DNA of 64,000 nucleotides from the IMG/VR virus record IMGVR_UViG_3300032290_001644, positions 1 to 64,000 of that record; one strand, given 5' to 3'. The stretch is from a virus (taxonomy: Duplodnaviria; Caudoviricetes). The translations under genes were made by a program, and so were the position numbers. Below the pieces are notes generated by a model that worked only from the letters and a program-made list of their open reading frames with translations, did no database searches and had not been told where the DNA came from. Below, piece by piece: positions 1 through 64,000 of this stretch; the stretch's first letter is position 1; each line of letters starts with the position of its first letter.

Positions 1-338
1 GATTGATTTGTAGAAAGAGTATCGCTACCGCCTTGACCTTCAGAGATGAATGGAGAAGAGTCAAGACCGTTTTCGATAACGCTGGTATATTCATGAACGA
101 AGTTGTTAGCGGTTGTCTTGGCCAATTTCTGCCACAAAGTGAGGTGCTTTGTTTGGAAGGTAGCAATCGCAAGGTTAGGTTCAATGCTTTGTAAGGCAAG
201 AGGAGATAAAGAGCCATCACCCATTTGTGCTGGTGTTTGATACCCAACGAAACCAGGGGTAGCTTTTCTAATGGCCTCATTCAAACGAACTAAGTCGTTA
301 ATGTGTACCATGTCATTATTTTGTGGTAAACCGAACAT
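1..338 (-). CDS. Major capsid protein, N-terminal part (runs off window; absent from ORF track)
   Basis: Hand translation from ATG at 338 (AGGAG upstream) is open to the window edge: MFGLPQNNDMVHINDLVRLNEAIRKA...LQSIEPNLAIATFQTKHLTLWQKLAKTTANNFVHEYTSVIENG. It resembles SPO1/Twort-type capsid N-termini and follows portal and protease. Confidence 0.8.
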   Translation of the reverse strand, partial: MFGLPQNNDMVHINDLVRLNEAIRKATPGFVGYQTPAQMGDGSLSPLALQSIEPNLAIATFQTKHLTLWQKLAKTTANNFVHEYTSVIENGLDSSPFISEGQGGSDTLSTNQ

Positions 339-347
339 ATGTAGCTC

Positions 348-791
348 CTAGAGATTATATTGTTTGCGAATGTCAGATGGATTGGCACCGATTGTTAAAA
401 GAGATACTGCACGACTTAAATCAGCTTGTCTTGCCTTATCGTTGCTCTTTTGCAATTCGTTCATAGCTTTTTGGATCAAAGCGGGGGAGTCAATGAAATC
501 ATCTTGAGCTTGAGCTTGTCCATTTAAAGGATGAGCTTCTGGAGCAACATGTGTGATTGACTTTTGAATAGGTGCACTTACTTTTGGTTGTGCAAGTGCA
601 TCAACTTTTTGAGTCAAAGCTTCAATAGTTTTTGCCAAAGCTTCAATAGTAGTAGCTTGGGTCTGTAAAGCTTGATCAGCGGACTTGGCAATTTGAGTTG
701 CTTTGGTCATGGTATCCCCTTGAGATGGAATGCTTTTTTTGAGAGCGATGAAGAAATTATCCACCGCATCTTTTGTCATTTGTTTTTTCAT
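348..791 (-). CDS. Hypothetical head protein (scaffold-like coiled coil)
   Basis: Q/A/K-rich helical protein lying between the protease and capsid genes. Confidence 0.45.
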   Translation of the reverse strand: MKKQMTKDAVDNFFIALKKSIPSQGDTMTKATQIAKSADQALQTQATTIEALAKTIEALTQKVDALAQPKVSAPIQKSITHVAPEAHPLNGQAQAQDDFIDSPALIQKAMNELQKSNDKARQADLSRAVSLLTIGANPSDIRKQYNL

Positions 792-793
792 CT

Positions 794-1918
794 TTAATCC
801 TTTACAAAGTACTCTCTAATGATGTCAGCACATTTGCGAGTGATTGATTTCAATTGATCTTCGCTCATTGTAGGAAAATGCTTTTCGATACGAGAAAGTA
901 AATCACGACTTGATACAATAGTAAGGTCTGGAATTGACTTTTTAGCATAGCTAGCCTTGTATCCACCTTGCTTTTGCATCGCATTTTTTAAGCCTTCAAG
1001 AAGACCTTCAAGATAATTATAGACGGCTTCGATGTCAGAGATAAGATCATCCACATCGTCACCTACGGAAGAGTCTTCTAAAGAGTCATCATCTTCATCA
1101 TCATCTTCAGCCTTGTTCATATCATCTTCATCTTCAGACTTAGAGATTTGAGCTTTCTCCGCTTGTTCTTCTTCTACTTTTTTAGCTTCTTGATCGTCTT
1201 CTTTAGATCCTTGATCATCTGCTTTTGGCTCGGCGTTGTCATTCTTTTGAGTCTCCTCTACTTGAGTTTTTTGAGCATCTTCCACGGTTGCATAAGCTTT
1301 TTTCTCATCCTCAGTTTGAGTCATATTTGCTTGTGCTTCGTTCTTTTTTGCTTCATCTTCCTCAAGTGTTTTAAGAAGAGTAGGCTCAATTGTTGTAGCT
1401 TTCTTTCTCATTGTTTCTTCCATATCTGCAATAGCCTTGACCATCAGTTTGGCGTCTGGATTGCATGGGTGAGCGGTAACTGATACATTTAATATTTTTG
1501 CTTTTGTGATGATATTCTCATTTGCTTTGTCCCGCTCAATAACTTGTCCCTCAATAGAAAAGCCAATAGAGCGAGGAGCTTGAACATCCTTCAAAATCTT
1601 AGCCATATCATATGCGTCTTTGGCCTTGGGTCTATCAAGGAAGAGATAGCCTTCAACCGAAGTTTCAGCCTCCCCCTTGATGATCTTAGTAGGATAGCCT
1701 AGAATGTTTTCTGGTCCTGATTGATGCTCCCAATTGAAATATCCTTTATCTAGGAAATAGGTCCAATCAATTCCATCTTGCTTGATGATATCCCCCGCTT
1801 GATCTTCAATCTCGGATGAGACAATACCTTTGACAAAGCCAAGCTTATCATCGGTTTTTGTGCTGTCATCCTTGGATAGATCAATGCTTGTCCATGCGGA
1901 AAAATAGCTCTTATTCAT
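794..1918 (-). CDS. Prohead protease with acidic scaffold-like C-terminus
   Basis: GYFNWEH, GFSIEG and VSVTAHPCNPDA motifs of caudoviral prohead proteases; D/E-rich tail; lies downstream of portal. Confidence 0.85.
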   Translation of the reverse strand: MNKSYFSAWTSIDLSKDDSTKTDDKLGFVKGIVSSEIEDQAGDIIKQDGIDWTYFLDKGYFNWEHQSGPENILGYPTKIIKGEAETSVEGYLFLDRPKAKDAYDMAKILKDVQAPRSIGFSIEGQVIERDKANENIITKAKILNVSVTAHPCNPDAKLMVKAIADMEETMRKKATTIEPTLLKTLEEDEAKKNEAQANMTQTEDEKKAYATVEDAQKTQVEETQKNDNAEPKADDQGSKEDDQEAKKVEEEQAEKAQISKSEDEDDMNKAEDDDEDDDSLEDSSVGDDVDDLISDIEAVYNYLEGLLEGLKNAMQKQGGYKASYAKKSIPDLTIVSSRDLLSRIEKHFPTMSEDQLKSITRKCADIIREYFVKD

Positions 1919-1933
1919 GTATCCAACCTTTCG

Positions 1934-2344
1934 TTATATCGATTGTAGCACTAGGTCTAGGAATGGACTTGACTTTTCGGCCAAAGCTCTTTCATGTTGG
2001 CGAATGATCTTTTTGCACCATGTAAAGCCTGCATCTCCCCCCCAAAGCAGCCAACTAATATAAGCCTTACTCTTACGATCGTTATGATACCCTCGCTCTT
2101 TATAAACCTTATGCCTAGAGAAAAAGGAGTACATTCGCTTGATCGTGTCGTAAGTGACATTCCCATGAATGAGCGAGTTGGCACGAGCTACCCCGCTACC
2201 AATCTTGAGCTTGCCAGCTTGTTGGGTAGTGAGGCCACCTTTGCCACCAGCTTCTGCTCGTAATTTTAATCCACGCTTAGCATTCTCTCTGACCGTCTTA
2301 GGTACTGGATAAGAAAGTTTTGCTTCTGCCATAGTATTTTTCAA
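1934..2344 (-). CDS. Basic head-module protein
   Basis: PVPKTVRENAKRGL...RMYSFFSRH...ISWLLWGGDAG resembles a domain recurrent in phage head operons. Confidence 0.55.
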   Translation of the reverse strand: MKNTMAEAKLSYPVPKTVRENAKRGLKLRAEAGGKGGLTTQQAGKLKIGSGVARANSLIHGNVTYDTIKRMYSFFSRHKVYKERGYHNDRKSKAYISWLLWGGDAGFTWCKKIIRQHERALAEKSSPFLDLVLQSI

Positions 2345-2410
2345 CCTTGTGAAAGTTTTACCTAGAGTAAATTGTTGTTTATTCTTTTCTTTTTGATTGA
2401 TATACGATGT

Positions 2411-3910
2411 TTATTCTTGATCCGATCGACTTGCTACGGTATCAACTGGCGGTGATTGATTAGGCTCTTCTTGTACTGGTTCCGGTTGATTGAAAAGTGG
2501 ATTGCCTATCCTATCTCCCATGGGGTGAGGTGGTAGATCATACTTTGCTCGGATTTCATTCAGAGTCATGAAAGCCATCTTTTTAAGATCCATCTCAAGT
2601 TGCTTATCCTTGGGGATACTATCAAGGCCAACAAAAGTTAACTCGTACCTTGAATCAATTTGATCAATAATGTAGCGATTGATCCAACTTTCAATTGCTC
2701 TAAGTAGTGGTCTCAAACCTTTCTCTTTAGATAAGATTGCTCGATCTTGTACCCCCATGGAGAAAATCGCTGATGATTGACCTTCTACCCCAAAATTGAA
2801 ACCTATTTCAGCTGGATCAATCTGGAACATGGCACAAGTAATCTTCAAGAGGTAATTCATCCATTCTTGATATTCCATCTCTCGATTTGTATTGCTTAGA
2901 TTAATGCTTGAAACCTCTTCATTATTACCTGGATCAAGTTGGATAAGCGGGGTACGCTTGCTATTGCTTGCACCAGTCAGCATGGAATAAAATTCTTTTC
3001 TAAACCGATGAAATAGTGTTGGAGACATCTTTGATTTAATTGCGATAATCCCGCTTGCACTAATCCCGTTCGTAAAGTTATTGCTATTGAAAATTTCCGC
3101 ATTACAAATATGTGTGATGACCTTAACAAGCTCTTCCAATTCGGGGAAACCATAACCTCTAAATCTAATCTCTGATCTAGGTCTACGAATACCCCAACAT
3201 AGATCCAAGGCTTTATATTCTGCCACTACTTGGTTGTTAATCACTTGTACAAATTGAACGCCTTCAGGTGAACGACGGCCTTGCTTGCGTTCTTCCTCGG
3301 TCAAGGCAGATCGTCTAATTGTTGAGCTATCTACATTGAGAAAACCGCAAACATACCCATCACTATTGCGAACAACCTCAAAGCATGCTTGATCAAAGAT
3401 CAGTGAGTCTCTCACAAGCATTCTTAGAAAGCCTTCAAAATCAGTCTCAAATGTAATCCGATTGTCCCCGCAAGATTTAATAAATTCAGTGATTTTTAAA
3501 ATGTTTTGCTTGTCCTCATCCGTAGCCAAAGCCTTACGATCTTTTAAGCGAATTTGAAAGCCCAAACCATCATCCTCATTCACCGCCTTGGCAAATTCCG
3601 CCACTTGATTGATACGGGTATTGATAACGGATGAGATGACTGGTACACGAGCCATGGCGTTCAAGATATCAAAGGTTAGACCCCATGTGCCTCGGTGAGT
3701 AGGCTCAAGATTTACCATGCCAACATTTGCAATATCAGCCGGATTGATTTCCTTGCTCATGACCGTTGGCTTGTCAGTATCTTGCTCCAGTAGACTACGA
3801 GCAAAGGCCTCGGTATTATCTTCTTTTGCAAGTGTTTCCGTCATCGCTTGCTTGAGTAAATTGATTGCTGCTTTGGCAAAAACTTCTAAATCGTCTTTCA
3901 TTTCGCTCAT
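2411..3910 (-). CDS. Portal protein
   Basis: 499 aa; LVRDSLIFDQ, GYGFPELE and FQIDPAEIGF motifs; upstream of the protease. Confidence 0.9.
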   Translation of the reverse strand: MSEMKDDLEVFAKAAINLLKQAMTETLAKEDNTEAFARSLLEQDTDKPTVMSKEINPADIANVGMVNLEPTHRGTWGLTFDILNAMARVPVISSVINTRINQVAEFAKAVNEDDGLGFQIRLKDRKALATDEDKQNILKITEFIKSCGDNRITFETDFEGFLRMLVRDSLIFDQACFEVVRNSDGYVCGFLNVDSSTIRRSALTEEERKQGRRSPEGVQFVQVINNQVVAEYKALDLCWGIRRPRSEIRFRGYGFPELEELVKVITHICNAEIFNSNNFTNGISASGIIAIKSKMSPTLFHRFRKEFYSMLTGASNSKRTPLIQLDPGNNEEVSSINLSNTNREMEYQEWMNYLLKITCAMFQIDPAEIGFNFGVEGQSSAIFSMGVQDRAILSKEKGLRPLLRAIESWINRYIIDQIDSRYELTFVGLDSIPKDKQLEMDLKKMAFMTLNEIRAKYDLPPHPMGDRIGNPLFNQPEPVQEEPNQSPPVDTVASRSDQE

Positions 3911-4377
3911 ATGATATCCCCCTCTTGTGTGACTTTGATTACTTCTACATTATTATCTTTTAGGTAGTCTACACCATCCACCGCCGAATATGATCCTTGA
4001 ATTGTGTAAACCGTTTCTATACCTGAATGATGGATTAGCTTAGCACACATAAGGCACGGTTCACCGCTCACGATCATGATTGAGCCTCTAATATCAGAGT
4101 GATTTCTAAGTGCATTCATCAGAGCATTCGCTTCAGCATGGTGGCAACCTACTTCAAGTTTGGTTCCGCTTTGTACACAATCACGAAGGCAAGAGTTAGT
4201 ACCGCATAGAGCGTGCTTATGTCCCCTTGGCGTTCCGTTGTACCCTTCCGCTAGGATCGAGTTTGAGTCTGGATTTACAATCACCGCTCCAAATTGTCTT
4301 CTAGTACAAGGTGATAAGCTAGCTAGTTGGAGGCACTGAGCAATTCTGAATTTTAAAAATTTAGCTTTCATTAGCAA
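3907..4377 (-). CDS. dCMP deaminase
   Basis: CTRRQFGAVIV, GYNGTP and zinc motifs HAEANAL and PCLMC. Confidence 0.92.
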   Translation of the reverse strand: MLMKAKFLKFRIAQCLQLASLSPCTRRQFGAVIVNPDSNSILAEGYNGTPRGHKHALCGTNSCLRDCVQSGTKLEVGCHHAEANALMNALRNHSDIRGSIMIVSGEPCLMCAKLIHHSGIETVYTIQGSYSAVDGVDYLKDNNVEVIKVTQEGDII

Positions 4378-4862
4378 CCGTCATCAATCCCCATGAGTAC
4401 GGCGTAGTCATAAATCTGATTTGCTAGGCTTTGGATACTATTCCCATATGGCCCACATTTTGGCAAGATCTTACCCGTTGCATAAAAACCGATTGCCTTG
4501 CACTCATCCCCCCCATGATCATCAAGCATCTTCTTGAGCATCAAGACGCCGTTCTCTGCATCACTACACTTTGCACAAGGCTTATATTTAGGCATGATTT
4601 GCATAGCTCCTTTTGCACCTTTATTTGATAGAGCATCTCTTACAAATCGACTCTCATGGAAGGCAATTGATAAAACAAGATATTTATTTACATCGTGCCT
4701 TACTGCATGATCATGCAATTGTTCGCACTGAATGACACGATCCATAAGCGTACGGCCTATTAACTTTTTATAACCAGGTGAGATAGGTGCTTCAGATGGT
4801 GCAATAATTTGCATCATGATCCACCAACAAAGGATGAACGAGTCAGTCATGTTTGAAACCAA
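4371..4862 (-). CDS. Lytic transglycosylase (SLT domain) with hydrophobic N-terminus
   Basis: IAFHESRF (catalytic Glu) and GAMQIMP motifs. Confidence 0.8.
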   Translation of the reverse strand: MVSNMTDSFILCWWIMMQIIAPSEAPISPGYKKLIGRTLMDRVIQCEQLHDHAVRHDVNKYLVLSIAFHESRFVRDALSNKGAKGAMQIMPKYKPCAKCSDAENGVLMLKKMLDDHGGDECKAIGFYATGKILPKCGPYGNSIQSLANQIYDYAVLMGIDDGC

Positions 4863-5457
4863 GTACTTTCATTGTGAGGGGATAAACTTCGAGCAAGAGT
4901 TTTTTGATTGCTTCAGCTCTAGGCCTTACAAACTGCCAATCCGCTCGATCTGGTTCTTCTTGTAGGATTAAGAAGAATGAGCACCACCTATGGATATCAC
5001 CAGTCAGATGACAATCAATATAGATCGATTGAGGAAGACATAAGCTAGCAATATGAGGCTCTACCCCACGATTGATAAGCGTTAGGTATGTCACTCTTGC
5101 CTTATGGATACTCTCTTTTAGGATTAGCTCTGCTTCACTATCTAGAACACCTACCCCACGATTTATCTTTCTATGAGCAATCACTTGTGAGGGGTAAAAA
5201 TGTTCGTTTTCAGCGATATGTACAATCTTTATACCTAGATCGAACTGAAATAGATCCATCACATGTTGGAGAGGCATGTGGTATGCAATTGTGATAGGAA
5301 AAGGTTCGCAAATGTCTTTGATGACGGATGACCAACGCCAGATTAATGACTTGTCCATTGGATCTAAAATTGAGGCATAGCGAGTTAGTGCATAGGTTAT
5401 TTTTGTTGCCAAAAGCTCATCATTGGCACTATGAGCGAGTAAAGAATATTGGTCCAT
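4843..5457 (-). CDS. Degenerate ThyX-fold protein (catalytic motif lost)
   Basis: C-terminal half (YLTLINRGVEPHIASLCLPQSIY...VYPLT) follows the ThyX pattern; the RHR...S-x-R-Y region is replaced. Confidence 0.6.
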   Translation of the reverse strand: MDQYSLLAHSANDELLATKITYALTRYASILDPMDKSLIWRWSSVIKDICEPFPITIAYHMPLQHVMDLFQFDLGIKIVHIAENEHFYPSQVIAHRKINRGVGVLDSEAELILKESIHKARVTYLTLINRGVEPHIASLCLPQSIYIDCHLTGDIHRWCSFFLILQEEPDRADWQFVRPRAEAIKKLLLEVYPLTMKVLGFKHD

Positions 5458-5697
5458 CTAGTGCACCTTGCTACCTAGTAAAGCATCGATCTTGGTTTCA
5501 AGTCTTGCTACGGCGATTTTTGTTTCTTGTAATGCTTCCACTAATTCATGCAAGGTTTGTTGCTTAGCTTCCAAGCTTGCTACCTTCTCTTCCAACTTGC
5601 CTAGTGATTTGGCTTGCTCTTGTTTCTCTTTTAAAGAAGTATAGAAAAGGCCTACAAGACCTAAGAGTGTTGCATAAGTTAAAGTTACTTGTTCCAT
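5458..5697 (-). CDS. Holin-like membrane protein
   Basis: One N-terminal TM helix followed by a coiled coil; adjacent to the SLT gene. Confidence 0.45.
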   Translation of the reverse strand: MEQVTLTYATLLGLVGLFYTSLKEKQEQAKSLGKLEEKVASLEAKQQTLHELVEALQETKIAVARLETKIDALLGSKVH

Positions 5698-6050
5698 AAT
5701 AAGGCTCCAGATATGATTGATCCTGCCAGTACCCCATAAATAAAAGGTTGTGTTGTACTAGGTGCAGGTTGAGTTAAACATGTAGTTAATCCATTTTGAG
5801 CATTGAGTAGCTCTGCTCGCAATAAAGCAACTTGCTCTTGCAATGCACTAATCTTGGCCTTATCCCCCGCTTCATTAACCTTGGTCTCAATATAGTGTGT
5901 CGGGGAAAATAAAACACCTTGATTGAGTACCATACAACCTACTGGAAGTCTTTGCTCTTGCTCATAGATGATGGGACATGGTACATGCTGCTCTGATCCA
6001 GTAGTATTTACCCAAAGACCTAGTTGGAGGATCAAGCCTATCATTTCCAT
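5685..6050 (-). CDS. Membrane/secreted coiled-coil protein (lysis accessory, spanin-like?)
   Basis: Hydrophobic N- and C-termini with a central coiled coil. Confidence 0.35.
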   Translation of the reverse strand: MEMIGLILQLGLWVNTTGSEQHVPCPIIYEQEQRLPVGCMVLNQGVLFSPTHYIETKVNEAGDKAKISALQEQVALLRAELLNAQNGLTTCLTQPAPSTTQPFIYGVLAGSIISGALLWNK

Positions 6051-6343
6051 TCCCCGTCAAGTTTTGAAAGTGCCTCTTCCCTTGCTTCTTGCCTTGCCTT
6101 CTCAATCTTGTTCATCATCATAGTTTCCATGCTTGCAAGCTTGTCATGTATCTCAATCGCTCTATGGATATGATCTTCAATTGCTTTGGCTTGAGCTTTA
6201 CTCTCTTCTTTATTTGTGAATAGGAGCCAACCAATCACGCCTGAAATACCAGTGCTGATCCACGCCATGACATGGGGGAAGTATAAGCATAGGAGCAAGA
6301 GAGTGATAATCAGTGTTGTATATTTAGCGGTAGTGATATTCAT
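6041..6343 (-). CDS. Two-TM coiled-coil protein (holin/spanin-like)
   Basis: Two hydrophobic segments followed by a charged helix. Confidence 0.4.
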   Translation of the reverse strand: MNITTAKYTTLIITLLLLCLYFPHVMAWISTGISGVIGWLLFTNKEESKAQAKAIEDHIHRAIEIHDKLASMETMMMNKIEKARQEAREEALSKLDGEWK

Positions 6344-6427
6344 TTGTATCCTTTGATCTAGATACTCGGATCATATCATAAAGAGCTGGCTGACTATGAA
6401 CTTAGGTGAGGGGGGTATCTTTCTTGG

Positions 6428-7042
6428 TGCAGGGGGGGAGGGGGGGTCATAACCCTTACCCCCTATACAAAAAATTCACTACCTACTCTATACCCCCCCT
6501 ATGTATAAATCACTTTCAATTTACCTTTTCAAAATACCCCCCCCCCTCTGCATGTTTTTTATTATTTATATTACTATTATTCATTTTGAAGATTATTCGG
6601 TTTTGTCGGAGTTGTAGAAGGTCTTTTTAGTGGTATTATACACATGTGAAGGTATGCAGGGGGGGTATGTAATGTATGGGGGGTATAGTGTATTTGGCAA
6701 AAAACGGCGTTTTAATTACCCTTTTTACCCCCCTTAATTACCCTAAAACTACCCTAATATTTGTCTTTTTTGGCTATTTTGGTTGTGATTTTGACCGTTT
6801 TTGAGGCTTAATTACCCTTTTACCCCCCTTAATTATGCTGTTTTTTGCCCAAAAGCTCCCTAATTAGGTATGTTTTCAAGGCAATTAAGCATAAAATTTG
6901 CTGTTTTTTGGAGCTATTTACATACAAACAAGCTACAAATTACCCCCAAAAGTACTAATTAGGGGGTAGTTTTGGGGTAATTAAAAGGGGGAAAAGACAT
7001 ATAAAATAAGTACCCAGCCAGTACACATACCCCCCCTGCATG
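6428..7042. repeat. Repeat element A: G/C-tract-rich non-coding element with paired TAATTA boxes
   Basis: 6428-6835 is an imperfect inverted copy of 38430-38830. TAATTA pairs at 6713/6735, 6809/6830, 6861/6882 (CAATTA) and 6956/6978. ATGCAGGGGGGGTATGT near 6654 and its reverse complement near 7025. Confidence 0.95.
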
Positions 7043-7047
7043 CTATT

Positions 7048-7965
7048 TTAAATTTTTACATATCCATCATTAGAGATTGGTACTTCTACCCATCGAATAC
7101 CAGACCATACCCACTTCCAAGAATTTTGCCCCCCCATTGCTCTATTTATACCAGCGGTACTTGATGAGCCTACAACAGCACTCACAAGTGTTTGAGAGGT
7201 TGGAGGACTTGTGATAGTGACTGTTGCCGTTGTTGAATTATCCATTTGCATAAAGCCAAACCAATCCCCAGCTTGTGTAGGAATAGGTGCGTAAAAAGTT
7301 TGTGTCCAAGATACGGTATTGACCCAAAACTTGTTTAAGGCTTCTGGAGGCATTTGTTGAGCGGTCCCCCAAGAAGTGATTTTCTCACTTACATCTAGTG
7401 TACGCACAACCGGATTGGCATATGTTGTGGCGTCGATTGCATAGATATCGATATGTGATTTATGAGTTGTAGTAATGACGGCCGTGGTTTGTTGGTTGTC
7501 AAAATAAACATTACCCATAGTAGACCATCCAGCACCACGAGCAATGATTTTGACCGTCTTAGAGGATGATGAGCAATCCACAAACAATAAGCCACGATAT
7601 GAGGCATTTGAGCCACCAGGTTGATCAGTCATATAGTGGCTTTGGAATCTCGGGATTGTATCCACGCCGTCTATATTCCATGTCAGATAAGGAGTAGCGA
7701 CATATGTTGTCCCTGATGAGTAGTACATGTATGGATCAAGAACAAAAAAATAGCCAACGGGTAGTGAGATGCCAGCATTTGAAACCGAAACACCTTCAAT
7801 ATACTTTCCTGCATAGTGCTGTTGTCTTGTAAAGAATTGATGCAATTCTACGCCGTCAAGAATACGGGGATTGTATGTTGGATCTTGTACGCCGGCCACT
7901 GAATCAAAACCGGTCTCAATTGCGAAGATCGATTGATTGGTTGATTGAATAGGAATATGCGACAT
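7048..7965 (-). CDS. Tail fibre-associated protein (likely start MSHIPIQ at 7965)
   Basis: S/T/G-rich beta-type sequence downstream of the tail fibre gene. Confidence 0.5.
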   Translation of the reverse strand: MSHIPIQSTNQSIFAIETGFDSVAGVQDPTYNPRILDGVELHQFFTRQQHYAGKYIEGVSVSNAGISLPVGYFFVLDPYMYYSSGTTYVATPYLTWNIDGVDTIPRFQSHYMTDQPGGSNASYRGLLFVDCSSSSKTVKIIARGAGWSTMGNVYFDNQQTTAVITTTHKSHIDIYAIDATTYANPVVRTLDVSEKITSWGTAQQMPPEALNKFWVNTVSWTQTFYAPIPTQAGDWFGFMQMDNSTTATVTITSPPTSQTLVSAVVGSSSTAGINRAMGGQNSWKWVWSGIRWVEVPISNDGYVKI

Positions 7966-7966
7966 A

Positions 7967-8395
7967 CTAAATCTCCATCTCAAGACGAATTGTCCCAGTG
8001 CTACCAGTTGTCGTATTCCAGTTATCCATACTTGTATATGCACAAGATGCAAGGCCTTTGGATACCGGGTAAAACCACCGTTCTGAGACTGTGCTATTTG
8101 TGTACCACATACAACGATTTGGCAAAAGATCGGGGTTTGTCAAAGATCTTTGTAAATGATAATCGACGCCAGTAGCCGTGGCACCTGTATCTGCAATCAA
8201 ACGAATAAATGTTGTATTAAAAGTATTTTGATACCTTGTGTAAGGTCCAGACAATGTGCGATGACTTGTTGTCATCCCTGGATACACAACGCTCGAATTA
8301 CCCATAAACATATATCCATATTTTGAGTTTCTAGATGTTGATCCTTCATAGCTCATAGCGGAAACCTCCAGATCAAGAGTGAAGATGACGGACAT
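7967..8395 (-). CDS. Hypothetical tail-associated protein
   Basis: Position in the fibre operon; S/T/Y-rich. Confidence 0.4.
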   Translation of the reverse strand: MSVIFTLDLEVSAMSYEGSTSRNSKYGYMFMGNSSVVYPGMTTSHRTLSGPYTRYQNTFNTTFIRLIADTGATATGVDYHLQRSLTNPDLLPNRCMWYTNSTVSERWFYPVSKGLASCAYTSMDNWNTTTGSTGTIRLEMEI

Positions 8396-8778
8396 TCATA
8401 TGATCCAGGGAATTGCAATTCACAATCCGCTGGAGCATCAAAGACCAAATGAGCCTCGGCAGTTTGCAATTGGTATGTACCAAGATAACCAGATGAATAA
8501 GGCCTTGATACAATTGGGGATGATGCAAACACTGAGGAATCCAGCGTTGTAAATACGACGGTAAAATAGCGAAGTATAATAGCGGTTGTGGTGTTTGAGG
8601 ATGCCCAATTCCATGTAGCATGATACCTAAATCCGCCTTCAAGTGTTACATATGTCCCGATAGATAAGGGGGTAAAAGTACCACCTTGTAAAACCCATGG
8701 GGGGGATGCCTCGCTTGATTGCCTATTTAGGATACATACGCCAGCATGACCATTAAAATTTTTAATTAAAAAACTCAT
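8353..8778 (-). CDS. Hypothetical tail-associated protein
   Basis: Directly downstream of the tail fibre gene. Confidence 0.4.
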   Translation of the reverse strand: MSFLIKNFNGHAGVCILNRQSSEASPPWVLQGGTFTPLSIGTYVTLEGGFRYHATWNWASSNTTTAIILRYFTVVFTTLDSSVFASSPIVSRPYSSGYLGTYQLQTAEAHLVFDAPADCELQFPGSYECPSSSLLIWRFPL

Positions 8779-8787
8779 GATAAGGCC

Positions 8788-11700
8788 TTAAAGGATGATC
8801 CAGTTTGTGCCAGTAGACTGTAATGTCAAACAAGCGTATTGTTGGATGATATCCGTACCACCAGTAAGACCATCGATTGAAACGCCGGTACTTGGGATAA
8901 CGGATACATAGAACGAGGTGAGTTTCTTAAAGTTTAGCTTCATCCCTTTGTTGCCTACACCTGGTACAATATTTGTCAGATTGACATTTGCATTAGCGGA
9001 TGGACTAAGAAGATAAGTGACTTCTAGAGTACCCGCTGATGGTGCTGTTGGCGTAAAGACATTTGTTGTGAAGGTTGCCGTGATAACATCGGGTAAGGAT
9101 CCACCACCGCCACCACCTGCAACGGTACCTGGCTTCCATTGTGAGGTAGAGCTTTCCCAAACCAATGCTTGACCATTTGTAGGAGCTACCGAGCTGGTAT
9201 TGACATCTGATAGAGCATCAATCGAGAAACCGGCAAGTGAGACTACGGCGTCAATACGACTGTTGCCAGTGTTATTTGTGAAAGTGATACCGGTATTTGT
9301 TGCGTTGCCACTAGCAAGACCAGCACCAGCTGCACTTCTAGCTAGAGCATCCGTATACTGAGTCAAGGTTGTACTAATCACACCAGTAGCTTGAGTATAT
9401 ACGATAGGTGAAGTAGCACTGATCAAAGATCTGACATTTGTTGAGGATGCGTACTTATTAGTTGTACCTTCTACAAGATCATCAGTTGTTCTAAGTGCAC
9501 GATCATTTGATACGGTGACATCCCACTGAGCATATACGGTACCGCTAATTGTGCGTTTAGTACATACAAGTTTATATTCCCCAGCCTTTGTCAGTACCAC
9601 GGATTTCACGCCGTTCACGGTACCACTATCAGCATAAACAATAAACTCACCGCCAGCTACACCACTTGCGTTTAAAGTCACTTGACCGGTACCACGAATC
9701 CTAAGATAAGTGACTGCACCAGTACCTTGAGTTACTGCTCGTGCTGGTACATTTACCGAGATATTTGTTGATCCATCATATATATAATAGATACCGGCTT
9801 GCATGGTTGTACCAGATCCAATATTGGCAACGGCAACATTACCATTTGATAAACCGCTTTCAGTATTATCAATCACGGTAAAATCAGTTGCTTGAACAAC
9901 GCCACCGCTTACATCTGCCACGAATACAATTTGATCATTTGTAGTCAAGTTAACGCCAGCTAGTGTACCGCCAACGGATACTTGATAGAAGAAACCTTTT
10001 TTAGCACTTACTAAGCTGGGGGTATTAGCGGTTGCGTCATATGTACCCTTATAAATCAGAGTACCACTTGAGCCGATGGTTGCTTGGATGCTTGCGATTG
10101 CAGTATCAACATATTTAGTATTCGCAACTTTAGTGGAATTATCGCTTGCACTTTGATCGGGTACGACTGGAGCATCACTGAAAGTCTTTACCCCTGCAAT
10201 CGATTGTGCACCAGTAGTTTGAACAAAGCTACTTGCATGAAAGCCGTCCAATAGATCTGCTTCAAGACCGGATCCGCTACCGTCCAAGCTCAAGACTTTA
10301 TTGAAGACATCTGATGCCGTATAGCTACTAGAGTTGAGTTTAGCGGATAAACCATTGTCAACATAGGTAGTAGTGGCAAATGTTGTGATGCTTGACTCTA
10401 CACTATCCAGTCTTGTATCAAGTGGATCAGTGATACCAGTTACATAGAGCTTGACGGCTTGCGTTGTTGGTGCCTTGTCATCCGTATTGATACTCGAAGT
10501 AGTGGTAGCACTCAAGGCTCTAGAGTCGGTAAAGTACAATTTACTTGCTTCACCTTGTGCACCAACACCTTCAGTGATATCTCCCGTATATAAAGTGATA
10601 TCGCCGATTTGACCATTCACACGAGACACTGGAGCGGTTGGATTATAGAGAGCAATCCATGAGGGAATGGTATCATCATAAATATAATTCCCATTGTTGG
10701 ATGCAGTTGGATCATTGACAACAATAGCAACATCCCCCGTATTGATACCGGTTAATGCATCACGATCAGCAATTGTATTCACAACATAAGGCTTGCTCAA
10801 GGCCAGCGGGGGGATATGATGATTAGGAATAAGACCATTTGCATCTAATTCCGCAACGCCGTTAGCTACCCCTTTATCACTTGTACGGAGCAAGCTAGAT
10901 GAATCACTAAGTTGAGTGCTGGCGGTAACCAAGCTTGGTTTATCTCTAAGCTCTGAATAACTACCAGTGAAAGCGGTCTCAACGCCTAAGGCACTAATAT
11001 AATTTGAAGAAGTTGAGAAGACTTTGACGATACCGCTTGAATATCCAGTACGGCCAACGATAGCAACACCGCTCGTTAGATTTGTTTGAAGACTATTCAA
11101 ACCAGCACATTCGGACAAGATGATTAAGAAAGGTGATGCTACATTTGTTGGCAAGACTCTCACATTTGTGAAATTACAACGATTGAAATACACGGTGCAA
11201 TTTGTGAGATTAGAGATAGTGATATTTTGGCTACTAAACTCACAATCTTGAAATACGATAAAGGTTGAGGTGCTATCTGTTGTACTAGAGATACTTACCC
11301 CGCCCAAAATGTCGCAATTTGTAAAGATATGTCTACCCTTTGTCCCTGATATCGTGAGAGCACCTTCAATTTGTAGATTTGCTACTCGTACTCGTTCACT
11401 TGTACCGCTAATTGTTAATCCCCTACCACCAGCAAGCTCACAAATTGTATTCCCTACGGCTGGAGCAATGATACCAAGATTAACCTTATTGTTTAGTGTA
11501 AGTGTAGATCCACCATATGAGCCAGATGATGCAAAGATTACATTGCCTTGACTTGTACCGATAGCATCCACTTGAGTTTGAATATCTGTGATGTTGTCAT
11601 TCGCATAATAAGAATTACTATGTAAGTGATGAGCATTCAGATCAGTCACGCTTGCTTGTAAAGCTTGATCTGCACTTACTCTTGCATTAATCTCATTTTG

Positions 11701-12621
11701 TAGATCCGCTTCTAACGCTCTAAGATCAACGCCAGCGGTAAGACCTAAAACATCCGCTTGTAAAGTATCAATTTCACTTTCAGCGGTTGTCACTCTAGTT
11801 GTTAAATTGGTTAAATCCGTACTACTAGCCTTGGTATCGATACTTGTTTGTAAGGCTTGATCAGCACTAATTCTATTTGTAATTTCCGCTTGTAGATCAG
11901 CATCATCCGCCTTCAGATTGACATTTATTTGTAAAGTACCAATGTTGCTTTCAGCGGTTGTCAATCGAGTTGCTAGTGCTTGATCTGCTTGTGTAAGCGA
12001 AGTGATATCACCTTGTAGATCCGAAATAGCGGATGCGTGCAAGCTGAGTGTATCTCCCTGAGTACTAACAGTAGCGGTGAGTGATGAGATATCAGCGACG
12101 GCATCAGCTAAATCGGATGACAAGGTTGTTATACTTGCACCTTGATTAGACACATCCAACGCCAAGTTTGTCAAATCTGATTGTGTGGTGGTTATGATCT
12201 GATCAAGGATCTTGTCTGCATTCTTAAGAGAAGTGGCAAAATCTAGATAGTTTGTAGTGTTATCTGGGATATATGCACCAGTAGTAGCTAAACCAGCACC
12301 AACTTGAGTAGCATCAAGCTCATCTTGTAAGGCTTGGATATCAACCGAGCCACCAGCTTCAAGAGCATCTAGACGAGCAAGAGTAGTGACGCCAAAGCTT
12401 GGATCATTGTTCAAGGCTTGAGCAAGCTCTTCTAGTGTGTCAAGTGATGTTGGAGCATCTGCTACGACACTACTGATTGCAAGTGATACACCTGCTGGGG
12501 TAGAGGCAATCGTGGTGGATGTACCTTCTAGTGTTTCGGTTGCAGTAGCTAGACGAACAACGCCTGATTGTGTTTCAGTACCTGACTTTACTGTACTATT
12601 GTTTCCTTGTAAAACTGGCAT
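8788..12621 (-). CDS. Long tail fibre / receptor-binding protein
   Basis: 1277 aa; fibre motifs GVVRLAT, LDTLEELAQALNNDP, GSGLEADLLDG, GVAELDANG and LSDVNTSSVAPTNGQALVW; coiled-coil repeats; a beta-helix-like segment. Confidence 0.9.
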   Translation of the reverse strand: MPVLQGNNSTVKSGTETQSGVVRLATATETLEGTSTTIASTPAGVSLAISSVVADAPTSLDTLEELAQALNNDPSFGVTTLARLDALEAGGSVDIQALQDELDATQVGAGLATTGAYIPDNTTNYLDFATSLKNADKILDQIITTTQSDLTNLALDVSNQGASITTLSSDLADAVADISSLTATVSTQGDTLSLHASAISDLQGDITSLTQADQALATRLTTAESNIGTLQINVNLKADDADLQAEITNRISADQALQTSIDTKASSTDLTNLTTRVTTAESEIDTLQADVLGLTAGVDLRALEADLQNEINARVSADQALQASVTDLNAHHLHSNSYYANDNITDIQTQVDAIGTSQGNVIFASSGSYGGSTLTLNNKVNLGIIAPAVGNTICELAGGRGLTISGTSERVRVANLQIEGALTISGTKGRHIFTNCDILGGVSISSTTDSTSTFIVFQDCEFSSQNITISNLTNCTVYFNRCNFTNVRVLPTNVASPFLIILSECAGLNSLQTNLTSGVAIVGRTGYSSGIVKVFSTSSNYISALGVETAFTGSYSELRDKPSLVTASTQLSDSSSLLRTSDKGVANGVAELDANGLIPNHHIPPLALSKPYVVNTIADRDALTGINTGDVAIVVNDPTASNNGNYIYDDTIPSWIALYNPTAPVSRVNGQIGDITLYTGDITEGVGAQGEASKLYFTDSRALSATTTSSINTDDKAPTTQAVKLYVTGITDPLDTRLDSVESSITTFATTTYVDNGLSAKLNSSSYTASDVFNKVLSLDGSGSGLEADLLDGFHASSFVQTTGAQSIAGVKTFSDAPVVPDQSASDNSTKVANTKYVDTAIASIQATIGSSGTLIYKGTYDATANTPSLVSAKKGFFYQVSVGGTLAGVNLTTNDQIVFVADVSGGVVQATDFTVIDNTESGLSNGNVAVANIGSGTTMQAGIYYIYDGSTNISVNVPARAVTQGTGAVTYLRIRGTGQVTLNASGVAGGEFIVYADSGTVNGVKSVVLTKAGEYKLVCTKRTISGTVYAQWDVTVSNDRALRTTDDLVEGTTNKYASSTNVRSLISATSPIVYTQATGVISTTLTQYTDALARSAAGAGLASGNATNTGITFTNNTGNSRIDAVVSLAGFSIDALSDVNTSSVAPTNGQALVWESSTSQWKPGTVAGGGGGGSLPDVITATFTTNVFTPTAPSAGTLEVTYLLSPSANANVNLTNIVPGVGNKGMKLNFKKLTSFYVSVIPSTGVSIDGLTGGTDIIQQYACLTLQSTGTNWIIL

Positions 12622-12622
12622 A

Positions 12623-12946
12623 CTACATTCTCCTTCTAAAGAAGTTTGCTTTTACTTTTGGATGAGCATTTGCACCCAAACCGCTAAATGAAACCTTTAG
12701 AGCTTGGAAGATGAAACTTTGCTCGGTCACAAGTACGCCGTCAGATTGTGTTGCATTGTCTTGATAGGAGACATAGTCGTAGCCATTAGGGGGGAAAATA
12801 GCAACGGAATAGGTCCCACCATCTAGACCGGTACAGTGTACTTGGCAAGCTGACAAGATATCAGCTGGATTAAAGCCTAGGCTTGCCTTATCAAAAATCA
12901 CTGGTGCATTATTTTGAGATACCAGCTCAATCGTTTTCATAATCAT
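12623..12946 (-). CDS. Hypothetical (probably structural) protein
   Basis: Lies between TerL and the tail fibre gene. Confidence 0.4.
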   Translation of the reverse strand: MIMKTIELVSQNNAPVIFDKASLGFNPADILSACQVHCTGLDGGTYSVAIFPPNGYDYVSYQDNATQSDGVLVTEQSFIFQALKVSFSGLGANAHPKVKANFFRRRM

Positions 12947-12948
12947 AG

Positions 12949-14631
12949 TTAAAAACCTTCGTCATCTATGTCAAAATCCACATGTAAGCTATCCCAAAGC
13001 GATTGCATCGAGTTAGCTTCAGCTCGCTTATGATAATCTAAATCTGATTTTGTACTCTCAATTTTTTCACCATGAGCATCAAACGCTTCATCACCAATTG
13101 CAATAGAATATTGGAAATCTGCCTCTCTCATTGCAGATACGGCAATCCAAAGGCTCATGACTGTGTCATCGTGTTTCTCTTTCCCAAGGCCATAAAGCTC
13201 AGTACAAAGTAGATCAGATTTATCAAGATCTTCGGGAGTCTTAGAAGGCAATATCATCTTACCATTCTCAAAGAGAGTAGTTAAGCTGGGTACGCCAATC
13301 CAAGCACTATTCTTATTCCCCGCCGTCGTGACATGTTCCTTAATAGGTAGGTCAGTGTTTTTTTGAAGAGTGAAGGTGTGTAGCTGGCCAAAATTATTTT
13401 TTTCAATAGAGATGACATGACAAAGTTTCTTGAATTTGTTGTACTCATCAATGATTGCTTGGTAGATTTGGGAAGGTGTGAGGCCTCTATCTCTAAACAT
13501 AGATAATAGATAGTGATTACCCTTTTCATCCTTACCTAGTGTAATCCCTACGGTATAATCGCTATCCTGCTCTTCCGCTGATTTCTTGTCCGTTTTCAAG
13601 GCCAAATCCCACGCTTGAACGACAACCATTCTCTCTACTGGGGGTATCTCACCATAAGAATAGAAAAAACCTCTATCCTTTGCAGCGTCAAGCCAACTAA
13701 CTTTGAAGATTGCATCAGCATCACTTTGTACTTGATTTTGAAATTCCCTTGTGAAGGATAGTGAGCCTGCTGAGTACAATTCCTTGAGCAATAATTTAAT
13801 CCCTCGTTCTTCTGGCCAAAGTACTTCATAATCACCTTCTATCACTACATCTTGCCACAAGTCACGGCCGTCAACCTCTTTGATGATATGCTTGTATGAT
13901 TTAGGCCACTTGATAATAGCTGGCGTATTGACTACTTGGAAAGTTGGATCCTTGATCATCATGTTGTATGCGTCATCATAATGTTTGCGTGTACCTACCA
14001 CGACCATTGTTCCACCTTTTGTGAGCATAGGCATACATGTACCTCTAAGCCAATCTCTAGTCTTTTGTCTTTGGGATGCACTAAAAACGGTCTTTTCATC
14101 CTCCAAGTCATCTATGATGATCATGTCAAAGTGGCCACCAGTGATTGAGCCACCGCTACCGATTGCTTCTACTGATGGATCAATGCTATTCAAAGTACGG
14201 TTGAGATAGATCTGGGTACTGGTCCACTTGTCTTCATTCTTGCGTTGAAAAGGTTCATCGCTTGCCCAATCCTCAATAAGCTTCTGAGATTGTAAATAAT
14301 TCTTGCATACTCTCACACGCTTCTCAGCTTGCCCCATGGATTTGGATAGCCAAAGGATACGGGTATTACGATCAAGACATAAAGCTCTAAGAGTGACGGC
14401 AACACATAGCATACTCTTCCCATGGTCTCTTGGAGCAAGTAAGAGCAATTTCTTCTTCTCATTTGTCTTCTTGCCTTCACTTACCATCCCGTCGATCAAT
14501 TTGAGCCAACGATCTTGGTGATTTGTGTAGGAATACCCCAAATAGTAGCTTGCGAAAAAGCTGGGGGAATGTTTAGAAAGTATTTGTCTACCTTCTTTGG
14601 TCTGCATTAATTCATGAATTTTGTCATTCAT
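12949..14631 (-). CDS. Terminase large subunit
   Basis: Walker A LLAPRDHGKS, Walker B IIIDDLED, nuclease motifs AWDLA and HDDTVMSLW. Confidence 0.95.
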   Translation of the reverse strand: MNDKIHELMQTKEGRQILSKHSPSFFASYYLGYSYTNHQDRWLKLIDGMVSEGKKTNEKKKLLLLAPRDHGKSMLCVAVTLRALCLDRNTRILWLSKSMGQAEKRVRVCKNYLQSQKLIEDWASDEPFQRKNEDKWTSTQIYLNRTLNSIDPSVEAIGSGGSITGGHFDMIIIDDLEDEKTVFSASQRQKTRDWLRGTCMPMLTKGGTMVVVGTRKHYDDAYNMMIKDPTFQVVNTPAIIKWPKSYKHIIKEVDGRDLWQDVVIEGDYEVLWPEERGIKLLLKELYSAGSLSFTREFQNQVQSDADAIFKVSWLDAAKDRGFFYSYGEIPPVERMVVVQAWDLALKTDKKSAEEQDSDYTVGITLGKDEKGNHYLLSMFRDRGLTPSQIYQAIIDEYNKFKKLCHVISIEKNNFGQLHTFTLQKNTDLPIKEHVTTAGNKNSAWIGVPSLTTLFENGKMILPSKTPEDLDKSDLLCTELYGLGKEKHDDTVMSLWIAVSAMREADFQYSIAIGDEAFDAHGEKIESTKSDLDYHKRAEANSMQSLWDSLHVDFDIDDEGF

Positions 14632-15226
14632 CGTTTAATCTCTTTTGTGAGGATATTGTTTTGGCCAAGATCAGGCCTATTTGTGAAAGTGTTTCGGGGG
14701 ATGCATCAATCGCAAGCTCTTTTTTCTCGGTAGTGATTTGCTCTACTGATATCTCTAGCTTGTCTAAACCGCATAAGGTTGCTTGCCTTTTTTGTGCTTC
14801 TAGGATCAGTTTCATATATGCAACTTTGTCCTTATCATTGACTTGTACCTCATCCCACGCCAATGCTTTGATCCGCTCACATTCTTGATATAAAGCTTCT
14901 CTTCGTGAATTTGCTTGTGCTGGTGTGAGTGTCTTGCTCCATCTAATCTTTAATTCATCAATAAGTCTTTGGGTAGTAGTGAAATGAATGCCAATGATAT
15001 CTGCAATCACACGAGTGGCAAAAATTCGATGCACGCCAATGATATATTCAATGATGATAAGCCACCGCTCTTTATTTAAATCATCATATGGAAGAGGGGG
15101 AACATCTTGACCTATTAAGATTGGATGGACCTTTTCCGCTACTGGCTTCTCTATATGTAGATCTGCATCAGGATCGTTCAGTTGTCGTTCAAGTAGTGAA
15201 AAATTGTAATTTGCTTTGCGACCCAT
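14624..15226 (-). CDS. Putative terminase small subunit
   Basis: Overlaps the TerL start; HTH-like segment and an ILEAQKRQATLCGLD helix. Confidence 0.6.
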   Translation of the reverse strand: MGRKANYNFSLLERQLNDPDADLHIEKPVAEKVHPILIGQDVPPLPYDDLNKERWLIIIEYIIGVHRIFATRVIADIIGIHFTTTQRLIDELKIRWSKTLTPAQANSRREALYQECERIKALAWDEVQVNDKDKVAYMKLILEAQKRQATLCGLDKLEISVEQITTEKKELAIDASPETLSQIGLILAKTISSQKRLNDE

Positions 15227-15238
15227 GATTATTTACTC

Positions 15239-16933
15239 CTAGCTATATGTTGCGTATTTGAGCCTTTGCTCTTGTCCAGTTATTCTTGAGATAGTATCTG
15301 CTCCTTGCCTTGCCTTCCACATAGCACTACCAAAAAGACCATGAGAGAAATAATAGATTTCTACTTCGTCAGCTTCTTGACCATGTCTATGTGTACGAGC
15401 TAGCAATTGCTCCCAAGTAGCTGGATCAGATAGAGGATGAGCAATGAGATTGATATTCCATGCTTGTAAATTCTTCCCCGTCCCATGACTTTTGATAGAG
15501 GCTATACAACGATGCGATTTAGTGTTGGGTATTTCAGTACCCCCTCTATAATAAGGTATACCTAACTCTTGTTCGAGTCTATTGCCTAGCTCTGACATAC
15601 CAACCCAAATGATAAAGTCATCTTCTCTAGTAGATACCCAAGCCTTGATTGCTTCTACAAAATAGTCATCAAGCCAGATACATTTAGTTGGAGGCTTCTC
15701 TTTGTGTTTTTGGCTATCCCATGCTTGCTTTGCCATGAGAAAGTACCTTTGAAAAGCTATAGGTAAGATATCAACATTTTGCTCAACCATAGCGGGGGAG
15801 TCAATACCCTCTAGCTCAAGATCAAGTACTTGCCTAATCGCTTTCCCATAGAGTGAGCGAGTAGTGAGCCACTCTTCATCTGGTCCATTTGGCCAATCCC
15901 AAACATAGAGAAAGCCCATCATCATCTGAGCATAGGCTCTAAGAGCAAAGGCATCAGTGGTTTTCCATAAATGTTGGCTATCCTCAATCATCTTGATATC
16001 AAGTTCAAAATCCCCCAGAGCATCAGCCATTCGTTTCTCATTGAAAGCTTGATTGATTGCGTGGATCAGTGTACGGGGTACTTGTAGCTTATTTGCAAAC
16101 ATGTTGAGTGATGAAGGTACGATATCTTTACCCGTAAGTACTACACCATCACAATTCGCTAGTCTCTTATATATACTCTCTTTGACTGCTAATCCGTCCA
16201 CTTGCCAGTATCTCTTAAACTCTATGTATTCAAAACCGCTTGCTTCACCGTTGATCAGTCTATCCCAAACTTGCACTTGCCTATTCTCACGGGGGAAAGG
16301 TGATTGATCTAGTAGAGACCAATCAGAGAGATGAGCAATATCAGCAATACTTTTGTTCATGAGGGTACCTGATAGCACAACGAATTTAGTATCTGGTCTT
16401 TTACTAAGATAGACACCAAGACGGGAGGCTCTAGCGGATCTTAAATTTTTAATGTAGTGAGCTTCATCGCAAATGATCAGATCGGGGGATAGCTTAAAAA
16501 GAAGATCCTTCCCCTTTGGCGTTTGGATTTGCTCATAGCTAATGACTTCGATCGGAATAAGTTTGAAATGCTTTGCATACATTGACCATTCAAGCTTAGT
16601 CTTATCTCTTAGTGATGCAGGTACAATCAAGAGTGGATTACAAGCCTGAGCAACAAGCGGAAGTAAAAAGGTTGTCAGAGTCTTACCAGTACCACAACCA
16701 GCAAGAGCAACAAGACCGCCAACCTTCTCAAATTCATAGAGCATGGAATTTTGAATATGTCTTAGCTTCATTGTCCCATCTTCGGTCTTGAAACGATCAG
16801 TGAAATCCGGTACTTGATCTTTTGTTGTGCTAGCGGGTATCCTTGTTATCCTAACATTATCACTGACCTTTGCATTTACTTGAAAGCCAGGAGTACCCCC
16901 ACCGGCCAAAAACATATCTGCAAGGCTTGTCAT
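15239..16933 (-). CDS. SF2 (SNF2-like) helicase
   Basis: GCGTGKT, IICDEAH, LSGT and EQLLARTHRHGQ motifs. Confidence 0.9.
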   Translation of the reverse strand: MTSLADMFLAGGGTPGFQVNAKVSDNVRITRIPASTTKDQVPDFTDRFKTEDGTMKLRHIQNSMLYEFEKVGGLVALAGCGTGKTLTTFLLPLVAQACNPLLIVPASLRDKTKLEWSMYAKHFKLIPIEVISYEQIQTPKGKDLLFKLSPDLIICDEAHYIKNLRSARASRLGVYLSKRPDTKFVVLSGTLMNKSIADIAHLSDWSLLDQSPFPRENRQVQVWDRLINGEASGFEYIEFKRYWQVDGLAVKESIYKRLANCDGVVLTGKDIVPSSLNMFANKLQVPRTLIHAINQAFNEKRMADALGDFELDIKMIEDSQHLWKTTDAFALRAYAQMMMGFLYVWDWPNGPDEEWLTTRSLYGKAIRQVLDLELEGIDSPAMVEQNVDILPIAFQRYFLMAKQAWDSQKHKEKPPTKCIWLDDYFVEAIKAWVSTREDDFIIWVGMSELGNRLEQELGIPYYRGGTEIPNTKSHRCIASIKSHGTGKNLQAWNINLIAHPLSDPATWEQLLARTHRHGQEADEVEIYYFSHGLFGSAMWKARQGADTISRITGQEQRLKYATYS

Positions 16934-18132
16934 CAGACACCTCGTACAACGATATCAGCCAAAGCTTCAAGCGTTGCTCCAATCTTTTGGTACTCAAATG
17001 ATCGTGCGTCAATTTGCATAGAACAAGGCAGCTTACCATATTGCATGAGCATTTGATTGAGCATATCGTAGCCTCTACCATATTGGATGGTTGAGATATG
17101 AGGCACTTTCTCTCTAGCACAAATATCAAGGATGAGAGGTTTGAGAGCATCCAAAGCTAGGGTAGGTAATGCACCTTTTACAACATGTGCACTGACAAAT
17201 AATACGCAAGGTTCAGCTTGTACTTGCGGAGCTACTTGAGGAGCTACTTGAGCAATTGGTTCTTGAATTGGCTCTTGTGCTGTCATTCCCTTTTGTGCAA
17301 AGAGTTGTCTTAGTAAATCGGTACTAGTAGTAGTCATATTTGTATCGTCTTTCTCTTGTGGTGGTACAAGAATGGAGGTTAAATCGTTTAGTGAGTCTCG
17401 TTTACATCTTAAATAGAAGGGACACCTTTGACCATAGGCAAAGCACGACTGTTCGTTTTTTGTCATCGACTCAATTTGCTTATCATATGCACTGATCATC
17501 TCTTTGATCGTAGGTACAAGATCAGTGAACGCCTTCATGACATGGTCTCTATCTACTTCAACGCTTCTCTTTTCTGCATGCCTTTTGCCAGAAGTGAGGT
17601 AGTAAATATGGGATAGCTTGAATTTAGTATGGGGGTAAGCTTGCATTGCATGTCTTGCATAGATAATGAGCTGGGTATTAGTCATCAGATCAAGCTCAGT
17701 CAACATGTACTTTTTGGCACTGGTAGTCTTATGATCAAGTATCTCAATATGATCATCATGTACAATGAGGCAATCGATAAAGCCTTTAAACTTGATGGAT
17801 GCAGATAGTGGGGAGAAGTTATCCAAAGCATACTCAATGAAGACCTTACCTTCTTCATAGGTTGGTAGTAGAGCAAGACCAGATGAGGCAATCAAGCCTT
17901 CGTCAGTATCTTGTGGCGGTTGGATACCTTTTAAAATATAATTCTCAATATGTGTATGCACGATCTTCCCACGCTCTAGAGCTGGACTTGACGGCGTGGT
18001 TTCACCATTGATATAGATTTCGTACCATTTCCGTTGGCAAGTGTCTTTGAATAAATTGATCTGGGATGCGGATAGGTGCGAAAATTTGTTGCTTGTCATA
18101 TACTCTCTCTTCTTACTATGAGAGTATATCAA
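16933..18132 (-). CDS. Cas4-like PD-(D/E)XK exonuclease with C-terminal extension
   Basis: LSASQI, RGKIVH, GFIDCL...ILDHKT, C-x5-C-x5-C cluster. Confidence 0.8.
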   Translation of the reverse strand: MIYSHSKKREYMTSNKFSHLSASQINLFKDTCQRKWYEIYINGETTPSSPALERGKIVHTHIENYILKGIQPPQDTDEGLIASSGLALLPTYEEGKVFIEYALDNFSPLSASIKFKGFIDCLIVHDDHIEILDHKTTSAKKYMLTELDLMTNTQLIIYARHAMQAYPHTKFKLSHIYYLTSGKRHAEKRSVEVDRDHVMKAFTDLVPTIKEMISAYDKQIESMTKNEQSCFAYGQRCPFYLRCKRDSLNDLTSILVPPQEKDDTNMTTTSTDLLRQLFAQKGMTAQEPIQEPIAQVAPQVAPQVQAEPCVLFVSAHVVKGALPTLALDALKPLILDICAREKVPHISTIQYGRGYDMLNQMLMQYGKLPCSMQIDARSFEYQKIGATLEALADIVVRGV

Positions 18133-18153
18133 TATTCACATATATTTTTATTT

Positions 18154-18387
18154 TTATTTATCGTTTAGCTTACTTTTTTCAATCAAAAGCTCAATCTTTA
18201 GCTCAAGATTTTGCATCTTTTCCGACAATCGATCAACGATAGGATCTTGTCTCTCTTTAAGTGATACATAACGATCAAAAATAGGAATGATTTGCTTGGC
18301 AACATAAGCAAGGACAAGAAGGCCAACACTTTCGCTATTCTTTGCTGCGAGTACCCAAAAATCTTGTGGTGGTTGTAGATCTGACAT
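18154..18387 (-). CDS. Small TM/coiled-coil protein
   Basis: Single hydrophobic helix plus coiled coil. Confidence 0.35.
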   Translation of the reverse strand: MSDLQPPQDFWVLAAKNSESVGLLVLAYVAKQIIPIFDRYVSLKERQDPIVDRLSEKMQNLELKIELLIEKSKLNDK

Positions 18388-18388
18388 G

Positions 18389-18769
18389 TCATTTCTCCTT
18401 TAGTGAAACGGTAACTTTAAACCTAGCTTGCCACAAACTCACTGACTCATCTTGATTTTTTTCTATGACTAGATCCGTGATATAGTACCAAGCTGGAAGA
18501 TAGATATCTGTCCATGCTCTAAATTTTACAAGAGCCGTTCGCTCAAACACTCTAGAGAGCGGTGCAATGACATCCAGGCTATCGATCAAGACTCGTGCCT
18601 CATGTGTTTGCTCAAGACAATCAAAGAAAAGTGAAATTTTTAGATCGTCAACCTGCTGCTCTTTTAATCGTAAGCCACTCTTAAAATTTGTATAAAATTC
18701 AATGTCATCCATCAATTCGATCGGATTTTCGTGCAAACCTAACTCTATCATCTTGTACCACTCTTTCAT
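18389..18769 (-). CDS. Hypothetical protein
   Basis: ORF in operon context; no recognised motif. Confidence 0.4.
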   Translation of the reverse strand: MKEWYKMIELGLHENPIELMDDIEFYTNFKSGLRLKEQQVDDLKISLFFDCLEQTHEARVLIDSLDVIAPLSRVFERTALVKFRAWTDIYLPAWYYITDLVIEKNQDESVSLWQARFKVTVSLKEK

Positions 18770-18801
18770 TCAGTTAGTACAAGTATGGAATATTTTTTTG
18801 A

Positions 18802-19002
18802 CTATGGTAGGAAATATTCAGCAGACTCACCGGTTAATTTAGCAAGTGCACGAGCTAGCTCCCAGCTTGGCTTGACTTTGCCACCACATACTAGACATAA
18901 CATTGTTTCAGTATAACCAAGATCTTTGGCTACTTCTCGGAGAGTTTTGCCAGTCTTTTGCTTGATCAACATTGTTTTTTCACTTCTGGTTACTTTATTC
19001 AT
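18802..19002 (-). CDS. XRE/Cro-like HTH regulator
   Basis: KTLREVAKDLGYTETMLCLVCGGKVKPS...LAKLTG. Confidence 0.8.
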   Translation of the reverse strand: MNKVTRSEKTMLIKQKTGKTLREVAKDLGYTETMLCLVCGGKVKPSWELARALAKLTGESAEYFLP

Positions 19003-19011
19003 GATTACACC

Positions 19012-19293
19012 TTAGAGCATCTTGATGAGGGTAAAAACAACAGTACAAAAACAAGCCAAGCAGATCAATTCAGAGAGTGTACTCATCATGAAAGCATGAG
19101 CTTGTCGGCGTTCTTCTTCTTCCTTTTCAGCACTATAGTCAATGTATGGAGACCATTGGGGAAGGTTTTGTACTTGGGGTAATTCTTTTGTTTCGACCTG
19201 ATCTTGTTTTACGGTAGACCAGAGACCGCAATCAAACTTGTTCATGTTACTTGCTGCTTTCTTAGAGACCAATGATTGTGATTTTGATACCAT
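19012..19293 (-). CDS. Hypothetical protein with C-terminal hydrophobic segment
   Basis: ORF downstream of a promoter. Confidence 0.4.
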   Translation of the reverse strand: MVSKSQSLVSKKAASNMNKFDCGLWSTVKQDQVETKELPQVQNLPQWSPYIDYSAEKEEEERRQAHAFMMSTLSELICLACFCTVVFTLIKML

Positions 19294-19453
19294 TGCCTAC
19301 GAAACCGTAAACAATAACTTCTTCTTGTGTTTCGACTGCTTGATCGATTGCTTCTACGATTTCTTCTTCTTCTTCATAGATAGCTTTGATTTGATCAACA
19401 GTGTCCTGAGCCAAGATTTCTTGCGTTTGGATATCAATGATTTGGATTTGCAT
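19262..19453 (-). CDS. Small acidic early protein
   Basis: 63 aa, 14 D/E versus 2 K; first gene after a sigma70-like promoter. Confidence 0.5.
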   Translation of the reverse strand: MQIQIIDIQTQEILAQDTVDQIKAIYEEEEEIVEAIDQAVETQEEVIVYGFVGNGIKITIIGL

Positions 19454-19483
19454 TTTGCATCTTCCTTCTGATCTTCATGATCA

Positions 19484-19560
19484 TGGTTTGTTGTTTTGCT
19501 TCGTTATGTATAGATATATAAATATATTTAAATAATGTCAAATAAAATTTAAATTTTTTT
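19484..19560 (-). promoter_or_regulatory. sigma70-like promoter with AGCAAAACAACAAACC leader
   Basis: Minus-strand TTGACA followed by a TATATC -10-like box; AT-rich UP element; leader shared with promoters at 50.3, 51.3 and 52.8 kb. Confidence 0.7.
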
Positions 19561-21822
19561 TTACTTTTTCAAATCAACCTTAGAAATATAGACTTGCTGC
19601 CTATCTTCTTTTGTCGGTGAGTGAGCTTCTTTATCCCAACGATAGGACAAGGTTGTTTCACAAACCGCTTGAATATCTGGCGTCATAATCTCCATCCCCA
19701 GCTTCATGAGAGCAGACAAACGATCAACAGCATCTTTCCCTTGTTGGGTATAATGCTCGGTATCAATATCATCTACGGGTATCTCAATAATGATTTCATC
19801 GTGGATAAAGCACACGATACGAGAGCCAAAGAGCGGGGATAACTTATTAAACATGCACTCTTCAAATACGAGAATTAATGCGTTTTTTGCTCCATCACTT
19901 GCCATGCCTTGGAAGGGGGAATTGCAACCATTCGTATACCCATCACAAAAACGAAAGCGGTTTGATCTGGGGTACTGATACACAGCCTTGAACGCACCTT
20001 CATCCCACGCTAGATTTCTACGATAAATTTCTTCGTCTTTTGGTGCTCTCTCTGCTCTGACCTTGAAATAATCTACCATCTCTGAATAGACTTGTTTCCA
20101 TGCCTTGATTGATTTATCCACCTCATGGAATTTCAAGATATTTGCACCTTTGAAACCATAGCCTTTAGCATACGAGATAAAGCTCTTTACCCCAAGGCCT
20201 CCAGCTAAACCAAAATTCAAAACCTTTGCAAGATTTCGCTTCTCTTTCAGATCTTTGTACAAAGGATGTTTCTTGTCGGCATAGTACTCAATCGCTTGCT
20301 CGTATGTAACACCACAAAATTGAGCGGATACGAACAAGTGAGGATCAAAGTTTGGATCATCCTTATATCGCTTTGCGAGAATGCTATCTCTACCCTCATC
20401 AAGATGGATCTGGCTTAAGGTTCTCATTTCAGCGTTGGAGTAATCGCACAAGCCTAGAATATGACCTTTACTTGCACGAATGACATTACGAACAAAACCA
20501 TTACGAGGGAGATTTTGAAGATTTGGCTCACTAGAGGTAGTACGGCCAGTAGCAGCACCATAGCCATTGAAACGATACCTAAGACGATGATCTTCACTTT
20601 GAAAAGCTTTCGTAAAATTCTTGAGGTATGTGTTTCTTTGCTTTGTGATATCTCGGTACTCATCGATCAGATCAAGCGTTTCAAGAATATCTTTAAAATC
20701 CTCACTGCTTCCCTTATTCATCAAAAAGATCAAATTCTCGGTTGCTTCTTCATCGATAGAGATATCCCCCCCACTGGTAAGCTTACGATCTTTGGTAATT
20801 ACCTTGAGCTTGTCATATATTTGTACAAACAGATCTTGTAGTGGCTTGGGGGGGATTTTGTACCCATCCTTATCCTTGATCATGTACCCCTTACCTACGA
20901 TTTGTTTTGCCAATTCTTGTTGGCGGATTTCAAGGTCTCGATCTGCTGACATATGCATGATCTTATCAAGGTGGATACCCGTATAGACAGATGCAAAAGC
21001 AAGTACAAAGTCTGCATATGTTTGGCGTGGCAAATCCTCTAGGAAATGCATATCTCTAATACTGGCCAATTTACATGACTTACCCCATTGTGTATAGAGA
21101 AGAGCACGAGCAAAAATAGCGTCTTCTTTAGCATATGCTACGGCCACTTCATCCCACTCATCAATTGGTATATCGATCAAGTCTCCAAAGCTGGTTCTGA
21201 TACTCCCTTTTTTCTTAGGTTGATCATCAAAGAGTGTTGGGGTATCTGTAGGCTTCTTACTCTTTTCTTTCTTGTCTGCATTTTTGAGCTTGACTAAATG
21301 ATCGTATTTATCGGTACTCAACAAGCACTTCATACTATCGAGTAAAGATACTTGACTATGCATATGAAGAGATGGAAGGCTTGCGTTCATCATAGATTGA
21401 GCGATAGCGGTACATACGATACGGCCTGCCTTGATAGCTTTGACGATTGGAACGAGAAGAGAAAAGTCTTGCTTGAGTAGTACAAGAAGATCAAATTTTG
21501 CGTTATGGATAGCAATCACACAATCACGACGAGATAGTAGCTCCTTGAATTTCTCGACGGTTGCCTTAGCATCCAAGATCAAGGTCTGATCTAAAATCTC
21601 ATCTGATACCTCAACCAACTTGTTTTTGAATAAACTTTGGATTGGTACATCTGGTAAAGCGAAAGTACCACATACAAGACGGGGAATTTCACCAGTGTGT
21701 GGGATGAGGAAAGTTTCGGTATCAAAGCCAACAATGTGAATTTGATCCATGGTTGGGGGTAATCGCTGAGCGATATCTTGCAGTTGCATATGTACTCCAG
21801 AATGAGGAATGAGATAATTCAT
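19561..21822 (-). CDS. polA: Family A DNA polymerase with 3'-5' exonuclease, no 5' nuclease
   Basis: FDTET, HNAKFD, YAKEDA; TGRTTSSEPNLQN; motif A DYSNAEMR, motif B RNLAKVLNFG, motif C IHDE. Confidence 0.95.
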   Translation of the reverse strand: MNYLIPHSGVHMQLQDIAQRLPPTMDQIHIVGFDTETFLIPHTGEIPRLVCGTFALPDVPIQSLFKNKLVEVSDEILDQTLILDAKATVEKFKELLSRRDCVIAIHNAKFDLLVLLKQDFSLLVPIVKAIKAGRIVCTAIAQSMMNASLPSLHMHSQVSLLDSMKCLLSTDKYDHLVKLKNADKKEKSKKPTDTPTLFDDQPKKKGSIRTSFGDLIDIPIDEWDEVAVAYAKEDAIFARALLYTQWGKSCKLASIRDMHFLEDLPRQTYADFVLAFASVYTGIHLDKIMHMSADRDLEIRQQELAKQIVGKGYMIKDKDGYKIPPKPLQDLFVQIYDKLKVITKDRKLTSGGDISIDEEATENLIFLMNKGSSEDFKDILETLDLIDEYRDITKQRNTYLKNFTKAFQSEDHRLRYRFNGYGAATGRTTSSEPNLQNLPRNGFVRNVIRASKGHILGLCDYSNAEMRTLSQIHLDEGRDSILAKRYKDDPNFDPHLFVSAQFCGVTYEQAIEYYADKKHPLYKDLKEKRNLAKVLNFGLAGGLGVKSFISYAKGYGFKGANILKFHEVDKSIKAWKQVYSEMVDYFKVRAERAPKDEEIYRRNLAWDEGAFKAVYQYPRSNRFRFCDGYTNGCNSPFQGMASDGAKNALILVFEECMFNKLSPLFGSRIVCFIHDEIIIEIPVDDIDTEHYTQQGKDAVDRLSALMKLGMEIMTPDIQAVCETTLSYRWDKEAHSPTKEDRQQVYISKVDLKK

Positions 21823-21856
21823 ATATATGAATTTTTATATTTCGTATCAAGGGAAT
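21816..21856 (-). promoter_or_regulatory. polA promoter overlapped by an 18-bp palindrome
   Basis: Minus-strand TTGATA-N17-TATATA; perfect palindrome AATTCATATATATGAATT at 21816-21833. Confidence 0.6.
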
Positions 21857-21879
21857 TTTAAAAAAAATTTAAGTATGGT

Positions 21880-22620
21880 TTGTGTTATCTAGTAGATCAA
21901 ATGAAAGGATCAAAAATGACAATAGATACTGGATATGTTTTTCTGATAGATCAGCTTGGTACTGATCTTGATATTGTGAACGCTGCAAGAGTCAGTTTCA
22001 ACAAAGAGTCTCATGCACTTACACCAAAAGATGAACGCTTGCTAAAATACTTGTGGCAAAATCAACATACTTCACCATTTAGGATGGTAACTTGCAAATT
22101 CAAGATCAAGGCTCCTATCTTTGTGCTTCGTCAATGGATGAAACATGTTGTCGGATGCACATGGAACGAGGTATCCGCTAGATATACCGAAGTTAAGCAT
22201 GAGTGTTTTACACCAGATACTTGGAGGCTACAGCATGAGACAAGCAAACAATCAAGTTATGGTCAAGTGGATAAACTGATCAGTGATGAGGCTGATAAGA
22301 GACTACTAGAGAGCTATGAAATCGCATATAAAAATTACCGATGGATGCTAGATCATGGTATTTGTAGAGAGCAGGCACGCATGCAACTCCCAGTAGGTAC
22401 ATATAGCGAATGCATCTGGAAAGCTGATCTTCAAGCCGTATTCAATTTCCTTTCGCTTCGTCTAGATCCTCATGCTCAAGAAGAGATTAGAGAGTATGCA
22501 AAAGAGGTTCATAGGCTTGTATCCATTGCATTCCCAGAGGCTACTCGTATGTGGGAATTAGCTTACAAAATAGATCAAGAATTGGCGGATCAAAAGAAGG
22601 CCTTGTGGGACAAAAACTAA
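21880..22620 (+). CDS. thyX: FAD-dependent thymidylate synthase
   Basis: IVNAARVSF, HTSPF, RQWMKHVVGCTWNEVSARY, REQARMQLP, HAQEEIR. Confidence 0.93.
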   Translation: MCYLVDQMKGSKMTIDTGYVFLIDQLGTDLDIVNAARVSFNKESHALTPKDERLLKYLWQNQHTSPFRMVTCKFKIKAPIFVLRQWMKHVVGCTWNEVSARYTEVKHECFTPDTWRLQHETSKQSSYGQVDKLISDEADKRLLESYEIAYKNYRWMLDHGICREQARMQLPVGTYSECIWKADLQAVFNFLSLRLDPHAQEEIREYAKEVHRLVSIAFPEATRMWELAYKIDQELADQKKALWDKN

Positions 22621-22913
22621 ACAATTCGTCTATAGTAGTATCTCATCCTAATCATATAATAATGGTACTGACCTTTACTCCCTGCACCATCCCAAGCTTG
22701 TACGATATGCCAAGGCACGCCAAAGTACTCATACACATGACCGCTATTGAATAAGACTGTTAGCATTTGAGTCATGGGAACATAGAAAAAAGATCTGATA
22801 TTTGATGAGTCAAAATTTGAGAATGTGTATTGCTGGGGGGTAAAAAAATTCAAACTGGTGATTGGTGTACCAACAATTTTTCTTCCCGCCATAGGTGATG
22901 GAGCTTGCTGCAT
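22617..22913 (-). CDS. KTSC-domain protein
   Basis: SSNIRSFFY...LTVLFNSGHVYEYFGVP...SKGQY pattern. Confidence 0.75.
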   Translation of the reverse strand: MQQAPSPMAGRKIVGTPITSLNFFTPQQYTFSNFDSSNIRSFFYVPMTQMLTVLFNSGHVYEYFGVPWHIVQAWDGAGSKGQYHYYMIRMRYYYRRIV

Positions 22914-23120
22914 ATGTATTTCCTTTTTGTACTATGATACACAAATCAAAATGTGAGCTATAAAGAAAAATACCCCATCTTTCGATGAGGTAGGTTTCTT
23001 TTCTCACATCTCGTGCGTTGGAGTACACTAGATTTTCGTAAGAGACTCGTTTTTGCGACTCATCTCTCACTTACAACAAAGCATCAACAAATCCCTTAAG
23101 GAGTCTCTTGATTTTTTTGA

Positions 23121-23180
23121 GGCTGTTGTGGAATCGGACCACTAGGATAGGAAACCTACCCCCACTCCATCAGTGCAACC
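23121..23180 (-). ncRNA. tRNA-like cloverleaf (non-canonical)
   Basis: Stems GGTTG/CAGCC, CACT/AGTG (loop GATGG), GGGTA/TATCC (loop GGTTTCC) and GTGG/CCAC (loop TCCGATT); flanked by 11-bp direct repeats. Confidence 0.4.
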
Positions 23181-23191
23181 GACTCTTGATT

Positions 23192-23737
23192 TTACTTTAG
23201 ATCGGCCAATCGTTTAGCTTGATCTTGCTTGTCAGCTGGTACAGCGATAAAGTTTAGCACAGTAAACGGTGTCCCAGCCTTGGTTGTGATTTCTTTGGCA
23301 ACGATTTCAATCTTGAGACCGCTTAGAAATGATCTACCAGTGTCTGGATTTTGTGCCAGAGCTTTCGCTATGATTTCTTTTGTAACACCTTTCTCACTTA
23401 AATTCAAGGCTCTTTGAATAAAATTTTTAATATTTGCAGGTGCAAGGTCAGAATCAAGCATTTGCATCCAAGACGCTTCGCTTCCAGTACCTAAATCTGC
23501 AACATCACTATCCAGAACGGTTGTCTCAAGAACAATGAAAGGTCTTCTTTTACGAGTTTCTGCTCGCTTGAAATCAATGATCTGTACAAGGTAATGACCT
23601 GGCACAAAATATTCGCTTTGGCGAGTAGGTTTTGCTCCTACAACTTCATCTAAAAAAGGATCTGATGAGAACATGTCTTCACTTTGACTTTGCTTTGCCA
23701 TAATAAAACTCCGGTTTTGTTGGCTTGTTATGATCAA
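23192..23737 (-). CDS. Putative single-stranded DNA-binding protein
   Basis: Replication-module position; OB-like pattern (PGHYLVQIIDFK...LKIEIVAKEITTKAGTPFT). Confidence 0.5.
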   Translation of the reverse strand: MIITSQQNRSFIMAKQSQSEDMFSSDPFLDEVVGAKPTRQSEYFVPGHYLVQIIDFKRAETRKRRPFIVLETTVLDSDVADLGTGSEASWMQMLDSDLAPANIKNFIQRALNLSEKGVTKEIIAKALAQNPDTGRSFLSGLKIEIVAKEITTKAGTPFTVLNFIAVPADKQDQAKRLADLK

Positions 23738-23762
23738 AGTATAGCAGAAGATTTATATCAGA

Positions 23763-26700
23763 TCAATGTTTTTTAAACTTTTTCCGTAGGTTTTGCTCTA
23801 CTTCTGGATCAAGATTATTCTCATCAAGATCATCTAGTGGTGAGACAAAGATCGGCTTACTCGTTTTTGTCGTTGGTGGTGCATTCACTACTTGAGGCTT
23901 GGGGTATATACTGACTTCTTGAGGCTTGGGGTATGTACTGACTTCTTGCTTGCTCGGTACGATTTCCCAGACAAAATCTTCATCATCATCCTCATCTTCT
24001 TCTAGCTCTGGGGTATAGCTTGGTGCTGCTACCTTACTCACAATCACAATCTCTTGTGCTGGAATTTCAGATACTTTTTCTTCTAGTCTCACAACCTCCG
24101 TCTCTTTTTTCTTCAAAGCGTTCTCAAGCTCTTTGATTTTCTTCTCTAGATCAGAGATTGTTTGTTGTTGCTCCCTCATTGTTCTCATGGTCTTGTTTTC
24201 ATCTTCATCTTCTCTGATACCAGCATATGGATTACAATTAAGCAGATTTCTAGAGTCTAGACGATCAACAAAACGCCAAACGGTTGCTCCTCTCTTTTCT
24301 ACTCTAACAAGAGGGAAATCGAGGCTTGCCATCGCATCAGTCACTTGGTTTTGGTGCTTGATAAAGCCAATTGTCTCTTTCACGCCAGCTTCAATATCAT
24401 GGAATTTGTATGCAATCTTATCTTCCGTCTGATTTCTAAAGTATGTGATAAGTGCTTCTCGCATGCGTTCGCTACCCATCTCATATCTCTTATTGAAAGC
24501 TGCAACCTTAGCTTTTTCTTCTTGTGAGAGTCTTGGCATCTCACATGGAATTTCTTGATCGGTTGGTTGACCGGTGAGTATATCTTTGGCAGATCGAACG
24601 GCAACCAAATCTTGGGATGTGCCAGCTTCCAGCTCGCCGTTGATTGCACGAGCATAAGCTTCGCCAAAGGCAAGATCTAATAGGCTAGCCATCAGGTCCC
24701 TGTCTATAAAACCTTCATTCCCCTTGAGCCAATTGATAGGCTTTCTCTTACCATCTAGAGGGATAGCATAATAGCCATCAGTACCGACATAATCAAGATC
24801 AAGGATTAGAAAGCGTCGTTGGTCTCCATCACCTTCATGCAAGAAGTATCGATCATTCGTGGTTGAGATGATGAAATGCGTGAAATTGAGACTTCTATTA
24901 AATCGTTCGTATGCTGAGCGACCTTCAACGGATTTCTCAGAGATAGCATTCTTCAGCTGATTTGCACTCGATTTTTTGACTTGATCAGATCCAAATTCTT
25001 CTAACTGATAAATGAGCTTACCTTCATAGCTCAAAATCTTATCCCCTGACTTATTGTCATCTTGACGAGTACTTAGGATAAAACGGCTATCCATCTCCCC
25101 AGCAGTGGCAGTCTCTACGCCAAACAGATCGAGTAGAGACCTAATCAAGGTTTCAGAGAATGTACTCTTACCCGTACCTTGAGATTTACCGGTGATACAA
25201 AACATCATTTCAAGCTTTGTTGGATCCGCAAAAGAATACGCACGACTGGTCATACCGATCAAGAGCTTACGGCCAACCATAGATAAATGATCATAGTATG
25301 CTGGATTGATTGATTTACTGACTTGAAGTGTGTCTGGCAACCATGAATTGAGCATAGAAGGTCTACCAGCCTTGATCCACTTGTCATAGTGTCCTAAAAA
25401 TTTGTCGTGGACCAAATTGAATTTCAGATCCATATCGGGATTTGTAGAGAAACAAGCCTTGATATTCTCAATGATGAGCTGGCGTGCATATTCTACGCCG
25501 TAAACTTGTTTGATATGAGCTTGAAGAACGATGAAATCCTCATCTTGCAATTGTCGAGCCTTCATCTTGCAAAAAGGCTTATTCTTGATCGTTGTCTTGA
25601 CCTGCTCTGCAATTGGCTTATCAAGCTGGATACAAGAAGAAGGGGAGTTAGAGCTTGTCTTCACTAGGTGATGCACTACCATATGACCACGCAAAATATC
25701 AAGCTTGTAGATCGAGGTGATAAGAGGATCTTTTTGTAGGATGATGCGTAGATTTGTTTCGCTTTTCTCTACCTTACCGCTCTTTGGATCCAGATCAAGC
25801 TGTAGAGCAGATGCAACCGCTTTTGCCTTGAGCTTTGCACCAATCTTTTGACTAGGTAGAACAAATAGAGAAATCTCACTACCTTTCTCACTCTTTGGCT
25901 TTGTTGGATGCACGAGATTGATCAGTAGTGCATCATCTTCAGCCTTACTCACAAAGGCACCGCCAATGCTTTCATAAGGTTTTGATATCTCTGGTGATAC
26001 GAAATCAAGACATGCTTGGATTTTGTCTCGTGTCCCATATTCCCCTAAATATCTGCTCCAGTTATTTGCCAGCTCTTGCACGGTGATTGTTTCGTGCTTC
26101 ACTTGTGCTTTCTTGCCACTAGTACCAATGGAAATGATTTCAGTACCATCTAGATAACGATAAGACTTTTTGCCATCGATAACCTGCTCCATCAAATCCT
26201 TGAGCTTAGCTTTTTCTTCCTTAATAGATGGTTGAGGAATAGTAGGTGTGATAGGGGAAGTGCTTAAGCTAGAAGTTTGGAAAGGTCTCATTAACCAAGG
26301 ATTATTGATATCTTTGGTGTGCCACATACCAATTTCTCTACACTTTCGTGCACCAATATCTAAAACTTGTTCATCATACCCCCTTGCTTCTTTAAACTTT
26401 TTCTTTTCAAAGAGTTTTACCCACCATGATCTGATACAATTGCTTTCTTCACCATCAAAATATTCCACTTGTAAATCATTGATGGATGAGATACCTGCTG
26501 CTGTACAAAACTCTTTTTGCTTTGTCTCTGGTAGCTCTAGAAGATATTGTATCCCAGCAGAGGACCAACCGGATACAAGACTAAGATGGTAGTGAAAATG
26601 AAAGCCATTCTTTGAAAGCAAGCAAGCATTTGGAGCTTGATTAAACTCGGGTACTGTTCGTAAAAAGCTAATCTCCCCCTCGATATAATTTGCAAGCTCT

Positions 26701-27140
26701 TGTGATACATACCCATTGGCCAATTGTTGGTGATACCATGCTCTTTTTTGATCCTTGAAATCAATATCGATAAAGATGGTCAGTACCTTATAACAAGATG
26801 AGCCTGCGAGACCTAAACGATTTGGCGAATTAGGTGCAGCATTGATACGAGCAATAGGGAAAGCACCAGTGGTAACGAGTAAATTTTTTTCACTACCATT
26901 ATGTGTAAGTGCTAGACCTGCACCAATACCGACATTCTTTAGAGCCGTTAAAACATCAAGATTGTAGATACTCTCTGCACCTACCTTGTAATTGGCGGTT
27001 TCATAGTCATAGATGGATTGACTCTTTCGAATGCCTCCCCCTACGCCAAGTTGGTACTTAAATGCATCAAGACTTTTAGCGATTTCATCTTGTGTTAAAT
27101 GATTAAGCGGTTTACGATTGGTTGTCATAGTGTACTCCAA
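23763..27140 (-). CDS. Primase-helicase (AEP-like N-terminus, VirE-type P-loop ATPase)
   Basis: FIDIDF and SKNGFHFHY primase motifs; GKSQGTGKST, YQLEEF, STTND, GDQRRF. Confidence 0.8.
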   Translation of the reverse strand: MEYTMTTNRKPLNHLTQDEIAKSLDAFKYQLGVGGGIRKSQSIYDYETANYKVGAESIYNLDVLTALKNVGIGAGLALTHNGSEKNLLVTTGAFPIARINAAPNSPNRLGLAGSSCYKVLTIFIDIDFKDQKRAWYHQQLANGYVSQELANYIEGEISFLRTVPEFNQAPNACLLSKNGFHFHYHLSLVSGWSSAGIQYLLELPETKQKEFCTAAGISSINDLQVEYFDGEESNCIRSWWVKLFEKKKFKEARGYDEQVLDIGARKCREIGMWHTKDINNPWLMRPFQTSSLSTSPITPTIPQPSIKEEKAKLKDLMEQVIDGKKSYRYLDGTEIISIGTSGKKAQVKHETITVQELANNWSRYLGEYGTRDKIQACLDFVSPEISKPYESIGGAFVSKAEDDALLINLVHPTKPKSEKGSEISLFVLPSQKIGAKLKAKAVASALQLDLDPKSGKVEKSETNLRIILQKDPLITSIYKLDILRGHMVVHHLVKTSSNSPSSCIQLDKPIAEQVKTTIKNKPFCKMKARQLQDEDFIVLQAHIKQVYGVEYARQLIIENIKACFSTNPDMDLKFNLVHDKFLGHYDKWIKAGRPSMLNSWLPDTLQVSKSINPAYYDHLSMVGRKLLIGMTSRAYSFADPTKLEMMFCITGKSQGTGKSTFSETLIRSLLDLFGVETATAGEMDSRFILSTRQDDNKSGDKILSYEGKLIYQLEEFGSDQVKKSSANQLKNAISEKSVEGRSAYERFNRSLNFTHFIISTTNDRYFLHEGDGDQRRFLILDLDYVGTDGYYAIPLDGKRKPINWLKGNEGFIDRDLMASLLDLAFGEAYARAINGELEAGTSQDLVAVRSAKDILTGQPTDQEIPCEMPRLSQEEKAKVAAFNKRYEMGSERMREALITYFRNQTEDKIAYKFHDIEAGVKETIGFIKHQNQVTDAMASLDFPLVRVEKRGATVWRFVDRLDSRNLLNCNPYAGIREDEDENKTMRTMREQQQTISDLEKKIKELENALKKKETEVVRLEEKVSEIPAQEIVIVSKVAAPSYTPELEEDEDDDEDFVWEIVPSKQEVSTYPKPQEVSIYPKPQVVNAPPTTKTSKPIFVSPLDDLDENNLDPEVEQNLRKKFKKH
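23890..23952. repeat. 27-bp tandem duplication in the primase tail
   Basis: Encodes QEVSTYPKP QEVSIYPKP. Confidence 0.8.
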
Positions 27141-27290
27141 AAAGATAAATTGATTGATTGACGCCGAGTTGTGAGAAAGGCTTGTATTGTGTATAAATTT
27201 TTATATAAAATTTTGCAAATAAAAAATATAAAATAAATTTTAAGTGTGTGAATATGAGTCATTTTTTCCATACCTATCGTGAAAATAAAC

Positions 27291-27566
27291 TTATTCGTCA
27301 GAGGTAGGAATAGGAGGTAAGCTACCTTCTTCAAGCAGTGTTTTTAGTTGCTTCATCACAGCCAAAGGCTTGAGCCAGTCTTCTTGGATACCTTCAATGA
27401 TAATTTTCTTGTACTCATCCCCTTGGCGTGCAAGCGTGTATAAATCACTTGCAAGCAAATTCAATGAGAAGAGTTTTTCAAAGGTTGGCTCTTTTGCAAT
27501 TTCGCCAATGTTTTTCAGTATTTGGTTGATTGCATCTAGTATCTGATCATGTAAAGTAGTAGTCAT
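27291..27566 (-). CDS. Hypothetical protein
   Basis: ORF with helical character. Confidence 0.4.
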   Translation of the reverse strand: MTTTLHDQILDAINQILKNIGEIAKEPTFEKLFSLNLLASDLYTLARQGDEYKKIIIEGIQEDWLKPLAVMKQLKTLLEEGSLPPIPTSDE

Positions 27567-27614
27567 AGTATCCTCAAGTGTAAAATTTCAACATGGATAC
27601 CATAAAATTAAAGA

Positions 27615-27815
27615 TCATCTTTGCTTAAAATATCCATCCCTAAACCAACCTCCCCCTTTTAGAGCAAATTGAGGTGCAGATAACACCTTCACCAGCTCAC
27701 CATCACAACCGTTTTTATTGATACTATCGCAAGAAGGTGGAATTTGATCATCCATGCTCATTCTCTTAGTAGTTTGTGCCTGACATTTTTTACACTGCAA
27801 TGAATAAATTGCCAT
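27615..27815 (-). CDS. FmdB-family zinc-ribbon protein
   Basis: MAIYSLQCKKC...C...C...SAPQFALKGGGWFRDGY. Confidence 0.8.
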   Translation of the reverse strand: MAIYSLQCKKCQAQTTKRMSMDDQIPPSCDSINKNGCDGELVKVLSAPQFALKGGGWFRDGYFKQR

Positions 27816-27822
27816 AACTAAA

Positions 27823-28785
27823 TTATCCTTTCGATTTTATCGCTTGTTTTAATTGCTTGATCAGTTTTGGTAGCGTGCTATATGCACTTGTAGGTATACC
27901 TTGAGGGTATATTGCCAAAAGAAGATGATCAATTTTTTGTTCAGATACGATATCTTCACCTTTACCGATCAATACTTGTTTAGGTGGTTCTTTTTTGGCA
28001 AGTGTAAAGACTTTTTTGGGTACATCTCTTTGTGGTTTGTACTCCCGATCATTTGAAGTAGGTTTTTTATCATCCGCAGCAACCTTCATGACCTGAACAA
28101 CAACGCCTTTCTCATTCTGTTTGTCCCAAGCCATTCTTGCTCGTTCCGTACTCACTTCTGCCTCACGCACTTGACCAATCCGTGCTATCATATATCCTCT
28201 GATCTTGCTATACTCTGGATGTTCTAGTACCGCTTTGATCCATGCTTGCTTTGACTCAAACCGCTCATGTTGGAAATCTGGATCATTTTTCAGTACCTCA
28301 TGAAGATCTTGCATCTGCTCAATCACTTCAGTTTGTTTTTGGCTCAATGCTGGATCTGTTGTGATTGCATAGCTAATCGTTCTACGATGACAACCAACGA
28401 TAAAGGCAAGCTCTTTTTCGGAATATCGATTGAGTGCACCATTAGCGATAGCATCTTTTATGATACCAGTCTTGCTCTCATAACTGGATAAAGGGATTGA
28501 CAAATAGGATAAAAATTCCTCTGGTGGTGTCAAAGCTAGGATTGAATTTTTTAATTGCCTCATAACTGGCTCCTTGTACTCTGGTTTTGCATAATCGATA
28601 AAGTAAAGCTCAAGATCTTCAAGAGAGAAATATTTGCCATAAAGATATTGTGCACGATGCAAAGTTTTAATTCTGCCACTCTTCAGATCCTTACAAAGGT
28701 GTTCTAACTTTTGGCCTTTCTCTTCTTCTTGGTGGCGGAAGATCATATTTTCTAGAGCTAGTGCATGCTCATCGTACTCACTCAT
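27823..28785 (-). CDS. Hypothetical protein with HTH-like segments
   Basis: YSEKELAFIVGCHRRTISYA; N-terminal DEHALALENMI resembles the leader helix of the HTH-array family. Confidence 0.5.
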   Translation of the reverse strand: MSEYDEHALALENMIFRHQEEEKGQKLEHLCKDLKSGRIKTLHRAQYLYGKYFSLEDLELYFIDYAKPEYKEPVMRQLKNSILALTPPEEFLSYLSIPLSSYESKTGIIKDAIANGALNRYSEKELAFIVGCHRRTISYAITTDPALSQKQTEVIEQMQDLHEVLKNDPDFQHERFESKQAWIKAVLEHPEYSKIRGYMIARIGQVREAEVSTERARMAWDKQNEKGVVVQVMKVAADDKKPTSNDREYKPQRDVPKKVFTLAKKEPPKQVLIGKGEDIVSEQKIDHLLLAIYPQGIPTSAYSTLPKLIKQLKQAIKSKG

Positions 28786-29093
28786 TTTTGTTTTGCTCGC
28801 TGATCAAAAATCCGTTTTAGTACTGGCCTACAAATCACATGTGGTGAGGTTCGAGCGTCGAGTAAGATTAGTGTATTTAGCGTAAGATCGAGGCAATCTT
28901 CGAGTAGTGGGTGAACGGCTCTCTTATGATGAGCAAAGGACAGCATAAGCATTTGTAATGCTCCAAGGTCCATCAGCTGATCATAGACTAAACAAACATC
29001 ACCAATAAAGTCTTGTGGCTCATCTTTGGGGGTAAGTGCGAGTGCAACCTTTTGGAACAATTCCCCGCTTGAGATATCTTGAAGTGTGAACAT
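28782..29093 (-). CDS. Hypothetical protein
   Basis: Coupled ORF. Confidence 0.35.
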   Translation of the reverse strand: MFTLQDISSGELFQKVALALTPKDEPQDFIGDVCLVYDQLMDLGALQMLMLSFAHHKRAVHPLLEDCLDLTLNTLILLDARTSPHVICRPVLKRIFDQRAKQK

Positions 29094-29132
29094 ATTTTGA
29101 TCCTTTCAGACCATAAACACGCTCATGAAATT

Positions 29133-30482
29133 TTATCTTTCATCGTTGTTAGCACTATATTTTAAACTCCTTAGATTTTTAAGGACCTTTGCCGTAAGCT
29201 CTTTCTCTTCCTCAACCAAATCTTCTAGTGCGTAGAGCAACTTGCTAAATTTTTCCATAAAAGACTCTTCAGATACCTCAACCTTGTTAATATCTATCTC
29301 TTGGTATTGACCTGGTGATAGACTAAATTTTTGATCGTGTACCACCGTTTGATCAATATCAACAAGGAAATCAAGCTTCTCAATTTGTTCACCAGCTCGC
29401 CACTTACCTAACTGGTCGATTACTCGGTCAATCACCTCATCCTTAAGCTCATTTTGCTTGCGATTGATCGGTGTACCTTGGCTTGCTAAATCTATCAGTA
29501 GCATCTTGCCAGCTCTAGCCTTTGCCTTGTTCAGTACCCAAATAGAGCATGGGATACTTGTACTCATGAAGAGTTTTGGGGGTAGTGTGATAATAGCTTC
29601 CACTAAATCTTGCTTCACTAAATATTCCCTTACCGCTAGCTCATCCTTTTGAGCGGTTGTGAGAGCACCATTAGCCATGATAATACATGCAATCCCGTCA
29701 TCTTTTAGGTGATACAAGCAATGGAGGATCCATGCAAAATTTGCGTTATTAGAAGGTGGCGTTGGGAAGTCTTTAAATCTTGGATCCGAGGCTAAGTGTA
29801 ATCCACTATCCCATCCTTTTTGATTGTATGGAGGATTGGCTAGGATGATATCTGCTCGCAAATCGATATGTTTTGGGGTATCCATAGTGCTACCTGGTAG
29901 TCTGCCAAAGTCATAATCCATCTGGTACAACAAAGCATTGACACAAGCAATCTTCCAACTTGTTGAATTAAACTCCTGGCCATAGTACTCAACCTCACAA
30001 TGTTGCATGACTCTTGAAATATGTTTATGAGCAAGTACAAGTAAGCCAGCCGTACCCATAGCAGGATCATAGATTTTCAGCTCATGTCCCTTACCTAGTA
30101 GACCAATCTTGATGACAAGCATTGCTAGTGAGGGGGGAGTATAGAAAGCCCCCAGCTTTTGAGCATCTGCTCTACTCATCAAGCCTTCAAACACAAGACC
30201 TAAATCATCCACATCACCGCATAAATCGAATGTTTTTACTTCATTGTAGATAGCAAGAGCTTTCGTTGACTGGAAGACGCTAGGCTCAAGTAAAAAATAA
30301 AATTTGTCTTCATGCTCATCACGCAAATGTCTGACCGCCAATTCAAGCTGGGATGATGATGCATAATCTTTATCCCCTGCAATCATTCGTAGTAATAGAC
30401 TTTGGACAACAATTTTGGCAATTTGCTCTTCAGTCAGGTGATTTCTATAGGCTTGATAGAGAGCTTCAATCTGATCTTTCAT
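29133..30482 (-). CDS. hsdM: Type I R-M HsdM-like N6-adenine methyltransferase (orphan)
   Basis: FYTP, IYDPAMGTAG, YGQE, NPPY, NANFAWILH, FSLSPGQY. Confidence 0.9.
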   Translation of the reverse strand: MKDQIEALYQAYRNHLTEEQIAKIVVQSLLLRMIAGDKDYASSSQLELAVRHLRDEHEDKFYFLLEPSVFQSTKALAIYNEVKTFDLCGDVDDLGLVFEGLMSRADAQKLGAFYTPPSLAMLVIKIGLLGKGHELKIYDPAMGTAGLLVLAHKHISRVMQHCEVEYYGQEFNSTSWKIACVNALLYQMDYDFGRLPGSTMDTPKHIDLRADIILANPPYNQKGWDSGLHLASDPRFKDFPTPPSNNANFAWILHCLYHLKDDGIACIIMANGALTTAQKDELAVREYLVKQDLVEAIITLPPKLFMSTSIPCSIWVLNKAKARAGKMLLIDLASQGTPINRKQNELKDEVIDRVIDQLGKWRAGEQIEKLDFLVDIDQTVVHDQKFSLSPGQYQEIDINKVEVSEESFMEKFSKLLYALEDLVEEEKELTAKVLKNLRSLKYSANNDER

Positions 30483-30540
30483 GGTTTTCCCCTATGTTGT
30501 GTATGTTCAACCTATAAACACATGACACTATCTTTTTATT

Positions 30541-31116
30541 TTACTTCCCGCAAGTCTCATGTCTATGGTGCCTATTGTATGCAAGCCACTTATCGTAGCA
30601 ACCTCTAAATTTAAGCATGTTTCTTGTGATTTGGAAACTCTTCTCAAGCTTGAATGCGAGCATACCTATGAAACCTTTGTAGATAACCATCCACTCATCA
30701 AGCTGCTCTACTGATGGGGAATTTTTCTCATAGTATCTACGATTGTATTCTTTTCTTGATAAAGCTACTTCCCCCATCGGTTTTCTTCCTCGCTTCATTC
30801 CAGTGTGATGGATACCATTCACTTTTGCATATTCCCGTAAATATGGGACATCCATGTTGAAATGCTCAGCAATTTGTTTCCAAGTAAGTTGTTGTGCTAA
30901 AACTCTTTTAAATTCCGTTAGGTTTAGTTTTGCATATCGTGTTGAGGTTTTTAAACTCTTTAAACATTTCTTTTTGTGTTTTTCATCAAACTCACCGGCT
31001 TCAAGTTGGTCTTCCAGTTGCACTAGCCGATCATTAGGATCTACTGGCATCTCTAGTAAAACTTCAAAAATGCTTCGGGGTATTTTAGACTGAAGGTTTT
31101 TTTTAGCATGTAGCAT
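30541..31116 (-). CDS. HTH-array family protein (paralogue of 31135-31695)
   Basis: LTWKQIAEHFNM HTH; RRYYEKNSPSVE shared with its neighbour. Confidence 0.7.
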   Translation of the reverse strand: MLHAKKNLQSKIPRSIFEVLLEMPVDPNDRLVQLEDQLEAGEFDEKHKKKCLKSLKTSTRYAKLNLTEFKRVLAQQLTWKQIAEHFNMDVPYLREYAKVNGIHHTGMKRGRKPMGEVALSRKEYNRRYYEKNSPSVEQLDEWMVIYKGFIGMLAFKLEKSFQITRNMLKFRGCYDKWLAYNRHHRHETCGK

Positions 31117-31134
31117 TTTTATCTCCGTTTTTGC

Positions 31135-31695
31135 TCATTTGTTAAAAAAGTCATATTTACCACCATTCTTAAAGTAATCCTTCCAAGTTTGGTATCTACC
31201 ACGATGACGCAACATGTTTTTAGTGATAGCAAAAGTCTTGTTTAGCTTATATGCGAGTATGCCAATATATCCACCGTATAGTACCATCAAACGGTCTAGC
31301 TCCTCTACGGATGGTGAATTTTTCTCATAGTACCTACGCACACGCTCGCTATTTGTCAAAGCGGTTGTACTCAACTTCTTACCCCTAGGCATTCGCTCCT
31401 TAGTGATACCATTTGCTCTAGCGATATCTCTTACCCGCTGGGGGGTATCTCCAAGCTTGTCGGCAATTTGATGCCAAGTCAATTGTTGGCTACATAGCAT
31501 TTTCAAATCAAGTAAATCAAAAGTGTACTGTCTCTTCCTATCACTTCTTTTTGCGTTGTAGTACTCTTCATCACAATGCTCATCCAGCAGTTTAGCCTCT
31601 AGATCTAAAAGTCTTTGATCATATTCGGTTGGTGCTGATTGGAGAACATCAAAAAGATCAAGCATTCGATGTTTAGTTTGTTTACCAAATCTCAT
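31135..31695 (-). CDS. HTH-array family protein (paralogue of 30541-31116)
   Basis: LTWHQIADKLGD HTH; RRYYEKNSPSVE. Confidence 0.7.
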   Translation of the reverse strand: MRFGKQTKHRMLDLFDVLQSAPTEYDQRLLDLEAKLLDEHCDEEYYNAKRSDRKRQYTFDLLDLKMLCSQQLTWHQIADKLGDTPQRVRDIARANGITKERMPRGKKLSTTALTNSERVRRYYEKNSPSVEELDRLMVLYGGYIGILAYKLNKTFAITKNMLRHRGRYQTWKDYFKNGGKYDFFNK

Positions 31696-31988
31696 CTTTT
31701 CTTTCTCCTATAGATACCTAGTGAACGATCTTGTAAATCGTCAAGCTTTGCTCGTGCTTCTGGAGATAGGTCCATAAAAAAGAGTGTGAAAAGGCAGCTC
31801 TCTTTGATCGTGCTAGCGTACTTTTTTTGCTCAATCGTTAAATCATCCTTGAGTAGGTACTGGGTACAATATTCCGCTAGATCTTTGTATTGCACTCTTA
31901 ACTTACCTGGATCTTCCCCAAGCCTACTAGCATATTCGATTGCATGGAAATCCAGATTGATCTGATTTTTGATTTCTTGATTAGTCAT
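31692..31988 (-). CDS. Hypothetical protein
   Basis: Coupled ORF. Confidence 0.4.
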   Translation of the reverse strand: MTNQEIKNQINLDFHAIEYASRLGEDPGKLRVQYKDLAEYCTQYLLKDDLTIEQKKYASTIKESCLFTLFFMDLSPEARAKLDDLQDRSLGIYRRKKR

Positions 31989-32460
31989 TTTTCTTATTTC
32001 CTTTGGGTAGTAAACCGAGTGCTTTTGCTCTATATCTAGCGGAGTCGATTGTGATACCTAGCGTTTTACTTATCTCACGCCAGCTTAATCCTTGCTCATA
32101 TACTGCTTTAAATTGGTCCGCAACAAGGTCAAGATCAGTGTATCCCTTGTTTTTATGCTGGCCTAAATGTCTCAAAGCATAGTATCTGGCTTGCTCAGCA
32201 GTTACACCAAAAGCAGCACCTATTTGACGCCAAGGCTTCAATTCGATCATCATTTGCTCAAGCTTGATCAGATCCAGCTCCTTTACAGCGTTCTTGCGTA
32301 CCACTGAAGGCTTTTTGGGGGTAGTTATTTTTACTTGCTCTTTTGGTGGTACGATAGGAAGATCAATCTTCACTTGCTCTTTTGGTGGTACGATAGGAAG
32401 ATCAATCATTTGTCCATCTGTTGGCCTATAAATAAACGCTTTTGTTATTGTCATGATCAT
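31981..32460 (-). CDS. Two-HTH protein containing a 39-bp tandem duplication
   Basis: PWRQIGAAFGVT and SWREISKTLGIT; IDLPIVPPKEQVK occurs twice. Confidence 0.7.
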   Translation of the reverse strand: MIMTITKAFIYRPTDGQMIDLPIVPPKEQVKIDLPIVPPKEQVKITTPKKPSVVRKNAVKELDLIKLEQMMIELKPWRQIGAAFGVTAEQARYYALRHLGQHKNKGYTDLDLVADQFKAVYEQGLSWREISKTLGITIDSARYRAKALGLLPKGNKKND

Positions 32461-33053
32461 GCCTCACAATTTACTAATTTGACATTTCTTTTAGGTATAC
32501 CAGCATTGCGTATAATCGCATACAAGGTGCCAAGAGATACGCCACCTTGTGCAAGGATATCTTCAATCGGTAGGCCTTTTTTATATGCATCTAGAATCCA
32601 TTCACTTTTATCAAGTACCTGCTTTGTGATACCTTTTGGCCTACCGCCAACTCTTCCCCTTGCTCTTGCAGCCTTGAGGCCGAGCATGGTTCTTTCTCTG
32701 ATCATACCTACTTCCATCTCTGCCAGTGCACCGAAGATGTGAAAGATGAAGACTCCCATGTGCGTGCTTGTATCTATTCCATCGCTTGTCTTGAAATGAC
32801 AATCCTTGGCTTTGATTTGATCTACTAGCGAAATTAAATCTTTCATAGATCTACCTAATCGATCGAGCTTAGAGCATACCAAAGTATCACCCTTCTTTAG
32901 CTTGTTGAATGCTTTCTTTAGCTCTGGTCTTTCTTTTGATCTACCAGTAAATTTTTCTTGATAAATTGTGGTGCATCCAACCGATTTTAGATAGTCTATT
33001 TGCATATCTAGCGATTGATCTTCGGTCGATACTCTTGCATATCCAATTAACAT
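32457..33053 (-). CDS. Small serine recombinase (resolvase/invertase, Hin/Pin family)
   Basis: IGYARVSTEDQ, RPEL, KLDRLGRS, IRERTMLGL, RGRVGGRP and a C-terminal HTH. Confidence 0.95.
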   Translation of the reverse strand: MLIGYARVSTEDQSLDMQIDYLKSVGCTTIYQEKFTGRSKERPELKKAFNKLKKGDTLVCSKLDRLGRSMKDLISLVDQIKAKDCHFKTSDGIDTSTHMGVFIFHIFGALAEMEVGMIRERTMLGLKAARARGRVGGRPKGITKQVLDKSEWILDAYKKGLPIEDILAQGGVSLGTLYAIIRNAGIPKRNVKLVNCEA

Positions 33054-33114
33054 GTATTTGTCCTTGTGTGAGAAATTCTTCTAGTAAACACACAAGCAGG
33101 TGGTTTTTTATAAA

Positions 33115-33552
33115 TTATTTAAATTTTCGTACCGTATTCATGATTTCAGAAAGAGATTCATTGATTGCACCCATACAATTTTTTTCAAAGAATGTACCAA
33201 CTACACATCGGGTAAACTCGCAACATACTCTGCCTCGTATTTCATATTCCGCAGCAATGTTGAGCATTTGATTAGGGAAGTCGGAAGAGAAATCCAAAGA
33301 GAAAATGATTTTTACTGGATGCTCACCAGTGTAAAAAATCTCTAGTTTTGATCCATTCACCTTTGTTTCATATGGTAGTTTCAATCGTGCATAGAGTAGT
33401 TGGCACGCCAGCACTTGATTTGCCTCGATCATACAAATAGGACCAAATACATGTGTTAAACCCCAGATATCGATTTCATGTTTATTTTCCACCAAACCTG
33501 CTTCCCTTGCTGCATATCTTATATCTTCCGCCGATTTTTTTTGCTTTGCCAT
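33115..33552 (-). CDS. Hypothetical early protein
   Basis: Lies downstream of a TTGACA-N17-TATATA promoter near 33680-33708. Confidence 0.45.
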   Translation of the reverse strand: MAKQKKSAEDIRYAAREAGLVENKHEIDIWGLTHVFGPICMIEANQVLACQLLYARLKLPYETKVNGSKLEIFYTGEHPVKIIFSLDFSSDFPNQMLNIAAEYEIRGRVCCEFTRCVVGTFFEKNCMGAINESLSEIMNTVRKFK

Positions 33553-33713
33553 CTATACCCCCCAAATCAGATAGGTGTTGGTCCTAAGGTGCTACGCAAT
33601 CAACATGACAACAAAAAAACCGTCAACAACCAGAGAAAACGGTTTCAAACTCAACCAAAGGTTCAGACCAACAAAATTTATATAACAATATATAAAAATA
33701 TTGTCAACATTTT

Positions 33714-34103
33714 TCATGATCTAATTTTTGTTTGAGCGATTGTATTGTATCTTGTGATGAGTGCTGGTGATATCTCTCTGACTGCATCACTAAAGAAAAG
33801 TGTTATTGCTTGATCCAGATACTGGTACATAGGTTTTTGGGTAGCTGGAATTGTATTCGTTTCTAGCGTTTTACAAATCGTCTCAAGTGTATAGTCATAG
33901 ATACTTGATGCGTTAGGTGCATGACTATTCATATACATAGGCCTATTTGCCATCCACTGATTTAGAAATAAACTTGTATAGCAAGTAGGTAAAAATTCTA
34001 GGTCCGTAACTGGCTTCATTGGTTTTTCCTCCACACATGTACTTGTTCCATAATTGTCAGTAATACAAGTGAACAAAAACTTGTCATTGGTGCCAGTACA
34101 CAT
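33714..34103 (-). CDS. Hypothetical protein
   Basis: ORF in operon context. Confidence 0.35.
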   Translation of the reverse strand: MCTGTNDKFLFTCITDNYGTSTCVEEKPMKPVTDLEFLPTCYTSLFLNQWMANRPMYMNSHAPNASSIYDYTLETICKTLETNTIPATQKPMYQYLDQAITLFFSDAVREISPALITRYNTIAQTKIRS

Positions 34104-34252
34104 ACACTAAATAGACATGCAGTACACACTAGAGCAAACGATAGAATTTTAATATCTTCACGCTCAACCGCTACCTTGTATGTGAGGGATAAAAATGGAT
34201 TGATCATGATCCACATGATGATGATATTGATAAGTGCGAGTAAAATATACAT
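34016..34252 (-). CDS. Small membrane protein
   Basis: Three hydrophobic segments. Confidence 0.35.
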   Translation of the reverse strand: MYILLALINIIIMWIMINPFLSLTYKVAVEREDIKILSFALVCTACLFSVCVLAPMTSFCSLVLLTIMEQVHVWRKNQ

Positions 34253-34254
34253 AT

Positions 34255-34464
34255 TTATTCCAGCTTTGTTTTTAGACCTAGCTCACTTAAGTAAGCATTG
34301 ATCTTGATTTTGTGTTTTTGGATATCGTTTAAGAGTTGATTGATCTGATTGAGTGTTTCATCTAGATCAATCGCTTCTTCATCACTATGTTTTATTATAT
34401 ATCTAGGAATATTCAGATTGAAATCATTATTTTCAATTTCTGACAAAGAGACACTTCTTACCAT
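34255..34464 (-). CDS. Stand-alone HsdM C-terminal module (short type)
   Basis: VSLSEIENNDFNLNIPRYI...IDLDETL...INAYLSELGL. Confidence 0.8.
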   Translation of the reverse strand: MVRSVSLSEIENNDFNLNIPRYIIKHSDEEAIDLDETLNQINQLLNDIQKHKIKINAYLSELGLKTKLE

Positions 34465-34919
34465 GAAATCCCCAACATCTTTAGGTTTGCATCTAGCTTG
34501 TCTTCCAGCTCACGAAGTTGCTGCCTCATGACTGGTAGCGGTGTATCATATCTACGAATAAGCTCATCTAGTCTAGTATAGAGTTTGACAAGAGCTTCTT
34601 CATGTTGCGTGAAATAGGGGAGACCTATGATAAATTGTCTCAAAGCTTCCGTACTGATATCAATGTTTGTTATTTTCTCTGGTGCAATTGTAGGCCGGTA
34701 GTATTTTGGCCTATGCTCAATCGTGTCAAAGAGTCTTGCCTTTAGATCAGGGTAATCGGACCAATCAAGACTATCAATATCAACCTTGGGAATACCCCCC
34801 AGCATATGAGCCTCTATATCGTGGATATCTTCAGGCTCAATATTTGGTATGTACCGGTTAATTGCTAAGTTATACTCTTTCTCTTCAATCTCTTTGAGTG
34901 ATGCCAAATACTCTTTCAT
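34458..34919 (-). CDS. Stand-alone HsdM C-terminal module (long type)
   Basis: ASLKEIEEKEYNLAINRYI...HMLGGIP...RYDTPLP...LKMLGISW; ATGA overlap with the upstream core. Confidence 0.8.
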   Translation of the reverse strand: MKEYLASLKEIEEKEYNLAINRYIPNIEPEDIHDIEAHMLGGIPKVDIDSLDWSDYPDLKARLFDTIEHRPKYYRPTIAPEKITNIDISTEALRQFIIGLPYFTQHEEALVKLYTRLDELIRRYDTPLPVMRQQLRELEDKLDANLKMLGISW

Positions 34920-35959
34920 GCTTGTTGCTCCCCAATCACTTCTAAGATCTTGTTTGTGCGTAGTCTATTCTTCTTACCAACCTTCTCAAACTCTTCGCTT
35001 GCATCTATAAAGAGAATGTCGGTTCTTGGTCTATTCTTCTTGAGTATGATCATGCAAGTAGGGATATCCGTTTGTTGGAAGATCTTGGGGGGTAGACCTA
35101 TGATCGTATCTATATAGTTTTTCTTGATCAATTGCTCCCGTATCTTTTGCTCACTACTACCTCTAAACAGCACACCATGCGGTAGTACGATTGAGCAAAT
35201 ACCATCATCTGATAAGTGGCTCATCATATGCTGGACAAAGGCAAGATCAGCCGTCTTTTTAGGTGCTAGTATGCCTTCAAATCGTGGATCATCTTTCATT
35301 TTATCTTGTTCCCATGCAACACTAAACGGCGGATTTGCTAGGATTGCATCAAACTTTTGTCCCACATGTTGGGGATTTGCTAGAGTATCCCCCCATCTAA
35401 TATCACATTGATCAGGTGCTAAACCGTGAATTAACAAGTTTTTCCTACAAATCTTGAAAGTCTCTTTGTTTAGCTCTTGACCATAGAATTTGTTCACTTT
35501 ACCAACACCTTGCAAGATTAGGCCTCCCGCACCACATGTTGGATCATAGATTGATTTAGTTTTACTTGTGATTGTGAGCGTAGCTTGTAATTCTGCCAGC
35601 TCCTTAGGCGTGTAAAATTCGCCAAAGATTGCGGAATTGCCTTTACTAAAAAAGCCTAAGATCATCTCATAGATATCTCCAAAAGAATGACTATCAATCT
35701 TTGAGATATCCAGCTCCGGTAGGATCTGATCTACTAGCGTCTGATCTTTGAATAGGTCCGTATCAAATAGATCAATCTCTTGTGCGTGGGGGTACATGCG
35801 ATTTAATTCGTGCATACCTTCATAAACACTACCGCTAATCTTGTGCCTACTACTTAGCATTTGGTAGGCAATCAGGGACAAGATAAAATTCGTGTATTGT
35901 GTTGTTTCCATCTTCCCACGCAAGAGAGTGGCAACCTTTAGTAATTGATTTTCGTTCAT
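34916..35959 (-). CDS. hsdM: HsdM-like N6-adenine methyltransferase catalytic core lacking its C-terminus
   Basis: EFYTP, IYDPTCGAGG, YGQE, NPPF, ADLAFVQH, LPHGVLFRG; ends shortly after ILFIDAS. Confidence 0.88.
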   Translation of the reverse strand: MNENQLLKVATLLRGKMETTQYTNFILSLIAYQMLSSRHKISGSVYEGMHELNRMYPHAQEIDLFDTDLFKDQTLVDQILPELDISKIDSHSFGDIYEMILGFFSKGNSAIFGEFYTPKELAELQATLTITSKTKSIYDPTCGAGGLILQGVGKVNKFYGQELNKETFKICRKNLLIHGLAPDQCDIRWGDTLANPQHVGQKFDAILANPPFSVAWEQDKMKDDPRFEGILAPKKTADLAFVQHMMSHLSDDGICSIVLPHGVLFRGSSEQKIREQLIKKNYIDTIIGLPPKIFQQTDIPTCMIILKKNRPRTDILFIDASEEFEKVGKKNRLRTNKILEVIGEQQA

Positions 35960-35974
35960 GTAATTGGCCTTGAT

Positions 35975-36439
35975 CTATGTAGTTTTTTTCTGTCTACTTG
36001 GTTTACGCTGCTTTACAAAGCCTATTCTTTTGGCGTAATCTCTTAGTGCTTGAATAGATACACCATACATTTTAGCAATTTCCCACCACGCTCGTTCAGG
36101 GGTAGCGAGTGCAATAAACTCTTGAGCGGTTGGTAGCTGTACCCGTATTACCGTATTGAGAGGCGTCTTACGGATACCGATTGCAAGTACTCTTTTTCTC
36201 AAAGCAGACCGTTCCATCTTTAGCTCACGCTCCATTTGTCCCCAAGTTTTTGTATGTGCAAAGACTGCTAGGATCATGTCATCGGTAATATGATCATAAG
36301 TCTCTCTTGGCTTTCTTGCCTTTGGCTCTTGTGCTTTTTGTACCTTCTTTGTCTTTGGTTTGGTCTGCTTTCCAAGTACTTCCCCTCGCTCAATCATGCG
36401 TTCGATTTGGCGTAATCGTTCATCATCTTGTGTTGTCAT
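35975..36439 (-). CDS. Two-HTH protein (HTH-array family)
   Basis: DDERL leader; TWGQMERELKM and AWWEIAKMYGVS. Confidence 0.7.
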   Translation of the reverse strand: MTTQDDERLRQIERMIERGEVLGKQTKPKTKKVQKAQEPKARKPRETYDHITDDMILAVFAHTKTWGQMERELKMERSALRKRVLAIGIRKTPLNTVIRVQLPTAQEFIALATPERAWWEIAKMYGVSIQALRDYAKRIGFVKQRKPSRQKKTT

Positions 36440-37174
36440 CTAAACCTTCTTTGTTCTAGCATGTCTTTCTTTTAAAAAACCGTGTGTTTTCGCATAGCTA
36501 TGAGCGGATGATGCTACTACGCCAAAATGTGACGCAATCTCTTTCCAGGTCAAATTTTGTCTCACAAGCTCTTTAAATAGATCTTGATCTAAAATCATTC
36601 GCTTGTAATTTCGAGTCTTTTTTATACCTAAGGTTTTTGCATGCTTACATAAAGCGGTCCGACTGATATTTAGTTTCTTACTGATATCATCCCATGAGCT
36701 ATCACTATTCGCAAGCTCCAGCATGGTTTCATAGCTGGGTAATTGAATGTTATTTGTTCTTCTATATTTTTTTCTCATACGAGGCTGGATAACGCCTTTT
36801 CTTTTCATCCTATTGTATAGAGCGGATGCCGTCACGCCAAGGGTAGGTGCAATTTCTGATAGAGACTGTGTGCTATATTGCTCACACACATCCCAAATTT
36901 GGTTATCAGTCAGTACTTTCTTCCAATGACATTTATGCTTTTGGATACCTAGCTCGATTGCCTGCTTGCGTGCTTTGGTAGCACTCACATTGACCATATC
37001 CCCAATTTGTTTCCATGTTAGATCATCAGATACAAGATTTTTGAATTGCTCCATGGTACATTCAATTGTCCTTCTCTTTTTGCGTGTTTGTACGCTTGGG
37101 GGATTGGCCAGATTATTTTGCTCAATCATTTGCTCCAGCATTTCTAATCGCTCATCGTCATATTTGTACTTCAT
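36440..37174 (-). CDS. Four-HTH protein (HTH-array family; likely start MKYKY)
   Basis: DDERL leader; four units LTWKQI, SLSEI, SSWDDI and LTWKEI. Confidence 0.75.
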   Translation of the reverse strand: MKYKYDDERLEMLEQMIEQNNLANPPSVQTRKKRRTIECTMEQFKNLVSDDLTWKQIGDMVNVSATKARKQAIELGIQKHKCHWKKVLTDNQIWDVCEQYSTQSLSEIAPTLGVTASALYNRMKRKGVIQPRMRKKYRRTNNIQLPSYETMLELANSDSSWDDISKKLNISRTALCKHAKTLGIKKTRNYKRMILDQDLFKELVRQNLTWKEIASHFGVVASSAHSYAKTHGFLKERHARTKKV

Positions 37175-37416
37175 AATCACACCTTCCCTTGAACAAGCTT
37201 GCATCTGAAAGTGGTTGCATTCCATCTATATCTCATATCTTGCACCTTCTCAGTGACTTCTGGATCAGTGAGAGCACACGATTTTTCTAGTGGAATTTGA
37301 AAATCAAAAACTATTTCATCTACCACTAGACGCAGTAATAATATATTGCCAAACATAGTGAGTCTCCTTTGTGTCAATACGAATATAAACACACGAGGCA
37401 ATCAATTTTTCAAGCC

Positions 37417-37540
37417 TTTCGTATATATTTCTTCATATACTTTTATACGAAACGGGGTATATCGAAAATCGTTGATTTCAGCAAGAAAACAAGGATTTAT
37501 ACGAAACGGTATTTTATACGGAAGGGACGACTCGTATAAA
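37417..37540. promoter_or_regulatory. Cluster of TATACGA(A) half-sites (operator or res-like site)
   Basis: TTTATACGAAACGG at 37442 and 37496; TTTATACG-N12-CGTATAAA at 37513-37540; TTTCGTATA at 37417. Confidence 0.55.
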
Positions 37541-37550
37541 TATATTGGCT

Positions 37551-38159
37551 TTACTTGAAATGAAGTGAGGCAAGCGACGCAAGCTCGGCGTGTGATGCTC
37601 CGCCAACCCACTTTTCTATTGTCTCTCGTATTGTCTTCATCGTTTGGATTTGATCATAAAGCTTGGGGATATCATGCGTGTCTAGAGCTTGGTACTCTTG
37701 CAAGTCTTTCTCGATCAACGCAAGCCTGCATGATAGCCTATATTGTATCAAAAAAAAGTGTACTACTCTGGCACTCACACGATGAGCGATGAGTAATTTT
37801 GTATGAGCATGTACTAAATCCTCTTCAGTACGATACACAATGTCAGTGGTACGAGTAGATAAAGACCGGTACGGCTCAAGCTCTTCCAAAAGTGTATCAA
37901 TCGTGTCTTGACGCAATTTTTTTAACCGATTGAATTGCTGGTGTAGTGTATGTCTGATTTCATCTCTCACTGGATTTTCACTCATCTTCAAGTGGTACTC
38001 AAGTAATAGCTCCTGCTCTCTCTTGTACACTAGTGCATGCAGATCAAGTAAATCATCATCAGTAAATTTTGAATTAGTACATGCCTTGTGCTTGAGTATC
38101 CAGCTGGGGATATCATCTTTGTGAGGAAGAAGAATCATGCAGCATGCTCTCTGGCTCAA
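37551..38159 (-). CDS. Hypothetical helical protein
   Basis: 202-aa ORF in operon. Confidence 0.45.
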   Translation of the reverse strand: MSQRACCMILLPHKDDIPSWILKHKACTNSKFTDDDLLDLHALVYKREQELLLEYHLKMSENPVRDEIRHTLHQQFNRLKKLRQDTIDTLLEELEPYRSLSTRTTDIVYRTEEDLVHAHTKLLIAHRVSARVVHFFLIQYRLSCRLALIEKDLQEYQALDTHDIPKLYDQIQTMKTIRETIEKWVGGASHAELASLASLHFK

Positions 38160-38307
38160 TTCCTTGTTGTCTACAAGCTTTGTCTAAAACAATTCGTACC
38201 CACTGACTCAAAGTCTTACCATGTTTGAGTGCTACTTCTTTATAGATATCTGCTCTAGCCTGATCCAGCATAACAATCATTGAATGTTTATCTTTTTTCT
38301 CGCTCAT
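38113..38307 (-). CDS. Ribbon-helix-helix (CopG-like) regulator
   Basis: SMIVML beta strand followed by KEVALKHGKTLSQWVRIVLDKAC. Confidence 0.65.
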   Translation of the reverse strand: MSEKKDKHSMIVMLDQARADIYKEVALKHGKTLSQWVRIVLDKACRQQGIEPESMLHDSSSSQR

Positions 38308-38335
38308 ATATACCTCGGTCGGTGTATGGTTTTAA

Positions 38336-38362
38336 ATCGTTCATGTGTATAGCATGAACGAT
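38336..38362. promoter_or_regulatory. Inverted repeat upstream of the RHH gene (candidate operator)
   Basis: ATCGTTCATG-N7-CATGAACGAT, perfect 10-bp arms. Confidence 0.55.
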
Positions 38363-38429
38363 AATATGATTATATATGAATTTGTATGTCTTAGTAAAAA
38401 TATTTTTTGAGCATCTTTTTAGGCCAGAT

Positions 38430-39095
38430 GAATTAAGGGGTAGTTTGGGGGTAATTAAGCCTCAAAAATAGTCAAAAACACACTCAAAAAGGACAAAAAA
38501 CACAACTTTTAAGGTACTTTTTAGCTAATTAAGGGGGGTAAAAAGGGTAATTAAAACGGCGTTTTTGCCAAATACCCACTACCCCCCCCATGCATTACAT
38601 ACCCCCCCTGCATACCTTCACATGTGTGTAATATATCCTAAAAAACCTTCTACAACTCCGATAAAACCGAATAATCTTCAAAATGAATAATAGTAATATA
38701 AATAATAAAAAACATGCAGAGGGGGGGGGTATTTTGAAAAGGTAAATAGAAATTATTTTTTTGTGTAGGTGGTATATAATAGGTAGTGAATTTTTTGTAT
38801 AGGGGGTAGGAGGTATTACCCCCCCCTGCAAGCCACCATCATGAAAAGATGAAAACACTTTACAATTTACATGAAATACCGATAAACACACACACCCAAG
38901 ACATATGCAAATTGAGTCTTAATATATGCAGGGGGGGGTAGTGGGTATCTGCTGGGGGGTATCTGATCCTAAAAATAGCGTTTTTAATTACCCTTTTTAC
39001 CCCCCCTAATTAGTCTTTTTTGCCTACTTTTGTTGTCAAAAGAGGTATGTTTTTGATCCTAATAGGGTAAATTTAGGCCTTAATCCCCCCTAAAA
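38430..39095. repeat. Repeat element B, at the divergent strand switch
   Basis: 38430-38830 is the reverse complement of A 6428-6835. Pairs at 38430 (GAATTA)/38452, 38526/38548 and 38985/39007; G6-G9 tracts. Confidence 0.95.
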
Positions 39096-39202
39096 TACCC
39101 CTATCATTTTTTTCGATCTGATAGAGTTTAAGCTATCTATGAATAGCGATACATGCTAAAATTTTTATATCACGGCAAAGCAAATCAACAATGAGGTGAT
39201 AT

Positions 39203-39736
39203 ATGACTCGAAAAAGAGGATTTATGAGAACGCCACCAACGGCAAGGAGCAATTCAGGTCTTCGTGCACAAAAACAAGGTAAAAGTGCTGAGGAGCAAAT
39301 TTTAGAGATAAGTGCTTTTTATCTCCAACATGGGATTGCAGAAGTGAATAAAAGACATGAGCCATATAAAAGGGTAGGATCAGGTAAAAACTGCTTTCAT
39401 GCTGTGTATAGCGACAAGGCTGGATGTGATTTTGAGATTTGGCTACCTAGTGGTAAAGGTGGGTACATAGAATGTAAATCAAGGGAAGGCATGAGGATCC
39501 AAAAGAGTGCGATTGATCCATACCAACAAGAGCAACTTGATCGACGGCTTGAGTGGGGACAAATAGCGGTGGTACTTATCAGACTTGACGGCGTTTGGTT
39601 TGCATGCTCATGGAAGAAATTTAGGGATTTTGAAAAGAAGTCTTTTACGGTAGCAGATCTTCTTCAAGTAGGTAAGCCAGTACCTATGCTTGCCAATTTA
39701 CTTCCAGATTTCATTAAAGTACTAGATCAAATTTGA
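39203..39736 (+). CDS. recU: RecU-like Holliday junction resolvase
   Basis: GKSAEEQI, EVNKRHEP, CDF...GYIECKS pattern. Confidence 0.75.
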   Translation: MTRKRGFMRTPPTARSNSGLRAQKQGKSAEEQILEISAFYLQHGIAEVNKRHEPYKRVGSGKNCFHAVYSDKAGCDFEIWLPSGKGGYIECKSREGMRIQKSAIDPYQQEQLDRRLEWGQIAVVLIRLDGVWFACSWKKFRDFEKKSFTVADLLQVGKPVPMLANLLPDFIKVLDQI

Positions 39737-39788
39737 TACTATATAAAGTCTTTGATATATCTATTTATCTTTTCATCAAAGGACCACC

Positions 39789-40883
39789 ATGAAAATCACT
39801 CTTGATATCACTAAACATATCTCAATTTTGAAATCGATTGTTTCACTTGCTAGTCAAATGACAGCTCCAGAGTATCTATCCTATATCTATGTAGAGTGTT
39901 CCAATAGAACACTCACTCTACAATCCACTAATCTAGAGGCAACAAAGTTTTGTACCATCACACTGGATCAAGAATACCCCGAATTTAAATCTTTGATCCA
40001 TCACCAAGCTTTGGCTCAAGTGCTGGCAATCTTTACCGGCAAGATTTCTATTGACTTTGTAAAGGGTATCATCTCTCAAGGATCAACCAAGATTCACTTT
40101 AAAACACTGGATCCTAATTCCTTCCCTGAAATCAAGGTGGGTACTAATAAAGCACCATCTGATACACCAGTTTGGGATGAGTCTGAAATTGCTGACCTAA
40201 AAAAATCGATTGATATCTGCTTACCTTGTGTAAGTACGGAAGTTTCCCGTATCCGTCTATGTACAATCAATCTCAAATCAAGCGGTGATAATCTGTTTAT
40301 GCAGGCAACCAACGGCCATGTTTTGGCTAAGATCCGACTGGTAAAGCCTCGCTATACTGATTTTGATTGCCTCATTCCTAGCTCATCCATCAAACACATA
40401 TCCAGCTTTCTAGCAACAACAGCCTTCCCCACGATCTTTTTAGATGCAGGCCATATCGTACTATCAGATATCACTCAAACCGTCGCCGTTCGTTTGATCC
40501 AAGAAGTCTTCCCCGATATCGATGCTATCATTCCTAAACCAAGTGAAGATGCAATTAATTTCACTATCACGGATGAGCTAAGACAAGCCGTAAGGCAGGT
40601 GCAAAAAGTGGCCTCTGACTCCGCTTGTCTTCTTCATATAGATCAAAATAATCGTTTCTTTGTTCATGGTAAAACCGCTACTGGTGAGCTTGTCTATGAG
40701 TGGAAGGATGATGAATATGATGAAGACAAAGAGCCTCACAAAGCCTTGTTCCAAACATCGTACCTATCCAACACGATCAATCATACAGATGTAGGCCAAC
40801 AGATGAGTGAGCATACCCCGCTCATGTGTAGATCAAATGATGACAAGGTCCTTCTTCTATCCATGGCACGGAGAACCTCTTAA
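39789..40883 (+). CDS. dnaN: DNA polymerase III beta-like sliding clamp
   Basis: 364 aa; LQSTNLE, DPNSFPEI, MQATNGHVLA, RLIQEVFPDIDAIIP, FQTSYL. Confidence 0.8.
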   Translation: MKITLDITKHISILKSIVSLASQMTAPEYLSYIYVECSNRTLTLQSTNLEATKFCTITLDQEYPEFKSLIHHQALAQVLAIFTGKISIDFVKGIISQGSTKIHFKTLDPNSFPEIKVGTNKAPSDTPVWDESEIADLKKSIDICLPCVSTEVSRIRLCTINLKSSGDNLFMQATNGHVLAKIRLVKPRYTDFDCLIPSSSIKHISSFLATTAFPTIFLDAGHIVLSDITQTVAVRLIQEVFPDIDAIIPKPSEDAINFTITDELRQAVRQVQKVASDSACLLHIDQNNRFFVHGKTATGELVYEWKDDEYDEDKEPHKALFQTSYLSNTINHTDVGQQMSEHTPLMCRSNDDKVLLLSMARRTS

Positions 40884-41732
40884 ATGGTCAAAGAAAAGCA
40901 TGTTTTAGGGATATCTGGGGGTAAAGATAGTGCTGGTCTTGCAGTCTATATGCGAACATATCATCCAGAAATTGATATCGAGTATTTTTTTACGGATACT
41001 GGCAAAGAGCTACCCGAGACCTATGATTTTCTAACTCGCTTGGAGGGGTATCTTCGTAAAAGAATCAATCGACTTGACTCTAAGAGGGATTTTGATTTTT
41101 GGCTAAGACAGCATGGGAATTATCTGCCAAGTGCCACAGATAGATGGTGTACTATCAAAATGAAACTCAAGCCTTTTGAAGACTGGGTACAAGCTTTCTT
41201 GGATGAAGGTTATACCGTATATTCATATGTGGCTATTCGTGCGGATGAAGAATTTAGAGAAGGGTATCAATCCAAAGACTCAAACCTAATTATTAAATTA
41301 CCGCTTAGGGAAAATGGGATTGATAAGCCTAGAGTCATGCAACTTTTGCATGACGCCGGCCTTGGTTTGCCAGAGTACTATGAGTGGCGAAGTCGAAGCG
41401 GTTGCACTTTTTGTTTCTTCCAACGCAAGATTGAATGGGTCGGATTACTAGAACGACATCCCGAAGCGTTTCAAGAGGCAATCGATTATGAAAAGAGTAG
41501 TATCAAAGATGGCTACTTCTTTACATGGTCAGAAAATGAAAGCTTGGAAGAGTTGGCAAAGCCTGAACGAGTAGCTCAAATCAAGGCTGAATATGAGAAA
41601 CGAAAACAACAATACCAAGAGAGACAAGCAAAGAGACGGAGAAGTAACTTGTTGCAAGGTGCTAATGCTTGCTCAATTGATACTGATGATGTTTATGGAT
41701 CCGCTAAAGTTTGTCTTGCTTGCCATAAATAA
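40884..41732 (+). CDS. PAPS-reductase-family (PP-loop, Fe-S) protein, SspD/BrxP-like
   Basis: HVLGISGGKDS, FTDTGKELPE, RWCT, RSRSGCTFCFFQ, C-terminal CLACHK. Confidence 0.8.
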   Translation: MVKEKHVLGISGGKDSAGLAVYMRTYHPEIDIEYFFTDTGKELPETYDFLTRLEGYLRKRINRLDSKRDFDFWLRQHGNYLPSATDRWCTIKMKLKPFEDWVQAFLDEGYTVYSYVAIRADEEFREGYQSKDSNLIIKLPLRENGIDKPRVMQLLHDAGLGLPEYYEWRSRSGCTFCFFQRKIEWVGLLERHPEAFQEAIDYEKSSIKDGYFFTWSENESLEELAKPERVAQIKAEYEKRKQQYQERQAKRRRSNLLQGANACSIDTDDVYGSAKVCLACHK

Positions 41733-41812
41733 TTCTGCTGTTAACCAGGTTAACTACACAAATCTGCTGTTACCGCTGGAAACTACACAATATAAATAAT
41801 TAGGACACCTAT

Positions 41813-42301
41813 ATGCACCAGATCATAGACACATATGCGTACAATCAGAGCATGATTTATAACCGACGGATTTTCCTTGCTAGTAGTGTACATGTACCAG
41901 CTCGGTACGATTGGCAATCAAGCGTAATCTCTTTTTTAAAAAATCATGTTTTTACGGATAGCTATTGCACGATCGTGCATCTCCAACATGGTACGATGGA
42001 TGATACGGAAAAAATAAAATTGTACTATCAGTATCAAGCAAAGAGTACCTATACCGTCGTCTATTTTGATCAACATGCGGATGCATCCATCTATATGCTT
42101 GAGCTGGGTATGTACCTTCATTCAAAACAAGTCATTGTCATTTGTCATAAAGATTTTATTGCTAGGCTTACACTAGAGCAAATGTGTGTATGGTGGGGTA
42201 TCCATCTGATGATCCATGATCCAGATACATGCACCTTGGATACGGAGCTACTACAAAACCAACATTTCTTCAAGGATACCTCTAAATGGAAAGTGATTTA
42301 A
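41813..42301 (+). CDS. Nucleoside 2-deoxyribosyltransferase-like protein
   Basis: IFLASS...DWQ...SIYMLELG...VIVIC pattern. Confidence 0.6.
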   Translation: MHQIIDTYAYNQSMIYNRRIFLASSVHVPARYDWQSSVISFLKNHVFTDSYCTIVHLQHGTMDDTEKIKLYYQYQAKSTYTVVYFDQHADASIYMLELGMYLHSKQVIVICHKDFIARLTLEQMCVWWGIHLMIHDPDTCTLDTELLQNQHFFKDTSKWKVI

Positions 42302-42515
42302 ACTATTGATTTAATTGAACAATTTTAGATTACCTTTTTGAAAAAGGTTTTAATTTCTGCTAAGACCAACGGACCTAGCACGGTTTCAAATGTTACTCTA
42401 AGTAACATTTACTTTCTGCTAGTGACGACGCCACTATCACTATTTTAAAAATTCATCATCCCGAATGTGTTTTAGCTATATTTAAAAACCCTTCAACACA
42501 ATCAGGATAAATGAA

Positions 42516-45335
42516 ATGCAATTTTCCGATCATGCTCTATCACTTTTGAGGAGCTACTACCTATTACCATACGAAAAAGAAATTGATGAGGCCTTTGAGC
42601 GAGCAAGCAAGGCTTATTGTGCTGGTGATTATGATCTAGCTAGTCGTATCTACAACTATGTAAAAAAGGGGTGGTTTATGTTCTCATCCCCTATTTTATC
42701 CAATTCCAGGATCAAGGATGATGAGAAGAAAAAGGCTGGCTTACCAATCTCTTGCTACCTGACCTATGTCAATGATGATCTTGATGGTCTCATATCCCAT
42801 ACAACTGAAAATCGTTGGCTTGGAGTACTAGGTGGCGGTGTAGGTGGTTACTGGGGACATGTGAGAGCGGTATCTCAAAAAGCACCTGGTCCTATTCCCT
42901 TTATCAAGACCATTGATAGTGATGTAGAGGCTTACCGCCAAGGGAAGACACGACGAGCAAGCTATGCAGCATACCTTGATATTAGTCATCCAGATATCAT
43001 TGAATTTCTCAATCTACGATTACCCACTGGGGGGGATACCAATCGCAAGGCCTTTAATTTGCACAATGCAATTTGCCTAAGTGATGAATTTATGCAAGCG
43101 GTGGTGGATAATAAAGCATGGGATTTGATTGATCCACACACACACGAGACAAGAGAGACGGTACAAGCAAGAGAGCTTTGGCAACGAATTTTAGAAGTAC
43201 GATTTAGAACGGGTGAGCCTTATCTCATGTTCAAGGATACCGCTAATAGAGCCTTACCCCAAAGCCTAAAGGATAAAGGCCTAAAAATTCATAGCTCAAA
43301 TCTTTGTCTTGCTGGTAGTGAACGAGTAATCACAAATCGAGGATATTTAACCGCCAAAGAGTTATATGAGCAAGGGGGGGAGCTTGAGATTTTTGATGGT
43401 GTACACAAGCAAAAAGCCACTGAGATGAGATTGGTTGAGAAGGATGTACCCACATATAAAATCACTCTTAAGAACGGTTTATCACATACCATAACAAGTT
43501 ATCACCGAGTACGAACGGATAATGGATTGACCGCTTGTGAAGATTTAAAGGTTGGGGATAGAGTACATATCCAGAGCAATAAAGGTCTTTTTGGTACAAC
43601 CAGCATGGAGGATGAGGCCTTCCTACTAGGTTTATATCAAGCAGATGGTACCCAATACAAAGATACGATCATGCTGGATCTATGGGAAGATGATTTTGAT
43701 CTGATCGAGGAAATTGAAGAACGCTTTGCAAGAGTACATCACAAGTATGGATGCGATACATATGAGATAAAAAATTCTCATGGTGTCATTACAAGAGGTA
43801 GAGAGCCTGCAAAATTCAATGATTGTATTGTAAATCAAAGTACTGTTGCCAAAAAGCGATTAGCCTCTAAAACACTAAAGAAGTCTCTTGATTTCACAAA
43901 AGGACAAATTCCTTATTGGATTTGGGAATCAGATGAAGCTACCCAGTGGCAATATGTCAGAGGTTTATTCTATGCTGATGGTTGTGTATCTTTAGCCTCC
44001 TCTAAAGGTGAGCCAATTTATCTTAGTATCGCTAATGTAAATAAAGATTTTCTAAATGAATTACATTTACTTTTAAGAAATTTAGGTTTGCCTTTTGCTC
44101 TTCACCTACAAAGAGAAGCAGGTTTCTCAAGCCTACCAGATGGTAAAGGCGGATACAAAGATTACCCAACACAAACATGTTATCGCTTAGTATGTGGATC
44201 TAAAAACGCTTGTTTACGCTTAGAAGAAAAAACTGGCTTTCTTACTAGACGAGGCGTAGATCTTGAAAAAAGACCTTGGCGTGATAATACTCGTAAAGTG
44301 TCTGAAGTGGTATCCGTGGAGTATATTTGCCACCAAGATGTATACTGCCTAACCGTAGATTCTGAAAGTCATTTGTTTGTAGCGAATGGTGTTATTACAC
44401 ATAACTGTTCCGAAATTTTCTTGCCAACGGCTAAAGATAGATCTGCCGTATGTTGCCTCTCTAGTCTCAATCTTGAATATTTTGATGAGTGGAAAAATAC
44501 CCCTATTGTTGAGGATTGCATTACTTTCCTAGACAATGTACTTCAATATTTTATTGATCATGCTCCCCCCCAACTGGCGAATGCAATCCATGGAGCAAGA
44601 CAAGAACGATCATTAGGTCTTGGTGCTATGGGATTTCATTCATACCTACAACGCAAGAAGGTTGCCTTTGAGTCTATTGTGGCAAAAAGCTTTAATAAAA
44701 AAATCTTTAAACTGATCAATGAACGAGCAGTTTTACAATCTCAAAAATTAGCTACCGAGCGTGGTGAATATCCTGATGGCTTAGGCACTGGTAGACGCAA
44801 TGCTCATCTCTTAGCGATTGCTCCCAACTCAAACTCTTCAATCATTTTGGATACTTCCCCCAGCATTGAGCCTTGGGTTGCCAATGCCTTCACACATAGG
44901 ACCAGAGCGGGTACTTTCCTTACTAAGAATAGGTATCTTGATGATTTGTTAAGGAGCAAAGGCTTGAGTGAGTCTGAATATGAAGAGGTTTGGCAATCAA
45001 TCATCATCCATGAAGGATCAGTGCAACATCTTGATTTACTGACAGAGCATGAGCGAAAAATCTTTAAGACGGCGTATGAAATCGATCAACGCTGGGTAAT
45101 CTTACATGCAGGGGAACGCCAACCGTTTATTTGCCAAGGTCAATCAACAAATCTCTTCTTCCCTTCAGGTAGTGATAAATCCTATGTCAATGCTTGCCAC
45201 CTTCAAGCTTGGAAGGATGGCTTAAAGTCAGTGTACTATCTTCGTACTACTGCTGGTACACAAGCGGAAAAAATCTCTAAACCAATCGTCAAGGAAGTCG
45301 TAAAACTTGATGAATGTATCGCATGTCAAGGATGA
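42516..45335 (+). CDS. nrdA: Class Ia ribonucleotide reductase alpha subunit, no ATP cone, with intein
   Basis: SSPILSN, PISC, GGVG, SNL-C-SEI, GLGAMG, AIAPNSNSS, QGQSTN, KSVYYLR, C-terminal CIAC. Confidence 0.95.
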   Translation: MQFSDHALSLLRSYYLLPYEKEIDEAFERASKAYCAGDYDLASRIYNYVKKGWFMFSSPILSNSRIKDDEKKKAGLPISCYLTYVNDDLDGLISHTTENRWLGVLGGGVGGYWGHVRAVSQKAPGPIPFIKTIDSDVEAYRQGKTRRASYAAYLDISHPDIIEFLNLRLPTGGDTNRKAFNLHNAICLSDEFMQAVVDNKAWDLIDPHTHETRETVQARELWQRILEVRFRTGEPYLMFKDTANRALPQSLKDKGLKIHSSNLCLAGSERVITNRGYLTAKELYEQGGELEIFDGVHKQKATEMRLVEKDVPTYKITLKNGLSHTITSYHRVRTDNGLTACEDLKVGDRVHIQSNKGLFGTTSMEDEAFLLGLYQADGTQYKDTIMLDLWEDDFDLIEEIEERFARVHHKYGCDTYEIKNSHGVITRGREPAKFNDCIVNQSTVAKKRLASKTLKKSLDFTKGQIPYWIWESDEATQWQYVRGLFYADGCVSLASSKGEPIYLSIANVNKDFLNELHLLLRNLGLPFALHLQREAGFSSLPDGKGGYKDYPTQTCYRLVCGSKNACLRLEEKTGFLTRRGVDLEKRPWRDNTRKVSEVVSVEYICHQDVYCLTVDSESHLFVANGVITHNCSEIFLPTAKDRSAVCCLSSLNLEYFDEWKNTPIVEDCITFLDNVLQYFIDHAPPQLANAIHGARQERSLGLGAMGFHSYLQRKKVAFESIVAKSFNKKIFKLINERAVLQSQKLATERGEYPDGLGTGRRNAHLLAIAPNSNSSIILDTSPSIEPWVANAFTHRTRAGTFLTKNRYLDDLLRSKGLSESEYEEVWQSIIIHEGSVQHLDLLTEHERKIFKTAYEIDQRWVILHAGERQPFICQGQSTNLFFPSGSDKSYVNACHLQAWKDGLKSVYYLRTTAGTQAEKISKPIVKEVVKLDECIACQG
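43305..44405 (+). mobile_element. Intein (367 aa) with LAGLIDADG homing endonuclease
   Basis: Starts CLAGSERV, ends VITHN, followed by Cys; blocks FLLGLYQADG and YVRGLFYADG. Confidence 0.95.
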
Positions 45336-45339
45336 GCAA

Positions 45340-46287
45340 ATGAGCAATTTATTAAAAGAGAGCAAAACCTATAAACCATTTCATTACCCTTGGGCTATGC
45401 AATATGCTGAAAGTCATGAGAAGATGCACTGGGGGACATGGGAAGCCAAATTGCAAGAAGATCTAAAGCAATGGAAGAGCAACGCTTTATCAGAGATTGA
45501 GAAACGATTTATCACTCAAATTCTTAGGATTTTTACCCAATCAGATGTTGCGGTGGCGGATAACTACATTGACCAATTCTTACCCGTATTCAAGAACAAT
45601 GAAATTCGCAACATGTTGTTATCCTTTGCCAATAGAGAAGGTACTCATCAACGAGCCTACGCTTTACTAAATGACACCTTGGGGTTGGATGAAAGTGAAT
45701 ATGCATATTTCCTAAGCCATAAGCCAATGCTTGATAAAATTCACAATATGCAATCGATCGATCCTAGTGATAGTACTCAAACCGCTTATGCTCTAGCTCA
45801 AGCGGTTTGCAATGAAGGCATGAGTTTATTCTCAGCCTTTGTCATGCTCCTACACTTCCAACAACATGGCAAGATGAGAGGCATGTGCGAGGTTGTAGAA
45901 TGGTCCATTAAAGATGAGTCTCTTCATGTGCAAGCCATGACAAAGCTGTACCAAACTTATGTAGAAGAGATGAGCCTACAAGTAGATGAGAGTCAAGTAC
46001 AAGCTCTCTTTAGTCAAGCCGTAAACTTAGAGGATCAAGTCATCGATCTGATCTTTGGGGATGCTCTTGCAATTGAAAATTTAACTAAGGTTGAGGTTAA
46101 GACTTTTATTAGGTATCTTGCTGATCGTAGGCTCATGCAGCTTGATTGCCAGCCTATTTACCAGATCGATAAAAATCCTCTGCCATGGCTTGACTGGATC
46201 GTGAACGGCGTATCATTCAAGAATTTTTTTGAAGGTGTAGTCACTGATTATAGTGCCAGCGGTATGAGTGGAGACTGGGGATGGTAG
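45340..46287 (+). CDS. nrdB: Ribonucleotide reductase beta subunit (likely start MSNLL)
   Basis: FTQSD, EGTHQRAY, NEG, DESLH, NFFE. Confidence 0.95.
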   Translation: MSNLLKESKTYKPFHYPWAMQYAESHEKMHWGTWEAKLQEDLKQWKSNALSEIEKRFITQILRIFTQSDVAVADNYIDQFLPVFKNNEIRNMLLSFANREGTHQRAYALLNDTLGLDESEYAYFLSHKPMLDKIHNMQSIDPSDSTQTAYALAQAVCNEGMSLFSAFVMLLHFQQHGKMRGMCEVVEWSIKDESLHVQAMTKLYQTYVEEMSLQVDESQVQALFSQAVNLEDQVIDLIFGDALAIENLTKVEVKTFIRYLADRRLMQLDCQPIYQIDKNPLPWLDWIVNGVSFKNFFEGVVTDYSASGMSGDWGW

Positions 46288-46406
46288 TCAATCGGGTACG
46301 GTAAAAAAATCGTAGATTAATAAAATATAAAAAAACATATATACAAATTTAATTTTTCATGATACGAATATTTTAAAGCATCCAACAACTCAACAAGGAA
46401 AAAATC

Positions 46407-46982
46407 ATGGTTGCATTCAAGCCATATCTAGAGAGTGTAAAAACACTTATCCAAAACAAAATCGACGAAACACGCAAATTGATCCACAAAGCACGATTTA
46501 TGTCTTACTCTGAAATCCAATCCGAGGCTGAAATCGGTTTTGCCGTTCTTCCTGATCTAGAAAATGATCTTACCCAGCTCATGTCTATCAGTGCATCACC
46601 TAAGTGTATTTATAACGCTACCCCCCATCCTATCCATTTCATGGGGACACAAGATAAAGTGTTGTATACAATCAAGCCTTGCGGTTTAATCACACGAATT
46701 GCAACACCAAGCACAACAAATTTAACTTGGGATTTCGTTGTCGCTCCCGTTGATCTAGACGGTTTATATATCCCAATCATCAAAGCTTGTATCACTGAAA
46801 AGGCAAGTAGTGATACTTTCATTGATCTACCATCTTTTGAAGACGGCGTATACTATATCGTATCTGCTCCAGTTTTCCTTGCTCTACCTCATCGATCTGA
46901 TCTTTTACAAGTGGATCCAGTACGAAACGAGGCTGGCCAAACAATCGGTGCTAAAGGCTTTTTCAGTCATTCAAGCAAGTGA
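46407..46982 (+). CDS. Conserved phage protein (NxTPH...YIVS...R.DL family)
   Basis: YNATPHPI, GVYYIVSAPV and VRNEAGQTIG resemble a common phage family of unknown function. Confidence 0.5.
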   Translation: MVAFKPYLESVKTLIQNKIDETRKLIHKARFMSYSEIQSEAEIGFAVLPDLENDLTQLMSISASPKCIYNATPHPIHFMGTQDKVLYTIKPCGLITRIATPSTTNLTWDFVVAPVDLDGLYIPIIKACITEKASSDTFIDLPSFEDGVYYIVSAPVFLALPHRSDLLQVDPVRNEAGQTIGAKGFFSHSSK

Positions 46983-47112
46983 TATTCATACTTTATTTAT
47001 TGTATTTATTTTATTATATGTATATATAGTCGAGAAATCAGCTTGACACTGACAAATCTGAATGTTTTGATTTGAAAAATCCGCTTGACACCTATCACTA
47101 AAAAGAGAAATT

Positions 47113-47682
47113 ATGTCCTCAGTACACAAGTATTTGGTTGAGCAAACTGCCACCACGAACATGGTAAAAAAATTGCAATTCACTGAAATTTGCACTTCCC
47201 TTCACCAAACACCTCAAATTTTACGGCCACTCTATGATGAAAATCTAGAGGGGGTACTTTTACAACCTGATGGATCCGTGAAAGCTTTATATGAATGGTC
47301 TTCCCCAATCAAGGGACCAGAGCAAGCAAGGGATAATATCATTCACGCACTTCCCGATGTTGCTATATATGCACCGCTTATTCCATCACTAGATAGTATC
47401 ACTAGAGAGATTTGGTACTGGCAAACTCAATTCGATGGTCGAGCCTCTATCTCTGGGGTACTCAATCACTTAAAGAACGAAATCAAGGAATTTGAAGAGA
47501 CTGAACAAGGGAGCGAGGCACAAGAGAAAGAGTTTGCTGATCTTTATATTTTGCTCATGCATCTTGCAGCTCTTTCAAATATCGATATTAAATCAGCAAT
47601 CACTGCAAAACTTGATCAAGTCAAGAAGAGAGACTACTCTGCACAGCCAGATGAACAAGGTTGTATCACTCATAAAAAATAA
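47113..47682 (+). CDS. DUF550-like (MazG-fold) dNTP pyrophosphohydrolase with N-terminal extension
   Basis: GVLNHLKNEIKE...EFADLYIL...AITAKLDQVKKRDY...CITH. Confidence 0.7.
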   Translation: MSSVHKYLVEQTATTNMVKKLQFTEICTSLHQTPQILRPLYDENLEGVLLQPDGSVKALYEWSSPIKGPEQARDNIIHALPDVAIYAPLIPSLDSITREIWYWQTQFDGRASISGVLNHLKNEIKEFEETEQGSEAQEKEFADLYILLMHLAALSNIDIKSAITAKLDQVKKRDYSAQPDEQGCITHKK

Positions 47683-47732
47683 AAATAAAAATTGTCTCTT
47701 CGTGTGTTTATAGGCACCTCACACACACAGGA

Positions 47733-48209
47733 TTGACCATGAGTGAAAAAGAATTTCTAGATGAATTGAAAGAATTTATCGATCAAGGCGAGCAACCAGA
47801 TGCATATATGGATCAAGAGTCTTTTCATAAAGAGCTTGATTATGCGTTTAGTTTGATTGAGCGTACCGAGCAAAACCGTATGTGGTACAAGACTTTTGCC
47901 GTGGCAATGCTCCTCACTAGTATGATTGTACCATCTACATACCAAATCCAATTTTCCATGACTTTTGGCCTTCTCACACTACTTGGTCTTGAGTGTCATG
48001 CAAAGGTGAGACTCGATAGGCTACACTGGCTCTATGACACAACCGTGGTAAAACGAATGACGGATGATACCTCTGGAAAATACAACCTCAATTTAAGCCA
48101 AGTTAGTTATTTTGAATTTTCTTGGTTTCCCCTTTTTGATTTTGATAGCATTCCCTTCTTTCTGCTCATTTGGGCAACCTACTTTTTATCTTCAGGAGTA
48201 CTAGCATGA
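47733..48209 (+). CDS. Multi-TM membrane protein
   Basis: Three hydrophobic segments; RL..LYD pattern after the second. Confidence 0.55.
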   Translation: MTMSEKEFLDELKEFIDQGEQPDAYMDQESFHKELDYAFSLIERTEQNRMWYKTFAVAMLLTSMIVPSTYQIQFSMTFGLLTLLGLECHAKVRLDRLHWLYDTTVVKRMTDDTSGKYNLNLSQVSYFEFSWFPLFDFDSIPFFLLIWATYFLSSGVLA

Positions 48210-48388
48210 AACCATGTCTACTCATCACACCTAAAAACAAGTATGACTTTGAATTCACTTTTGTGGATACCAGAGGCCGTAAGCAATCCAAAGCTCCAAA
48301 AAACTTCAGTATCACTCAAGAAGATGTGTACCTCAAGCAGGGAGCCGTCTTTGTAAATATCAGGGGCCACCTTTATACACATGAATGA
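48170..48388 (+). CDS. Hypothetical protein
   Basis: Coupled small ORF. Confidence 0.35.
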   Translation: MGNLLFIFRSTSMKPCLLITPKNKYDFEFTFVDTRGRKQSKAPKNFSITQEDVYLKQGAVFVNIRGHLYTHE

Positions 48389-48680
48389 CTCTGCCTTTAT
48401 GATCTTTGCCAAAGAGCTAGCCACTCTATTGGAACAAAAAAACCAAGCGTATGGCGATGCTTTCGCTAAGACTACTCAAATCCTTGAGCTACTCTACCCC
48501 AATGGTATCCAAAAAGAGCAGTACAAAGATGTACATGTCATTGTACGAATGCTTGACAAGATTTCTAGAATTGCAAGAGACAATGACCCAATGGGGGAGT
48601 CTCCCTATCAAGACATAGCTGGATATAGCATACTGGCTTGTGTACAACGGAAAACTAATGAGACTGATACTCAACGATAA
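48381..48680 (+). CDS. Nucleotide-modification-associated domain 1 (Nmad1/DUF1599)-like protein
   Basis: KNQAYGDAF...RMLDKISRI...DIAGYSIL. Confidence 0.65.
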   Translation: MNDSAFMIFAKELATLLEQKNQAYGDAFAKTTQILELLYPNGIQKEQYKDVHVIVRMLDKISRIARDNDPMGESPYQDIAGYSILACVQRKTNETDTQR

Positions 48681-49158
48681 ACTTAGATTTTATTACTTAA
48701 ATCCAGATGAAAATGAGAAATTTTGGGCAAGTAAGCACCGATCGATGCAAGAGATGATTTCAGATGCTTGTAGAGATTTCCCGATAAAATCCATCATGCT
48801 ACATCCTAAACGAGACTGGTCTTACCTAGAGATTGAGGCTCACTTTGGGATGGATGATGAGACAACCAATCCGCCAAAGTCTTTTTTTATCTGGTACGGT
48901 AGATTTGAGGTTGTGGGGGATATCTCTGATATGCAAGACTCATATACGCCAACACGACTCAATTTCTCATACACTTTATGTACGGATCAAAATCCAGTGC
49001 ATCACCTTGGCCTTAAACGCACCAATATTTTACAACTTGAGGGGGATAAGGGTATTCCACTTAGCGAAATTGCATCCGTGTGTAGATCATATATAGGTAC
49101 ACCTGCTGCATGGTGGTCTATGCTACTCTCTATGTGTGATAACAAGAATGAACAATAA
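48640..49158 (+). CDS. Hypothetical protein
   Basis: ORF in operon. Confidence 0.4.
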   Translation: MYNGKLMRLILNDKLRFYYLNPDENEKFWASKHRSMQEMISDACRDFPIKSIMLHPKRDWSYLEIEAHFGMDDETTNPPKSFFIWYGRFEVVGDISDMQDSYTPTRLNFSYTLCTDQNPVHHLGLKRTNILQLEGDKGIPLSEIASVCRSYIGTPAAWWSMLLSMCDNKNEQ

Positions 49159-49249
49159 TGAAAAAGTTTTATTGATTAGCACTCTTTATATATATAAGTA
49201 ACTTTTAAATTGTTTATCCTACAAATAAAAAATAAGGATAAATTCGATC

Positions 49250-50275
49250 ATGGACGATTTACAACTACTGGCGTCATACATAGAAACGCCAACTGATACG
49301 GATATACTACAATTGCTCGCTCGACGGTGCAAGCCAGTACTAGATCAAATGGGTCTCGATGAAAAGATTGAGGCTCAAGTCGTCAAGAAGATAGGTCTTG
49401 ATGCATGGTGTGATATCCACAAAATTGACGGGACAATCGCAAGACTGATCTATGTATATCTAGGACAAGTGAAAACAAAGGTATCTAAGACGACTATGTC
49501 CCCAAAAGATCTGCATAGGATGATCTTAGCGGGGAAATCAACCGCTTATATGGCTCGTAAGCTGAATGTGCATCGTGACTCGGTAAGAAGAGCAATCGTA
49601 AAATTCGGGTATGTCGAGCTTTATGAAAGTAATCGTAAGCGTAGCAAGGTTAAAAAGATTGTTTCCCTACTGGAGAGTAATTCACAAATCACAAATCTTG
49701 AGATTGCCAAAATTGTAGGCACTCAAGAGTCATATGTAGCGAAGATCAGACATACTCATGGTTTCACGATCAAGACACGAAAGCCACCAGCTGAGTATCT
49801 GGAGCAAAAATTGATAGAAGGCTTATGTGCCAAAGAAATTGCTAGTGAGCTTGGATTGTCTCACCGTACAATTCAAACCTACCTATCAGGCTATGGGATA
49901 AAAGTCGGAGACTCCCCCGCTTATCGATCAGTACCTGCAAGACGAATTGAGGCCTTACTCATAGAAAAGAAGTCAATTGCAGAGATAGCGGATATCCTAT
50001 GCAAAGCGGAAAGCACGATCAAAACATATATTTACCATCATAAACTTAGTCATTTGATTATTAGAAAATTCGACGATCCAGAGCTACCTATTAAGATCAG
50101 ATCCATGAGAGATGAAGGATACACAAATTCGAAAATTGCCGAGACGCTCGATGTTTCCGTCAGCTATGTTTGTGCAGTAGTCAAGAGACTGGGGATGCCA
50201 TCAAGACGCCACGCCGTACAAAAACAATTCACACTCTTTGATAATTTTGATGAAATTTTAAACCGCTTAAAATAA
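49250..50275 (+). CDS. Five-HTH array protein
   Basis: Units STAYMARKLNV, TNLEIAKIVGT, CAKEIASELGL, SIAEIADILCK and TNSKIAETLDV; QFTLF near the C-terminus. Confidence 0.75.
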   Translation: MDDLQLLASYIETPTDTDILQLLARRCKPVLDQMGLDEKIEAQVVKKIGLDAWCDIHKIDGTIARLIYVYLGQVKTKVSKTTMSPKDLHRMILAGKSTAYMARKLNVHRDSVRRAIVKFGYVELYESNRKRSKVKKIVSLLESNSQITNLEIAKIVGTQESYVAKIRHTHGFTIKTRKPPAEYLEQKLIEGLCAKEIASELGLSHRTIQTYLSGYGIKVGDSPAYRSVPARRIEALLIEKKSIAEIADILCKAESTIKTYIYHHKLSHLIIRKFDDPELPIKIRSMRDEGYTNSKIAETLDVSVSYVCAVVKRLGMPSRRHAVQKQFTLFDNFDEILNRLK

Positions 50276-50352
50276 ATATAAAAAAATTTTTAAATTCTCT
50301 TGACTATATAAACAATTTATTATATCTTGATTTTACAAAGCAAAACAAACCA
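50271..50352 (+). promoter_or_regulatory. Early promoter, copy 1
   Basis: TTGACT (50300)-N17-TATCTT; CAAAGCAAAACAAACC leader; near-duplicate of 51247-51329. Confidence 0.8.
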
Positions 50353-50374
50353 CTTCCCAAAAAGGAAAAACCAA

Positions 50375-51235
50375 ATGAAATCCATTTTTCAATTCACACA
50401 CACAACAACACTCGCAACCGCTCACATCATCGTTGATGGCTCAAAGTTTTCTCTCGTAAATGCACAAGGCATCCCCCTCTGCACAAGCCAAATCACAACC
50501 TCTGAATTTTCCCCCATGCTTGTTGTCACTGCAAAAAGCTTAGGATACAAGATGACTGGCATCCAACACTTTGAAATCATCTTCGAACAAGTGGCTCACG
50601 ATACAGCAGATCAAATTCATGTCTTGGTAGACGCTGTTGCTCAAACCGTTGACGCTGTTGCTCAAGTGATTGAAACCTCCGCTATCGCAATTCAAGAAAT
50701 GCAAGATGATGATTGTACATGTGTAGATCAAGTCAAATCTCTTCGTGGTATGATCAATAGCAGCTTTGCTATGGTCAACCAATTACAAAAGAGTTTGAAC
50801 GCTCTATCCTATGATCTAGAGTCTTGTATGGATAAACTCATGGACGCCTCTGGTGAAGTACAAGTGGCCGAGCTTTTTGAGACTACCGAACAAGAAGAAA
50901 CTCGTATCAAGGAAGATCAAATTGCAGAGGCACATAAAAAAGCATCAGCACTTGGTCTCTCTTCTGAAATCAAAGATGAAACTTTCATGATGCCTTACAG
51001 CCGTGATAGAAAGCCAGGTATCAAAGATAGACTCTTGATTTCTTACGGCAAGACTGAATATCTCATCATTGCTGGAGACGACGGCGAGGCATTTACCTTG
51101 TGTCAGTGGTATGATAGAGCTGGTGGCACTACTGGTGAGTATACTACAACGCATACCAACCTCATGGATTTCTTAGATGAGATTGAGGATGACATGATTG
51201 CGTTTGATGCTGAGAATGAAGAGTACCAGTACTAA
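50375..51235 (+). CDS. Acidic early protein
   Basis: AAGGA RBS; D/E-rich; internal 21-bp duplication (VDAVAQT VDAVAQV). Confidence 0.55.
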   Translation: MKSIFQFTHTTTLATAHIIVDGSKFSLVNAQGIPLCTSQITTSEFSPMLVVTAKSLGYKMTGIQHFEIIFEQVAHDTADQIHVLVDAVAQTVDAVAQVIETSAIAIQEMQDDDCTCVDQVKSLRGMINSSFAMVNQLQKSLNALSYDLESCMDKLMDASGEVQVAELFETTEQEETRIKEDQIAEAHKKASALGLSSEIKDETFMMPYSRDRKPGIKDRLLISYGKTEYLIIAGDDGEAFTLCQWYDRAGGTTGEYTTTHTNLMDFLDEIEDDMIAFDAENEEYQY

Positions 51236-51246
51236 GCAAGATTAAT

Positions 51247-51329
51247 AAATAAATATAAAAAAAATTTTAAATTTCTCTTGACTATATAAACAAATCATTA
51301 TATACATAAATTACAAAGCAAAACAAACC
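51247..51329 (+). promoter_or_regulatory. Early promoter, copy 2
   Basis: TTGACT (51278)-N17-TATACA; same leader as copy 1. Confidence 0.8.
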
Positions 51330-51345
51330 TACAAAGGAAAACAAA

Positions 51346-52242
51346 ATGTTTATCGATTTCGACGCAATCATTGCACAAGAAAACCAAACCACAAAATTAG
51401 AAACCGTTCGCACCTATGTTGACGCCAAAGGCCGCAAGTACTTCGTACGCTATACCGATGAAAACAATGGATCTTTCCATGTTGTGCGTGAAGATGGCTA
51501 CTATGTTGTCCCCATGGCTTATGATGCACATACCTGCTTCTTGCTCTGTGATGCTAATGGTCTCGTAGAAGAGAGTAAGGTTGTCGTTGCTCAAGCTCAA
51601 GCAGTAGCTGCAATCGATGATGAAATCAAAGTACTTGAAGAAAAGCTTGCACAAATGAAGGCAGAAAAACAAGCAATTGTAGATGCAGTAGAAATCAAGT
51701 CTGCTGAATGCAAGATCGGGATTTTTCATGTAGAGATTGCTGTTGGTACTCGCCACTTTACCACAATCGAGGTATCTAGCTCTGAAGGCAGATTGTTTAC
51801 TGGCTTTACAAGAGTGAGTCATGCAATCGCAGGCAAGACCGAAATCTTAAGACTGCTTACCCAAATTGCCAAGGCAAGCAGCATGTCTTCCTTGATCGAT
51901 ACCATCAACGCAAATCGAGGTGCTGGCGAGAGTTTGGTTGACTGGAATGTGAGACTCGAAGATGATGAGTTTACGGTAGCACTACATAGGACAGGCTTTT
52001 ACGCTCAAGGCCTTGGGATTGATGAGCAGTATGATGCACCAGCAGATATCAAAACCTTGGAAGAGGCAACCTTGTGGTTTGAAAAAAATCTCATGCCAAC
52101 CTGGATTGCATACCGTCAATCTTGTGACATTGATCATGCTCAAACACTTTGCCAAATCGCTCTCGATTGTGGTTGTACTCAGTACGAAGATGAAGACGAG
52201 TACGAATTTAGCGACAATGATGCTTGGAAGAGATGGGAATAG
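51346..52242 (+). CDS. Acidic early protein
   Basis: Downstream of promoter copy 2; coiled coil and acidic C-terminus. Confidence 0.55.
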   Translation: MFIDFDAIIAQENQTTKLETVRTYVDAKGRKYFVRYTDENNGSFHVVREDGYYVVPMAYDAHTCFLLCDANGLVEESKVVVAQAQAVAAIDDEIKVLEEKLAQMKAEKQAIVDAVEIKSAECKIGIFHVEIAVGTRHFTTIEVSSSEGRLFTGFTRVSHAIAGKTEILRLLTQIAKASSMSSLIDTINANRGAGESLVDWNVRLEDDEFTVALHRTGFYAQGLGIDEQYDAPADIKTLEEATLWFEKNLMPTWIAYRQSCDIDHAQTLCQIALDCGCTQYEDEDEYEFSDNDAWKRWE

Positions 52243-52243
52243 C

Positions 52244-52663
52244 CTAGCCTACCCACTCGACCAAATGAGGTGATTTTCTAATATCTACATGTATCCAACC
52301 ACGATCGTAAAAGCCTAAACCTTTAAAATCCCATTTCTTTGCTTTGATACCCTCTCTCACAAATTTGTGAAAAGTTTTGATATCCATATCACGAGCATAG
52401 CAATCGACAGCACTGGCAGTGATATGCTGACTCTTAGTAGCTCCCCCAATTTCTTGGTTGTACTCTGCTGCTCTATACCCACTGGTGATGATGATAGGCT
52501 TGCCTAGTGCATCTCTCACTTTTTGTAGCTCAATCAATAGTTTTTTCGCATTGTCTAGGTACTCATCTGGTATCACTGAACGAAACTCAAGCTCCGATAA
52601 ATTGAAATTTGTAGTCACTTGTATGTCATGCTTCTGCTCTGATTTTAAAAGTTGCGGTTTCAT
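52244..52663 (-). CDS. Peptidase M15A endolysin-like protein (likely start MKPQ)
   Basis: NFNLSEL, ITSGYR, SQH, AVD, GLGFY, WIHVD. Confidence 0.88.
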   Translation of the reverse strand: MKPQLLKSEQKHDIQVTTNFNLSELEFRSVIPDEYLDNAKKLLIELQKVRDALGKPIIITSGYRAAEYNQEIGGATKSQHITASAVDCYARDMDIKTFHKFVREGIKAKKWDFKGLGFYDRGWIHVDIRKSPHLVEWVG

Positions 52664-52831
52664 CGTGGATCCTTTATTCTGTTGGTGGCAATCAAGCCAT
52701 GTTTTTGGGGGAGTAGGTGCAACGCCTCTCCCCCTTAAATTTAAATATTTTTTAAACTTTTGTTTGATAAGCCTTCTTATATACGATATCATATAAATAC
52801 AAAGCAAAAACAAATTTCACATGGAGTACAG

Positions 52832-53401
52832 ATGCTAAAGAAGAGAGATATGCTGGTATATATCCCAGATGAATTGGTAGAGCGATGCAAAAGAGTGGCC
52901 AAAAGAAGAACGGATGAAAATCAAGCTCGTAAGTATTTTAGGGATGTGAAGAAGTCAAGCGAGTCTCAAGAAACGATTGAGCTTCGGGGGATTGTATGTG
53001 AGGCCAGTCTTGCTCTCACACTGGATCTTGATATTGAGCAAGTCTTTAAAACTGGGGTACGGTCAGCGGTAAGGGGTAGCGATTTGGGGGACCTGGTCTA
53101 TGACAATTGCTATATCGATGTAAAAGGGGTACGATACCCCCATTCAAACTTGCTCGTATCCATGACTAAGAAAAATACCATGATTGATGTTTTCGTACTT
53201 GTGCATGAGAGTGAATGGGGTAATCGTTTCCTAGGTGCTATTCCCTTCCATAAGGCCTTTGGTCAAAAGATTGTGCTTCAAGACGGTACTGATCTTGGCA
53301 ATGGGGTAAAACAAGCCGATCTTCTTGATCTTGATGATGCTATCCAACAAGCTAAGGCTGAACGAGAACGAATTAGAAGTTTGAGGCCTCGACTCTTATA
53401 A
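52832..53401 (+). CDS. Hypothetical protein, possible PD-(D/E)XK fold
   Basis: G..CEAS...DLGD...IDVKG pattern; own promoter at 52.74-52.81 kb. Confidence 0.45.
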   Translation: MLKKRDMLVYIPDELVERCKRVAKRRTDENQARKYFRDVKKSSESQETIELRGIVCEASLALTLDLDIEQVFKTGVRSAVRGSDLGDLVYDNCYIDVKGVRYPHSNLLVSMTKKNTMIDVFVLVHESEWGNRFLGAIPFHKAFGQKIVLQDGTDLGNGVKQADLLDLDDAIQQAKAERERIRSLRPRLL

Positions 53402-54188
53402 TATCACCGAAAAAGCCTAGATTTGAATTGTAAATGGATGAAAAGATTTGTGGCTCGGCTTGAGGTGTCCATTCCCTCGATAAAAGCTTGCCATGTATAC
53501 CAGCAGATAAAATTTGCTCCCACGCATAGGCTATCACTGATGAGATATCACTTGATGCAAAATAGAGAGCTGGGGTATCCCCCGACACTTGAGCTTGTGG
53601 TACAAGGATACCACCATTTGGATCAGTCTCTCTAGGCTCGCCGTCTTCTCTCATGTATGTCACTGGTGCACTAAAGATCGATCCATCAACATATACGGCA
53701 AACAAGCCTTTGTCATCTTGTGCTATCCAAAAGGGTAAAAGCTTAATCGTGTATGTTGTACCACTTACAAAATTGGCTTTGTTCCACAAACTGGTATCTA
53801 TATCACTAAAGATCAAATTTGTAGATCCGCTTACACGCTCCAGATAGTAGATCTTGCCGTCTATCTCTACCCACCTACCTTCATATCGAGTATGAAAATC
53901 AGTGCCTTGTAGTGTACGACTACCTATAGCAATGACTTGTGTCTCGGTGCTATCAATCCAACCTTGTAGCAAATTTTTGAAAAAGGCAAAGGCTGTGCCT
54001 ACTGTACCCCTTGCTCCATAGGCAACTGAGCGAAGAGCCTCTCTCACATATTGCTCTGGAATAAAAGGCAAGCGGTGAAAGCCGTACATCGATAAAATCC
54101 GTTGAAAATCAATGCCTTTTGCTCTATGCAATAAAGTTTCATTCTTGATCTGATCTGCTTTAGATATCGGATATAACATAGGAAACAA
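53373..54188 (-). CDS. Baseplate/tail protein
   Basis: Last gene of the tail operon. Confidence 0.45.
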   Translation of the reverse strand: MFPMLYPISKADQIKNETLLHRAKGIDFQRILSMYGFHRLPFIPEQYVREALRSVAYGARGTVGTAFAFFKNLLQGWIDSTETQVIAIGSRTLQGTDFHTRYEGRWVEIDGKIYYLERVSGSTNLIFSDIDTSLWNKANFVSGTTYTIKLLPFWIAQDDKGLFAVYVDGSIFSAPVTYMREDGEPRETDPNGGILVPQAQVSGDTPALYFASSDISSVIAYAWEQILSAGIHGKLLSREWTPQAEPQIFSSIYNSNLGFFGDIIRVEASNF

Positions 54189-54996
54189 CCCCCCCTCTTA
54201 GAATGTTGGATGCAAGCTTGGTGAATTGAAGATTTCGGAAGGTTGTATTTGTCTTGCTTGTATATGTGAATAAGCGATTTTCCACAAATAGCGAGCCTTG
54301 ATCGGGGAAACCGATTGTGCTTTCTACATGCAAGATCTGATCCGCTAGATCATCAAAATCACTGACCAAAATCGTCGTTGGTTGTCCTACTAGATTGTGT
54401 ATTTGCTCCCCTACCGTAAGCAACATGCTTTCAAGTACGCCAAAATCATAGGTATCTTTGCCAATTGGATCAATACGGCTATCTCGTGGACCAGTAGCAA
54501 GAGATGGGGGGATTTGCTTCCTCATAGAATAAACTGATGATGCTCTAAATCGATCCACTACGACAAGCGAGTCATCAAGCCGTAAACTTTGGAAATTCCC
54601 CCACTCAACAAGAATTGAATATGTACCCTTTGCAAGCGGTGGGACATAACACACAACCATAGTCTGCCAAACATCAGTGTAGCAGTTACCTTGAGACTGG
54701 GGAAAGCCACCATGGGAAATAGCTTGAGTCATCCCTTGATCATCAATAAAAGATACTTTGAAACCGCCAACAGATAGGGGGTAGCGGGTAGTGCTTGCAA
54801 GTGTTTTCCAATCGGCATAGATATGGAGACGAGTACCCCCATGATTAGGTACAATCGCATGACTTAGTGAGCTAGAGGCTACCACTTGATCATAAGGTGA
54901 GCCAAAACCGGTATCTCTTAGTGATGGGGTATATGGTGAGCCAAAGCCAGCGTTTGTCGCTTGGGGATATATCGGTGAGCCAAAGCCTGTTTCCAT
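54160..54996 (-). CDS. Baseplate/tail protein with TGFGSP repeats
   Basis: Three GFGSP repeats at the N-terminus; operon context. Confidence 0.45.
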   Translation of the reverse strand: METGFGSPIYPQATNAGFGSPYTPSLRDTGFGSPYDQVVASSSLSHAIVPNHGGTRLHIYADWKTLASTTRYPLSVGGFKVSFIDDQGMTQAISHGGFPQSQGNCYTDVWQTMVVCYVPPLAKGTYSILVEWGNFQSLRLDDSLVVVDRFRASSVYSMRKQIPPSLATGPRDSRIDPIGKDTYDFGVLESMLLTVGEQIHNLVGQPTTILVSDFDDLADQILHVESTIGFPDQGSLFVENRLFTYTSKTNTTFRNLQFTKLASNILRGGVVSYVISDI

Positions 54997-55009
54997 GATT
55001 GACTCCTTC

Positions 55010-56371
55010 TTATACTACATAGGCTGTGATGGTACCAGCTAGACCATAACCATGGTGAAAAGGTTGTGTTAGCGTACGAATACCAAACCATTCACCATTT
55101 GCGATACTGATAGGATTTGCTGATAAATCTAAGCTACCAGGTAGTGGACGATGGTTCTTAAAACTCACATTTGTTGATCGTAGTACGGAGATTGTTGAGC
55201 TTTGAGTGGTCCATGTATTTTGAGCAAGAGCTCCCTCATCATTGATACATTTCACTAGATCAAAAGTGTAATCACTTGTCCCACCATCCTTGGATCCACC
55301 ACTGAAAACTACTAGATCAATATGCGTAATTTTGATTGTGCTTCCAGTGGTATTCCTCCAGATCAGATGAGGATGCAAAGCGATTTCATCAGTAAAATCT
55401 TTTGATAAAGTACCTTGGTTGAAAATCCCCGTTACATTTGTATTTGATATGTCTTTTGTACCTACTGCAATCGTGGTTGTCGTTTGTTGGCTATAGGTAA
55501 TCCATGAGGTAGGTAATGTTGTGTTTGAGCTTGTGCTGATGGTAATGGATGAGCTACCATCAAAGGAGGCTGATCCACTGACTGCACCACTTAAAGCAAT
55601 TGTTCTAGGAGTGGCCAATTTGGTAGCGGTTGCAGCATTTGCATTGATAGATGAAGGCAAGCTCAAGGTGATACGAACATCGTTATCAACCTTTGATCTA
55701 GCAACCTCAATCTCATTTGTCGTACCATGAAAAGATAACTTATCACTGGCCAAATCAACGACGGTAAGCGGTAGCACTACATCATTAGCACTTACATTTA
55801 GATTAGGACTTGGGATTGTTGGCAAGTCTTGATTTTTCCATCCTAGAACGGAATCATATCTTAGAGCTTGTCCCTCAGTTGGTGCATTGATAGAAACATC
55901 AGTCAATTCGTTCAAGGTTGTGGCACCGCTGAAATGCTCAACCTCATCAACTAGCGTATTATAAATGGAGGACCAATTCTTTTCGCCAGTAGACGGCTTC
56001 TGAAGGCCTTTATTCTCTGATAGTACACGAATATGAACAAAAGAAGATTGAGGTGCTAAAATAGCATCGCTCTGGCTTGTTTCCCCCGTGCTTGTGTTGG
56101 TAGCAATCAAGAAAACTCTATAATTCCCCCAAATATCAACATTGTTCAAGATAGGATTTTGGATAGTGGTACTACTCAAGGTTGCACTACTGCCACTTGG
56201 TTTTGAGAGCGACCATGAATAGAGAAAACTTGCACTTGGGTGATTACTATCTTGTGCTTGACCATAAAGCTGGATGTTTGTTTGTGGTAGGCTTACACTA
56301 GCTAGATCAATGATCTTATCATGCTGACTAGCTACTGGGTTTGATTGACTACTTGTATATGTGATGATCAT
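55010..56371 (-). CDS. Tail fibre/spike-like protein with PKD-like N-terminus
   Basis: YSWSL...IQNP...YRVFL PKD-like segment; LNELTDVSINAPTEGQAL motif shared with the long fibre. Confidence 0.6.
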   Translation of the reverse strand: MIITYTSSQSNPVASQHDKIIDLASVSLPQTNIQLYGQAQDSNHPSASFLYSWSLSKPSGSSATLSSTTIQNPILNNVDIWGNYRVFLIATNTSTGETSQSDAILAPQSSFVHIRVLSENKGLQKPSTGEKNWSSIYNTLVDEVEHFSGATTLNELTDVSINAPTEGQALRYDSVLGWKNQDLPTIPSPNLNVSANDVVLPLTVVDLASDKLSFHGTTNEIEVARSKVDNDVRITLSLPSSINANAATATKLATPRTIALSGAVSGSASFDGSSSITISTSSNTTLPTSWITYSQQTTTTIAVGTKDISNTNVTGIFNQGTLSKDFTDEIALHPHLIWRNTTGSTIKITHIDLVVFSGGSKDGGTSDYTFDLVKCINDEGALAQNTWTTQSSTISVLRSTNVSFKNHRPLPGSLDLSANPISIANGEWFGIRTLTQPFHHGYGLAGTITAYVV

Positions 56372-56375
56372 GGTT

Positions 56376-57749
56376 TTATCCTACGGTAACATCGATTGAA
56401 AGCATGGTGATATTATAGATATTGATATTGAATGAGGCATTTAAAAAATCTCTTCTTCTGATCTTGAAACCAATTGCAGTTTGCAAGACACCATTCACAT
56501 CCACATACTCAACCGATTGCACTTTGTTGGCTGTCACAATATCATCGACAGTACCGTTTAGAAGAATATCAAAGCCTTTTTGATCTTGATTTTGAAATTG
56601 AAATTCGTAGGTGTTAACTGGATTGATATCTGGTACCACCGTGTGTAGTGTACATGTAAATAACTTGTCCAGATATGCAGCAGGTACCACTACCACATAT
56701 GTTGCCAAGGCTGATCGAACGGATGCATTATTTGTATTGATTGCTTGAGGGGTATATGGTGAATTGAGCACATTACCATATTCAACCAGCGTTGTATAGT
56801 CTTGCTTGATATCTAAATTGAAATCATCTAGCGTGTTTTGTGTAAGCGTAATCGTATTTGAATAAGGGTCTCGAAGATCTAGAACATGCTTGAGATTGAT
56901 TGAGCTTCTCTTCTTTTTAGCAATAAAAGTATTGAAACTTGTAGTTAGTGATGCAAGCGAAACATTGATATCATTGATCTTTGATTTTAGATGCTCCAGG
57001 CCTTCTTGTAAGCCTCCAATACCGACTGGATTATCGTTAGCAATCCATTCACTTGCGTTATCGGTAAGGGGGGAATTTCCAACAAGTTGATCCGCTAGAT
57101 AATAAGGTGTAATCCCCGCCAACGACAATTGAACGGTACTACCTGAAAGAGACCATTGAGTGATACGGCCAATTAGAGACCATGCTTCACCATCATCACC
57201 TAAATCACTAGGTACGCCAACACTAAAGATTGTGCTTTCAATTTGTCTCGTTGCAATCGCTTGAGTAACTTCTGCACCATCTACGACGGACCAAAAACGG
57301 CGGTTTTGTGTACTACCACTACTAAGCACTCTCTTGGCAAAGATCGGGGGGTAGAATTGTGCATGTGTTGCAGAAACATAGCTTGCACTGGTAGGTCTAG
57401 GGGGGAGTGCTGAATTTGTTGTGTAGTAAATTTGAGTAAGTGCATGAGCTACGGTAAAATCGCAATTCCCATTTGTTGCACTTGTACGGTGCAAGCATAC
57501 GGTACCTTGAGTAGCATCATCCCCGCTAATCGTACGAGCAAAATAACTGAAATCACTAAAGGCAATTAACTTACTTGAATTGTTGATTGTGCTTGAGCTA
57601 TCCCACTTCTTAAGCAAGCCTCCACCAGTGGTAACTAAGCCACCAAGCAAGCGACTGACTTGCTCATGCACGATGTCTTGTAAGCCTTGCACATCTTCAA
57701 GATCAAGTCTTTCAAGTGGTTGTAATAGTACTTTTTTTTCAATAGCCAT
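56376..57749 (-). CDS. Baseplate-associated structural protein
   Basis: Downstream of baseplate J; ERLDLEDVQGLQ N-terminus. Confidence 0.5.
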   Translation of the reverse strand: MAIEKKVLLQPLERLDLEDVQGLQDIVHEQVSRLLGGLVTTGGGLLKKWDSSSTINNSSKLIAFSDFSYFARTISGDDATQGTVCLHRTSATNGNCDFTVAHALTQIYYTTNSALPPRPTSASYVSATHAQFYPPIFAKRVLSSGSTQNRRFWSVVDGAEVTQAIATRQIESTIFSVGVPSDLGDDGEAWSLIGRITQWSLSGSTVQLSLAGITPYYLADQLVGNSPLTDNASEWIANDNPVGIGGLQEGLEHLKSKINDINVSLASLTTSFNTFIAKKKRSSINLKHVLDLRDPYSNTITLTQNTLDDFNLDIKQDYTTLVEYGNVLNSPYTPQAINTNNASVRSALATYVVVVPAAYLDKLFTCTLHTVVPDINPVNTYEFQFQNQDQKGFDILLNGTVDDIVTANKVQSVEYVDVNGVLQTAIGFKIRRRDFLNASFNINIYNITMLSIDVTVG

Positions 57750-57753
57750 GTTA

Positions 57754-59142
57754 TTATGCTCCTACTCTGATCGTAATACTTTCAGATTTAATTCGTGTTG
57801 GGGAAGAGGTTTGAGGCTCGATATTTTGTAGCGGTGAGCCGTCTGCATTGATAAAGGCAATGTCTAGCACACCGTCAATATCCATGCACCTATTAACAAG
57901 TTGTGAGATATAAAGTGTGTCAGTAGGTGCTAAAGAATTGATATAGGCAACCAAAGCTTGAATAACCGCTGATTGTACGATAGAGGCTGAATATGTTGGC
58001 TTGATCTTGAGATTGAGTAGAAGAGAGATAAGGGTAGGGGTAATCGCTTTAACTACCACTCTTGTGCCTGCTGCTCTAAATCCAGTCATCCTTGTTGGCT
58101 CATCTAAATCACCTTCGATTTCTCTTTGGATTTCAGCAATGATACCCGTATAAACTCTATAAGGTGAGCTTTCCCCAATTGTCCACTCATCACCAGCTTC
58201 TAGACCTTGCACATATACAATCCCTCGTTCTGGTAAAGAGATAATACGGCTTTGAGCTATTGCTTGACCATTCACACGAATTTGACTTGTTGTGATAGGT
58301 GCGGTTGCAGGTGCTTCATGATACAAGACTCTTTGACCGCCAACCGGTACAATACCCCCAACGGCTTTACCCACTCTTGAGCGAGTAGCAACGCTCATCT
58401 CCGCCGTACCATCATCAACAAACAATTCCGAATATGCTGGCTTATCCTCTGGCTCAACGAGTTTTGCATAGCGTAGTCTTTCCCCTGTACTACCAACAAA
58501 AGAGACTGCTAAAAATTCGATTGCTGCCTTTTGTGAGCGGGATAACGAGTTAATGTAGGTCTTTGCTCTAGCTCGTAAACTACTATCATCCTCTTCATCA
58601 AATCCATTGTTTAGAGCAATCGTATTCGTGCAAGTGAGAATGGTATCAGGTAAAGACTTGATCGTGTCAATTTCCCCTATTCCGCAATTCCCTAAACTAC
58701 CTGGTTGGCTAGCAACAACAAAAATACCTGAACGACTAGATGCTCCAGCAACCATGGTATAATCATCAATCGTGCGATATGTCATGCTAGTACGAGAACA
58801 AACAACCTCACTACCTGCTGGTATGACTAAATCACTGGTAGTATCATCCCTAGTCACTTCTAGCACGCCACCACTTGCATGACTGGCTTGTAATCGCCTC
58901 ACGGTCCCAAGTGGTAGCTCTCTGACTCTCTCATCTAGATCAATCCCTGAAACGGTATCCAAAAAGTACGACTCACGAATCGTCACTAGCTTTCGCTCAA
59001 CACTAGCAAGCTCTTGAGCAATCGCTGAATACATAGTGGTTAAGATTGATCCATTTGAGATATCATCAAGGCTTGTTCTACCTACCGTCATAGCGGTTAA
59101 ATCCCTTAGTATCTCTAAGGCTGATTTCGGTGTGTATGGCAT
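57754..59142 (-). CDS. Baseplate J-like wedge protein
   Basis: LDERV, IPAGSEV, GSLGNC, NGFDEEDDSSLRARAK. Confidence 0.9.
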   Translation of the reverse strand: MPYTPKSALEILRDLTAMTVGRTSLDDISNGSILTTMYSAIAQELASVERKLVTIRESYFLDTVSGIDLDERVRELPLGTVRRLQASHASGGVLEVTRDDTTSDLVIPAGSEVVCSRTSMTYRTIDDYTMVAGASSRSGIFVVASQPGSLGNCGIGEIDTIKSLPDTILTCTNTIALNNGFDEEDDSSLRARAKTYINSLSRSQKAAIEFLAVSFVGSTGERLRYAKLVEPEDKPAYSELFVDDGTAEMSVATRSRVGKAVGGIVPVGGQRVLYHEAPATAPITTSQIRVNGQAIAQSRIISLPERGIVYVQGLEAGDEWTIGESSPYRVYTGIIAEIQREIEGDLDEPTRMTGFRAAGTRVVVKAITPTLISLLLNLKIKPTYSASIVQSAVIQALVAYINSLAPTDTLYISQLVNRCMDIDGVLDIAFINADGSPLQNIEPQTSSPTRIKSESITIRVGA

Positions 59143-59152
59143 AATCTAAATC

Positions 59153-60913
59153 CTATATTGGTGCAATGAATGAGATATTATCACTATTCAAAGTTGTACG
59201 GCATGTTAAATCAACGGCCACGCCATCCCCGTCTACGATCAAAGAAATGCTCGGTACATCTAGAATACGGGTATCACTCAAGATTTGCTCTTTGATATCT
59301 ACCGCTAGATATGAGCTGACTCGATCAATATTTTTTGAGCCTATGATCTTTTGGATACCAAAGTTTGGGAAAAGTGTTAATTGTCCCTTCTCAGTAGTTA
59401 ACCTATAGGCAAGCGTTTGCTTGATTGCATCTAGACCAGAGACAAGCGAAAGATCATCCTTACCAAGTACAAGGTCTCCATCAACCAATTTCAAATCGCT
59501 TGTGAATTGTTGAGGAGCAAAGCTTGGTGTTGTCTCTTCGGTAGGTACTAGGATGATATCTCCAGCTTGGAGGATGGATCCATCTGCTTTAGTGTGAGCA
59601 TCAAGGCACGAATTGAGAGTAGCTAGCTTGATCCAATCAGATGGCGAATTGAGCAAATCGCTTGCGACCGTGAGCAGATTTTCACCTAATCTAAGGGTAT
59701 ATTCAAAAGTGGGGTATGGCTCTTGCTCTGTAGTAGGTATCGTATCAAAGCCTTGATTGAAGGCAGATAATTGCTTAAAACCTCTATCGGTTCTTAAAAA
59801 ACCTTTGGCTAAATCATCATTCTTTAGGATAGGTACAACATAACCTTGTAGTAGCTCCAAGGTATAAGCTAGATCCTCTAAATTTTGAGTGAGGATGAGC
59901 AAGTCAAGATCTATTGGTGTACCTTGTGAGAGATTAGGAATATTGCTATTTTTCCATTGTACTCGTATAGCATCCCCAAACGAAATCCCTTTGATTTCCC
60001 AGCTAGCTTGAGCAGTAGTACTCACACCAGTTGCTTCATCCTCACCATATGCTGACTTGATTTGCTTGATTGCATCCTTGATCGTATCAATAATTCCCCC
60101 CATCGTTCGCCAAGCATTTTTAAAATCGTTCTCTACGGTTACGGGTAGCAAGGCAACATTTTTGATTGCATTGCTCACCGAACTAACTACATTGCTTGCG
60201 TTTGTGGCCACATTGTTGGCAACCGCACCAAAGGCTCGAATTGCATTTGTGAGCTTTTCTACCTCTTTCACTACATCCATTATTTGATCGTACCAATTCT
60301 TTTCTGGTGGTACTGCTTGATCATATGCTTCTAAATCTAGTGTCCAATCGTATGAAAGCCTTGTACGATCAGCACGCCAACGCCTAACCTCAACCTTGGC
60401 GTTGACTTGCTCCTGTACCGCTCTAAAGACTAGTGTTGTTCGCTTGTCCTTTAGGAATGCGTCTAGCTCAGTATAATCAAAAAATAGCTTGTTTTTCTCT
60501 GATCTAGCTTGTTCCCCATACCCATGCAGGAAATCCCCAAACTCTTGCATGACTTGATCTGGTGTAAGAAAACCAATAATTCCATTGGCCTTACTTGCCA
60601 GTCTAGGACCAAGACCAATCTTACCCTTGATAGAGATGGTAGCCTTGCGAGGTGTACCTATCTGGCGAAATACCGATTGATCATCAAAAGTATATTCCAC
60701 TTTTGCAGGTGTTTCTCGCTCTATACTAAAGGCTTGAGGTTGTGATGGTAGTACCACCACTTTAACTCTCTTGCCTCCTTGATATAGCTCTAGATAGTAG
60801 TCAATCGGTAGGCGTACTACGGTATCTACTACATCCATCACTTGATCGATAACACTATTGATTTTGTCAAATATTCCCTTTTTCTCAACCTTGCCTTTGA
60901 TACCTAACTTCAT
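59153..60913 (-). CDS. Baseplate protein with LysM-like and gp25-like domains
   Basis: YTLRLGENLLTVA...WIKLATLN; C-terminal DLSLVSGLDAIKQ...GQLTLFPNFG...ILSDTRI. Confidence 0.7.
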   Translation of the reverse strand: MKLGIKGKVEKKGIFDKINSVIDQVMDVVDTVVRLPIDYYLELYQGGKRVKVVVLPSQPQAFSIERETPAKVEYTFDDQSVFRQIGTPRKATISIKGKIGLGPRLASKANGIIGFLTPDQVMQEFGDFLHGYGEQARSEKNKLFFDYTELDAFLKDKRTTLVFRAVQEQVNAKVEVRRWRADRTRLSYDWTLDLEAYDQAVPPEKNWYDQIMDVVKEVEKLTNAIRAFGAVANNVATNASNVVSSVSNAIKNVALLPVTVENDFKNAWRTMGGIIDTIKDAIKQIKSAYGEDEATGVSTTAQASWEIKGISFGDAIRVQWKNSNIPNLSQGTPIDLDLLILTQNLEDLAYTLELLQGYVVPILKNDDLAKGFLRTDRGFKQLSAFNQGFDTIPTTEQEPYPTFEYTLRLGENLLTVASDLLNSPSDWIKLATLNSCLDAHTKADGSILQAGDIILVPTEETTPSFAPQQFTSDLKLVDGDLVLGKDDLSLVSGLDAIKQTLAYRLTTEKGQLTLFPNFGIQKIIGSKNIDRVSSYLAVDIKEQILSDTRILDVPSISLIVDGDGVAVDLTCRTTLNSDNISFIAPI

Positions 60914-60922
60914 GTCATTCTC

Positions 60923-61615
60923 CTATGGTAGCTCTATGCGTTGGTTTAGTGTAGCAAGCAAAGCATCACGGACCTGATTTGTTGGTATATGCTGGGATAG
61001 ATTGCTAGCCGTGCTTTCAGTGATAGCCGTTGTGTATGAAGTAGCTTCCACTGGTGTGATGATGGAGGCACTTGCGAGACTGGTGATAATACCAAGTAGC
61101 ACGGAATTTTGAACGGTCAAATGAGTGATATAGAAATTCAATTCATTCATAAGAGCATTGATAAAGGCTTGTCCATTGATAGCTACATCACTTGTGCTTC
61201 CATCGTGGGAAATCCTAAGCTTGTTCAGTTGCATACGAATGATATCACTATCCAAAGTGAGACCATTGATACCAAGATTGATACTTGCTCTTGCATTTGA
61301 TAAATGCGTATCTAAATGACCTATACTATTTAAATCACTAGTGATAGGCTTGGTTGATATACCTAAACCGATGGACTGCCTATCTGGTACATCTGGGATA
61401 CATCCTAGTATGACGGGAATGAATTTTTGATCGTAAATAAGCACAACGATTGCACCCTCTATAATAGGTTGTACACTAAATCGAGTCTCGCTTCCCCCCC
61501 AGCTTAGTTGCCTGGCGTTGCTCACAATCAAGCCATCATCCATCTGAATTTGGTAGAGTATTTCCCCACTACCACTCTTTGAGATTGCTTGCACTTTACC
61601 TTTACAAATCTGCAT
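60923..61615 (-). CDS. Baseplate spike-like protein
   Basis: OB-fold-like N-terminus (PIIEGAIVVL...PVILG); position in operon. Confidence 0.6.
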   Translation of the reverse strand: MQICKGKVQAISKSGSGEILYQIQMDDGLIVSNARQLSWGGSETRFSVQPIIEGAIVVLIYDQKFIPVILGCIPDVPDRQSIGLGISTKPITSDLNSIGHLDTHLSNARASINLGINGLTLDSDIIRMQLNKLRISHDGSTSDVAINGQAFINALMNELNFYITHLTVQNSVLLGIITSLASASIITPVEATSYTTAITESTASNLSQHIPTNQVRDALLATLNQRIELP

Positions 61616-61616
61616 A

Positions 61617-63107
61617 CTATCCTCGCCTTTCGATTTGTGATTTAGGAATAGGATTGATAGCGGTTTTTTGATTGTTCTGGGGATAATCTTTCTTCACTTG
61701 CTTGGGGTAGAATAGAGGCAGCCTACTTTTACTACCTCGTTCAAAATGTAAATCTATCGAGCCTTCTTGGATACCGGAAGTGGATAGGCCTATCTTGTAT
61801 TCGATCTTTGTAATATATGCAGTAAAGCCTTGGCACGATACCCACTGACCTACCGTAAGAGCTTGTGTAAATGCTAATCCTAGCTTTACAATTCCCTTAC
61901 TATAATATGCTCCATCACCATATAAACAAAAACCTAATTCAGTCAATTTAGCACTAGTGAGCGGGGATGGATCCTCTACATAGAAATTTGTGATTACTTT
62001 GTGTGATATCCCAAACTCCTCAGCATCATCCTCATTCATGACGAGATGATTTAAGCTTTCCGCCAGTGAAAAAGCTATGCTTGAATTGCTTGCACTCACA
62101 CCATTGTATACGGAAACGGCGTTGATCATTTCATCATCATATGCATATGATATAGATAGGATTTGGTGAACGGGTATCTCAAGGTACTCGATCTTTGATC
62201 TATCACTTGTATCTTCAGTGAATGTAAGCTCCACCACTGGACGAGAAAGGATCCTCGTATCTCTCACTTTCTCAAGGGATTTTTTAGAGATATTGAATTT
62301 TGGTGGCAAAGGCTTGTACCTAAACACAATCGTTGGTACCGCTCCTAAAGCCTTGTAAAGTATTTTCTTTGATTGCTCAATCTTATAGTCTTCTTGGTAT
62401 GGTACAAGTAGGAAGAAAAACTCGACAAGCTCTGGCGTTTGTTGGAATATTGTCATGAATTTTTGAAGAGTCAGTAGCTTGTCATTGGGATTGACTAGAC
62501 CTTGCTTCAAAATTGAATACACTTTATTGTTGTCATTTGCATATTGAGCAAGTTGAGGCAAATGATAGCCTTGGACACCATCACAAATGTTGATTAGATC
62601 AGATACTTTCAAGCCTTGCTCGAATAAGGATTGGGGTACTTTGGCAAAGGCAAATTGATCAAGTGTATATTGCAAGATCTTAGCAAAATCGTTTTCTTGC
62701 CTTAGATACGCAGCATAAGTAGCTAGTACCTCACTTCTTACGGTTCCATAGAGAGTGGCAGAATTAGAGTGTACAATTTCAGAATTGAGCATCCTTGTGA
62801 AAATACTATCACATGTGAGTGAGCCAGTTGTGATTTCAAGGCCTGAAAAATCAAGTATCGTTTCAATTGAGATACTATCGATAAATCCCCAGTACAACAA
62901 CTGATCTAAATATTTGATCATGAGTTGCTTGCCTTTGAGAGCAAATTTGTCTCCATTTGTAAACAAGCTATCAATGCTTGTGCTAAACATTTGGATACTT
63001 AGTGTTGCCTTATTGCTGGTCAAATCGATTGCTTGACTGAATGAAATATCAGTAGTCAGCTTCGTGATGTCAATTCGTTGTTGTCCAATAATTTCTACTT
63101 TAATCAT
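61617..63107 (-). CDS. Baseplate hub-like protein
   Basis: Downstream of tape measure; size and order typical of myophages. Confidence 0.55.
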   Translation of the reverse strand: MIKVEIIGQQRIDITKLTTDISFSQAIDLTSNKATLSIQMFSTSIDSLFTNGDKFALKGKQLMIKYLDQLLYWGFIDSISIETILDFSGLEITTGSLTCDSIFTRMLNSEIVHSNSATLYGTVRSEVLATYAAYLRQENDFAKILQYTLDQFAFAKVPQSLFEQGLKVSDLINICDGVQGYHLPQLAQYANDNNKVYSILKQGLVNPNDKLLTLQKFMTIFQQTPELVEFFFLLVPYQEDYKIEQSKKILYKALGAVPTIVFRYKPLPPKFNISKKSLEKVRDTRILSRPVVELTFTEDTSDRSKIEYLEIPVHQILSISYAYDDEMINAVSVYNGVSASNSSIAFSLAESLNHLVMNEDDAEEFGISHKVITNFYVEDPSPLTSAKLTELGFCLYGDGAYYSKGIVKLGLAFTQALTVGQWVSCQGFTAYITKIEYKIGLSTSGIQEGSIDLHFERGSKSRLPLFYPKQVKKDYPQNNQKTAINPIPKSQIERRG

Positions 63108-64000
63108 AGCTTACTCCCCCCAAAGGCATCAGTAGGCTTTCGGTTTAATTCTTGTTTCATCTTTACGGGGTCTGGCTTGCCAAAACTGAATTTGTCGGTC
63201 AATTTTTCAACCGCTTCGATCGTCTTATTCATCACCTCCGCCAATGAATTTACCCCCTTTGAAAGAACGGTAAGACCGAGACTTAACGCTTGTGCTGCTG
63301 TCTCCCCCGTCTTCCCCAAGGCCTCATAATCTTGGGGGGTAGATATGCTTGTTTTTCTTACTCTTGTATCTGCTTGAATTGCTGAAATAATTGAGCCTGA
63401 ATTACCAAGAGCTGAATTGATAATTTGCATTTCTGCACTCGCTTGTGCTGATGCAATCCCACCTCTACCAATTGCACTAAAATCACCTTTGCCTTTACCT
63501 AGTAATAGTGGCAATTCCTTGAAGGCATCCATGATTTCTGGCGGGAGTGATTGACCCATAAAATTATATCTTGATAGTTGTAGTTGCTGGGATAAACTTA
63601 GATCCGGTCTTGATTTTATTGCATCCGCTTGCTGTTGTGCCAGCAGTAATCCAGCTTGTTGCGTTGATAGCTTGCGATTAAAAGTCTCAAGAGGATCAGA
63701 GGCAATAATACCTTTCTTGAGTGCATCCTCTTTTTGAATTTCACTAATGGTCTGCAATAAGCTTGTTCCCTTACTACTTGACTCACTGATCTTGCGTAGT
63801 AGCTCGGTTGTATTTGTACTCGCAAGTGATAGGTCTCCATTCATTCGGTCAGATAGCATCGTTTGGATTGAAGATAGACCTGATCGTCTTTGCTCTGGTG
63901 ATAAGTCTTGAGATAGTAGTGAGTTGACAACGGATACCCCTATATTCGCTTGCTTACCTATCGTTTCCCCTAGCTTTTGTACACTAGCAACCAAACCAGC
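63104..64000 (-). CDS. Tape measure protein, C-terminal part (open to window edge)
   Basis: A/S/Q/L-rich helical sequence upstream of the hub gene. Confidence 0.65.
   Translation of the reverse strand, partial: AGLVASVQKLGETIGKQANIGVSVVNSLLSQDLSPEQRRSGLSSIQTMLSDRMNGDLSLASTNTTELLRKISESSSKGTSLLQTISEIQKEDALKKGIIASDPLETFNRKLSTQQAGLLLAQQQADAIKSRPDLSLSQQLQLSRYNFMGQSLPPEIMDAFKELPLLLGKGKGDFSAIGRGGIASAQASAEMQIINSALGNSGSIISAIQADTRVRKTSISTPQDYEALGKTGETAAQALSLGLTVLSKGVNSLAEVMNKTIEAVEKLTDKFSFGKPDPVKMKQELNRKPTDAFGGSKL

Follow-up and report, generated by a model that had tools for sequence, protein, structure and literature searches.

The phage genome sampled by the window, a stretch of 64,000 nucleotides, carries a stand-alone gene for SspD, the sulfur-transfer subunit of SspABCD-type DNA phosphorothioation systems, in a slot between a sliding clamp gene and a ribonucleotide reductase (RNR) gene. 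Judged by profile scores and phylogeny, the gene is a true SspD orthologue and not a DndC, BrxP or CysH. Its product may be an accessory counter-defence enzyme directed against Ssp-type phosphorothioate (PT) immunity, with partners supplied by the host helping to mark the phage DNA, a tentative reading that is given a probability of roughly 0.4. SspD proteins are PP-loop ATP pyrophosphatases; a cysteine desulfurase supplies them with activated sulfur, and they are its final donor in single-strand DNA phosphorothioation. The gene and its surroundings are made up of the following features.

39203..39736, plus strand: RecU-like Holliday junction resolvase, which opens the plus-strand replication and nucleotide operon (PHROG 843, E 3e-18)
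39789..40883, plus strand: divergent phage beta sliding clamp, 364 aa, with a TAA stop that abuts the SspD start codon
40884..41732, plus strand: stand-alone SspD orthologue, 282 aa, a PP-loop ATP pyrophosphatase and sulfur-transfer subunit of the SspABCD type
41735..41801, plus strand: 67-nt insertion between the SspD and deoxyribosyltransferase-like genes, flanked by duplicated ATAAATAATT
41813..42301, plus strand: nucleoside 2-deoxyribosyltransferase-like accessory gene, 162 aa, with an ELG motif (PF15891 Nuc_deoxyri_tr2, 43.2 bits, cut-off 30)
42516..45335, plus strand: RNR gene that closes the accessory slot on its downstream side, coding for the large subunit and interrupted by a LAGLIDADG intein (Pfam Ribonuc_red_lgC, E 2e-105; Intein_splicing; LAGLIDADG_3)

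The RecU-like protein is 81–97% identical across related phages and scores 24.1 bits against the Pfam RecU model, just below the cut-off of 25. The clamp is recognised through a DNA_pol3_beta domain (PF02767 DNA_pol3_beta_2, 31.7 bits, cut-off 27) and through PHROG 947 (E 6e-31), and scores 77 bits with TIGR00663, under the equivalog cut-off of that model. The last base of the clamp TAA lies at 40883 and the first base of the SspD ATG at 40884, the junction reading CTCTTAAATGGTC. The first-pass annotation had described an SspD-like reading frame directly after the dnaN stop, with SGGKDS, RWCT, GCTFC and CLACH motifs and a deoxyribosyltransferase-like gene downstream, and the coordinates, the motif positions (residues 11–16, 87–90, 173–177 and 277–281 of the 282-residue protein) and the PF15891 score confirm each of these points. 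A scan for promoters and terminators found nothing terminator-like from 38.0 to 46.5 kb, and promoter-like sites were rarer than in shuffled sequences. This suggests no more than a single operon that joins the SspD gene to the replication genes, with which it is probably co-transcribed. A contig of 1284 nt matches positions 40266–41530 perfectly, across the clamp/SspD junction, and comes from a wastewater library whose RNA origin is indicated solely by the label ‘cDNA’. The nucleotide-metabolism genes in the neighbourhood encode RNR, the deoxyribosyltransferase-like protein and a dNTP pyrophosphohydrolase-like protein. The 67-nt insertion that follows SspD contains two 27-nt matches (41734–41760 and 41763–41789) with starts 29 nt apart; its repeat unit has no other occurrence within the window, and the insertion is missing from two relatives that are 98% identical (L094 and L095).

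The PADLOC SspD model (PDLC02782) matches the phage protein with 419.3 bits over all of its 277 positions, within the span of scores given by the same model to operon-borne SspD controls (445 bits for P0008, 417 for V. anguillarum and 368 for L012). Identity to bacterial SspDs from the Alphaproteobacteria, Moraxellaceae and other groups reaches 64–71%, and these bacterial proteins are encoded in SspA/SspB/SspC/SspD operons, behind which lie genes for SspE-like or other effectors. With Vibrionaceae-type SspDs the identity is 50–54% (50–56% over that entire clade). Among the bacterial SspD loci, SspC lies directly upstream in 80 of 80 and SspB upstream in 79 of 80, which together with the PADLOC score upholds the family named in the first-pass annotation, namely SspD travelling with DUF4007/SspB. 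Cysteines C89, C174, C177, C277 and C280 are invariant in an alignment of 48 family sequences. The AF2 model has a PP-loop fold with a mean pLDDT of 82, for which Foldseek returns generic PP-loop enzymes only (TM ~0.45), this fold being common to MnmA, TtuA, NcsA, LarE and CysH. A phmmer search found no solved structure of a close relative; there is a profile match (E 3e-7) to chain C of PDB 21fy, ‘PptA’.

The other members of the superfamily that come into question score far lower. Clustering with CysH, an outcome that the earlier annotation had named as fatal to its proposal, does not occur, as the CysH model NF002537 (cut-off 154) gives 20.6 bits and the APS reductase model TIGR02055 (cut-off 235) gives 12.7. 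For DndC, TIGR03183 reaches 15 bits, far below its cut-off of 290.4, and the PADLOC DndC models reach 14–18 bits. DndC (of DndABCDE) and BrxP (of type 4 BREX) belong to the same superfamily as SspD and presumably share its chemistry, in which an ATP pyrophosphatase donates the sulfur for DNA phosphorothioation. The DUF4007 fusion and the C-terminal modules found in BrxP are missing from the phage protein. The likeness to BrxP that had also been named falls away: the match is partial, at 37.5 bits and confined to the PP-loop core (positions 136–336 of a 779-position profile), the protein has 282 residues against ~780, and there are no BREX genes nearby. The phage protein does match PHROG 424, a broad remote-homology cluster (129 bits, E 4e-37) to which the orphan phage PAPS reductases such as lambda NinC belong. 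These proteins, among them also one from a Vibrio phage, are likewise stand-alone and share the PP-loop and PAPS-reductase fold, and a role against PT-based defence has been proposed for them and in one case reported, as other papers cite it (Piel et al. 2022). The two members that were scored are, however, only 26% (NinC-type) and 24% (Vibrio phage) identical to the phage SspD, and the SspD model, which gives the latter 419 bits, gives lambda NinC-type reductases 54–75. By its position in the tree, the gene is nested in the clade of operon-borne SspDs; it shares its superfamily with the phage PAPS reductases but appears to belong to another lineage.

In an 89-row tree the five phage SspD copies form one clade (SH-aLRT 100) inside a 41-row bacterial clade (support 92); their bacterial neighbours are taxonomically scattered. 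The stem of the phage clade measures 0.37 substitutions per site and its root-to-tip distances are ~1.5–3 times those of bacterial neighbours, a pattern that adaptation to a new role might explain. Of the bacterial alignment columns, 66 of the 67 that are invariant and 40 of the 44 that are near-invariant (106 of 111 together) are conserved in all five phage copies, including the PP-loop and the five cysteines. Within the phage clade of the window dN/dS is 0.015–0.06 (~0.03), with synonymous sites near saturation. Between sister phages SspD is 92% identical and the best-conserved protein of the module, its neighbours ranging from 33 to 90%. Among the bacterial Ssp subunits, SspD is the most highly conserved (56–80%, against 29–64% for SspA, SspB and SspC) and is hence the subunit likeliest to suit the complexes of many hosts. 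In comparison with the bacterial SspDs of the SspABCD-SspE and SspBCD-SspFGH systems (Vibrio cyclitrophicus FF75, V. anguillarum FF-93 and E. coli 3234/A), the phage protein has the same length of ~280 residues, the PP-loop and the five invariant cysteines. It differs in its slightly faster stem, in four residues inserted into the C-terminal helix and in its location behind a sliding clamp in a replication operon.

A further difference is that the phage copy stands alone in a lytic-type genome, without SspA, SspB, SspC or an effector. The genome is complete at 72,735 bp, and six-frame Pfam searches of its whole length found no Aminotran_5, DUF4007 or DUF499 domain, the domains of SspA, SspB and SspC, the DUF4007 control search being positive in 0 of 14 control genomes. 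Searches by tblastn with SspA, SspB and SspC from a real operon against the complete genome also found nothing. The absence of partner genes that had been noticed in the window thus extends to the entire phage, and because no SspA, SspB or SspC is present the gene is an SspD orthologue that belongs to no cis-encoded Ssp system.

The presence of SspD in the slot is itself variable. In L113 and L114, closer relatives that lack SspD, the RNR gene follows the clamp directly, and backbones without SspD are near-identical to that of the window (RecU 92–97% and RNR 89–95% identical). The clamp is hypervariable, with identities of 96%, 49% and 33% among relatives, and in the sister phage it is 33% identical while SspD is 92% identical. 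The TAA and ATG abut in one clamp allele group and are separated by a 2-nt spacer in the other, and two further SspD copies sit in different contexts, away from any clamp. The earlier description of SspD as ‘coupled to the sliding clamp’ therefore stands for gene order and for a probable translational coupling, to which the link appears to be confined, but a functional partnership finds no support in the comparative data, given the divergence of the clamp, the relatives with a clamp only and the SspD copies free of any clamp. No clamp-binding motif stands out among the phage-specific SspD residues. The deoxyribosyltransferase-like gene was also considered as a partner and rejected, as its neighbourhood with SspD is not conserved: it follows SspD in the 98% group, is missing there in the 93% group, and in the sister phage encodes a protein of 27% identity located near an HsdM-like gene. 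INPHARED contains no close relatives by DNA, and its best protein match (40% identical) sits in an operon that is SspB/C-like as judged by ORF sizes.

A second stand-alone phage SspD, which adjoins terminase and portal genes in an unrelated phage, represents an independent capture and also keeps the PP-loop and cysteine motifs. The two independent lineages share no small partner gene, SspD itself being the only gene in common. That such a capture has taken place twice suggests that a lone SspD has been repeatedly useful to phages. The retention of a single conserved component from a host system with several subunits is known also from viral cas genes and from phage HsdM without HsdS; in the phage SspD this component is the catalytic sulfur donor and seemingly fully active.

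Other features of the genome bear on host defence. The phage has two methylase genes, assigned by homology, and shows near-total purging of several restriction sites, whilst no depletion of the 3-nt Ssp motif CCA is seen (O/E 1.06). It encodes several tandem-HTH proteins and no tRNA genes.

With no SspB, SspC or desulfurase of its own, the phage most likely uses SspD as a counter-defence factor in Ssp-type hosts. An aquatic phage lineage, present in freshwater and wastewater samples, would have captured the gene once from a bacterial SspABCD operon and kept it, catalytically intact to judge from its residues, as an accessory gene in the slot between clamp and RNR. During replication the phage SspD would join the SspA/IscS-SspB-SspC machinery of the host, and newly made phage DNA would gain the PT ‘self’ mark of that host, allowing it to escape PT-dependent effectors such as SspFGH or SspE. 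In support of such a scheme, SspA can be replaced by IscS, non-PT DNA is the target of SspFGH, and PT made by one SspBCD is recognised as self by the effector of another system (PMC8092258). A phage PAPS reductase is described as promoting Dnd evasion (Piel 2022, as cited in PMC13551039 and PMC10945359), a precedent that concerns the distant PAPS-reductase family and Dnd, not Ssp. SspE-type effectors are activated by PT in host DNA (PMC8092258), and so PT on phage DNA may fail against some Ssp effectors. Moreover, an Ssp host already makes its own SspD, and the benefit of an extra copy rests on the assumption that SspD is rate-limiting or labile.

The same protein could, instead of helping the host complex, poison it. 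Phage SspD, over-produced through its replication operon, would titrate the SspA/IscS persulfide, SspC or SspB of the host into unproductive complexes, thereby stopping PT writing or the PT-dependent activation of effectors. SspD binds directly to SspA (PMC7188994), SspE defence requires PT-dependent stimulation (PMC8092258), and the most conserved subunit would make the decoy of broadest range. Viral copies of defence subunits that antagonise their own system are a published theme, for cas genes as cited in PMC13551039, and evolution of the phage clade at 1.5–3 times the rate of neighbouring bacterial SspDs would suit such a role. An inert decoy has no use for a catalytic centre, yet the PP-loop, the five cysteines and 106 of 111 columns are kept at a dN/dS of ~0.03, and the independently captured copy has likewise preserved its PP-loop and cysteine motifs. 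PT already present in host DNA would also outlast the infection cycle, leaving little immediate gain from blocking new writing. The intact catalytic residues, maintained by strong purifying selection, speak for an active enzyme rather than an inert decoy, and self-marking of the phage DNA is favoured over jamming of the host complex, which is considered unlikely.

Two further readings were considered. With sulfur supplied by the host IscS, the phage SspD might phosphorothioate phage DNA without SspB or SspC, reaching the DNA either by way of replication-fork nicks and clamps or through the tandem-HTH DNA-binding proteins of the phage, several of which are encoded. SspB nicks DNA before sulfur insertion (PMC8092258, PMC12707154) and forks are rich in nicks; both clamp allele groups retain the close and probably translational coupling between clamp and SspD, and SspD lies in a replication operon free of terminator-like sites. 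In published Ssp modification, however, sspBCD are used together (PMC8092258), the contrast between a 33% clamp and a 92% SspD speaks against co-evolution, and clamps without SspD, SspD copies far from any clamp and the want of an evident clamp-binding motif point the same way. The massive purging of restriction sites, too, suggests that the phage DNA is not generally protected, and self-sufficient writing is accordingly improbable. About equally improbable is a sulfur or adenylation chemistry outside PT defence, such as tRNA or nucleotide thiolation or help with CysH-kind sulfur assimilation. The generic PP-loop fold would allow it, annotations often count phage PAPS reductases among the auxiliary metabolic genes, and the adjoining genes belong to nucleotide metabolism, but the SspD orthology is full-length and as strong as in operon-borne SspDs, the CysH and APS reductase models give 13–21 bits against cut-offs of 154–235, and bacterial members of the family are seen only within SspBCD operons (80 of 80 loci).

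Orphan PAPS-reductase-like genes are common in phages and most are too distant from studied enzymes to guide experiments. The phage SspD, being 50–71% identical to SspDs of characterised type, is directly testable. Were it to act as an autonomous writer, it would provide the first phage-encoded DNA backbone modification. If the counter-defence role that is preferred here is correct, the gene would exemplify how a phage can defeat a host modification system by means of its best-conserved subunit, and it would stand beside restriction-site purging as another apparent anti-restriction strategy in the same genome.

The gene directly behind the sliding clamp gene encodes what sequence comparison identifies as a true SspD orthologue. 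The 282-residue protein scores 419 bits against the PADLOC SspD profile, covering positions 1–277 of 277; under the same scoring three operon-borne SspDs reach 445, 417 and 368 bits, one NinC-type phage protein 54 bits and one Vibrio-phage PAPS reductase 75 bits, which makes these last two distant relatives. The first-pass annotation had likened it to both SspD and BrxP, of which the SspD assignment stands, but the match to the BrxP profile is confined to the core, at 37.5 bits, and that part falls away. The PADLOC DndC profile gives 14–18 bits, and DndC and CysH were rejected with the NCBIfam models (15 bits against a cut-off of 290, and 20.6 against 154), the latter score lying far below what the contrary grouping with CysH raised in that annotation would entail. 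Members of its own lineage are 98%, 93% and 80% identical; with these set aside, the top 120 matches, out of at least 8000 in the database, share 64–71% identity with it. Modelled with AlphaFold2 (mean pLDDT 82), the protein adopts a fold of the PP-loop nucleotide alpha-hydrolase type, and a structure search found no close relative among solved structures. The sole solved chain matched by the SspD profile (E 3e-7) is PDB 21fy chain C, ‘PptA’, a 270-residue protein with SCGAPS where the PP-loop SGGxDS would stand, for which we found no describing publication.

The record is a complete virus genome of 72,735 bp with direct terminal repeats of 123 bp, and the window is its first 64 kb. The gene lies in a plus-strand operon that begins downstream of a divergent intergenic region at about 38.3–39.2 kb, with no terminator-like site between 38.0 and 46.5 kb.

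Genes of the operon, in order
39203–39736, + strand: RecU-like resolvase, first in the operon
39789–40883, + strand: divergent beta sliding clamp, second
40884–41732, + strand: SspD gene, 282 aa, third
41813–42301, + strand: nucleoside-2-deoxyribosyltransferase-like gene (PF15891), fourth
42516–45335, + strand: class I ribonucleotide reductase (RNR) large subunit with a LAGLIDADG intein, 939 aa, followed by the small subunit gene

The last base of the clamp TAA is 40883 and the first base of the SspD ATG is 40884, and the protein carries SGGKDS at residues 11–16, RWCT at 87–90, GCTFC at 173–177 and CLACH at 277–281; coordinates and translation thus agree in every detail with the abutting start and the motifs first reported. 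One contig that runs across the clamp/SspD junction comes from a library labelled cDNA and may derive from RNA. Elsewhere, PF04447 (dATP/dGTP pyrophosphohydrolase family) matches weakly at 47113–47682 (20.6 bits, cut-off 23), and the minus-strand early region encodes a serine recombinase at 32457–33053 (Resolvase domain, E 5e-42) and, at 22617–22913, a protein with a KTSC domain. The RNR intein is also present in the SspD-less relative L113 (940 aa), whilst in the 93% SspD group the protein lacks the intein and has 572 aa.

The reported lack of a cysteine desulfurase, SspB or SspC in the window extends to the whole genome, where six-frame searches for Aminotran_5, DUF4007 and DUF499, and tblastn with real SspA, SspB, SspC and SspE, gave no match. 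The proposed coupling to the clamp holds as adjacency but not as co-evolution. A sister phage (72,061 bp, IMG/VR) shares RecU at 81%, SspD at 92% and RNR at 86–90% but the clamp at only 33%, its remaining proteins matched in the fetched stretch being 27–66% identical. Two contigs closer in backbone, L113 and L114 (RecU 92–97%, RNR 89–95%, clamp 48–49%), join the clamp directly to RNR, without SspD or the deoxyribosyltransferase-like gene. The 80% homologue has an uncharacterised protein on one side and a P-loop NTPase on the other, and the deoxyribosyltransferase-like gene follows SspD in the 98% group only. By this comparison SspD is an accessory cassette that occupies a variable slot under strong selection, rather than a co-evolving partner of the clamp.

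Compared with L010 (the sister phage), L003, L113 and L114, the clamp (39789–40883) is hypervariable, with three allele groups (96%, 48–49% and 33–36%), between steadier flanking genes (RecU 81–97%, RNR 86–95%). The PF15891 gene contains an ELG motif similar to the catalytic-Glu motif of that enzyme family; its sister-phage copy (L010 215–706) is 27% identical and adjoins an HsdM-like methylase, not SspD, and the gene is a mobile accessory gene in its own right. Between SspD and this gene (41725–41801) lies a 67-nt insertion, absent from the 98%-identical relatives, with two 27-nt matches whose starts are separated by 29 nt and which both include a palindrome of the GTTAAC type. A direct duplication of 10 nt, ATAAATAATT, flanks the insertion, which could be a very small mobile element or a regulatory site.

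In the bacterial loci covered, the gene belongs to an operon. Two of the 64–71% homologues, opened at locus level, both lie inside textbook Ssp operons, in which a divergent cysteine desulfurase gene comes first, then SspB (DUF4007), then SspC as an ATPase of about 1090 aa, and then SspD, followed by a DndB/SspE-like gene in one and a helicase/SMC set in the other. In tblastn searches of the genomes of 80 named bacteria that encode a homologue (50–71% identity), SspC lies upstream in 80/80 and SspB in 79/80, the exception being a short contig. Judged by identity to a reference operon, SspD (56–80%) is by far the most conserved subunit, ahead of SspA (35–64%), SspB (30–55%) and SspC (29–44%).

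In a maximum likelihood phylogeny of 89 SspDs, the five phage-lineage proteins form one clade (SH-aLRT 100), nested within a bacterial clade of operon-borne SspDs (support 92), which points to a single capture from a bacterial Ssp operon. The stem of 0.37 substitutions per site makes the root-to-tip distance about 1.5–3 times that of the bacterial neighbours, which are taxonomically scattered; the phage genome has no tRNA genes. Of the 67 columns without variation across 77 distinct bacterial SspDs, all five copies keep 66; of the 44 columns that are at least 90% conserved, they keep 40. Pairwise dN/dS among them is 0.015–0.06, with synonymous sites at or close to saturation.

Metagenomes that contain the phage come from 12 studies and are of freshwater, riverine, marine and wastewater origin; it has no DNA-level relatives in INPHARED. 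In IMG/VR, three pattern scans turned up about 20 further viral contigs with SspD homologues. Where the SspD is a true one, SspB and SspC lie upstream of it on all contigs but three, so that the others are prophage-like contigs with whole Ssp operons. SspD stands alone in the window phage, its sister and the unrelated contig L108. The L108 SspD (342 bits, PP-loop and cysteines intact) is surrounded by genes for terminase, portal and head proteins and is the only gene common to L108 and the window phage; it clusters with another SspD of bacterial type, hence an independent capture. Complete SspB-SspC-SspD operons, some with SspA, occur on many viral-classed contigs (L099–L107, L116–L123 and phage record MT835926, L112), which suggests that entire Ssp modification modules often travel on prophages or phage-like elements.

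Two methylase genes (methylase homology in a PHROG scan) and marked site avoidance fit a phage under heavy restriction pressure. ACGT, GCGC, CGCG, GATCNC, CTGCAG and CTCGAG are absent from the whole genome (window and remaining 8.7 kb), with about 108 ACGT and 107 GATCNC expected in the window. GCCC/GGGC is strongly depleted (14 against about 238 expected), as are GAATC (19/164), GCCGC (3/42), GAATTC (2/48) and GAGCTC (2/46). GATC itself is not depleted, nor is the Ssp motif CCA (O/E 1.06), a 3-nt motif that cannot be purged.

SspD is an ATP pyrophosphatase that binds SspA and is regarded as the final sulfur donor (PMC7188994, PMC12707154); published accounts assign DNA nicking to SspB and the ATPase role to SspC. 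IscS can stand in for SspA, SspFGH damages DNA free of phosphorothioate (PT), SspE activity requires PT in host DNA, and PT from one SspBCD is taken as self by the effector of another system (PMC8092258). One PAPS reductase from a phage reportedly aids Dnd evasion (Piel 2022, as cited in PMC13551039 and PMC10945359), and a 2026 proposal regards phage DndC/SspD-like genes as host components repurposed for evading PT systems (PMC13551039).

An autonomous or fork-coupled DNA sulfur writer is improbable. Sulfur chemistry unrelated to PT seems equally improbable. A decoy version of counter-defence is unlikely, as the catalytic residues are perfectly retained under strong purifying selection, also in the independent capture. 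A lone yet fully conserved SspD could perform SspD chemistry on DNA only with a sulfur donor and DNA-handling subunits from the host, which favours counter-defence with the host machinery, to which we assign a probability of about 0.4. As a counter-defence enzyme, the phage SspD would join the host Ssp machinery during replication, and the result would be more PT marking on the phage DNA.
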